IMG/VR virus record: IMGVR_UViG_2671181134_000012
Source of the DNA: a virus
Lineage: Duplodnaviria; Heunggongvirae; Uroviricota; Caudoviricetes
Length of the DNA stretch: 7,995 nt
Reading direction: 5' to 3' (one strand)
Part shown: positions 1-7,995 of the stretch, in pieces
How positions within the stretch are numbered: position 1 is the first letter of the stretch
Layout of the letters: each line of letters begins with the position of its first letter
Made by a program: the position numbers and the translations under genes
Notes under the pieces: model-generated
What the model saw: the letters and a program-made list of their open reading frames with translations, nothing else
The model's database searches: none
What the model was told of the DNA's origin: nothing

Positions 1-1239
1 ATGAGCAGGGCAATTCATAGACTTAGCGACACTCTTTTACGAAAATTAAGCGGATCACCAACCACAAAAAACACCTTTTTTAATGATGGTGGCAACCTTA
101 GCGTAAGGCATTCAACCAATGGCCTGTTAACCTGGTATTTCACTTACAGGGCCGGAACAGGCAGGAAGGTAGCCCCTGAACGTCTGAGGCTGGGAAATTA
201 TCCAGATTTGAGCCTGAAAGCAGCCAGGGAAAAAGCGTCGCAGTGTCGCGCCTGGCTTGCTGAGGGTAAAAATCCACGCCATGAGCTTAATCACACCGTA
301 CAGGAAGCGTTATCACCTGTTACGGTTAAGGAAGCGCTCACTTACTGGCTTGAATCGTACGCGAAGGAAAAGCGCACAGATTACGAATCTCTGAAAAGCC
401 GGATCAATACACACATAATCAGCCATATTGGTGCTATGCCGCTGGAAAAATGCGAGCTACGCCACTGGCTGACCTGTTTTGATCAGCTTGCTAAGCGTAA
501 TCCGGTATCAGCAGGATTTTTGTTACAGGTATGCAAGCAGGCGCTTAAGTACTGCCGCAAACGACGCTACGCAATTACCAACGTTCTAGATGATATGGTT
601 GTAGGTGATGTTGGGAAAAAAGCAGAAATAAGCGAGCGCATACTAACAAACAAGGAGCTTGGGGAATTACTCCGCGCCCTGGATGAAAAAATTTACCCAC
701 CGTACTACAGCGCCCTGATTCGCCTCCTGATTGTCTTCGGATGTCGTACCACTGAGCTAAGACGCTCTGAGGTCCAGGAATGGGATTTTAAAGAAATGCT
801 CTGGACCGTGCCGAAAGAACATAGCAAAACGAAGGTAGCAATATTCAGGCCAATACCGGAAGCGATCTTGCCGTTCGTAACGAAGCTGGTGGAGCAGAAC
901 AGGCACACGGGATTATTGCTCGGAGAACTGAAAGGGCAATCATCCGTATCAGAGTACGGAAGAACGGCACACAGACGTATTAATCAAGCCCCCTGGACGT
1001 TGCACGACATCCGGCACACGTTTACAACGATGCTGAACGATTTAGGCGTGGATCCTCATGTAGTGGAGCAGCTAACCGCGCACCAGTTGCCAGGAATGCA
1101 ACGAGTCTATAATCACTCCCGTTATCTTGATGCAAAACGTGACGCTCTTAATCTATGGGTTGAGCGTCTCGAGCTTCTCCAGAACAATGATGAAAAAATC
1201 GTTGTTATGACCCCGCGAATTTACTCCCAAAATTCTTGA
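1..1239 (+). CDS. int: Tyrosine site-specific integrase, P4-like (N-terminal arm-binding domain plus catalytic domain)
   Basis: 412-aa ORF starting at ATG 1. The N-terminal region (LSDTLLRKLSG...WYFTYR...GNYPDLSLKAAREKA) resembles the DUF4102-type arm-binding domain of P4-family integrases. The C-terminal region carries tyrosine-recombinase motifs (GCRTTELRRSE, HDIRHTF, and a candidate catalytic Tyr in RVYNHSRY). Family assignment is by recognition, not a search. Confidence 0.92.
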   Translation: MSRAIHRLSDTLLRKLSGSPTTKNTFFNDGGNLSVRHSTNGLLTWYFTYRAGTGRKVAPERLRLGNYPDLSLKAAREKASQCRAWLAEGKNPRHELNHTVQEALSPVTVKEALTYWLESYAKEKRTDYESLKSRINTHIISHIGAMPLEKCELRHWLTCFDQLAKRNPVSAGFLLQVCKQALKYCRKRRYAITNVLDDMVVGDVGKKAEISERILTNKELGELLRALDEKIYPPYYSALIRLLIVFGCRTTELRRSEVQEWDFKEMLWTVPKEHSKTKVAIFRPIPEAILPFVTKLVEQNRHTGLLLGELKGQSSVSEYGRTAHRRINQAPWTLHDIRHTFTTMLNDLGVDPHVVEQLTAHQLPGMQRVYNHSRYLDAKRDALNLWVERLELLQNNDEKIVVMTPRIYSQNS

Positions 1240-1248
1240 CAAATTACG

Positions 1249-1274
1249 GCTATTTTTCTTGCGAAAAATAGCCC
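1249..1274. repeat. Perfect 11-bp inverted repeat with 4-nt loop (GGCTATTTTTC ttgc GAAAAATAGCC), 10 nt after the int stop
   Basis: Read directly from the sequence. The stem is AT-rich and not followed by a T-run, so it is more likely a protein-binding palindrome or weak terminator than a canonical intrinsic terminator. Confidence 0.5.
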
Positions 1275-1283
1275 TCTAAAATA

Positions 1284-1316
1284 AATCGTCGAATATCGGC
1301 AAATATCGACGATTTA
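1284..1316. repeat. 10-bp inverted repeat AAATCGTCGA / TCGACGATTT separated by 13 nt, in the int-alpA intergenic region
   Basis: Read directly from the sequence. Candidate operator or recombinase arm site; function not determinable from sequence alone. Confidence 0.4.
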
Positions 1317-1648
1317 TATGTGTCAAGTATTGAAAAAATTTGAAATGTCTTCTTCTGAGTTCTTATTCTCTGTTTCTTGATTGTTCCAACACCTGATGGT
1401 TTATCTATTTGTTTTTAATGAGATAATTTAAGTGTAATACCAAATGACGACATTTTTTTGTTGCGTCGCTTAAAAACTCGTGACACGATTTTATGAACAG
1501 CAGCAAACTCTAGCGAACTTTGACGAACATAAAGTTCAGAAAGGTTACGTATTCAATTTAAGAGGTAAGAAAAGCTAGGAAGTAATATCTTTCCGTATAT
1601 CCACAGCGAAACAAAAATTTCTATACGTAATTTTATGTAGGACTTTTT

Positions 1649-1858
1649 ATGCGCGAAATAAATGAAGATCGTGTAATCCGCGAAAAAGAATGCAGAGAGC
1701 TAACAGGCGTTTGCCGCACAACTCGTTACGAGATGGAAAAGCAGGGCCGCTTCCCCTCACGTATCAGTCTCGGCGGTCGTTCTGTTGGCTGGGTTAAGTC
1801 TGAGGTTATGGAATGGGTTAAAAGCAGAAATCGTATTAATTCAGGTAAGGCAGCGTAG
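1649..1858 (+). CDS. alpA: AlpA-family phage transcriptional regulator / excisionase-like protein
   Basis: 69-aa ORF with AGGA 6 nt upstream of ATG 1649. The sequence (CRELTGVCRTTRYEMEKQGRFPSRISLGGRSVGWVKSEVMEWVKSR) matches the recalled AlpA hallmark pattern (FP..I.LG.R.VGW...EV..W). The position directly after a P4-type int is the usual one. Confidence 0.88.
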   Translation: MREINEDRVIREKECRELTGVCRTTRYEMEKQGRFPSRISLGGRSVGWVKSEVMEWVKSRNRINSGKAA

Positions 1859-1884
1859 GGGGAACATATGACACATAAAACAAA

Positions 1885-1904
1885 GGCGACCTGTGGCGGT
1901 CGCC
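1885..1904. terminator. GC-rich hairpin (GGCGACC tgtggc GGTCGCC) between convergent alpA and the minus-strand RHH gene; candidate bidirectional terminator
   Basis: 7-bp perfect stem with 6-nt loop. On the minus strand it is followed by a T-rich tract (complement of AAAACAAA at 1877-1884); on the plus strand the downstream tract is A-rich. It therefore looks better as a terminator for leftward transcription. Confidence 0.45.
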
Positions 1905-1992
1905 AATGGGAAAACACTAAACATAAGCCAGAACATCATAGCGATTTGCTGTCTGGTGGGCAATGTGCTCAGTGTGCTGGCTTGCTGGTGGG

Positions 1993-2172
1993 CTATTCCT
2001 GCTCTTTGGCCTTGCGGCGCTGGCGGCGTTTGATTTCGCCTTTAACGGCAGTAACTATAAATTGCGCTTTGCTTTCACCTTCATCTAAATTTTTTTCTAA
2101 GTCTGCAACAACATCATGCGGGAATCTGGCATTTAACTGTTGCGACTTATTATTTGTTGAACCTGTTGCCAT
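1993..2172 (-). CDS. Ribbon-helix-helix (Arc/MetJ/CopG-like) DNA-binding protein, 59 aa
   Basis: Minus-strand ORF; preferred start is ATG at 2172 (complement) with AGAGGA 7 nt upstream. The track start at 2211 is GTG. The translation (QQLNARFPHDVVADLEKNLDEGESKAQFIVTAVKGEIKRR) aligns by eye to Arc repressor (FNLRWPREVLDLVRKVAEENGRSVNSEIYQRVMESFKK). Basic C-terminal tail. Confidence 0.65.
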   Translation of the reverse strand: MATGSTNNKSQQLNARFPHDVVADLEKNLDEGESKAQFIVTAVKGEIKRRQRRKAKEQE

Positions 2173-2192
2173 TACTGAATCCTCTCTAAGTT

Positions 2193-2285
2193 GGTGCGAT
2201 TCAGTATACACAAAAAAAATTCAGAGAAAAGGCTTGAGGTGCGATTCACTTGCTGATAGGTTAAAAACAGATGGTGCGATGCACC
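2193..2285. promoter_or_regulatory. Three copies of GGTGCGAT in the divergent intergenic region (2193-2203 GGTGCGATTCA, 2238-2248 GGTGCGATTCA, 2273-2285 palindrome GGTGC-GAT-GCACC); candidate operator array
   Basis: Repeats read directly. Copy 1 lies between a candidate minus-strand -10 (TATACT, complement of 2203-2208) and the RHH gene's ribosome-binding site, which is the arrangement expected for autoregulation. Confidence 0.45.
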
Positions 2286-2362
2286 AAATAACAACGCCCC
2301 GCAGTGGTGGCACACATGCAGGGCGTCTAACAACCAACGATAGCAACAGTATCGAGGTAGCT

Positions 2363-2566
2363 ATGTTAAATCATACCACACACCCGCAAGGGCGGGACTC
2401 GCACAACCTGAATAAATACATCTGGCGTTTTATCGCCCTGAGCACGGCACAACCGCGCGTGATTACCATCGAGGCCACCAGCGAACAGGAAACGCGTCAG
2501 CAATCTCCTGATGGCTGCGTGATGGTATTCGCCGCCCGTATTCGTCAGGGGGTGTTCCATGCCTGA
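2363..2566 (+). CDS. Hypothetical small protein (67 aa), first gene of a three-gene cassette
   Basis: ATG 2363 is preceded by GAGG with a 5-nt spacer. It is in frame with a long upstream open frame (1868-2566) that I consider non-coding. An alternative in-frame ATG at 2279 would give 95 aa. The stop TGA 2564-2566 overlaps the next start (ATGCCTGA). Confidence 0.5.
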   Translation: MLNHTTHPQGRDSHNLNKYIWRFIALSTAQPRVITIEATSEQETRQQSPDGCVMVFAARIRQGVFHA

Positions 2567-2879
2567 CATGACCAATTACCAGTACCTGATTAATCCGCAT
2601 TTTAACTGTGAGCATGATATTGCTAAAAAAGTTTATTCCGCTGCGGATGGGGCTACTGACAATATATCAATGGGTATTGCGTCAATTGGTAGCCTGATGT
2701 GGCATGCGTCAGAAAATAAGGAATATGACGAAAAGACCATGCGCATTGATATGGGTAATATCGGTTTGTTACTGGCAATGCTTGGGCAGTTTGATATTTC
2801 GTTACGGTGCACCATTGAAAATGCCACAGATGCATTAAATGCTATAAAGAAAGCGAATACTGATTCAAATCGGGGATAA
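2559..2879 (+). CDS. Hypothetical protein (106 aa), second gene of the cassette
   Basis: ATG 2559 overlaps the stop of the upstream ORF (translational coupling), with a G-rich SD-like stretch upstream. The protein has ordinary globular composition and no recognised motif. An alternative start is ATG 2568. Confidence 0.6.
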   Translation: MPDMTNYQYLINPHFNCEHDIAKKVYSAADGATDNISMGIASIGSLMWHASENKEYDEKTMRIDMGNIGLLLAMLGQFDISLRCTIENATDALNAIKKANTDSNRG

Positions 2880-2885
2880 ATAATC

Positions 2886-3185
2886 ATGAGAACTTATTTA
2901 TCTGGCTTGACTGCCAGCGGTTATGCACACCCCAAAATTATCCCCGGCGCTATTTATCTGGATAAGAACGGTAACAGAGTAACGGTAAAAGAACTGATGT
3001 TTGACCGTGTGTATTTTATCCGTGATGGCTATTCATTTCATAGTTCGCTGAACGTGGAGATCTTTATTAGCAGATTCAGGCGGGAAATCCCGCTTTCCAG
3101 AAATAACCATGTGTCATGTATCGATGTTGATAAAAAACTACAGGAACTGAAAAACATGATTGCCGCGTGGAGAGAGCAGAAATGA
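2886..3185 (+). CDS. Hypothetical protein (99 aa), third gene of the cassette, directly upstream of the primase gene
   Basis: ATG 2886 with GGGGA 9 nt upstream. The stop TGA 3183-3185 overlaps the primase ATG 3182 as ATGA, a classic coupling arrangement. No recognised motif. Confidence 0.6.
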   Translation: MRTYLSGLTASGYAHPKIIPGAIYLDKNGNRVTVKELMFDRVYFIRDGYSFHSSLNVEIFISRFRREIPLSRNNHVSCIDVDKKLQELKNMIAAWREQK

Positions 3186-4999
3186 AAAAAGCGCCAAATT
3201 TAAAACACCAGCCACGTGACAAAATGACGGAAGTCATCATTTTTGCGGGTAGTGATGCGTGGGCACATGCGAAGCAGTGGCAGGAACAGGACGGGCGACT
3301 GGCTGGCGATAACGTGCCACCTGTCTGGCTTGGAGAGCAACAACTTGCCGAACTGGACAACCTGCAAATCGTACCGGACGGACGCTATCGCGTGCGTCTC
3401 TATCAGGCGGGGTTATTGAGTCCGGGGCTTGTTAATACCATCGGGCAGAAACTGGCAGTGGCAGGTGTCAGGGATGCTGATTATTACCCTGAAGGAATGC
3501 ACAGCCAGAAACGGGAGAACTGGCGCGAATATCTGGAACGTGAACGGGCAGAGCAGGCGGAAAAGAAAAAGGTAGTTGAACTGCCTGTAAAGAAAAAAGA
3601 GCGGGTAAAAGACGATAACGCTTCATCACTGGCGCTTAACCAGATGGGAGCAAGTCAACGCGGCGAAGTTCTCCTGGCACATTATGGCGGTGAACTGGCG
3701 ATTCATGCTGACTCTGACACTGTTCACTATTACAACGGCGTTGTATGGGAGCCAGTACAGGATAAAGAATTACAGCGAGCTATGGCACAGATTTTCATTG
3801 ATGCGGAGATCAGCTATTCGCAGAACGCCATTAAATCGGCGGTCGATACCATGAAGTTAAGTTTGCCTGTAATGGGGAATACAGCCCGTAACCTGATTGG
3901 ATTCAGTAACGGTGTTTTTGATACCCGGACAGGCGATTTTCGGGAGCATAACAAAAACGACTGGTTGTTAATTGCCAGTGAATTACCTTTCAGCCCACCA
4001 GCAGAGGGGGAAACGCTGGCAACACATGCGCCGAATTTCTGGAAGTGGTTACGCCGTTCGGTGGCTGAGAATGACCGCAAGGCGGATCGCGTACTGGCTG
4101 CATTATTCATGGTGCTGGCGAACCGGTACGACTGGCAGTTATTCATTGAGGTAACAGGTCCAGGGGGAAGTGGTAAAAGCGTGATGGCGGAGATTTGCAC
4201 CATGCTGGCGGGTAAGGCCAACACGGTATCGGCAAGCATGAAGGCGCTGGAAGATGCCAGGGAACGCGCGTTAGTGGTTGGCTTTTCGCTGATTATCATG
4301 CCGGATATGACCCGTTACGCTGGTGATGGCGCAGGAATTAAGGCCATTACAGGCGGTGACAAGGTGGCAATCGACCCGAAGCATAAAGCCCCCTACTCAA
4401 CACGCATTCAGGCGGTAGTGTTGGCGGTGAACAATAACGCCATGTCATTCAGTGACCGCAGCGGGGGGATTTCACGTCGTCGGGTGATATTCAATTTTTC
4501 GGAGGTTGTACCGGAAAACGAACGCGACCCCATGCTGGCAGAAAAAATAGAAGGAGAGCTGGCGGTTGTGATTCGCCACCTGCTTACTCGTTTTTCTGAC
4601 CAGGACGAAGCTAAACGCCTGCTGTATGAGCAGCAGAAATCAGAAGAAGCTCTGGTGATAAAACGCGAGGGCGATTCGCTGGTGGACTTCTGCGGCTATC
4701 TCATGTCGTCGATAATGTGTGATGGTCTGTTAGTGGGTAATGCCGAAATTATTCCGTTCAGTCCGCGCAGGTATCTTTATCACGCCTATCTGGCATATAT
4801 GAGGGCACACGGATTCGGTAAACCTGTAACACTGACGCGCTTCGGTAAAGATATGCCGGGGGCAATGGCGGAATATGGCAGGGAGTATATGAAACGGAAA
4901 ACGAAGCACGGTTTGCGTTCAAATGTGACCCTGACAGAGGATTCAGAAGACTGGATGCCATCATGTGCATCGGTCACAAATGACGATGGAAAAAATTAA
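3182..4999 (+). CDS. Replication initiator: P4 alpha-like primase/helicase (D5_N-like region plus SF3 helicase NTPase domain)
   Basis: 605-aa ORF from ATG 3182 (the track's 3167 start is GTG). It carries Walker A (TGPGGSGKS), a hydrophobic stretch ending in Asp (LVVGFSLIIMPDM) as Walker B, and the SF3 motif C asparagines (LAVNNNAMSF). This architecture matches the P4-family phage/plasmid primase C-terminal domain. A TGTTCACC iteron array lies immediately downstream. The N-terminal ~150 aa are not assigned. Confidence 0.85.
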   Translation: MKKAPNLKHQPRDKMTEVIIFAGSDAWAHAKQWQEQDGRLAGDNVPPVWLGEQQLAELDNLQIVPDGRYRVRLYQAGLLSPGLVNTIGQKLAVAGVRDADYYPEGMHSQKRENWREYLERERAEQAEKKKVVELPVKKKERVKDDNASSLALNQMGASQRGEVLLAHYGGELAIHADSDTVHYYNGVVWEPVQDKELQRAMAQIFIDAEISYSQNAIKSAVDTMKLSLPVMGNTARNLIGFSNGVFDTRTGDFREHNKNDWLLIASELPFSPPAEGETLATHAPNFWKWLRRSVAENDRKADRVLAALFMVLANRYDWQLFIEVTGPGGSGKSVMAEICTMLAGKANTVSASMKALEDARERALVVGFSLIIMPDMTRYAGDGAGIKAITGGDKVAIDPKHKAPYSTRIQAVVLAVNNNAMSFSDRSGGISRRRVIFNFSEVVPENERDPMLAEKIEGELAVVIRHLLTRFSDQDEAKRLLYEQQKSEEALVIKREGDSLVDFCGYLMSSIMCDGLLVGNAEIIPFSPRRYLYHAYLAYMRAHGFGKPVTLTRFGKDMPGAMAEYGREYMKRKTKHGLRSNVTLTEDSEDWMPSCASVTNDDGKN

Positions 5000-5010
5000 A
5001 CTTATGGAAT

Positions 5011-5241
5011 AACTGTTCACCACTGTTCACCCTGCAATAAATGTCTTTTATATCAGTATATTATAGGGTGAACAGTTATTTATGAACTGTTCACCAAACT
5101 ATTCACTGTTCACCTTTTTGATTCTTTATTGAGCTTTAAGGGTGAACAGTGGTGAACAGTTGGTGAATAGTTTTTGTGAAACTATTCACCCCTTAACATC
5201 ATGAATAAAAAGGGAAAATTGCAAAAGGTGAACAGGTGAAG
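5011..5241. repeat. Iteron array / candidate replication origin: at least 8 perfect and several degenerate copies of TGTTCACC (GGTGAACA) in both orientations
   Basis: Perfect copies on + at 5013-5021, 5023-5031, 5087-5095 and 5106-5114; on - at 5067-5075, 5141-5149, 5151-5159 and 5227-5235. Degenerate copies at 5162-5172 and 5180-5190. The 22-mer AACTGTTCACCACTGTTCACCC (5011-5032) is the exact reverse complement of 5140-5161. There are two inverted pairs with 7-nt spacers (5067-5095 and 5162-5190) and an AT-rich stretch at 5033-5066. Confidence 0.8.
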
Positions 5242-5286
5242 GGTTGAAATGCAAAAATTTTATTTTATTGCTGTGAGGTAAAGCCT

Positions 5287-5526
5287 GTGACAACGAAGCA
5301 CGCCAAAAAACCACAATCTCACGCCCTTGATTTGACAGAACACTGGCTGAGGGTGGCGATAAAAATCATCGACCGCAACGCCGGGGAAGGATACGCGAAA
5401 GCACATCCCGAACTGATAAGCGCATTCATGACCACGACGGCGGCAAACTTTGCCACGCTGACAGAACGGGAGATTGCCGAAGCGGAACAGGTAACAACCA
5501 TCAACGTTAAAAGCGCTGGAGAATAA
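5287..5526 (+). CDS. Hypothetical protein (79 aa, GTG start)
   Basis: GTG 5287 with GAGG 8 nt upstream, followed by an intrinsic terminator. The overlapping minus-strand ORFs have Cys/Ser-rich antisense-like composition, so the + strand is preferred. Confidence 0.5.
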   Translation: MTTKHAKKPQSHALDLTEHWLRVAIKIIDRNAGEGYAKAHPELISAFMTTTAANFATLTEREIAEAEQVTTINVKSAGE

Positions 5527-5544
5527 CCGAAGTAGTGAACACAT

Positions 5545-5568
5545 AGCCGGAGCAATCCGGCTTTTTTT
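5545..5568 (+). terminator. Rho-independent terminator (AGCCGG agcaat CCGGCT followed by TTTTTTT)
   Basis: 6-bp GC-rich stem, 6-nt loop and a 7-T run, read directly, 19 nt after the stop of the 79-aa ORF. Confidence 0.7.
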
Positions 5569-5602
5569 CGATCTCGCATATCTTAAAAAATGGTTGATTG
5601 AT

Positions 5603-5608
5603 TATAAT
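5603..5608 (+). promoter_or_regulatory. Candidate -10 hexamer TATAAT for the downstream small-ORF / terS / capsid operon
   Basis: Consensus TATAAT about 50 nt upstream of GTG 5657, with an A-tract upstream. No convincing -35 was found, so this is tentative. Confidence 0.3.
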
Positions 5609-5656
5609 CTATCGAAAATACTGATTATTAGATGATAAGCATCAGGAGGAAACAAA

Positions 5657-5851
5657 GTGGAACAGATAAAGCAAAGCGCTACCGTGATGATTGATCACGA
5701 GATCCTAAACGAGCTTAAAAAACTTCAATTCGATGTTATTCGCCGGATGAATGAAGCTGGTATATACGGCAGAGCCGCCACGCCAACAGTAGGCCATCTT
5801 GCTCGCGTGCTGTTACGCGAACGCCTGGGCATTGCAACAGGTGAGGAATAA
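5657..5851 (+). CDS. Hypothetical small protein (64 aa, GTG start), possibly DNA-binding
   Basis: Strong SD (AGGAGG, 5643-5648) 8 nt upstream of GTG 5657. The N-terminal segment (SATVMIDHEILNELKKL) has a strand-then-helix pattern that could be RHH-like, but this is weak. Confidence 0.5.
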   Translation: MEQIKQSATVMIDHEILNELKKLQFDVIRRMNEAGIYGRAATPTVGHLARVLLRERLGIATGEE

Positions 5852-5853
5852 CA

Positions 5854-6015
5854 ATGGCTATCACAGAACGCGAGGCAAGCATCATTAAAGCCATTGGCGA
5901 GGAAACAAGAGACACGATAGCGCCATTAATGGAAAAGATCGCAGAGCTTGAGAGACGAATAAACAAGCTGAGTGATGAAGTTGAAGGCCTGATCTCGTTA
6001 CTCGGTGAGCAATGA
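5854..6015 (+). CDS. Hypothetical small protein (53 aa), predicted helical / coiled-coil; absent from the supplied ORF track
   Basis: ATG 5854, 2 nt after the stop of the upstream ORF, with GAGGAA just upstream. The translation (MAITEREASIIKAIGEETRDTIAPLMEKIAELERRINKLSDEVEGLISLLGEQ) has heptad-like hydrophobic spacing. It is a short ORF, so coding status is uncertain. Confidence 0.4.
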   Translation: MAITEREASIIKAIGEETRDTIAPLMEKIAELERRINKLSDEVEGLISLLGEQ

Positions 6016-6070
6016 CAGGGGGGGAGTGTTCCGGCCGGAAAGTCGATCGCCCTGGACACCGCCCCCCGTC
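6016..6070. other. GC-rich structured element: G7 run (6018-6024), 12-bp palindrome TTCCGGCCGGAA (6029-6040), CGATCG (6044-6049), C6 run (6062-6067)
   Basis: Read directly. The G-run and C-run could pair to enclose the palindrome. It sits between the 53-aa ORF and terS; a cos/pac-type or regulatory role is possible but unproven. Confidence 0.4.
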
Positions 6071-6095
6071 TCATTCGTAGAAAATTTTGCTTTTC

Positions 6096-6121
6096 AAAAA
6101 AGTTACACGAAAAGTTACACC
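6096..6121 (+). repeat. Two direct copies of AAAAGTTACAC with 12-bp period in the terS leader
   Basis: AGTTACAC at 6101-6108 and 6113-6120, non-coding, 22 nt upstream of terS ATG 6143. Confidence 0.6.
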
Positions 6122-6142
6122 CCCTCAAAACGAGGTTTTTGC

Positions 6143-6631
6143 ATGGCATTAACGACCAAAAAAAAGCGGTTTGCTGATGCGTTATCAAGGGGCGCAAATC
6201 CCACGGAAGCCGCTATACATGCGGGATACAGCGAAAAGACCGCAAGGGTTAAAGGCTGGCAGCTATCCAATGATCCTGAGGTGAAAAAGTATCTTAAGGC
6301 TGTAACTTCTGATGTAACTTTTCAGGTTACAAAACCGAAAAAAGTTACAAAGAAAGTTACCGAAAAAGTTACACCGGAACGGGCATCAATTAACACCATT
6401 GAGATGATGGATAACGGCCTACCCGACCCCATCAAAGCAATGGGCAGGATACTGATTGACAACATGGACACAGATCCAAAACTGGCTTTAGATGCCGCGT
6501 TTAAGCTGGCCCAGTTCACCCACCGCAAGATCGGCAGCATTGGGAAAAAAGAGGTTAAAAAACTCAATGCCGCTAGTGTCTCCTCAAATCGGTTCCCCAT
6601 CCCTAAGCCACCAACAGGCTTAAGACACTGA
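6143..6631 (+). CDS. terS: Terminase small subunit (SF6 G1P-like, Terminase_2-type N-terminal HTH)
   Basis: ATG 6143 with GAGG 6 nt upstream. The N-terminus (KKKRFADALSRGANPTEAAIHAGYSEKTARVKGWQLSNDPEVKKYL) closely resembles the SF6-like TerS DNA-binding domain (KQERFIEEY...NATKAAIAAGYS...A). A Lys-rich repeat linker (KKVTKKVTEKVT) follows. Confidence 0.82.
   Translation: MALTTKKKRFADALSRGANPTEAAIHAGYSEKTARVKGWQLSNDPEVKKYLKAVTSDVTFQVTKPKKVTKKVTEKVTPERASINTIEMMDNGLPDPIKAMGRILIDNMDTDPKLALDAAFKLAQFTHRKIGSIGKKEVKKLNAASVSSNRFPIPKPPTGLRH
6300..6375. repeat. 12-bp periodic AGTTAC array inside terS: inverted copies GTAACT at 6302 and 6314, direct copies GGTTAC 6325 and AGTTAC at 6343, 6355 and 6367
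   Basis: Read directly. The period equals that of the upstream leader copies. It is encoded as an xxVT peptide repeat (AVTSDVTFQVTKPKKVTKKVTEKVTP). Confidence 0.6.
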
Positions 6632-6642
6632 GGTATCGAACT

Positions 6643-6804
6643 ATGAGCGAATACATCACAGACCCTATTGATGTACTCACGGAAATCATGAACGACAAGC
6701 AGCAGCCAACCGAAATACGGTTACAGGCTGCCGCTGTTCTGATGCCATATTTTCACGAAACCCTAACCCCATGTTACCAGGAGGAAGAAGATGATGATTT
6801 CTAA
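6643..6804 (+). CDS. Hypothetical small protein (53 aa) with acidic C-terminus (QEEEDDDF); absent from the supplied ORF track
   Basis: ATG 6643 with GAGG 9 nt upstream. Its 3' end overlaps the capsid gene start by 14 nt. Short ORF, uncertain. Confidence 0.4.
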   Translation: MSEYITDPIDVLTEIMNDKQQPTEIRLQAAAVLMPYFHETLTPCYQEEEDDDF

Positions 6805-7717
6805 AAACATGAAAGGCGTGTCGGCAGTTCGCGCCGCCAGCGTGCTTACATCGTGTAAATTCAGCCATGCAGACGCAATTGAAATGACGAAAAAAAATGA
6901 TCCGGCAGTATCGAAATTTCTTGAAAAATCCATCGTCAACAGAATGACTACGGATAACATGCCGTCGCTGGTGGCAGAGCCGATAGTAAGAGAGCTTGGC
7001 GAGTATATTTTTTCGCAGTCTGTACCAGGCAAGCTAATCAGCAGCGCGCTGAATCTTCCTTTTGGCGCAAAATTGCAGTCAATATCAGGCAAGGGTAGTA
7101 AATGGCTTAAAGAAGCCGAAGAAATCCCAATCAAAGAGGGAGAAGTAAACGAAAGCGCGCTAAAACTGTGCAAACTCGGCGCTATTGTGATGCTGAATAA
7201 CGAGCTAATCAAATTTAGCACCCCTGGTACCAATTCAGCGATCAGAGACTTAATCACATCGGAATCGGTGAAAGAAATAGATAAAAAATTTCTTTCCAGT
7301 GACCAGGAGGTGGCTGGCGTATCCCCTGAGGGTGTGCTTAATGGTGCTGATGAGGCCGAAAACTTCATAGAGCTTTTCAAAAAGCACATAGCGAACGGTA
7401 ACACGCTTTCCACGTCGTCGCTAATCTTGCCCGTAGAAAACGCCTTACAGCTTACTGATGCTGAGTTCTGGCAGATAGAGCTTTTGAGAATACCGGTAAT
7501 TGTGAGCGAACAGGCTGATCGCATGATGCTGATAGACGCTCAAAAGCTGATTATTAACGTTGAAGCCACGGTTATAACCCCAACTGATGAGGCGGTAATA
7601 AAAACCGAATCAGGGGCGGTTAGCCTTTTCCAGAATGACGCTACAGCGTTCAGGGCAATCACCTATTGCGGATGGCAAAAACTCGATAAGGCCGTCACCG
7701 TTCTGGCGAAAAGCTGA
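6791..7717 (+). CDS. Putative major capsid protein, HK97-fold (Phage_capsid-like), 308 aa
   Basis: AGGAGG (6779-6784) 6 nt upstream of ATG 6791. The central region (KLGAIVMLNNELIKFSTPG...IDKKFLSSDQEVAGVSPEGVLNGADEAENF) aligns by eye with the HK97 gp5 region (IAHWVQASRQVMDDAPML...GLALKEEGQLLNGDGTGDNLEG). Its size fits a capsid core without a delta domain. Not confirmed by any search. Confidence 0.6.
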   Translation: MMISKNMKGVSAVRAASVLTSCKFSHADAIEMTKKNDPAVSKFLEKSIVNRMTTDNMPSLVAEPIVRELGEYIFSQSVPGKLISSALNLPFGAKLQSISGKGSKWLKEAEEIPIKEGEVNESALKLCKLGAIVMLNNELIKFSTPGTNSAIRDLITSESVKEIDKKFLSSDQEVAGVSPEGVLNGADEAENFIELFKKHIANGNTLSTSSLILPVENALQLTDAEFWQIELLRIPVIVSEQADRMMLIDAQKLIINVEATVITPTDEAVIKTESGAVSLFQNDATAFRAITYCGWQKLDKAVTVLAKS

Positions 7718-7734
7718 TTTTTCCGGCATCAATC

Positions 7735-7758
7735 CAGATATGGTGATCCCCATATCGG
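7735..7758. repeat. Imperfect hairpin (GATATGG tgatcc CCATATC) downstream of the capsid gene
   Basis: 7-bp stem and 6-nt loop read directly, with no clear T-run. Weak terminator or operator. Confidence 0.3.
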
Positions 7759-7797
7759 GATAATTACGAAATTTTCGCAGTTTAATAGGTGACCAGA

Positions 7798-7995
7798 ATG
7801 ACAGAAGCCGAAAATTATGTGCGTGTTGTTGCTGAGGTGATGCGCCGTGATGGTATCCAGCTTAATGATGTGGATATGCGCAACATACGGATCCGCGTTC
7901 TTGAAATGCTGGCCTACCGTCGCCGCGTGCAGACGTACAGGGAAAAAGCAAAAATTACGTACCACTGGAAGAGGCAGGAGCGGTTACGGCGGTAA
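7798..7995 (+). CDS. Hypothetical small basic protein (65 aa), Arg-rich C-terminus
   Basis: ATG 7798 with AGGTGA 7 nt upstream (the track start 7789 is GTG). The stop TAA is at the last three bases of the window. Translation: MTEAENYVRVVAEVMRRDGIQLNDVDMRNIRIRVLEMLAYRRRVQTYREKAKITYHWKRQERLRR. Confidence 0.5.
   Translation: MTEAENYVRVVAEVMRRDGIQLNDVDMRNIRIRVLEMLAYRRRVQTYREKAKITYHWKRQERLRR

Follow-up and report, generated by a model that had tools for sequence, protein, structure and literature searches.

The window analyzed here, a stretch of 7,995 nucleotides from a Gram-negative phage-inducible chromosomal island (PICI), a phage satellite of E. coli, carries a leftward gene for a small protein of predicted ribbon-helix-helix (RHH) fold, which is likely the repressor of the island, acting through a cassette of three sites, limiting its own synthesis and forming part of a switch that would be thrown by AlpA-driven read-through. 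This analysis establishes the predicted fold of the protein, the three sites, the covariation between protein and sites, and a long stop-free frame that crosses the whole arrangement on the opposite strand. The features are collected in Table 1.

The window qualifies as a PICI by its genes for an integrase (int), AlpA and a P4-type primase, a downstream origin (ori), and the packaging genes terS and capsid, all of them co-directional and within an island of the size class of about 8-15 kb. The prototype island EcCICFT073 has the same layout, RHH module included, and in the related loci L001 and L044 the island of the window is inserted between cspD/yljB and clpS. The rightward operon consists of the gene for a protein resembling the host cell division inhibitor Icd, a DUF4222 gene and the primase-helicase gene. 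When the Icd-like protein was compared with 50,697 phage records by tblastn, the sole match was one 16.5-kb 'induced prophage'. The ori iterons at 5007-5236 comprise at least 11 copies of ACTGTTCACC with strong dyad symmetry, differ in sequence from the repeats near the RHH gene and include TGTTCACC, which we take to be the P4 type I iteron. They directly follow the primase gene, the usual position of PICI origins just 3' of it (PMC6092414). As a PICI, the island would be induced and transferred by a helper phage. The gene alpA encodes the proven activator of Gram-negative PICIs, and AlpA alone is sufficient to induce EcCICFT073 with activation of its downstream genes (PMC6092414). In later comparative work, the genes of these islands were called unidirectional (PMC10111431).

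The initial annotation had predicted a minus-strand RHH gene of 59 codons, which is borne out by its Shine-Dalgarno sequence, its terminator, the predicted fold and a family match. The protein reaches 63.3 bits against the NCBIfam model NF041551 (YlcI/YnfO; cutoff 30, residues 9-50), RefSeq annotates it as a member of the same family, and it belongs to PHROG 949. The predicted monomer (pLDDT 91.7) shows the strand-helix-helix arrangement of an RHH fold over about 45 residues and matches solved RHH structures, with a beta strand at residues 10-17 (SQQLNARF), helix A at 19-27 and helix B with a basic tail at 35-58. Helix B is opened by the N-cap G32-E33-S34, a GES/GET motif that is nearly invariant across the family, and R16 is invariant. 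DSSP assigns no sheet in this model, in which only the monomer was predicted. According to the structure prediction, the protein is a member of the MetJ/Arc/CopG fold class. Sequence searches were less informative: the window protein has no match in Pfam, and among 37 relatives 10 match CB_ParB_C and 8 match PSK_trans_fac, all with E values of about 0.01 and below threshold. Profile searches against PDB sequences gave best E values of 0.93 and 0.23 (3no7), neither of which is significant. CB_ParB_C and PSK_trans_fac are models of the RHH clan, and 3no7 is likewise an RHH protein. The tblastn search of the same 50,697 phage records gave no match to the RHH protein. Long forms of the family carry a helical insert of 43 amino acids. 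The family is called YlcI/YnfO for open reading frames in DLP12 and Qin, two prophages of E. coli K-12. The only paper that we found mentioning the family in satellites lists it as 'prophage-associated protein' (PMC13612085); its fold, its operators and its specificity types are worked out in the present study.

The motif GGTGCGAT occurs exactly three times in the 7,995 bp, always on the plus strand (2193-2200, 2238-2245 and 2273-2280), as had been noticed initially; shuffled sequences contained 0.26 copies on average, and none of 200 reached three. Within the window the repeat extends to GGTGCGATKCA, and judged from the relatives the full site spans 13 bp, GGTG-N5-CAnn. With two mismatches allowed, further copies in the window are at chance level (10 matches, 8.3 expected). 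Among the 44 loci tabulated, O1 always lies 20 nt from the RHH start codon, and O2 lies about 65 nt from it and directly after TTGA in nearly all cases, being off by one nucleotide in L019, L021 and L040. O3 is always found 3' of O2, at an offset of 89-103 that corresponds to a shift of about 14 bp, and its orientation is variable, inverted in some relatives; its core is identical in type to those of O1 and O2 in every one of them. The first copy had been placed between the leftward -10 and the RHH start, which holds insofar as O1 is upstream of the start codon and overlaps the 3' half of this -10. The perfect palindrome claimed for one copy had to be given up: O3 has 5-bp arms GGTGC/GCACC around GAT, or 6-bp arms when the flanking T/A is counted, and the bases at its positions 6 and 8 do not pair. 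The spacings from O1 to O2 and from O2 to O3 (45 and 35 bp) differ from the usual situation in Arc or CopG, where half-sites adjoin each other, a feature that counts against the repressor model. A 9-bp inverted repeat over the RHH start (2173-2181/2198-2206) was considered as a fourth half-site and set aside as possibly coincidental, because it is specific to two types only (QQLNARF, L017) and overlaps the Shine-Dalgarno sequence.

Table 1. Features of the RHH module and its surroundings, numbered from the first nucleotide of the window.
Feature	Position	Strand	Remarks
alpA	1649..1858	+	Pfam PF05930, E = 7.9e-18; convergent with the RHH gene, co-directional with the operon
Long stop-free frame, 232 codons	1868..2566	+	From 10 nt after the alpA stop to the end of the Icd-like gene
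Intrinsic terminator of RHH transcript	1885..1904	-	T-run on the minus strand only
RHH gene, 59 aa	1993..2172 (start 2172, stop 1993)	-	Open reading frame list; NCBIfam YlcI/YnfO family
Exchangeable specificity cassette	2020..2365		RHH codons 1-51, O1-O3, both promoters, leader hairpins
Shine-Dalgarno GAGAGGA of RHH gene	2180..2186	-	7 nt before ATG; read from sequence
Putative operator O1, GGTGCGATTCAGT	2193..2205	+	Overlaps leftward -10 and predicted leftward start site
Putative -10 (TATACT) of leftward RHH promoter	2203..2208	-	From conservation; no recognisable -35
Putative rightward promoter	2234..2262	+	-35 TTGAGG 2234-2239, 17-nt spacer, -10 TAGGTT 2257-2262
Putative operator O2, GGTGCGATTCACT	2238..2250	+	Rightward promoter: end of -35 and most of spacer
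Putative operator O3, GGTGCGATGCACC	2273..2285	+	Most symmetric copy; in the rightward transcript at about +5 to +17
Leader hairpin 1, about 12 bp	2294..2326	+	Followed by conserved TCTAAC 2326-2331
Leader hairpin 2, CGATA-N7-TATCG	2338..2354	+	Abuts Shine-Dalgarno of the Icd-like gene
Icd-like (host cell division inhibitor-like) gene	2363..2566	+	NCBIfam NF033153, PHROG 6196, RefSeq annotation

The conservation of the repeats in related elements, which the initial annotation had suggested as a check, was followed in related loci, 48 in number and drawn from about 20 genera, where the three sites retain their places and their cores vary by type. The central 5 bp of the site covary one-to-one with residues 10-17, the stretch in which the protein types differ; 11 beta-strand types are paired with 11 core types, and not a single mismatch occurs in the 48 loci. 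In one of the closest pairs of types, the exchange of N14 to G goes along with a change of one base from CGATT to CGGTT, and in another M12 to L together with T13 to F accompanies the one-base change from TATTT to TGTTT. The covariation is indirect evidence for the reading mode of RHH proteins, in which alternate side chains of the N-terminal strand contact bases in the major groove; the dimer may insert its two-stranded beta sheet, formed by residues 10-17, and in this way recognize the central 5 bp of the 13-bp site. A search of IMG/VR for contigs with two CGATT-type sites gave the same picture, since SQQLNARF is present in the adjacent gene product of each of the 37 contigs in which this gene is intact, while their AlpA, Icd-like and primase proteins range from undetectable to 99% identity. 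Furthermore, the sites are identical from Escherichia to Xenorhabdus, and 18-26% of the nucleotides are changed in RHH codons 1-53, mostly at synonymous positions; this third-position excess is equally compatible with the antisense frame, since the two frames share their wobble positions.

A natural exchange is seen in L044, the same island at the same insertion site. Compared with the window its flanks are 99-100% identical, and inside the cassette the identity drops to roughly 50-60% (estimated by eye). The alpA gene of L044 is nucleotide-identical, the Icd-like gene near-identical and the primase unchanged, and both the protein type and the site type are changed. Because the swap leaves them unchanged or nearly so, AlpA, the Icd-like protein and the primase are excluded as readers of the sites, and the RHH N-terminus appears as the sole coding sequence with any protein evidence that changes with them. 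Collectively, placement, core-strand covariation and cassette swap strongly support the initial suggestion that the RHH protein reads this operator array, as far as can be concluded from sequence comparison. The N-terminal part of the RHH protein and its sites would then form an exchangeable cassette resembling an immunity region, of which at least 11 types exist. Four genomes contain two or three islands each, of different types. Mutual exclusion of islands of the same type is unsupported, as one E. coli genome harbors two of them (L049, L050).

Both promoters were deduced from conservation and are putative; by consensus they are weak. Few blocks of the region are as well conserved over the whole set of specificity types as CAGTATAC at the leftward -10. 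An A-rich tract is located 5' of the putative rightward promoter, and among the relatives TTGA is invariant and followed by TAnnnT at constant distance. The rightward -10 matches the consensus at three of six positions, and a consensus promoter scan of the window called neither the leftward nor the rightward promoter. In the leader, compensatory changes are seen in 10 of the 12 pairs of the first hairpin, and none of 500 shuffles equalled the observed score of this hand-named structure; RNAalifold returned no structure for the leader, which is explained by the alignment register. The stem of the second hairpin varies among relatives as GTTA/TAAC, GATA/TATC, GTAA/TTAC and ATTA/TAAT.

This arrangement is in line with the autoregulated repressor that had been proposed. 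At O2 and O3 the RHH protein may silence the internal rightward promoter and thereby the Icd-like gene, DUF4222 and the primase-helicase that this promoter would drive, and at O1, on its own -10, it may restrain its own synthesis. The assumption of a simple intergenic region did not hold, because the region sits within the long stop-free plus frame, which runs antisense through the RHH gene and then through the operators. ATG 2363 is in frame, and the Icd-like gene, the first of the rightward operon, is nested inside the long frame. Of 47 relatives, 38 keep this frame open, where 2.6 would be expected. Since the T-run of the RHH terminator is present on the minus strand only, plus-strand transcription from alpA would pass; terminators of this one-way kind behind the RHH gene are not the rule, as a strict scan found a convincing hairpin with T-run in about one quarter of the loci. 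After activation of the alpA promoter by a helper phage, transcripts might thus pass the one-way terminator and be translated over the cassette, translation would keep Rho off, and read-through would collide with RHH transcription and reach the replication genes, whereby repression might first be bypassed and then extinguished. The role of the element's master switch, which had been considered for the RHH protein, can be retained in part: it probably represents one half of the switch and not the whole, because AlpA is the proven activator in these islands (PMC6092414). Moreover, it cannot be an absolute block, because AlpA alone induces EcCICFT073.

Among the alternatives, it is unlikely that the RHH protein binds its sites mainly to block or terminate transcripts reading through from the alpA promoter, as an equivalent of the P4 CI RNA and with no working internal promoter. 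The rightward -10 is weak and escaped the promoter scan, plus-strand transcription within the stop-free frame would have to cross all three sites, and according to PMC10111431 P4 immunity acts via premature termination at the same position. However, TTGA before O2 and TAnnnT 17 nt further on are conserved in all types, whereas the encoded peptide is not, and the position of O1 on the conserved leftward -10 would be needless for a pure roadblock. Small RHH dimers are also poor roadblocks.

It is improbable that the RHH protein is an antitoxin that neutralizes the Icd-like division inhibitor, or some unseen toxin, through direct contact between the proteins. As the initial annotation had stated, a toxin partner is lacking in the window: the RHH gene is monocistronic and ends at a terminator of its own, and the 134 nt from its stop (1993) to the alpA stop (1858) hold this terminator (1904-1885) and no plausible open reading frame for an adjacent toxin. 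The first rightward gene is different or missing in some loci with the same RHH protein and sites, and the short form of the protein contains no C-terminal toxin-binding domain beyond the basic tail.

Two further readings appear highly improbable. First, the repeats could be bound by AlpA or, in a Cro-like manner, by the first product of the rightward operon, the small open reading frame being unrelated. The activation of downstream genes by AlpA in EcCICFT073 (PMC6092414), the binding of P. aeruginosa AlpA to a promoter element (PMC9371919) and the PHROG label 'transcriptional repressor' of the Icd-like family speak for it. But the site cores of L044 differ next to an identical alpA gene and a near-identical Icd-like gene, and loci sharing CGATT sites have AlpA proteins that are 28-99% identical or not detectable at all and an Icd-like gene that is present or absent. 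Second, the small open reading frame could be a shadow of the long plus frame and the repeats its coding repeats, given that this frame is free of stops in most relatives, that automatic annotation lists it as a gene and, in L051, gives it a Bro-N domain, and that the third codon positions of both frames coincide. Against this stand the confidently predicted RHH fold of the minus-strand product with its structural and NCBIfam matches, the Cys-rich, junk-like and not conserved plus peptide over the RHH stretch, the absence of codon periodicity of variability in the plus frame among the relatives, and stops in every plus frame in 9 of 47 loci. Least probable of all, the repeats would be origin iterons bound by the primase-helicase, as the operon encodes a P4-type primase and P4 alpha binds repeated octamers, but the separate ACTGTTCACC array occupies the usual origin position, L001 combines the same sites with a DUF927 primase, and the primase is unchanged across the cassette swap.

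The repressor model can be compared with known systems. In the immI region of phage P22, the Arc/Mnt repressor gene and the operon under its control are read in opposite directions; the operator lies between the -35 and -10 of the operon promoter, and the repressor is autoregulated. The window likewise has a small putative repressor gene divergent from an operon and a putative operator on a promoter, and the 43-aa insert of the family recalls the C-terminal coiled coil of Mnt. Unlike in P22, the host element is a satellite and not a phage, the gene is antisense within another frame, and instead of one operator of 21 or 17 bp there are three sites of 13 bp, set apart from each other by 45 and 35 bp; furthermore, hhalign gave probabilities of 24% and 7% for Arc/Mnt, no significant profile match, and the comparison of the window family with Mnt gave no signal. 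The omega repressor of pSM19035 is an RHH protein that reads 7-bp heptads in either orientation in contiguous arrays, whereas the units in the window are isolated and tied to promoters.

A parallel in gene order is satellite phage P4. PMC10111431 describes its immunity region with vis, eta/kil, the internal promoter PLE, the CI RNA and seqA, and states that eta is translated in coupling with the alpA homolog and that this translation keeps transcription from terminating in the immunity region (citing Forti 1999). In both elements an alpA/vis homolog is directly followed by a long open reading frame with an internal promoter and an immunity determinant, both of them putative in the window, and with an in-frame nested C-terminal gene that harms the cell, and replication genes with a P4-type primase come next. 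Translation of the long frame stops termination in P4, and here the frame is kept stop-free. In contrast to P4, the candidate determinant in the window encodes a protein, lies on the opposite strand and has putative DNA operators, no similarity to the RHH protein was found in the phage collection, which we assume to include P4, and CI/seqA-type RNA is absent from the window: an Rfam scan with E up to 1 gave two chance microRNA-like matches on the ori dyad and no C4/isrK. Stl proteins are larger helix-turn-helix repressors that are inactivated by helper-phage proteins. The genes of the Stl/Rpr master repressors of Gram-positive PICIs (SaPIs) are divergent from the excision-replication operon and lie between int and the replication genes (PMC6092414), an arrangement shared by the gene in the window. 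They differ from it in that there is no homology and no known anti-repressor here, and Gram-negative PICIs are induced through AlpA.

We found no paper giving a function to the RHH module of EcCICFT073, and this module, carried by the prototype island itself, is a concrete candidate, the best to date, for the repressor that eluded the 2018 founding study of Gram-negative islands. It is conceivable, albeit with somewhat less than even confidence, that Gram-negative PICIs, EcCICFT073 among them, have in the RHH cassette their long-sought maintenance repressor, a protein counterpart of P4 RNA immunity. If true, a repressor gene would lie antisense in an eta-like translatable frame and AlpA-driven read-through would flip the switch. 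The layout, with repressor gene and operators within a stop-free frame whose peptide is not conserved, is unusual and would link protein-based satellite immunity to the RNA-based immunity of P4. The at least 11 exchangeable types would then be immunity groups that set coexistence and cross-repression of satellites in each cell, and the table of beta strands and cores would be usable as an RHH recognition code. Eleven natural matched pairs, in two of which one or two strand residues change alongside one base, represent an unusually clean system for RHH specificity and for the building of orthogonal repressor-operator pairs.

The window has the layout of a Gram-negative phage-inducible chromosomal island (PICI) with the gene order of the prototype EcCICFT073, and nearly the same island occurs in the cspD/yljB-clpS interval of E. 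coli NCTC9112 and an O157:H7 strain. Directly 3' of the primase gene, at least 11 copies of ACTGTTCACC/GGTGAACAGT in both orientations form an array with long dyads and strong dyad symmetry (DNA fold z = -8), which presumably represents the origin of the island; its octamer TGTTCACC is the P4 type I iteron. Two microRNA-like Rfam matches at 5067-5190 are explained by this dyad.

Features of the window and their coordinates
Feature	Position	Strand	Detail
Tyrosine integrase	1-1239		
alpA	1649-1858		
Long open frame	1868-2566	plus	
Terminator of RHH gene	1904-1885	minus	
RHH gene	2172-1993	minus	59-aa ORF
Inverted repeat	2173-2181, 2198-2206		TACTGAATC/GATTCAGTA
O1, putative operator	2193-2205		GGTGCGATTCAGT
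Putative leftward promoter	2208-2203	minus	TATACT; conserved, sole promoter-like element
O2, putative operator	2238-2250		GGTGCGATTCACT
Putative rightward promoter	2234-2239, 2257-2262	plus	-35 TTGAGG, 17 nt, -10 TAGGTT; from conservation
O3, putative operator	2273-2285		GGTGCGATGCACC
Leader hairpins	2294-2354		
Icd-like gene	2363-2566		
Two small genes	between Icd-like and primase		one is DUF4222
D5/P4-type primase-helicase	3167-4999		
Repeat array	5007-5236		
terS-like gene	6005-6631		
Capsid-family gene	6791-7717		

The 59-aa protein, initially annotated as a ribbon-helix-helix (RHH) regulator, is named 'YlcI/YnfO family' in RefSeq and passes the corresponding NCBIfam model. Its RHH fold is supported at the monomer level by structure modelling. 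A shallow alignment gave a poor first model; the model from a diverse alignment reached a pLDDT of 91.7, with an extended N-terminus and helices 19-27 and 35-58, and matched the solved RHH structures Rv0298, AmrZ, ORF56, omega (two entries), HicB, SvtR and NikR. Sequence profiles stayed below threshold, with no Pfam match for the window protein and a low-probability hhalign alignment of QQLNARFPHDV to the Arc strand PQFNLRWPREV. A good Shine-Dalgarno sequence precedes the gene, which is considered real because of fold, family model and start signals; the wobble positions of its frame and of the antisense plus frame coincide, so third-position excess alone cannot tell the coding strand. Close relatives exist throughout Enterobacterales, several clusters occurring on at least 1000 contigs each, and the family is small, with only 90 cluster representatives among 1.84 billion proteins. 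The gene had been described as lacking an adjacent partner, and indeed no partner ORF follows it in the window. In EcCICFT073, an extra basic 57-aa ORF (L046 10243-10416, minus) lies directly downstream of the RHH gene on the same strand and possibly encodes a partner protein. Late-numbered locus tags (C_RS30120 and C_RS30125) in the RefSeq record of CFT073 suggest that its RHH and Icd-like genes were both added after the original annotation. Long forms of about 101-103 aa (L044 9396-9701, minus; P0079, P0088, P0124, P0126) carry a helical insert of about 43 residues between RRQ and the basic tail, which may serve for oligomerisation, as the corresponding domain of Mnt does.

The repeat GGTGCGAT is present in three copies as initially proposed (starts 2193, 2238 and 2273) and nowhere else in the window; shuffled sequences contained 0.26 copies on average and reached three in 0/200 cases. 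The copies can be extended to 11 nt within the window and, judging from relatives, to 13 nt. The claim that one copy is a perfect palindrome does not hold, since O3 has inverted arms of only 5-6 bp flanking GAT. Relaxed searches of the window for more copies gave nothing above chance. A 9-bp perfect inverted repeat joins the 3' part of O1 to the bases immediately preceding the RHH start codon. L017 has a comparable type-specific repeat and most other types have none; the repeat of the window may represent a fourth half-site, albeit a weak one, or may coincide with the Shine-Dalgarno region by chance.

Conservation was analyzed in 42 loci, each species being represented by a single genome, together with L044 (a near-identical island with a swapped cassette), EcCICFT073 and five more loci, all of which share the RHH gene with O1, O2 and O3. 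O1 lies 20 nt from the RHH start codon and ends with the conserved CAGTATAC, O2 lies at about 65 nt, directly 3' of an invariant TTGA in nearly all loci (off by one nt in L019, L021 and L040), and O3 follows beyond O2 in either orientation. The arms GGTG/CA are constant, the central 5 bp vary one-to-one with RHH residues 10-17, and no exception was found among the compared loci. The sites are kept in place in related elements and their core tracks the protein. Site sequences in the QQLNARF group do not vary across the range from Escherichia to Xenorhabdus, over which 18-26% of nucleotides in RHH codons 1-53 have changed, mostly synonymously. E. coli alone harbours at least five RHH/site types.

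Pairing of RHH residues 10-17 with the operator core
Residues 10-17	Core	Loci
SQQLNARF	CGATT	window and 16 others
SQQIGARF	CGGTT	L051
SQQIVSRV	GCATT	L019, L020, L040
SLQ(L/V)SVRL	GTGTT	L034, L042
SQMTT(V/I)R(I/V)	TAT(T/G)T	17 loci
SQLFTVRV	TGTTT	L027
SQS(V/I)TVRV, SQSLTARI	TAAGN	L041, L043, L044
SRQKTARV	GGAGT	L017
SQKMQARV	GAGCA	L016
SQK(I/L)QARA	site TG-GAATC-CA	Xenorhabdus L039, E. coli L047-L050
SQALKARV	GGCCA	EcCICFT073

Four genomes carry two or three islands (L005/L028, L007/L032, L015/L035, L036/L039/L041), and the types differ within each, with three types in Xenorhabdus mauleonii. This is consistent with immunity groups, though not significant alone, and is contradicted by L049 and L050, two copies in one genome with fragmented integrases in both. 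The L047-L050 islands, with the SQKLQARA-type module, are located beside or within prophage terminase (GpA_ATPase) genes, a setting similar to that of helper-embedded PICIs (PMC10111431).

The cores could in principle be read by AlpA, the Icd-like protein, the primase or host factors, all of which are ruled out by three lines of evidence. First, among loci sharing one site type AlpA is 28-49% identical or undetectable, the Icd-like gene is present or absent, and the primases belong to different families. Second, a reverse search of IMG/VR with two CGATT-type sites, after which the adjoining genes were read, retrieved 43 contigs with an adjacent RHH gene in 40; the stored stretch ends there in the remaining three. 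All 37 intact RHH copies contain SQQLNARF, and the accompanying AlpA, Icd-like protein and primase vary from undetectable to 99% identical. Third, L044 carries this island at an unchanged insertion site and matches the window with 99-100% identity at 1650-2019, including a nucleotide-identical alpA and the last RHH codons, and again from 2366 on. Between these positions lies a substituted cassette (identity about 50-60%, estimated by eye from the alignment) that covers the first 51 RHH codons, O1 to O3 and the leader. No coding sequence there other than the RHH N-terminus has any evidence of protein; its residues 10-17 become SQSLTARI and the sites become TAAGN. In the contigs L061, L080 and L092 CGATT-type sites are kept and the RHH frame is disrupted in its N-terminal part; they may be natural repressor-defective islands.

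Both promoters are deduced from conservation, and a consensus scan of the window called neither. O2 spans -31 to -19 of the putative rightward promoter and O3 about +5 to +17, while O1 overlaps the 3' half of the leftward TATACT and the predicted start. With these putative promoters, the placement of the sites would be that of a self-limiting repressor; the Arc/Mnt region of phage P22 has a comparable operator placement with a repressor limiting itself. The leader contains two conserved hairpins. The first, of about 12 bp, shows compensatory changes in 10/12 pairs (score reached by 0/500 shuffles) and is followed by a conserved TCTAAC; the second, 5 bp with a 7-nt loop, abuts or encloses the Shine-Dalgarno sequence. 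Rfam gave no match for them, and the order of hairpin and CUCUAAC-like stretch resembles boxB-boxA only loosely. The hairpin 1885-1904, located where alpA and RHH converge, carries a T-run on the minus strand only and should stop RHH transcripts and let alpA transcripts through; a strict scan found no equivalent in many relatives.

The operators had been assigned to a shared intergenic region. They do lie between RHH and the rightward operon, but this region is part of a stop-free plus-strand frame, in which the Icd-like frame stays open upstream as far as an ATG that lies 10 nt beyond the stop codon of alpA, crossing the whole 190-nt 'intergenic' region and then the RHH gene antisense. In 38/47 distinct loci the frame is open for the 186 nt that follow the RHH start (shuffles: mean 2.6, maximum 7), with 63 in-frame stops among relatives versus 277 and 203 for the two alternative frames and a median open span of 766 nt versus 291 nt on the minus strand. 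Its variability lacks codon periodicity and its peptide is Cys-rich and junk-like, hence stop codons seem to be all that is avoided. The N-terminal part of the long ORF reads like a real domain in EcCICFT073 (L046 9767-11053), and in L051 (3598-5085, minus) it carries a Pfam Bro-N domain. A 2023 survey (PMC10111431) describes P4 eta as translationally coupled to an alpA homolog and as harbouring the CI/seqA immunity elements together with the constitutive early promoter, with Kil as a nested in-frame product. The window shares this architecture of a long ORF after alpA with a nested in-frame gene; unlike in P4, no CI-type RNA was found in it, and a candidate protein repressor gene lies on the opposite strand instead.

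In the quiescent state, RHH expressed from its own promoter would shut the internal rightward promoter via O2 and O3 and limit its own synthesis through O1. On induction, the helper phage would turn on the alpA promoter and AlpA would activate itself, as demonstrated for EcCICFT073 (PMC6092414). Plus-strand transcription might then cross the hairpin 1885-1904, be translated across the cassette, disturb RHH transcription and reach the replication genes.

In the 2018 Gram-negative PICI paper AlpA was tested as repressor and proved to be an activator (PMC6092414), and the word 'repressor' is absent from the capsid-forming PICI preprint. In the 2023 survey PICI genes are described as unidirectional, and this zone is viewed as a set of Bro-network genes accompanied by immunity RNAs (PMC10111431); YlcI/YnfO appears in a 2026 survey solely as 'prophage-associated protein' (PMC13612085). 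Within the literature covered, which is incomplete, we found no paper assigning a role to the RHH protein. Collectively, covariation, reverse search and the L044 swap provide strong comparative support for the repressor-operator interpretation, with binding, repression and read-through as predictions from sequence. The interpretation is refined on three points: each site spans 13 bp with a 5-bp core that matches the protein, the module is an exchangeable cassette also present in the prototype PICI, and it is embedded in a P4-like, putative read-through frame. The candidate repressor and its operators would represent a known kind of system, that of an RHH repressor and its operators, whose arrangement and biological role are new here.

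Follow-up and report, generated by a model that had tools for sequence, protein, structure and literature searches.

A structured minus-strand element lies at a fixed position over the start of the first of three small genes that precede the primase gene of an E. coli phage satellite. This chain of genes is probably switched by a small, previously undescribed antisense RNA, the expression and repressive action of which we infer. We think it fairly probable that the chain is the front of the satellite's early/replication operon, with entry at ORF1 most likely gated by the antisense RNA and ribosomes passed on from there to the primase. Leftward transcription starting at a -10 box in ORF1 codons 3-6 would yield an RNA of ~80 nt, which would end at a covarying hairpin followed by a T-run and would block the ORF1 ribosome-binding site, the gate to the chain. 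Translation of ORF1 would let ribosomes and transcription reach ORF2, ORF3 and the primase gene. In sister elements, the leader has an RNA of the P4 CI/P1 C4 type with isrK/seqA, as a substitute or an addition. If this is true, the RNA gate bears on how Gram-negative PICIs stay silent, offers a concrete point at which satellite replication is controlled and which can be tested, explains the presence of an Icd-like ORF at the head of the chain, and gives a molecular basis for the compatibility of co-resident satellites. Should the RNA prove not to be expressed, what is left is a PICI early operon of an ordinary kind that has already been catalogued.

The window (the whole stretch of 7,995 nt that was analysed) is an E. 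coli PICI-type phage satellite with the features of Gram-negative, capsid-forming PICIs. It carries int, alpA, the primase gene, an iteron origin after the primase gene, a small terminase gene and a capsid gene, and it is transcribed rightward. In chromosomes of E. coli the same element occupies the cspD/clpS site, and prophage Sp7 of strain Sakai has a layout homologous to that of the window element. The AlpA protein is the activator of Gram-negative PICI cycles (Fillol-Salom 2018, PMC6092414). A plus-strand promoter of the chain was looked for and none was located. A blastn search of the phage database with positions 1600-3400 gave no match, and in tblastn against the same database ORF1 found one induced PICI-like record and ORF3 none. 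Rfam miRNA matches in the window were spurious and fell on the origin iterons. The features discussed below are listed in Table 1.

Table 1. Position of the genes and of the candidate regulatory features in the window.
Feature	Position	Strand	Remarks
alpA	1649-1858	+	Pfam Phage_AlpA, E=8e-18; chain downstream
ylcI/ynfO-family gene	1993-2172	-	Divergent; NCBIfam NF041551, E=2e-17; 59-aa CDS in PGAP
Three direct repeats GGTGCGAT(T/G)CA	2193, 2238, 2273 (within 2193-2283)		Between ylcI and ORF1; candidate operator sites
Candidate ~80-nt cis-antisense RNA (model R1)	2284-2364	-	Complementary to the ORF1 5' UTR, Shine-Dalgarno sequence (GAGG, 2354-2357) and start codon
HP1, GC-rich hairpin	2294-2326	-	A T-rich tract follows (2293-2284); interpreted as intrinsic terminator for the candidate antisense RNA
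HP2, CGATA-[7-nt variable loop]-TATCG	2338-2354		Abuts the Shine-Dalgarno sequence; putative kissing-loop/specificity determinant of the mRNA/antisense pair
ORF1	2363-2566	+	67 aa; Icd-like protein, first cistron of the chain
Candidate extended -10 promoter TGGTATGAT	2370-2378	-	Within ORF1 codons 3-6
ORF2	2559-2879	+	106 aa; uncharacterised, predicted all-helical small protein
ORF3	2886-3185	+	99 aa; DUF4222/RgdR-family protein
P4-family primase/helicase	3182-4999	+	ATG at 3182; profile matches D5_N, DUF5906 and Pox_D5

The three ORFs are genuine genes. The original prediction had described them as a chain linked by overlapping stop and start codons and running into the primase gene, and it had named frameshifts or stops in relatives as evidence against them. 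These were looked for, and the reading frames proved intact in nearly all distinct alleles (ORF1 42/43, ORF2 56/56, ORF3 51/51) among about 80 IMG/VR sister loci, whose conservation is partly a product of retrieval, the loci having been fetched with ORF2 or ORF3 as the basis of similarity. Pooled pN/pS over these loci was 0.54 for ORF1, 0.36 for ORF2 and 0.33 for ORF3, the first value indicating modest constraint on the ORF1 protein. All three CDS are likewise annotated by RefSeq PGAP in E. coli chromosomes, and a Shine-Dalgarno-like purine run lies 6-10 nt 5' of each ORF (GAGG for ORF1, GGGGG for ORF2, GGGGA for ORF3). Both overlaps lie where they had been placed. The ORF1 stop and ORF2 start share the 8-nt sequence ATGCCTGA at 2559-2566, kept in 74/75 of the sister loci so retrieved, and the ORF3 stop and primase start share ATGA at 3182-3185, kept in 73/73. 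Between ORF2 and ORF3 there is no overlap and the spacer is 6 nt (TAA ATAATC ATG). The conserved overlaps suggest translational coupling, and the chain would be the promoter-proximal part of the satellite's early/replication operon.

Read as minus-strand RNA, the R1 region has a minimum free energy of -32.8 kcal/mol (z=-3.7). Within it, both sides of HP1 changed in 10/13 pairs, 93.7% of the cells were paired, 0/500 shuffles were as good and slid controls reached 33-52% pairing against 95%, counts that overstate the independent events, the sister loci being relatives of one another that a similarity search had retrieved. The covariation of this hairpin was also seen in an independent RNAalifold run. 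Pairing of the same cells as plus-strand RNA fell to 83.9%, the two strands differing in 43 G-U cells. The 10-nt tail of HP1 holds 4-8 T in all alleles, in interrupted runs. The HP2 stem either does not vary or has compensating changes (CGTTA/TAACG in L162), and the loop occurs in 10 variants among the sister loci; covariation here is thin, with one or two double changes.

The candidate -10 box reads TATGAT, TATAAT or TATTAT in alleles of the window type, where residue His4 of ORF1 changes and the hexamer is kept. Hexamers resembling a -10 box are placed equivalently, and at a suitable distance, in three other leader types whose N-terminal peptides differ, giving TGGTATGAT, TATAAT, TATGCT or TAGAAT across the four types. 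No -35 element was found for this antisense promoter, and a consensus scan did not flag the -10 site. A covariance model of R1 had a minus-strand match in 31/31 sources searched, including, with scores of 40-43 bits, the distant loci L158, L160 and L161, which were new to it. Each of the 14 matches inspected coincides with the ATG that starts a leader ORF of the Icd-like kind. The Sp7 version of the element lies at NC_002695.2 1597420-1597513 on the minus strand. The model has no match in P4.

The structured region could be explained without an antisense gene, namely as a plus-strand mRNA leader, as the target of a trans-acting C4-type RNA made by another element, or as an insulating terminator that shields ylcI from leftward read-through. 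The plus strand folds well too (z=-3.1), sister elements do have C4-type RNAs, and a minus-strand terminator 5' of ylcI could insulate that gene. We nevertheless regard this group of readings as rather unlikely. As plus-strand structure, the 43 G-U cells become A-C mismatches and the hairpin has no T-run after it. Duplexes between sister C4 RNAs and the window leader were not significant (RNAduplex z -0.6 to -2.0, a crude full-length comparison). An insulator still needs leftward transcription begun inside the plus-strand operon, and therefore leads to an antisense transcript again. The same element bears on the length of ORF1, which could be the C-terminus of a 232-aa protein encoded in the frame 1868-2566 (an Icd-like protein that has a lengthy N-terminal extension). 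That frame is free of stops from 1868, and in many sister loci it runs on without a stop for as many as 695 codons; Sakai ECs_1576 is annotated in such a frame, 256 aa were joined by the gene caller in L158, and a long N-terminal extension is mentioned by Silas et al. (bioRxiv 10.1101/2023.04.06.535777). The extension would, however, cross the well-supported ylcI gene in antisense, at least seven allele types have only a 65-67-aa ORF, and the ATG at 2363 has a good Shine-Dalgarno sequence. Moreover, it is the short start that R1 marks in every leader type, L158 included, and the 67-aa form is the one called by PGAP. The extended form is unlikely, and we give very little credence to ORF1 being its C-terminus.

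Two further explanations concern what the proteins do. One is that the cassette is an abortive-infection or superinfection-exclusion module, in which expression of the chain is triggered by a phage protein, and growth of the infected cell is stopped by the Icd-like protein together with the genes linked to it, the primase gene included. In the ECOR61 prophage cluster, an Icd-like gene, a primase gene and linked genes lead to cell death, an effect that is gone once the Icd-like gene is removed (Silas et al., bioRxiv 10.1101/2023.04.06.535777), and the gene set of the window is of a like kind. The two clusters, compared by description, share an Icd-like gene, a DNA primase and small genes linked to these, which in ECOR61 act together, whereas the Icd-like gene of ECOR61 has a long N-terminal extension by that description. 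Against an exclusion module stands the PADLOC-DB v2 search, in which ORF1, ORF2 and ORF3 matched no defence model at E<=0.1. The same phenotype could come from satellite induction and runaway replication, itself growth-impairing (PMC6092414), and the operon position and primase coupling fit replication control at least equally. We hold such a module to be improbable.

The other is that ORF2, ORF3 or both manipulate the helper or modulate replication in the manner of P4 epsilon and Cnr, and might act by protein contacts, for example with the N-terminal domain of the primase. In P4, epsilon serves helper derepression and Cnr is an inhibitor of primase; the 106-aa ORF preceding alpha in P4 (ORF106) we take to be cnr. 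The original prediction had drawn the comparison with P4, and by position it stands, ORF2 lying in the epsilon slot and ORF3 in that of ORF106, before alpha. The ORF2-ORF3-primase N-terminus also stays one block while the rest of the replication protein swaps between the D5 and DUF927 types, and the ATGA junction is invariant. By homology, in contrast, the comparison fails. Searches of ORF2 and ORF3 against P4 epsilon and ORF106 gave nothing better than E=0.8 in blastp, and hhalign probabilities were below 1% for the ORF2 family against epsilon, the ORF2 family against ORF106 and DUF4222 against ORF106. In addition, RgdR-type and window-type DUF4222 proteins, 31-37% identical, accompany nearly one primase N-domain, so that co-evolution of ORF3 with the primase is not tight. 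A role of this kind is possible, and we would propose it only tentatively.

The preferred reading, an antisense RNA that gates ORF1, has precedents in known systems. In the P1 immI operon, from the work of Riedel, Heinrich and Schuster in 1993-94, an Icd-family first cistron is said to be coupled to the downstream gene and to have its ribosome-binding site gated by a small antisense RNA. The composition of that operon (c4 antisense RNA, icd, ant1/2) was confirmed. It shares with the window the Icd-family first cistron and a small antisense RNA, a candidate one in the window, at the ribosome-binding site. It differs in that C4 is trans-acting and processed from a same-strand transcript, whereas the window candidate is on the opposite strand, and in that the downstream gene is an antirepressor in P1 and replication genes follow in the window. 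In plasmid R1 (CopA/tap/repA) and in IncI/IncB plasmids (RNAI/repY/repZ), a cis-antisense stem-loop RNA blocks a leader ORF that is coupled to the replication initiator, and the loop sequence sets specificity. In the window, a minus-strand covarying hairpin and T-rich tail spanning the Shine-Dalgarno sequence and the ATG correspond to this arrangement. There is no sequence relation between the two; the leader ORF of the window is a conserved 67-aa Icd-like protein rather than a dispensable peptide, and two further genes precede the replication protein. In the P22 immI region (mnt, arc, ant, sar), a cis-antisense RNA of ~70 nt covers the ribosome-binding site of a gene further downstream. Here the likeness lies in a small repressor-like gene that is divergent, in operator repeats and in a cis-antisense RNA, the last two being candidates in the window; the regulated gene of P22 is an antirepressor, and homology is not expected.

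The left operon of P4 is similar in gene order, with an Icd-like ORF first, an 8-nt overlap, small genes and a P4-family primase. Its 65-aa ORF after the CI RNA scores 76 bits against NF033153 and overlaps epsilon by 8 nt. The replication genes of P4 are under CI/seqA/seqC control (PMC4825925), that is, an RNA on the leader controls them. However, C4/CI RNA and isrK/seqA are absent from the window, P4 has no R1 element, neither ORF2 nor ORF3 is a homologue of epsilon, ORF151 or ORF106 of P4, and the window element is of PICI type with its own TerS and capsid, not P4-like. An Rfam search of the window gave no C4/CI or isrK match at E<=1. Sister loci with the same ORF2-ORF3-primase have in their leader an Rfam C4 match (RF01695; 72-82 bits) together with isrK or c4-a1b1, and those with a C4/CI RNA are L033, L035, L053, L063, L079 and L082. 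Matches to C4 and isrK in Gram-negative PICIs have been documented (PMC10111431).

Upstream of the chain, the YlcI-like protein is a candidate repressor and is predicted from its sequence to have a ribbon-helix-helix-like fold. A wider hypothesis, for which we would claim less than even odds, is that the antisense RNA, the YlcI-like protein and the operator-like repeats form the negative control of Gram-negative PICI replication, that loop and stem variants are immunity groups swappable with C4/CI, and that ORF2 and the DUF4222 protein are partners of the primase N-domain. The island would then be silent until AlpA-driven transcription outruns the antisense RNA, and co-resident satellites could fall into incompatibility or immunity groups set by the variable 7-nt kissing loop and the variable terminator stem.

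No motif had been recognised in the three ORFs originally, and for two of them this no longer holds. ORF1 matches the NCBIfam Icd-like family NF033153 over residues 19-62 (64.8 bits, cutoff 25, E=5e-18) and phrog_6196 (E=6e-44), and PGAP calls the protein 'host cell division inhibitor Icd-like protein'. The analogy with P1 icd makes inhibition of cell division its probable role. An Icd-like ORF was found at the head of the chain in every locus examined. ORF3 matches Pfam DUF4222 (61.1 bits, gathering score 27) and is a homologue of RgdR/ECs1581. PDB sequence searches gave nothing significant for ORF1, ORF2, ORF3 or the ORF2 family profile.

ORF2 matches phrog_15327 (E=2e-71) and has no match in Pfam, NCBIfam or PADLOC profiles. 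The AF2 model shows four helices at low confidence (pLDDT 54). Distant homologues of ~100 aa have a common motif, G.S.IG.LMF.A...Y....DM..IG, and occupy the equivalent slot in other int-alpA-Icd-...-DUF927 elements. On these comparisons, ORF2 belongs to a family of ~100-aa, predicted helical proteins found nowhere but in this slot of the operon in int-alpA-primase satellites. It is a newly defined small-protein family, open to functional study. The suggestion that the small genes are variable cargo was not borne out in the retrieved sister loci, where ORF2, ORF3 and the primase N-terminus are the conserved block and the upstream leader, ylcI and alpA are mosaic. In more distant PICIs the middle slot alone varies, and Sakai Sp7 has three different small ORFs there; hhalign found no relationship between the ORF2 family and Sakai ECs1580.

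The RgdR protein (ECs1581) comes from EHEC O157:H7 O-island 51/prophage Sp7. Like ORF3, it is a DUF4222 protein of 99 aa whose gene overlaps the start of the primase gene of a capsid-encoding PICI. The two are 31% identical over 99 aa (E=1e-12), and in L004 Sakai ECs_1581 lies at 3720-4019 with the primase gene from 4016, an ATGA overlap as for ORF3. RgdR regulates LEE1 and motility, changes transcription in the host and shows non-specific DNA binding (PMC3378721), and members of the family are present in all E. coli PICIs analysed, according to the literature. ORF3 belongs to a separate subfamily and lacks the RGD motif at residues 20-22 that names the family, having P20-G21-A22 instead, and many of its hosts are without LEE. 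A natural CGD variant showed no T3S activation and C20R restored it, while R20C in ECs1581 itself raised T3S slightly (PMC3378721). The predicted fold of ORF3 is a small SH3/KOW/Tudor-like barrel with a C-terminal helix, and the protein may be a replication or transcription accessory factor of the satellite. Known only as an EHEC virulence regulator, RgdR is now seen in its native context, its gene fused to a satellite primase gene. A profile search of genome contigs with the DUF4222 alignment returned one locus, the derived patterns being too narrow. The first ~110 aa of the primase are common to the DUF927-type replication proteins of sister elements.

The three small ORFs chained upstream of the primase gene (ORF1, ORF2 and ORF3, of 67, 106 and 99 aa) lie where the original prediction placed them, and both overlaps that it described are present, ATGCCTGA at 2559-2566 and ATGA at 3182-3185; ORF2 and ORF3 do not overlap and are separated by a 6-nt spacer. 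The same three CDS are found in the RefSeq annotation of E. coli chromosomes, where the element adjoins cspD/yljB. Among about 80 IMG/VR loci, fetched via similarity to ORF2 or ORF3, 42 of 43 distinct alleles of ORF1, 56/56 of ORF2 and 51/51 of ORF3 are intact, with a pooled pN/pS of 0.54, 0.36 and 0.33, respectively, and the junctions of the chain (ORF1-ORF2-ORF3-primase) are nearly invariant among sister loci. The ORFs are almost surely real genes, and the family assignments of the chain proteins can be made with high confidence. No motif had been recognised in them before, which does not hold for ORF1, matching the NCBIfam family 'host cell division inhibitor Icd-like protein' (64.8 bits, cutoff 25), or for ORF3, matching Pfam DUF4222. 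The cassette is of a known kind: an early operon of a PICI that includes an Icd-like gene and one of the RgdR family.

Features of the window and of the ORF1 leader, in nucleotide positions
Feature	Position	Strand	Remark
integrase	1-1239		
alpA	1649-1858		
ylcI/ynfO-family gene	1993-2172	minus	divergent from the chain
HP1 (leader hairpin)	2294-2326		read as minus-strand RNA; covariation
HP2 (leader hairpin)	2338-2354		abuts the ORF1 Shine-Dalgarno sequence
ORF1	2363-2566		Icd-like
ORF2	2559-2879		phrog_15327
ORF3	2886-3185		DUF4222
P4-family primase	3182-4999		
iteron field	5007-5236		
small terminase and HK97-like capsid gene			also in the window

P4 has the same plan as the window, with an Icd-like ORF followed by epsilon, ORF151, ORF106 and alpha. 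The former 'cI ORF' of P4 ends in 65 aa that match the Icd-like family at 76 bits, and this 65-aa ORF, presumably the kil gene, has an 8-nt overlap with epsilon. The shared gene order thus puts ORF2 in the epsilon slot and ORF3 in the slot of ORF106, which we take to be cnr. The equivalence to P4 proposed earlier stands for the slot order, with ORF2 at epsilon, but not for homology, as none was detected between ORF2 and epsilon or between ORF3 and ORF106.

ORF3 shares 31% identity (E=1e-12) with RgdR/ECs1581 of the EHEC Sakai prophage Sp7, which likewise has 99 aa and an ATGA overlap with its own primase gene. RgdR is an activator of LEE1/T3S, a motility repressor and a non-specific DNA binder (PMC3378721). 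Unlike RgdR, ORF3 falls in a separate subfamily with PGA in place of RGD, and its AF2 model (pLDDT 74; 15-sequence alignment) is a five-stranded small barrel followed by a C-terminal helix. ORF2 has no relative in Pfam, NCBIfam, PADLOC or PDB, matches phrog_15327, a group with no assigned function, and has close homologues only in E. coli and its neighbours; its AF2 model is all-helical and unreliable (pLDDT 54). An exhaustive profile search yielded a thin family of about 100 aa with the common core G.S.IG.LMF.A...Y....DM..IG, two distant members of which occupy the equivalent slot in other satellites (int, alpA, (Bro), Icd-like, small ORFs, ORF2 homologue, small ORFs, DUF927 primase, capsid). 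The definition of this family appears to be new.

In the E. coli and Shigella loci that were examined, an Icd-like ORF heads the chain, the last gene before the primase, and fused to it, encodes a DUF4222 protein, and the middle slot is variable everywhere; in Sakai Sp7, three unrelated small ORFs stand between the Icd-like ECs1577 and RgdR, ahead of the primase. In two more distant elements, L158 and L162, the genes preceding the primase gave no Pfam match. A variable cassette beside a conserved alpA, for which the original prediction proposed to look, is not the pattern of the retrieved sister loci, where ORF2-ORF3 and the first ~110 primase codons form a 93-100% identical block, the remainder of the replication protein is swapped (D5 type vs DUF927 type), and the upstream part, with leader, ylcI and alpA, is a mosaic. 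Replication-protein residues 1 to ~110 are nearly identical in the D5/P4 and DUF927 types (window 3182-3520; from 10583 in locus L001 and from 4016 in the Sp7 locus), which places the recombination point inside the gene; the primase N-domain travels together with ORF2-ORF3. In the recombinants L082 and L083, ORF2 is joined to an RgdR-type DUF4222.

The ~70 nt before the ORF1 ATG are conserved even in loci with all sequence further upstream replaced, and contain the two hairpins. HP1 differs in sequence between alleles and keeps its pairing, with double-sided changes in 10 of 13 pairs and 93.7% of cells paired in a 35-sequence alignment; this pairing score was matched by 0 of 500 shuffles, sliding the partners left only 33-52%, and RNAalifold predicted the helix independently. 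The 93.7% refers to minus-strand RNA and falls to 83.9% for plus-strand RNA because 43 G-U cells turn into A-C mismatches. A T-rich tail follows HP1 on the minus strand (e.g., GGGGCTTTGCTTTTTT in Sakai), and no T-run follows it on the plus strand. The HP2 stem is invariant or compensated (CGATA/TATCG to CGTTA/TAACG in the distant locus L162), and its 7-nt loop has 10 variants. A promoter-like extended -10, TGGTATGAT, lies on the minus strand within ORF1 codons 3-6; TATAAT and TATTAT are the sole variants of its hexamer, which is kept where ORF1 His4 is altered, and three other leader types with different N-terminal peptides have -10-like hexamers at the equivalent spot. The linker TCTAACCACCAAC (2328-2340) between the hairpins is near-invariant in all leader types, even with differing hairpins; it may be a site for Hfq or RNase, or enhance translation.

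A covariance model built from the leader alignment gave a minus-strand match in 31/31 sources searched (two in L079), including loci outside the training set and the distant L158, L160 and L161 (40-43 bits). The element, here called R1, sits at the ATG of the Icd-like leader ORF in all 14 matches inspected. The model had no match in P4, and no Rfam family matched the candidate. We read R1 as a putative ~80-nt cis-antisense RNA, from ~2363 to ~2285, over the Shine-Dalgarno sequence and start codon and with its own terminator. A functional minus-strand RNA element probably exists. To our knowledge, which covers the literature in part, no such antisense RNA has been described, and a conserved candidate in place of the P4-type CI/C4 RNA appears to be new and more important than the ORF2 family.

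Leaders of loci with the same ORF2-ORF3-primase additionally hold Rfam C4 (72-82 bits) and isrK or c4-a1b1, an immunity RNA of the CI/seqA type of P4. The C4-type RNA has been noted in some Gram-negative PICIs (PMC10111431), and the P4 RNA blocks replication-gene expression (PMC4825925). In L035, L053, L063, L079 and L082, an isrK-C4-Icd-like unit interrupts a window-type ORF1 behind codon 18, which places R1 and a C4-type RNA in tandem within a single leader; C4 is present twice in L082, and R1 twice in L079. That the same leader can hold different RNA devices speaks for the Icd-like cistron as the point at which the chain is controlled.

Transcription would enter the chain from upstream, from a putative AlpA-dependent promoter or by read-through. 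Ribosome initiation on ORF1 would be obligatory, and translation would be handed to ORF2, ORF3 and primase via the 8-nt overlap, the 6-nt gap with its own Shine-Dalgarno sequence and the 4-nt overlap. The antisense RNA (C4/CI in sister elements) would block ORF1 initiation and thus silence the whole chain. The block may also open the transcript to Rho-dependent termination, as is known for P4, and the YlcI-like protein with three GGTGCGAT(T/G)CA repeats may add transcriptional repression. ORF1 may act as a cell-division inhibitor or toxic effector, and ORF3 as an accessory factor that is tied to the primase and binds nucleic acid or polymerase. We give an RNA element gating the chain an even chance.

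A plus-strand leader structure or insulating terminator in place of the antisense RNA looks unlikely. Epsilon/Cnr-like protein functions of ORF2/ORF3, suggested by their slots and set beside the missing homology, are rather doubtful, and an abortive-infection module, like the cluster that Silas et al. describe in ECOR61 (bioRxiv 10.1101/2023.04.06.535777), is improbable. Gating of the operon is compatible with all of these and with ORF1 as a long 232-aa protein, itself very improbable; the abortive-infection and epsilon/Cnr-like readings may well coexist with it.

The ORF1 frame is open far upstream (1868-2362; 232 codons without a stop when ORF1 is included) and reaches 695 codons in sister loci (L008, L035, L039, L077, L079 and others), passing antisense through ylcI and the isrK and C4 RNA genes; its third codon positions coincide with those of ylcI. 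It is sometimes annotated as a gene (ECs_1576 in Sakai; a 256-aa gene in L158), could correspond to the 'long N-terminal extension' that Silas et al. mention for their Icd-like gene, and may be a shadow ORF or translated. In the database proteins P0003 (standing for 36 sequences) and P0158, ORF1 and ORF2 are joined in frame (…ARIRQGCAMPDM…), which fits one G lost from the G5 run at 2546-2551 that doubles as the ORF2 Shine-Dalgarno sequence; these entries could stem from errors in sequencing, from slippage in nature or from a fusion that is tolerated.

Gram-negative PICIs have been described as without a known repressor. The YlcI/YnfO-family protein has a ribbon-helix-helix repressor sequence pattern (QLNARFPHDVVADLEKNL…SKAQFIVTAVKGEIKRR), and its gene diverges from the chain as mnt does in P22 immI. 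The direct repeats between ylcI and ORF1 (2193-2203, 2238-2248 and 2273-2283) are possibly operators for the YlcI-like protein or AlpA; the third yields the palindrome TGGTGCGATGCACCA, which on the minus strand gives, together with TCTGTTTTTA, a second site resembling a terminator. Directly after the primase stop, at least nine copies of GGTGAACAGT in both orientations are almost certainly the iteron origin of the satellite, and are the source of spurious plant-miRNA Rfam matches. Three further small ORFs follow at 5287-6015, of 79 aa (phrog_1231), 64 aa and 53 aa, the latter two nearly abutting.

Follow-up and report, generated by a model that had tools for sequence, protein, structure and literature searches.

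Two inverted P4 ori-like iteron modules as the probable replication origin of a Gram-negative phage-inducible chromosomal island

The replication origin of Gram-negative phage-inducible chromosomal islands (PICIs) is described as sets of iterons located immediately 3′ of the pri-rep gene (Fillol-Salom et al. 2018, ISME J, PMC6092414). In the same study, a pri-rep-ori fragment of the island EcCICFT073 drove plasmid maintenance, deletion of rep or ori abolished or reduced this maintenance, and rep together with the downstream array alone sufficed for replication; EcCIRM13514 appears there as one of the four Pri-Rep alleles in Figure S10. In its accessible text, the study regards the homology of Pri-Rep to the alpha protein of satellite phage P4 as distant and treats PICIs and P4 as independently evolved. 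That P4 alpha is related to the SF3 helicases has been stated elsewhere (PMC2777425).

In P4, ori is located 2.3 kb upstream of alpha, and its iterons (9310-9413) are spaced at 10, 11, 22, 43 and 10, forming a module of three direct, one inverted and two direct sites at fixed spacing. The crr cluster directly follows alpha and consists of two direct 120-bp repeats, each with only part of the six-site module. The iteron octamer, TGTTCACC, is what we take to be the binding site of the alpha protein. The original prediction had named this octamer as the repeat of P4 ori and crr, and the P4 record indeed annotates it as 'ori type 1 repeat' in both.

The DNA analysed here (the window, 7,995 nt) belongs to a small integrated element, and all genes in the window point rightward. 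Pfam matches on the + strand identify a tyrosine integrase (1-1239), an AlpA regulator (1649-1858), a DUF4222 gene (PF13973, 2886-3185) that overlaps the start codon of the initiator gene (ATGA), a small terminase, terS (6005-6631), and a major capsid protein (6791-7717). Near-identical copies are found in E. coli chromosomes between cspD/yljB and clpS. The 11-bp att core ATGATAGTTAT is present at both ends (11817 and 20727 of locus L003), delimiting an element of 8.9 kb (L003 11817-20737). Table S1 of PMC6092414 gives this core and the cspD-clpS site for the PICIs EcCIIHE3034 and EcCI18098; the island of the window is not itself among the published entries. Judged by its sequence, the element is an 8.9-kb Gram-negative PICI, because int, alpA, unidirectional genes, an att core at both ends and a published integration site occur together, in keeping with the PICI pattern of int, alpA, rightward genes, a specific att site and a length of about 8-12 kb. 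A P4-like satellite was considered and rejected in view of the PICI gene content and the published PICI att site, and Pfam detected none of the P4-like satellite genes sid, psu, delta and epsilon among the ten main ORFs. A truncated capsid-forming PICI, in which the island would end after the capsid gene, was also rejected, since both att cores are present; the published 9.3-kb EcCI11128, which has the same packaging module, further counters this reading.

Comparison of the whole window (1-7995) with L088, L090 and L091 shows the island to be a mosaic, with int/att resembling EcCIIHE3034, the replicon resembling EcCIRM13514, and terS/capsid resembling EcCI11128. EcCIIHE3034 carries a TGTCTACC replicon and EcCI11128 carries a RepA-family initiator, and different replicon alleles occur among the islands at this one att site. 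The DUF4222 gene precedes the initiator gene in all five annotated PICIs inspected (EcCICFT073, EcCIIHE3034, EcCI042, EcCI11128 and the excised circle NZ_CP148328.1), alpha-like and RepA-family initiators alike, suggesting that its product is a conserved replication accessory protein. The ORF at 1868-2566 (232 aa) has a match to an Icd-like cell-division inhibitor (NF033153) that is confined to its last 45 residues; relatives annotate a 67-aa gene and an oppositely oriented YlcI/YnfO gene at this place, and the 232-aa ORF is probably not the real gene.

The original prediction had placed a dense array of at least eight perfect octamers, together with degenerate copies, right after an alpha-like gene, and this arrangement is borne out. 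The array starts 12 bp past the stop codon (4997-4999) of the alpha-like gene and comprises 12 sites, eight perfect and four degenerate. Nine perfect copies of TGTTCACC occur on both strands of the whole window, eight of them within 5014-5234, against an expectation of 0.28 per window, and none of 200 dinucleotide-preserving shuffles reaches nine; the remaining copy, isolated within the gene at 4426, is at chance level. The degenerate sites comprise two copies of TATTCACC, with one mismatch, and the weaker octamers TATTCACT and CCTTCACC, which were identified by eye and by script.

The array consists of two inverted copies of a six-iteron module, with the layout 2-1-3 | 3-1-2. Module A (5011-5115, + strand, sites 5014-5114) has its sites at 5014 (+), 5024 (+), 5067 (−), 5088 (+), 5100 (+, TATTCACT) and 5107 (+), with start-to-start gaps of 43 bp between 5024 and 5067 and 21 bp between 5067 and 5088. 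Module B (5140-5242, annotated on the + strand) has its sites at 5141 (−), 5151 (−), 5162 (−, TATTCACC), 5183 (+, TATTCACC), 5227 (−) and 5235 (−, CCTTCACC), with gaps of 21 bp between 5162 and 5183 and 44 bp between 5183 and 5227. The reverse complement of module B is 66% identical to module A, and the two modules flank a central AT-rich spacer (5116-5139), defined by the iteron map, with a pseudo-dyad centre at about 5128. Sites within the triples and doubles are about one helical turn apart, and the intervals of 21-22 and 43-44 bp correspond to about two and four turns. As to symmetry, no mismatch occurs in either of the predicted inverted pairs with 7-nt spacers (GGTGAACAGTT-ATTTATG-AACTGTTCACC at 5067-5095 and GGTGAATAGTT-TTTGTGA-AACTATTCACC at 5162-5190), and the predicted 22-bp inverted repeat (5011-5032/5140-5161) is perfect and one base longer, spanning 23 bp (5011-5033/5139-5161). 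The inverted repeats on which a nested arrangement had been proposed are thus exact, but the array as a whole is better described as two inverted six-iteron modules.

Each module is colinear with the six type 1 repeats of P4 ori. Against the reverse complement of P4 ori 9304-9420, module A reaches 70% identity (shuffled sequence: mean 48%, maximum 56%), and its sites agree with those of P4 in order, orientation and spacing; module B is 66% identical to P4 ori 9310-9413. The octamer is identical in the two systems, as is the 9-mer CTGTTCACC. The module that P4 ori contains once is therefore present twice here, in inverted orientation, and both halves of the array fit the full six-site P4 ori better than they fit P4 crr. 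As aligned, the array corresponds in position, 3′ of an alpha-like gene, to P4 crr, and in architecture to two P4 origins arranged head to head.

The gene preceding the array, pri-rep (3182-4999, + strand), encodes an alpha-like initiator of 605 aa with Pfam matches to D5_N, DUF5906 and Pox_D5, and its ORF is intact. From N- to C-terminus, the protein has a TOPRIM-like domain, a D5_N and SF3 helicase core, and an origin-binding domain of the winged-helix type. Its residues 150-605 align at 50% identity with the SF3 helicase and origin-binding domain of P4 alpha (residues 320-776), and the origin-binding domain (aa 502-598; 4685-4975, + strand) matches the solved P4 origin-binding domain (PDB 1KA8_A) with E=3.2e-24 in phmmer. 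The Zn-ribbon/primase part of P4 alpha is absent, a Pfam search of the first 160 aa gave nothing at a threshold as loose as E<=10, and in the alignment with alpha both the catalytic glutamate and the DxD motif of the P4 primase are replaced; from this we infer that the N-terminus is an inactive TOPRIM remnant. The name 'DNA primase' appears to derive from a match to TIGR01613, 'primase C-terminal', which covers the helicase. Within the origin-binding domain, the stretch YMKRKTKHGLRSNVTL covaries with the iteron sequence. This stretch, located after the last helix, is the presumed beta-hairpin wing; its position is taken from the sequence order of a winged-helix domain, because the AlphaFold single-sequence model of the domain (pLDDT 37) was unusable.

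The AT-rich stretch anticipated by the original prediction is also present. The array is 65% A+T, compared with 54% for the window, and a nearest-neighbour stability scan places the least stable 25-mer of the whole window at 5041-5065 (−23.7 kcal/mol; window mean −33.2, sd 3.1). This 25-mer lies in the AT-rich spacer of the 43-bp interval of module A (5033-5066), which is a candidate DNA-unwinding element; module B likewise has AT-rich spacer DNA within it. The central spacer (5116-5139), poorly conserved in sequence among orthologues and conserved in length, is an alternative candidate site of melting or helicase loading. Furthermore, the AT-rich 3′ flank of the array (5243-5274, TTGAAATGCAAAAATTTTATTTTATTG) contains a stability minimum at 5244-5268 and, in the 13 aligned orthologous arrays, is kept across genera as TATATTTTTTAATTTTAT; a second unwinding element is one possible role, and upstream signals of the next gene are another. 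That gene, a conserved 79-aa ORF (5287-5526, + strand), directly follows the array, has a terminator-like hairpin on its 3′ side (5545-5562), and has a homologous N-terminus readable in EcCIRM13514. A search for DnaA boxes within 2 kb of the array was negative, the array itself lacks GATC, and no Rfam family matched in the window.

The compact arrangement is widespread. In a survey with one genome per species, 80 loci with alpha-like genes (L004-L083) were collected from Escherichia, Klebsiella, Citrobacter, Raoultella, Kluyvera, Pectobacterium, Serratia, Xenorhabdus, Photorhabdus and other genera. In about 70 of the 80, a single array of about 215 bp, mostly of TGTTCACC or TATTCACC, lies directly past the stop codon of the alpha-like gene, and a search of the 5-kb flanks of all 80 loci for a second cluster found a clear one only in P4, with L081 a weak case. 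The compact array looks like the common state of the family, with P4 as the exception, because 58 loci that keep a true P4-type primase domain nevertheless have a single array. An alignment of 13 orthologous arrays, drawn from several genera, has 59% invariant columns in the iterons and 27% in the spacers (Mann-Whitney p=5e-11), and the spacer lengths are kept while the spacer sequences drift, a pattern that marks the iterons as being under purifying selection across genera.

Four of the surveyed loci (L080, L081, L082 and L083) encode the alpha proteins nearest to P4 in the primase domain (52%) and have no array right after the gene. One of them, L081 from Pantoea sp., contains a small TGTTCACC-like cluster on each side of alpha (1961-2121 and 7662-7787), which may be a P4-like division into ori and crr.

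Nine loci contain other octamers (TGTCTACC, TGTCTACT, TCTCCACC, TGTCCGCC, TATACACC, GTATACAC and GTGTTCAT), and most of these loci keep the 2-1-3 | 3-1-2 layout, most clearly L012, L015, L017, L076 and L078, as does EcCICFT073. In the same loci, the origin-binding domain differs mainly after the last helix, in the presumed wing. The TGTTCACC users, including P4, share K-x-x-[TS]-K-x-G-[ILV]-[RQ]-[ST]-N, and one group of TGTCTACC users (L007, L012, L015 and L020) has a GPDKGR insertion in the presumed wing. L077 and L078 differ at 5 of their last 115 residues, two of them at the presumed wing tip, and have the octamers GTATACAC and GTGTTCAT, respectively. This covariation between iteron and domain is the strongest sequence-based argument available that the origin-binding domain reads the octamer, and it supports the conserved DNA-binding specificity that the original prediction had proposed. 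Natural specificity switches, with arrays just past the alpha-like gene, are observed in L007, L012, L015, L017, L019, L020, L076, L077, L078 and L085.

The most direct comparison is with the characterized PICI origins. The initiator of EcCICFT073 is 48% identical to that of the window over its full length, N-terminal domain included, and the array that follows it shares the 2-1-3 | 3-1-2 layout but is built from TGTCTACC. The initiator of EcCIRM13514 is 86% identical, and the TGTTCACC sites of the window array recur there in unchanged order. In view of this orthology with an origin that was found to replicate a plasmid, and of the similarity of each module to P4 ori, we consider it highly probable that the array at 5011-5242 is the replication origin of the 8.9-kb PICI and that 3182-4999 encodes its initiator, as the original prediction had proposed for this fragment. 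The shared EcCICFT073 layout and the EcCIRM13514 initiator with its TGTTCACC array also mean that published work already covers the origin type and, very probably, this iteron; a search of published full text for TGTTCACC matched primer sequences only.

Since the iterons that directly follow alpha in P4 are those of crr, which assists replication in cis and is not the start site, the array might instead be a crr-like enhancer, with initiation elsewhere in the island or dependent on a second site as in P4; the P4 crr repeats even share a '+ 43 bp - -' sub-module with the array of the window. We consider this unlikely. A second, crr-like octamer cluster, raised in the original prediction for the remainder of the element, is found neither in the window nor in the complete 8.9-kb element (L003 11817-20737), and the octamer at 4426 does not rise above chance. 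The better fit of both halves to the six-site ori argues in the same direction, as does the sufficiency of EcCICFT073 rep and its downstream array for replication (PMC6092414). A mainly regulatory array, which would control transcription into the packaging genes or set copy number through pairing of arrays ('handcuffing'), with a secondary origin role or none, is in our estimate very unlikely. With no terminator detected between the initiator gene and the array, and with 45 bp between the array and the next ORF, an operon transcript must cross the array; some genomes, moreover, contain up to six similar arrays, as would suit pairing. However, there is no sigma-70-like promoter on the + strand between 4800 and 5700, the layout is that of the validated EcCICFT073 origin and of P4 ori, and any regulatory role would come in addition to that of an origin and would not be a substitute for it.

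Lower still is the probability we assign to a packaging (pac/cos) signal for the small terminase of the island, or to a decayed relic without function. The island does encode its own small terminase and major capsid protein, and repeats are typical of pac sites, but the octamer covaries with the DNA-binding domain of the initiator. It tracks the initiator allele and not the packaging genes, which makes a packaging role unlikely; EcCI11128 combines this terS and capsid module with a RepA-family initiator. A better pac candidate is provided by AAAGTTAC, which is repeated seven times within terS (6099-6372). A relic, in turn, is at odds with the selection on the iterons across genera and with the intact initiator ORF. 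The AAAGTTAC repeats comprise six perfect copies and one with one mismatch, at 12-bp spacing, with two direct copies (6099, 6111), two inverted copies (6302, 6314) and three direct copies (6341, 6353, 6365); the rest of the window contains no perfect copy, and these repeats are a candidate pac site or small-terminase binding array.

Of 5426 complete E. coli genomes, 668 (about 12%) carry the 276-bp origin region at >=80% coverage, and none of them has it annotated; the assignment of the array as the origin would therefore supply a precise origin annotation for a common satellite. With 5000-5275 as query, up to six matching places were found per E. coli genome, so that one cell can harbour several satellites of a single iteron type, which raises the question of cross-activation or incompatibility. 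A circular 'plasmid' of 10,790 bp, NZ_CP148328.1 (L086), starts exactly at the att core ATGATAGTTAT, carries int, alpA, the DUF4222 gene and an alpha-like initiator gene, and has an array 94% identical to that of the window; from its gene content and ends it is identified as a complete excised PICI deposited as a plasmid. The record is consistent with an excised, possibly replicating form, although it could also have been assembled from excised DNA that does not replicate. The sequence of vB_KppS-Ant, a relative whose iterons are the same, came from an induced lysate.

With the array taken as the origin, initiation can be pictured as follows. Upon induction of the island the initiator would be made, and its C-terminal winged-helix domain would bind the TGTTCACC iterons, whose twelve sites would act as two inverted six-site modules, each equivalent to P4 ori. 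One helicase hexamer may assemble on each six-site module, as the number of sites and the analogy with other SF3 initiators suggest, and the inverted orientation of the modules would yield two opposed helicases. Melting would take place in one of the three AT-rich candidates (5033-5066, 5116-5139 or 5243-5274), and bidirectional theta replication of the excised circle would start at the melted spacer. Priming would probably depend on host DnaG, since the TOPRIM-like domain lacks the catalytic acidic residues of the P4 primase.

The basic published picture of PICI origins is left unchanged by these results. What may be new is the match of each half-array to P4 ori, the common occurrence of the compact array, the covariation of presumed wing and iteron, and the TOPRIM-like N-terminus of the initiator. 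P4 and Gram-negative PICIs, usually treated as unrelated, share a replicon module down to binding site and geometry, and the iteron and wing variants offer ready specificity mutants for the reading of origins by SF3 initiators and for cross-activation or exclusion between satellites. A more far-reaching interpretation, which we put forward tentatively and consider less likely than not, is that the two-module palindromic array is ancestral to alpha-like replicons and loads one hexamer per module, that P4 crr is the split version of this arrangement, and that the presumed wing is a fast-switching code that defines replicon specificity groups. Under this interpretation, the need of P4 for a distant crr would be a two-module requirement that has been split. 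Cross-firing or titration of origins could then occur between P4-like satellites and the PICIs of the TGTTCACC group, which about 12% of complete E. coli genomes contain.

The locus can finally be placed among known origin systems. Iteron plasmid origins of the RepA/pi/TrfA type have direct repeats of about 17-22 bp and DnaA boxes beside an AT-rich region, and the array, with sites of 8-11 bp in both orientations, is of another kind. For the SaPI origins of Gram-positive PICIs, likened here without sequence comparison, the analogy is functional only. SaPIs encode their primase in a separate gene. The presence of a primase besides the helicase-type initiator in SaPIs is documented (PMC7145576). 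The PICI of the window resembles P4 in the homologous helicase and winged-helix domains of its initiator and in the conserved presumed wing motif, K-x-x-T-K-x-G-[IL]-x-[ST]-N. It differs from P4 in several respects: P4 has one ori module and two crr direct repeats 4.7 kb apart, whereas two ori-like modules lie adjacent and inverted here, so that a single cluster in the whole element replaces the bipartite ori and distant crr, both of which P4 needs in cis; the Zn-ribbon and active DnaG-type primase domain of P4 alpha contrast with the TOPRIM-like domain without catalytic E and DxD here; and the accompanying genes are PICI genes (terS, capsid, alpA).

SV40 large T and papillomavirus E1 are likewise SF3-helicase initiators with their own origin-binding domain, and act at palindromic origins. 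The likeness lies in the SF3 initiator and in inverted binding sites around AT-rich DNA, and by analogy suggests that two opposed hexamers are loaded at the PICI array; the differences are four sites in those origins as opposed to twelve here, and a DNA-binding fold that is a winged helix here. Closest of all are the Gram-negative PICI origins, which share with this locus the position immediately 3′ of pri-rep, the two iteron sets around AT-rich DNA (here the two modules around 5116-5139), the homology of the Pri-Rep alleles, and the type of island.

Follow-up and report, generated by a model that had tools for sequence, protein, structure and literature searches.

Pac-type SaPIs encode a small terminase subunit of their own (TerS_S) that retargets the large subunit (TerL) of the helper phage, and the SaPI-specific pac is found at or near the satellite terS. 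The pac sites of SPP1/SF6 (pacL-pacC-pacR) and P1 consist of repeat clusters placed on either side of the region of action and reaching into the 5′ part of the TerS gene. For lambda-type cos sites, packaging specificity resides in cosB, and different elements can have cosN in common (PMC9026076; PMC6739421). E. coli cos PICIs such as EcCICFT073 keep the cosN of the helper, carry a different cosB, and redirect packaging via Rpp (Fillol-Salom 2018, 2019). In HK97, the HNH protein gp74 takes part at cos, the overhang is 3′ and 10 nt long, and the TerS site spans +15 to +29 (PMC11331095).

Here, we analyzed a repeat array that lies before and inside the terS gene of a PICI-type satellite of E. coli. 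Judging from its sequence, the repeats AAAGTTAC(AC) are probably cosB-like ('R') TerS-binding elements of the satellite's own cos-type site and would set its packaging specificity.

A PICI-type satellite with its own terS

The window, meaning the whole stretch of 7,995 bp analyzed here, is part of a ~9 kb PICI-type satellite of E. coli with int, alpA, pri-rep, origin iterons, terS, and a capsid-like gene, flanked by cspD/yljB on one side and clpS on the other. It is carried by 220 E. coli genomes; ERL06-2442 and O157:H7 are examples of strains with the island. Pfam and PHROG matches identified the gene content of a PICI, namely int, an alpA-type regulator, pri-rep with an adjacent iteron origin, a capsid-morphogenesis gene, and terS. 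No terL is present in the RefSeq annotation of the whole satellite, and the element fits the SatelliteFinder definition of a PICI, which has no terL, portal, tail, or lysis genes and measures about 9-10 kb (PMC10085698). The cf-PICI class was considered and rejected: its members encode their own capsid, protease, portal, connectors, hnh, terS, and terL, a layout not seen here, as only terS and the capsid-like gene are present and terL, portal, and protease are absent. Neither these repeats nor TerS-type cos PICIs are described in the part of the literature that we covered, which is not proof of absence, and the paper on the O157 Sakai prophage pool held nothing on this island.

Repeats in the leader and linker of terS

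The AGTTAC repeats reported before and inside terS in the initial annotation are real. The window holds 8 copies against an expectation of 2.5 for its whole length, a count reached by 0 of 200 dinucleotide shuffles, and 7 of the 8 lie within 6101-6372. The extended motif AGTTAC[AC] is found twice in the leader, five times in the linker, and not once in the remaining ~7.3 kb (Table 1).

Table 1 Features of the satellite around terS and their coordinates in the window.
Feature	Position	Strand	Remarks
Origin iterons GGTGAACAGT	5007-5237		At least 9 copies, directly after pri-rep
Poly-G tract	6018..6024	+	Marks the left end of the conserved cos region; all relatives and the Stx phages have a G-run
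cos core GGACACCGCCCCCCGTCTCA	6054..6073	+	Holds the putative 10-nt 3′ cohesive end CGCCCCCCGT at 6060-6069 (putative cosN)
A/T-tract spacer TTCGTAGAAAATTTTGCTTTTCAA	6074..6097	+	Between the putative cut and the first repeat; AGAAAA(A)AT kept family-wide
Leader repeats AAAAGTTACAC	6098-6108, 6110-6120	+	Exact tandem, 12 bp apart, non-coding; proposed cosB-like TerS sites
terS	6143..6631	+	Small terminase; Pfam PF03592 (Terminase_2), phrog_641
Inverted GTAACT copies	6302-6307, 6314-6319 (element 6302..6321)	-	(G/A)AAGTTAC on the minus strand, 12 bp apart
Degenerate direct copy GGTTAC(A)	6325-6330 (to 6331 with A)	+	Shared with the L002/L174 lineage
Direct copies AAAGTTAC(A/C), three	6341-6348, 6353-6360, 6365-6372 (element 6340..6374)	+	12 bp apart, in disordered-linker codons

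The six copies announced inside terS, in both orientations, were all found, though five are exact AGTTAC and one is the imperfect GGTTAC; their 12-bp spacing holds throughout save for one 18-bp step (6326 to 6344). They encode a Val-Thr peptide repeat of the xxVT type, as had been read from the translation (AVTSDVTFQVTKPKKVTKKVTEKVT). The direct copies give KKVT KKVT EKVT, with codons that are always AAA/GAA-GTT-AC(A/C), and the inverted copies encode V-T as GTA-ACT. Direct linker copies number from 1 to 3 among alleles, and the leader repeats are invariant among E. coli copies.

The terS gene starts at the ATG at 6143, not at 6144. We read the leader as non-coding because RefSeq starts terS at this ATG, homologues begin with MALTT or MLTT, and the poly-G tract varies in length (7-11 G) among E. 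coli copies, so that any upstream frame would shift. Leader and linker copies are separated by 242 bp (12x20+2) and are therefore out of phase. A role of the AGTTAC repeats as origin iterons was rejected, as a separate iteron family sits 1.1 kb away (Table 1) and AGTTAC-type repeats accompany terS in phages without a pri-rep/iteron replicon.

The TerS protein

The terS product (PF03592 match, E = 1.4e-10) starts with an SF6-like HTH DNA-binding domain (aa 1-56), followed by a disordered linker at aa 57-84 and a helical core at the C terminus. In the AF2 model, the pLDDT is below 50 in the linker and about 80 in the C-terminal helical hairpin. A sequence search of the PDB gave marginal matches only, and the relation to known structures surfaced by fold search: Foldseek matched TerS to 4zc3 and 2cmp (TM 0.82-0.86), with a TM of 0.86 and an rmsd of 1.5 Å between its N-terminal domain and the DNA-binding domain of SF6 G1P (4zc3). 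On these models, TerS is of the SF6/SPP1 type, with an N-terminal HTH and a predicted oligomerisation core. Its C-terminal core is 58% identical to that of Stx-phage TerS and its linker 18%. The linker tolerates one to three repeat copies, and the repeats fall in codons of the predicted disordered region, so that the protein fits the proposed reading.

Conservation of the repeats among TerS relatives

Relatives of TerS at 55-62% amino acid identity were found in an HNH-bearing satellite of E. coli (L002), a Hafnia prophage (L004), Salmonella (L006), and Logan contigs (L008, L172, and L173), representing four lineages. All of them keep AAAAGTTACAC in the non-coding leader, at -31 to -36 from the ATG (about -35), except that the called gene of L173 starts at an internal Met and its leader copy therefore reads -70. 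Two linker copies stand 12 bp apart in all relatives save L173, which retains one. The inverted GTAACT is present in one or two copies and is degenerate in L002/L174. In every relative, the Val-Thr of the linker is coded GTT-AC[A/C] or GTA-ACT.

Four-fold sites within the motifs were identical in 138 of 156 pairwise comparisons, a first codon test whose motif columns were set by the motif itself, which makes it partly circular at the third base of the Val codon. The corresponding figure for other conserved four-fold sites was 437/1127 (39%), and other synonymous sites are near saturation. Non-circular support comes from the direct codon alignment, the non-coding leader copies, and the co-variation across classes. 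The role at the DNA level suggested in the initial annotation, along with the check on synonymous variation that it had named, is thus borne out: relatives keep the non-coding leader copies, the codons inside the repeats are fixed and do not vary freely, and the motifs of leader and linker change together while the peptide differs.

These comparisons bear on whether the array is a peptide repeat and nothing else, that is, a low-complexity (K/E)KVT linker born of replication slippage, with leader copies that are coincidental or due to local duplication. Slippage predicts the variable copy number seen among alleles and would be at home in a predicted disordered linker. However, the leader copies, non-coding and out of phase, hold the same position in every lineage, and the motif codons stay fixed beside near-saturated synonymous sites. 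Moreover, the same V-T is coded by GTA-ACT in the inverted copies, and the GTTAAAG-class motif (see below) codes different peptides in different frames. The comparative data largely refute this explanation, which we consider extremely improbable.

The Hafnia relative is a true prophage with the order HNH-terS-terL-capsid-portal, and complete phages with such a TerS have the order HNH-terS-terL-protease/capsid-portal. GTTAC-class TerS was found in no phage of INPHARED, where the best matches were 41-47% identical, and no sequenced helper of this class can therefore be named. Scanning genome contigs with a single TerS protein gave no match, and alignment-based scans of genome and viral contigs gave mostly distant HTH-domain-only matches and few close relatives.

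A cos core upstream of the repeats

The decamer CGCCCCCCGT ends ~30 bp 5′ of the first repeat, in a core common to 98 unique phage and satellite cos-terS regions. In the alignment of relatives, the leader consensus reads GGGGGGG...CTGGACACCGCCCCCC(C/G)TCTCA...AGAAAA. The core matches the long-tailed Stx1a, Stx2c, and Stx2a phages at ~80%, and blastn similarity stops at 6096, where the repeats start. PhageTerm classified the Stx1 phage Lys8385Vzw as a cos phage whose 3′ cohesive end, 10 nt long, is CGCCCCCCCT (PMC7946995), and the record of this phage begins directly after that decamer. CGCCCCCCGT is homologous to CGCCCCCCCT, and the putative cut is placed by ~80% identity to this one PhageTerm result.

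In genome IMG 2923307698, a satellite almost identical to this one (L256) resides together with an entire HNH-TerS-TerL phage module (L233). The two have an identical 20-nt core including CGCCCCCCGT, followed by CAGTTAACATGTTAACTGG in the phage versus AAAAGTTACACGAAAAGTTACAC in the satellite, and the co-resident prophage carries GTTAAC repeats, not GTTAC.

The initial annotation had proposed the repeats as the element's own packaging recognition site, for which they are indeed the best candidate, but had framed it as a headful pac. In such a system, TerS would read the repeats in terS, and an imprecise cut nearby would start a headful series with permuted ends. The DNA-binding domain of TerS does resemble that of SF6 and SPP1, which are pac phages, and the pac sites of P1 (hexamer repeats inside pacA), SPP1 (pacL/pacR), and P22 also have repeats in or around terS, a likeness that counts for pac. 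Repeats in or near terS, however, fit pac and cosB alike and are hence not discriminating. The surroundings count against pac: complete phages that encode a TerS of this family carry HNH directly upstream and follow the HK97-style order, a family member is cos-typed with a defined 10-nt 3′ overhang, and a homologous decamer in a strongly conserved 20-nt core precedes the repeats. A ~9 kb satellite headful-packed into a ~50 kb head would need no conserved cut-site core. A headful pac is thus decidedly unlikely. We regard the repeats as cosB-like and not pac-like because the relatives are flanked by HNH and TerL in complete phages, the related Stx1 phage is cos-typed (PMC7946995), and the homologous CGCCCCCCGT lies 30 bp upstream.

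Motif classes follow TerS classes

Across the 98 unique cos-terS regions, motifs of at least four classes come after one and the same cos core, each class paired with an HTH sequence class of its own. The leader motif shifts with the TerS class, and the same motif reappears in the linker, sometimes in another frame and as another peptide. The leader of the AAAAGTTAAAG class has two to three tandem copies, 12-13 bp apart; its linker has a copy at +158 that codes E-K-L-K in another frame, an inverted copy at +184 (T-L-T), and a further copy near +200 (K-V-K). One DNA motif of the GTTAAAG class thereby codes K-L-K, T-L-T, and K-V-K in different frames. The GTTAAC classes have leader copies, some with one linker copy at +162 or +234, and the linker of the TGTAAACA/TGTTAACA class contains a GTTTAC...GTAAAC pair. 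The HTH sequence changes with the motif: RVKG is followed by W, C, or Y in proteins of the GTTAC class and by S in those of the GTTAAC classes.

The commonest class, that of the Stx phages (43 loci), carries all five of its GTTAAC copies in a long leader and lacks linker copies, so that copies inside the gene are no general requirement. Because the GTTAC-class motif does not vary, the evidence from this class is of conservation, not compensation. Across classes, of which a handful are independent, the motif co-varies with the protein and appears to be specific to its cognate TerS. As GTTAC-type TerS is also found in the complete Hafnia prophage, this specificity is not confined to satellites.

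The class pattern is relevant to two other explanations. The repeats might be a regulatory operator, at which TerS or another regulator acts on the terS operon, or an mRNA hairpin affecting translation or stability. The leader copies are suitably placed, 22-45 nt 5′ of the ATG, and 6302-6322 can pair with 6340-6360 in a region that folds somewhat better than shuffles (z = -2.2). Such a hairpin, however, is the automatic result of a motif in both orientations and leaves the tandem direct leader copies unexplained. An Rfam search gave no relevant match, and no sigma-70-like promoter was found in a scan of 5500-6900. In phages, these sequences occupy the cos junction of the late region, different TerS HTH classes go with different motifs, and similarity to the helper cos ends where the array begins. 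We consider this explanation unlikely; autoregulation by TerS is nonetheless compatible with a packaging role, and TerS at its own start codon could serve autoregulation besides or instead of packaging.

Alternatively, the sites could belong to another protein. A conserved ~50-aa ORF resembling the TerS core lies directly 3′ of terS, not only in the window but in several relatives as well, and its product, the helper HNH or TerL, both of which act at cos, or a host factor such as IHF might be the reader. This seems very improbable: the ORF product has no DNA-binding domain match, phage and satellite within a cell share the helper HNH and TerL yet differ in motif, the motif class follows the TerS HTH sequence, and the repeat motif is, to our knowledge, unlike the IHF consensus.

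Proposed packaging mechanism

The reading of the repeats as cosB-like TerS sites draws on the observed repeat architecture, DNA-level conservation, adjacency to the cos core, and co-variation of motif and TerS class. Two leader and five or six intragenic copies, in both orientations, form an array by a putative cosN and terS. In the mechanism that we propose, the putative cosN, with its 10-nt 3′ overhang, would be common to co-resident HK97-style lambdoid prophages (HNH-cos-terS-terL), and the motif array downstream would distinguish the GTTAC satellite from the GTTAAC phage. The satellite TerS, with its HTH, flexible linker, and oligomerising core, would bind both leader copies as well as the five or six that its own linker codons contain. 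The linker cluster lies ~200-270 bp beyond the leader cluster, and both flank the HTH-coding DNA. We infer that bound TerS would recruit the helper TerL and HNH, which would cut at the satellite cosN (6060-6069) and lead to the packaging of satellite concatemers.

More tentatively, terS and cos might together form a self-addressed, portable specificity cassette of ~400 bp, with recognition motifs in the leader and in its own linker codons, in which the protein would evolve and travel jointly with its site. A one-base change of the core from GTTAAC to GTTAC, joined to a matching change in the HTH, might then divert the helper TerL and HNH while the helper cosN is kept. As far as we could find, such a TerS-based cos-type counterpart of Rpp redirection in Gram-negative PICIs has not been described.

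If correct, the cosB-like reading would provide a readable specificity code (cos core plus class-specific GTTAxx motif) for many enterobacterial HNH-type cos phages, a group that takes in the long-tailed Stx1a, Stx2c, and Stx2a phages and the PICI satellites beside them in STEC, and would predict which island each prophage can mobilise. It would also explain how a TerS-encoding Gram-negative PICI is packaged, where only the Rpp and cf-PICI routes have been worked out so far. The compact cassette (about 6010-6400) could serve for transducible plasmids with orthogonal specificities, and the locus would be a natural case of binding sites inside the gene of the protein that reads them, seen as suppressed synonymous change.

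Comparison with described packaging sites

Like pac SaPIs, the satellite encodes a TerS homologue and has its proposed site at or near its terS; unlike SaPI1-type headful packaging, the defined cos core and the HNH-associated relatives indicate cos here. The two short-repeat clusters overlapping the 5′ part of terS and the SF6 G1P-type DNA-binding fold recall SPP1/SF6 and P1, but those phages package headful and cut between the clusters, whereas the putative cut of the satellite is upstream of both.

As in lambda cos (cosN followed by cosB R3-I1-R2-R1, read by gpNu1), a conserved putative cut site is followed, at a distance of tens of bp, by several copies of a short TerS-specific motif in both orientations just before terS. 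Unlike in lambda, the TerS is SF6/Terminase_2-like and unrelated to the winged HTH of gpNu1, TerL would act with an HNH partner, and the overhang would be 3′. The satellite motifs, moreover, are 8-11 bp long with 12-bp tandem spacing, and most copies lie inside terS; no IHF site was recognised.

With HK97, the phage relatives of the satellite share the HNH-cos-terS-terL order, and the satellite itself a putative 10-nt 3′ overhang and an A-tract soon after the cut. HK97 TerS, however, has no HTH, its cos is unrelated, and it has a single 15-bp site versus a repeat array. We therefore rejected HK97 as a sequence relative, since cos and TerS are unrelated and the analogy is one of gene order alone.

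The backbone of int, alpA, pri-rep, origin iterons, and capsid homologue is that of EcCICFT073, as is the combination of a shared putative cosN with another cosB-like array. Unlike EcCICFT073, whose Rpp heterodimerises with the phage TerS, the satellite encodes a full-length TerS homologue, and its cosB-like motifs are directly legible as repeats. The likely helpers also differ, being HNH/HK97-style lambdoid phages (Stx1a, Stx2c, and Stx2a long-tailed) and not lambda or phi80. The link between satellite and helper was seen as co-residence with a candidate helper of identical cos core.

Gene content of the island

Part of the E. coli ERL06-2442 genome is 100% identical to the 7995-bp window, which there belongs to an island of ~9 kb with cspD/yljB on one side and clpS on the other. 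The island lacks terL and any portal, tail or lysis gene, and its gene set is that of a PICI as defined for Proteobacteria (PMC10085698; PMC6092414). The layout is not that of a cf-PICI. The window region is present in 220 of the 5426 complete E. coli genomes, and the matching genomes that were sampled are mostly STEC serotypes, e.g. O157:H7, O111 and O121.

Features of the window
Feature	Position	Remarks
Tyrosine integrase	1-1239	
AlpA regulator	1649-1858	
DUF4222 protein		
D5-type primase-helicase	3167-4999	
GGTGAACAGT iteron block	5007-5237	
Three small ORFs		
Leader repeats AAAAGTTACAC	6098-6108, 6110-6120	Exact 12-bp tandem
Small terminase gene terS	6143 (ATG)-6631	PF03592, phrog_641
Inverted GTAACT, two copies	6302, 6314	Inside terS
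Degenerate GGTTAC	6325	Inside terS
Direct AAAGTTAC, three copies	6341, 6353, 6365	Inside terS
53-aa ORF	6643-6804	Directly 3' of terS
Capsid-like protein	6791-7717	308 aa, HK97 fold

Directly 3' of the pri-rep gene, at least nine iterons are densely packed in both orientations, and the array contains a 23-nt perfect inverted repeat (5011-5033 with 5139-5161). It is presumably the replication origin of the island.

Repeats in the terS leader and linker

AGTTAC occurs eight times in the window against an expectation of 2.5, a count reached by none of 200 shuffles, and seven of the eight copies lie within 6101-6372. The 12-bp repeats that the initial annotation described across the terS leader and linker are thus confirmed; the spacing is 12 bp with the sole exception of one 18-bp step, and an offset of 242 bp (12 × 20 + 2) puts leader and linker copies in different phases. 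The leader is non-coding, because terS starts at MALTT/MLTT in RefSeq and in all homologues and the length of the upstream poly-G varies.

A regulatory operator or an RNA hairpin is an unlikely explanation of the repeats, as neither a sigma-70-like promoter (scanned over 5500-6900) nor an Rfam match was found and the hairpin (z = -2.2) is a by-product of the inverted motifs. TerS may regulate its own expression alongside packaging.

The poly-G tract that borders the cos region on the left (6018-6024) comprises 7-11 G among E. coli copies (7, 10 or 11; loci L298 and L299) that are otherwise 96-99% identical; the variation may reflect a hot spot of slippage or a homopolymer prone to sequencing error, and the tract may be relevant to cos function. 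The direct repeats are linker codons, of which natural alleles tolerate one to three copies: compared with L175, P0003 and P0004, the linker array (6343-6372) has 1, 2 or 3 KKVT units, a number that changes by 12-bp steps, consistent with slippage.

Constraint on the repeats as DNA

TerS homologues form only 13 clusters in an index of 5.8 billion proteins. We compared the DNA of diverged homologues (55-62% protein identity) from four lineages, namely an E. coli island that carries an HNH gene itself (L002, L174), a Hafnia alvei prophage, complete and ordered HNH-terS-terL-protease/capsid-portal (L004), Salmonella (L006) and metagenomic contigs (L008, L172, L173). AAAAGTTACAC is retained in the leader of all four, at -31 to -36 relative to the start codon (-70 in L173, where the called gene begins at an internal Met). 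Two linker copies 12 bp apart are found in all relatives except L173, which has one, and every relative has one or two inverted GTAACT, degenerate in L002 and L174.

In the terS linker frame, the motif encodes Val-Thr in either orientation. In the codon alignment of these relatives, linker Val-Thr is always GTT-AC(A/C) after AAA or GAA, or GTA-ACT, while the codons flanking the motifs vary freely. At four-fold degenerate sites within motifs, 138 of 156 pairwise comparisons agree, against 437 of 1127 (39%) at other conserved four-fold sites, which are near saturation; the third base of Val makes this test circular in part, a caveat that does not apply to the codon alignment or to the non-coding leader copies. 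Synonymous change within the repeats, whose avoidance in related elements had been proposed as a check, is therefore avoided. With leader copies kept, motif codons fixed and flanking codons free, these alignments argue that the repeat is constrained as DNA, as the initial annotation had claimed.

In L002 (6206-7332; E. coli GCA_034224985.1), the related island has a 162-aa HNH gene of its own preceding terS, six GTTAC motifs (five direct, one inverted) over a ~200-bp leader and a capsid-like gene after it; some satellites of this kind thus supply the HNH partner themselves.

A probable cos region related to that of Stx phages

When the leaders are aligned, the stretch ahead of the repeats proves conserved and consists of a G-run, (C)TGGACACCGCCCCCC(C/G)TCTCA and then AGAAAA(A)AT. 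Among 50,697 phage records searched by blastn, 6010-6145 matches only long-tailed Stx1a, Stx2c and Stx2a phages; the match is limited to 6018-6096 (about 80% identity) and stops at the start of the repeats. Their TerS is 47% identical to that of the satellite, with the gene order HNH-terS-terL. One of these Stx phages, Lys8385Vzw, was typed as cos packaging by PhageTerm, with the 3' cohesive end CGCCCCCCCT (PMC7946995). Its GenBank record begins directly after this decamer (compare L011, Stx2a phage 1447), and the homologous decamer of the window is CGCCCCCCGT (6060-6069), 30 bp ahead of the first repeat.

The repeats had initially been proposed as a headful pac site, a framing that did not hold against the conserved cos core, the PhageTerm-typed cos relative and the HNH/cos context. 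Packaging is probably of the cos type, and a headful pac site is quite improbable. With HK97, the only common features are the gene order and a 10-nt 3' overhang, its TerS and cos sequence being unrelated to those of the satellite.

The motif follows the TerS class

Scanning IMG/VR for the cos core (6054-6073) gave at least 120 stretches and, pooled with other loci, at least 98 unique cos-terS regions. Among the matches listed, the motif after the common core depends on the TerS class (see table below), and each class motif, sought in the other classes among these matches, was counted zero times.

Motifs downstream of the common cos core in each TerS class
Class	HTH	Leader	Linker
AAAAGTTACAC	...RVKG[W/C/Y]QL	1-6 copies	2-5 copies
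AAAAGTTAAAG	AGYEEKTASQQGSKL and similar	2-3 tandem copies, 12-13 bp apart	Own motif at +158 (E-K-L-K, other frame); inverted CTTTAAC at +184 (T-L-T); further copy near +200 (K-V-K)
GTTAAC	...G S(Q/R)L	Either five (Stx phages) or two, the latter over/before start codon	Absent from Stx phages; otherwise often a single copy (+162 or +234)
TGTAAACA/TGTTAACA		One pair at start codon	GTTTAC...GTAAAC pair (locus L179)

What leader and linker have in common is a DNA motif, not a peptide. That the repeats matter only as a peptide is scarcely credible, being contradicted both by the constraint at the DNA level and by this co-variation.

Stx phages carry CAGTTAACATGTTAACTGG at the position of the satellite AAAAGTTACAC, followed by three further GTTAAC copies within a 290-bp leader. 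IMG genome 2923307698 contains a near-identical satellite copy (contig L256) and a complete HNH-TerS-TerL-protease/capsid-portal module (contig L233). The two have the same 20-nt cos core, with the G variant of the overhang in each, but it is followed by a GTTAC array in the satellite and a GTTAAC array in the phage module; each element must therefore encode its own reader of the array. Among neighbouring DNA-binding genes, only terS is homologous yet diverged. A binder other than TerS is very unlikely, since the helper HNH and TerL are common to both elements while the motifs differ. The repeats are likely to be cosB-like.

In Stx2a phage 1447 (L011, 2300-2425) and at least 43 IMG/VR loci, the 290-bp leader that separates the cos core from terS holds five GTTAAC-core sites, two of which form an inverted pair. 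We know of no annotation of this array in long-tailed Stx phages; it is probably their cosB.

TerS structure and proposed mechanism

In the AlphaFold2 model, aa 1-56 form an N-terminal domain of four helices at high confidence (pLDDT 80-88); the linker (aa 57-84) falls below pLDDT 50 and is followed by C-terminal helices. Superposition of the N-terminal domain with the DNA-binding domain of SF6 G1P (4zc3) gives TM 0.86 and rmsd 1.5 Å at 30% identity. Between satellite and Stx-phage TerS, identity is 63% in the HTH domain, 58% in the C-terminal core and 18% in the linker, a pattern consistent with a conserved interface to the helper TerL and with a site preference that we infer to have diverged.

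Sequence architecture, conservation, co-variation and co-residence are observed; that TerS binds, where the DNA is cut and which phage is the helper we infer, and the scheme that we propose is as follows. Upon helper induction, the island would replicate from its own ori, and oligomers of the satellite TerS would bind the leader and linker arrays, two clusters ~200-270 bp apart on either side of the HTH-coding DNA. TerS would then recruit the helper TerL and HNH to nick the shared, putative cosN (6060-6069), from which DNA would be packaged towards terS. The two-cluster layout is reminiscent of SPP1 pacL/pacR and of lambda R3...R2-R1.

The repeat array would be a cosB in function. The strategy parallels that of Rpp-type PICIs of E. 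coli, in which the helper cosN is combined with a different cosB, and that of pac SaPIs, which carry their own TerS. Unlike both, the satellite pairs a full-length TerS of its own with cos/HNH packaging, most of its putative sites lie within the linker codons of that TerS, and its specificity code is readable across classes. We found no description of this arrangement in the searchable literature, the coverage of which is incomplete. It is unsurprising in principle, yet unusually clean and experimentally tractable, and is relevant to island mobilisation in STEC.

Other genes near the cos region

Over its first ~40 residues, the 53-aa ORF following terS is similar to the oligomerisation core of TerS (phrog_641 positions 89-126; DPxxxLxxIMxD...RLxAA), and relatives have an ORF of ~50 aa at the equivalent position, including between terS and terL of a phage-like contig (L172, 533-682). 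This ORF could be a paralogue of the TerS core that serves as modulator or decoy.

The capsid-like protein is distantly homologous (22% identity, E = 1e-19) to aa 291-625, the capsid half, of the protease-capsid fusion in the co-resident candidate helper (L233) and, by analogy with SaPIbov5 Ccm, could redirect capsid size.

Upstream of the cos region, a 53-aa coiled-coil-like ORF (5854-6015) is named "antitermination protein NusG" in the RefSeq record NZ_CM142926.1 and "hypothetical" elsewhere; the former looks like an annotation artefact. Salmonella and Logan relatives have a similar C-terminal peptide (...LISLLGE*) ahead of the cos region.

Follow-up and report, generated by a model that had tools for sequence, protein, structure and literature searches.

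The capsid-like gene at positions 6791–7717 of the window, the whole 7,995-nucleotide stretch of DNA analysed here, is a stripped-down copy of a phage coat protein gene and constitutes the 'capsid morphogenesis' component of a PICI. Homology indicates that its product is a diverged, free-standing paralogue of the MCP of HK97-like HNH/cos lambdoid phages of Shiga-toxin-producing Escherichia coli (STEC). On balance we favour a role in which the protein co-assembles with the coat protein of a helper phage, in a Ccm-like manner, and alters capsid assembly on behalf of the island.

Layout and class of the island

The window, which carries the label Caudoviricetes, is an AlpA-type Gram-negative PICI of ~8.9 kb when complete, with all genes on the + strand. 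Its features are as follows:

1–1239, + strand: tyrosine integrase (PF00589, PF13356)
1649–1858, + strand: AlpA-family regulator, the hallmark of Gram-negative PICIs (PF05930, E=7.9e-18)
Between AlpA and the primase in the gene list, + strand: small ORFs, including a DUF4222 protein
3167–4999, + strand: D5-type primase/helicase, the replication module (PF08706 D5_N, PF03288 DUF5906, PF19263 Pox_D5)
5287, 5657 and 5854, + strand: three small ORFs that follow the primase
5657–6015, + strand: two small genes, for 64 aa and for a 53-aa coiled-coil protein, opening the late block (conservation in L011)
6143–6631, + strand: island terS, 162 aa (PF03592, phrog_641, RefSeq)
6643–6804, + strand: 53-aa acidic ORF (phrog_641 match, conservation)
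6791–7717, + strand: capsid-like gene, 308 aa (PF05065, PHROG 617/10, AF2 model)
7789–7995, + strand: short last ORF, annotated truncated

The primase/helicase ORF matches phrog_864 with E=2e-193 (PHROG), and the same genes are carried by E. coli O157 AR-0427 in its RefSeq annotation. The gene pair at 5657–6015 displays 33–34% identity to two ORFs located upstream of the capsid-like gene of a distant satellite (L011), and a terminator-like hairpin (5545–5562) lies 5' of this pair. PerC was considered as the identity of the last ORF and rejected, the product showing no similarity to EcCICFT073 PerC and no Pfam match.

The sequence past the window end was read from the two closest complete genomes, the best match displaying 98.5% identity over 97%. 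In both genomes the island is flanked by cspD/yljB on one side and by clpS on the other, and 8886 bp separate the two att direct repeats, of which one closely precedes the integrase (L001) and the other lies just before clpS. The island thus ends ~650 bp beyond the window end. Compared with the closest islands the window is a mosaic, with 99.8% identity from 2323 on and 94% over positions 1–1928. No terL, portal or protease gene was found within the window, nor past its end in the two complete genomes closest to it, and tail, holin and head-tail connector genes are likewise absent from the window and from the full islands of both. The original prediction had looked to the downstream sequence for a portal and a terL; none is present up to the att repeat before clpS. 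Since the two closest full islands also lack the other head genes, this absence is a property of the element and not an effect of where the window is cut.

All five Type A PICI components, namely integrase, AlpA, primase-replicase, terS and capsid homologue, are present in one orientation. The same five components define the Type A PICI of SatelliteFinder, a class of 375 elements of which 97% are in E. coli (PMC10085698), and a major capsid gene is carried by 21 of 29 reference Gram-negative PICIs, in which it is the commonest late gene (PMC10111431). The window is therefore a classical Gram-negative PICI of SatelliteFinder Type A, and its arrangement, matching the published layout, is ordinary for its class. 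The gene order that had drawn attention to the locus, in which a 308-aa capsid-like ORF follows terS with no terL, portal or protease in between, holds, and none of the three lies elsewhere in the window either. This order is the catalogued Type A PICI layout, and RefSeq already names the gene as capsid. Likewise, the satellite context that had been proposed is borne out by a gene set that is that of a PICI and not that of a phage head module. The further suggestion of a rearranged, minimal head module stands in one respect, as terS and the capsid homologue are kept from a helper-type module, and fails in the other, as an island devoid of portal, terL and protease cannot be a self-sufficient head module and displays the standard PICI layout (PMC10085698, PMC10111431). 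The island is not described in the 2009 O157 prophage paper (PMC2669165).

The capsid-like protein and its phage relatives

The start of the capsid-like gene at 6791 is preceded, 6 nt 5', by AGGAGG, while RefSeq places the start at the second ATG (6794, 307 aa) and names the product 'phage major capsid protein'. The protein matches PF05065 Phage_capsid over residues 101–301 with E=1.3e-6 (28.4 bits against a cut-off of 24.2 bits) and the PHROG major head families 617 (E=6.5e-10) and 10 (E=1.9e-8), and it scores 26.5 bits with TIGR01554, for which the cut-off is 27.5. Profile support for a capsid identity is thus modest, yet above chance. A word-indexed homologue search returned three clusters, and an exhaustive profile search returned 1108 relatives of the protein.

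The AF2 model, built on a 56-sequence alignment, has a mean pLDDT of 92.5 and a pTM of 0.89. It comprises N-terminal helices, a long β-hairpin (residues 94–123) at the position of the E-loop, a long spine helix (residues 145–167), an α/β A-domain and a P-domain sheet. The top Foldseek matches to the model are all capsid or encapsulin shell proteins, including those of Bxb1, the SaPI1 capsid, the SaPIbov5 procapsid and HK97 (E from 3e-13 to 1e-9). The model displays the HK97 fold in full, comprising N-arm, E-loop, spine helix and A and P domains. The capsid-like identity put forward in the original prediction is accordingly upheld by PF05065, PHROG, the AF2 model and Foldseek alike, and the comparison with the HK97 fold, on whose absence that identity would have foundered, finds the fold present together with its E-loop, A and P domains.

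Homologues of 440–467 aa carry a coiled-coil (delta) region of ~100 aa, which in the alignment ends where the island protein begins. Residues 9–50 of the island protein form three short N-terminal helices that are common to it and to the phage proteins, and this segment ends in a conserved LEK|S motif (K46/S47), a suspected maturation cleavage site. As the protein starts after the delta/protease part of its homologues, it corresponds to a capsid protein devoid of the scaffold or protease part, in agreement with the earlier remark that it has no obvious N-terminal scaffolding domain. Nor does the island supply one separately: neither a delta domain nor a scaffold, portal or protease gene was found in it.

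In tblastn comparisons with phage genomes, residues 8–305 align with 23–26% identity. The E. coli matches correspond to the C-terminal half of 645-aa proteins of Stx1a-, Stx2c- and Stx2a-converting phages and of PPompW prophages, annotated as 'prohead protease' or 'major head protein/prohead protease'. In one such fusion, whose N-terminal part is an S78 prohead protease, residues 291–633 align to residues 8–305 of the island protein with 24% identity (E=8e-18). The Stx/lambdoid S78 protease::MCP fusions (Stx2 phage 1717 gp58, PPompW) belong to the same Pfam family as the island protein and are homologous to it over the whole mature capsid region. In contrast to them, the island protein lacks the N-terminal 290 residues, which hold protease and scaffold, and displays several short loop deletions, the identity being only 24%.

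The small terminase leads to the same phages. TerS of the island shares 47% identity with its counterparts in this Stx/PPompW phage set and 57% with that of a complete Hafnia prophage that has the same head module. The head module of these phages is ordered HNH-terS-terL-protease::MCP-portal, an HK97-like arrangement in which the HNH nuclease helps cos cleavage. Because capsid and TerS homologies both lead to one phage set, the two late genes point to one helper type, and Stx2 phage 1717, BP-4795-like and PPompW-type phages can be named as candidate helper kin. On this homology the capsid-like gene is assigned as a diverged, free-standing paralogue of the MCP of the HK97-like HNH/cos lambdoid phages of STEC.

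Of 5426 complete E. coli genomes, 220 contain the full-length block of terS, 53-aa ORF and capsid-like gene with at least 96.8% identity, and many of the 220 are STEC serotypes (O157:H7, O111:H8, O103:H2 and similar). No pseudogene flag is attached to the capsid-like gene among the matches listed. Pairwise dN/dS, taken from pairs with enough differences to count, is 0.08–0.18 for the capsid-like gene, 0.15–0.35 for the 53-aa ORF and 0.12–0.23 for terS. The values for the capsid-like gene, which is intact, show purifying selection. Even where the capsid-like proteins of other lineages share only 49–51% identity with the island protein, terS and the capsid-like gene remain adjacent or are split only by a small ORF. 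Further stand-alone relatives (315–321 aa, 31–40% identity) all reside in satellite-like loci, one distant locus carrying AlpA, a helicase and a tailspike gene. Two relatives (L013 and L014, 31–35% identity) adjoin a portal gene, which suggests that members of the capsid-like family may also build shells.

The 53-aa ORF, the small terminase and the repeats

Island TerS (PF03592, E=2.6e-10; phrog_641, E=1.2e-43) probably starts at 6143, as indicated by RefSeq and the PHROG alignment; the GTG at 6005 given in the ORF list looks over-extended against both. The protein is built of an N-terminal HTH, a KKVT-repeat linker and a C-terminal helical hairpin, and the hairpin segment is nearly identical in the alignment between island TerS and the candidate helper TerS. 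In the TerS model (pTM 0.33, informative for secondary structure only) the hairpin corresponds to helices 96–107 and 112–126, which follow the disordered KKVT-repeat linker. In TerS proteins of such build the hairpin is the oligomerisation core.

A 53-aa acidic ORF separates terS from the capsid-like gene and overlaps the start of the latter, as originally described, the overlap amounting to 14 nt (ATGATGATTTCTAA). It ends in the acidic tail EEEDDDF. One lineage, with a capsid-like protein 49% identical to that of the island, retains the ORF at 51% identity and with the overlap at the same place. The ORF is missing from another lineage (L022), where the gap from terS to the capsid-like gene is 10 nt. 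It is a real, conserved gene. Its product matches positions 89–126 of phrog_641 (TerS) with E=8.2e-7, and hhalign places its residues 1–41 on TerS 89–130 (P=0.0028, probability 10.9%, on very thin alignments). BLASTP gave no match of the 53-aa protein to island or phage TerS, the resemblance coming from profile methods only. The protein thus looks like a stand-alone TerS hairpin bearing an acidic tail, the similarity being modest. The small acidic protein had been suggested as a scaffold or assembly partner of the capsid-like protein. No scaffold signature was found in it, and its resemblance to the TerS hairpin directs attention to packaging instead; by that resemblance, we infer that the terminase is a more probable target of the hairpin mimic than the shell.

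Six copies of AAAGTTAC are located on the + strand within 6099–6372, two just 5' of the terS ATG and four within terS. AARGTTAC, for which 0.5 matches would be expected in the window, has seven, and six of these fall inside one 274-bp stretch. The repeat, which belongs to family D2, differs in copy number among homologues, and the motif also occurs upstream of terS in L022. The cluster is a candidate island-specific terminase recognition site.

Proposed function and comparison with known systems

In the mechanism that we propose, induction of the island by the helper would lead to production of the capsid-like protein together with island TerS. Because the protein has no scaffold domain of its own, it would enter procapsids solely through co-assembly with the helper capsid protein. 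There it would take pentamer positions, in parallel to SaPIbov5 Ccm, and change the capsid geometry, probably towards smaller shells fitting multimers of the 8.9-kb genome. Such shells would shut out the 45–60-kb helper genome, which would promote transfer of the island and at the same time hamper the helper. Island TerS would turn the TerL/HNH machinery of the helper towards island DNA, perhaps by way of the AAAGTTAC repeats.

Published work on PICI capsid homologues bears on this mechanism from both sides. In PmCI172, a capsid homologue goes together with small capsids (PMC6092414). EcCICFT073, the only E. coli PICI tested, uses full-size capsids, and deletion of its c1499 left interference with lambda intact (PMC6092414). 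PICI capsid genes have also been reported as dispensable for transfer (PMC10111431, PMC6092414). Several observations count against the mechanism. The identity of ~24% to the putative helper MCP is low for proteins that share a lattice; Ccm retains a cleavable delta domain, which the island protein does not have; the portal genes beside L013 and L014 suggest that members of the family may also build shells; and the c1499 knockout in EcCICFT073 was negative, though in another capsid family. As c1499 is unrelated in sequence, its negative knockout is not directly transferable to the island protein.

A bolder version of the proposal, to which we would give little credence at present, treats the capsid paralogue and the 53-aa mini-protein as a two-part hijack cassette directed against HK97-like HNH/cos lambdoid (including Stx) phages. 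The paralogue would seed or cap altered shells, and the mini-protein would either become part of the helper's TerS oligomer or cap it, so that helper packaging would be switched off and island TerS would take over TerL. If so, the cassette would be the Gram-negative counterpart of Ccm plus Ppi/Rpp, and the mini-protein a new kind of TerS mimic, built on the oligomerisation hairpin rather than on the DNA-binding domain.

Alternatively, the scaffold-less homologue could be a poison subunit, entering helper capsomers and aborting or derailing procapsid assembly; the helper yield would fall, to the benefit of the host population, with no dedicated small capsids and no role in transfer. Its fold and its homology are shared with the helper-type capsid protein, its scaffold/protease part is absent, PICI capsid genes are reported as not needed for transfer (PMC10111431, PMC6092414) and classical PICIs exert strong helper interference (PMC6092414), all of which would suit such a role. 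We nevertheless regard it as unlikely, as a general assembly poison would also destroy the capsids that the island needs and the gene stays tightly linked to terS in diverged lineages, which suggests that it serves the packaging of the island itself; moreover, deletion of EcCICFT073 c1499, a protein of a different family, left interference unrelieved (PMC6092414).

Less probable still, the protein might be the main shell protein of small island capsids, self-assembling in an encapsulin-like fashion while portal, terminase, protease and tails come from the helper. The complete HK97 fold, the 31–35% identical relatives adjoining portal genes in satellite-like loci and the example of cf-PICIs, satellites that do build capsids of their own (bioRxiv 10.1101/2022.09.08.507074), speak for it. 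In opposition, the island is devoid of portal, protease, terL and head-tail connectors, the defining cf-PICI parts (PMC10085698), Ccm alone yields no capsids (PMC8569155), and the capsid genes of PICIs and cf-PICIs separate almost perfectly in published trees (PMC10085698).

That the gene is a functionless, decaying relic of a captured phage late block or of a degraded cf-PICI is very unlikely in view of the selection data. PICIs have captured helper late genes and then lost most of them (PMC10111431), and the ORF that follows (7789–7995) is annotated as truncated, as would be expected of decay; against this stand the low dN/dS of the capsid-like gene, its full-length presence without pseudogene flags among the matches listed from the 220 genomes, the architecture kept in lineages only 49–51% identical and the confident fold prediction. 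The least credible reading, which the original prediction had offered in place of a shell protein, is an external size-determining scaffold like P4 Sid that binds the outside of helper capsomers and occupies no lattice positions: satellites do use such scaffolds (P4 Sid; bioRxiv 10.1101/2022.09.08.507074), but the model displays a whole HK97 shell fold with E-loop, spine helix and A and P domains, has shell proteins as its top structural matches and shows no elongated helical Sid/Psu-like build, and the capsid-homologue precedent, Ccm, is a lattice component (PMC8569155).

Several elements of this description were not found in the literature searched, namely the link of the island's capsid and TerS genes with Stx-type phages of the HNH/cos lambdoid kind, the precise form of the capsid truncation, the TerS-hairpin mini-protein and the AAAGTTAC repeat cluster at terS. 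The island family is common in Shiga-toxin-producing E. coli, and homology points to Stx-converting and related lambdoid prophages as its helpers; if this assignment is true, the island could affect Stx phage yield and horizontal transfer in STEC pathogens. The island offers a concrete system, comprising a candidate helper type, a delta-less capsid paralogue, a TerS-hairpin mini-protein and a candidate terminase repeat. Its presence will not surprise the specialist, and the STEC island family is a good system in which to study the function of PICI capsid homologues in Enterobacteria.

Among known satellites, the island displays no structural difference from the SatelliteFinder Type A PICI of de Sousa et al. 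2023 (PMC10085698), as it has the five core components and no forbidden one; this type is reported almost solely from E. coli (PMC10085698). The cf-PICIs EcCIEDL933 and EcCI2 differ by the addition of terL, portal, protease, HNH and head-tail connectors and by building their own capsids, none of these genes being present here.

The closest functional parallel is Ccm, the cos capsid morphogenesis protein of SaPIbov5 from Staphylococcus aureus, a homologue of the helper capsid protein that operates with cos/HNH helpers (PMC8569155). Ccm is located inside the shell at the pentamers, directs small isometric capsids and forms no shells alone (PMC8569155). Both satellites encode an HK97-fold homologue of the helper capsid, and the E. 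coli island is devoid of portal, terL and protease; similarly, the helper of SaPIbov5 and the candidate helpers of the E. coli island are HK97-like cos phages that need the HNH nuclease, co-assembly being proposed for the island protein by analogy. In contrast, the two proteins have no detectable sequence relationship (9–12% identity in the structural alignment), and Ccm has an N-terminal delta domain that is cleaved, a region that the island protein does not include. The E. coli island has its own TerS; SaPIbov5 has no terS and bears the cos site of its helper. Small capsids have been shown for Ccm and are a prediction for the island protein.

EcCICFT073, the model E. coli PICI, shares with the island a backbone of integrase, AlpA, YlcI, Icd-like protein, DUF4222 protein and D5 primase, and its late region likewise contains a single capsid homologue that matches the helper's type. 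The capsid homologues themselves are different: c1499 is a member of the lambda gpE family (PF03864), is accompanied by the gpD/decoration homologue c1500 and gives no significant alignment with the island protein (best E=3). In addition, EcCICFT073 has Rpp in place of TerS, and it exploits lambda and phi80. The difference between the two capsid homologues fits a pattern in which the type of capsid homologue in a PICI follows that of its helper.

Repeats and start site of terS

Five features of the window precede the capsid-like gene (6791-7717, plus strand) or overlap its start:
5545-5562: terminator-like hairpin followed by a T-run, 3' of ORF 5287-5526
5657-6015: two small genes 5' of terS, encoding a 64-aa protein and a 53-aa coiled-coil protein
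6005-6142: N-terminal stretch that the mechanical ORF list adds to terS (GTG start, 208-aa version)
6099-6372: six AAAGTTAC repeats, two just 5' of the terS ATG and four within terS
6643-6804: 53-aa acidic ORF resembling the TerS C-terminal helical hairpin (positions 89-126 of the TerS family phrog_641)

The six AAAGTTAC copies compare with 0.5 expected, for the whole window, and the four located inside terS encode the KKVT-repeat linker of the protein. Copy number differs between TerS homologues, and a lineage with a 62% identical TerS has the motif 5' of terS as well. The repeat array is a candidate cos/pac site for island-specific recognition by the terminase. The 208-aa terS is probably an over-extension; both RefSeq and homology favour the ATG at 6143.

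Small proteins and the late block

The terminator-like hairpin may divide the replication block from the late (packaging/capsid) block. A distant satellite has homologues of the gene pair at 5657-6015, at 33-34% identity, immediately 5' of its capsid-like gene (L011 9299-9667); this satellite lacks terS and carries a tailspike gene 3' of the capsid-like gene. The pair may belong functionally with the capsid-like gene. The acidic ORF is under purifying selection, is kept in one diverged lineage and is missing from another. Its product, which the original prediction considered a possible scaffold, may instead be a terminase-targeting mini-protein.

Island ends and mosaicism

Two features follow the capsid-like gene:
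7741-7759 (14542-14560 in L001, a locus where att direct repeats bound the island): 19-nt sequence TGGTGATCCCCATATCGGG, shortly past the stop codon
7789-7995: final ORF, 68 aa, phrog_1561 (unknown function)

The second copy of TGGTGATCCCCATATCGGG (L001 15311-15329) lies 769 bp downstream, close to attR, and the non-coding tail of the island also holds a 38-nt repeat pair (L001 14791-15047). RefSeq annotates the final ORF as a fragment without its N-terminus; its identification as PerC was rejected, as it is unrelated to the PerC protein of the model E. coli island EcCICFT073. Window 2323-7995 is 99.8% identical to the closest complete genome, the left arm from integrase to AlpA (in 1-2322) only 94%, and 1929-2322 does not align to that genome. 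By these alignments, the island is a recombinant mosaic.

Capsid-like genes of related satellites

In the lineage with a 49% identical capsid-like protein, a mid-gene large terminase fragment (L009 3760-4260) starts 325 nt 3' of the capsid-like gene. This suggests a helper-embedded configuration, with the satellite in, or beside, the terL gene of a prophage. Stand-alone capsid-like relatives (31-35% identity) adjoin a portal gene at L013 6517-9057 and L014 7511-9769, satellite-like loci where a D5 or VapE primase and AlpA or HNH are also present. These two loci could represent intermediates between classical and capsid-forming PICIs.
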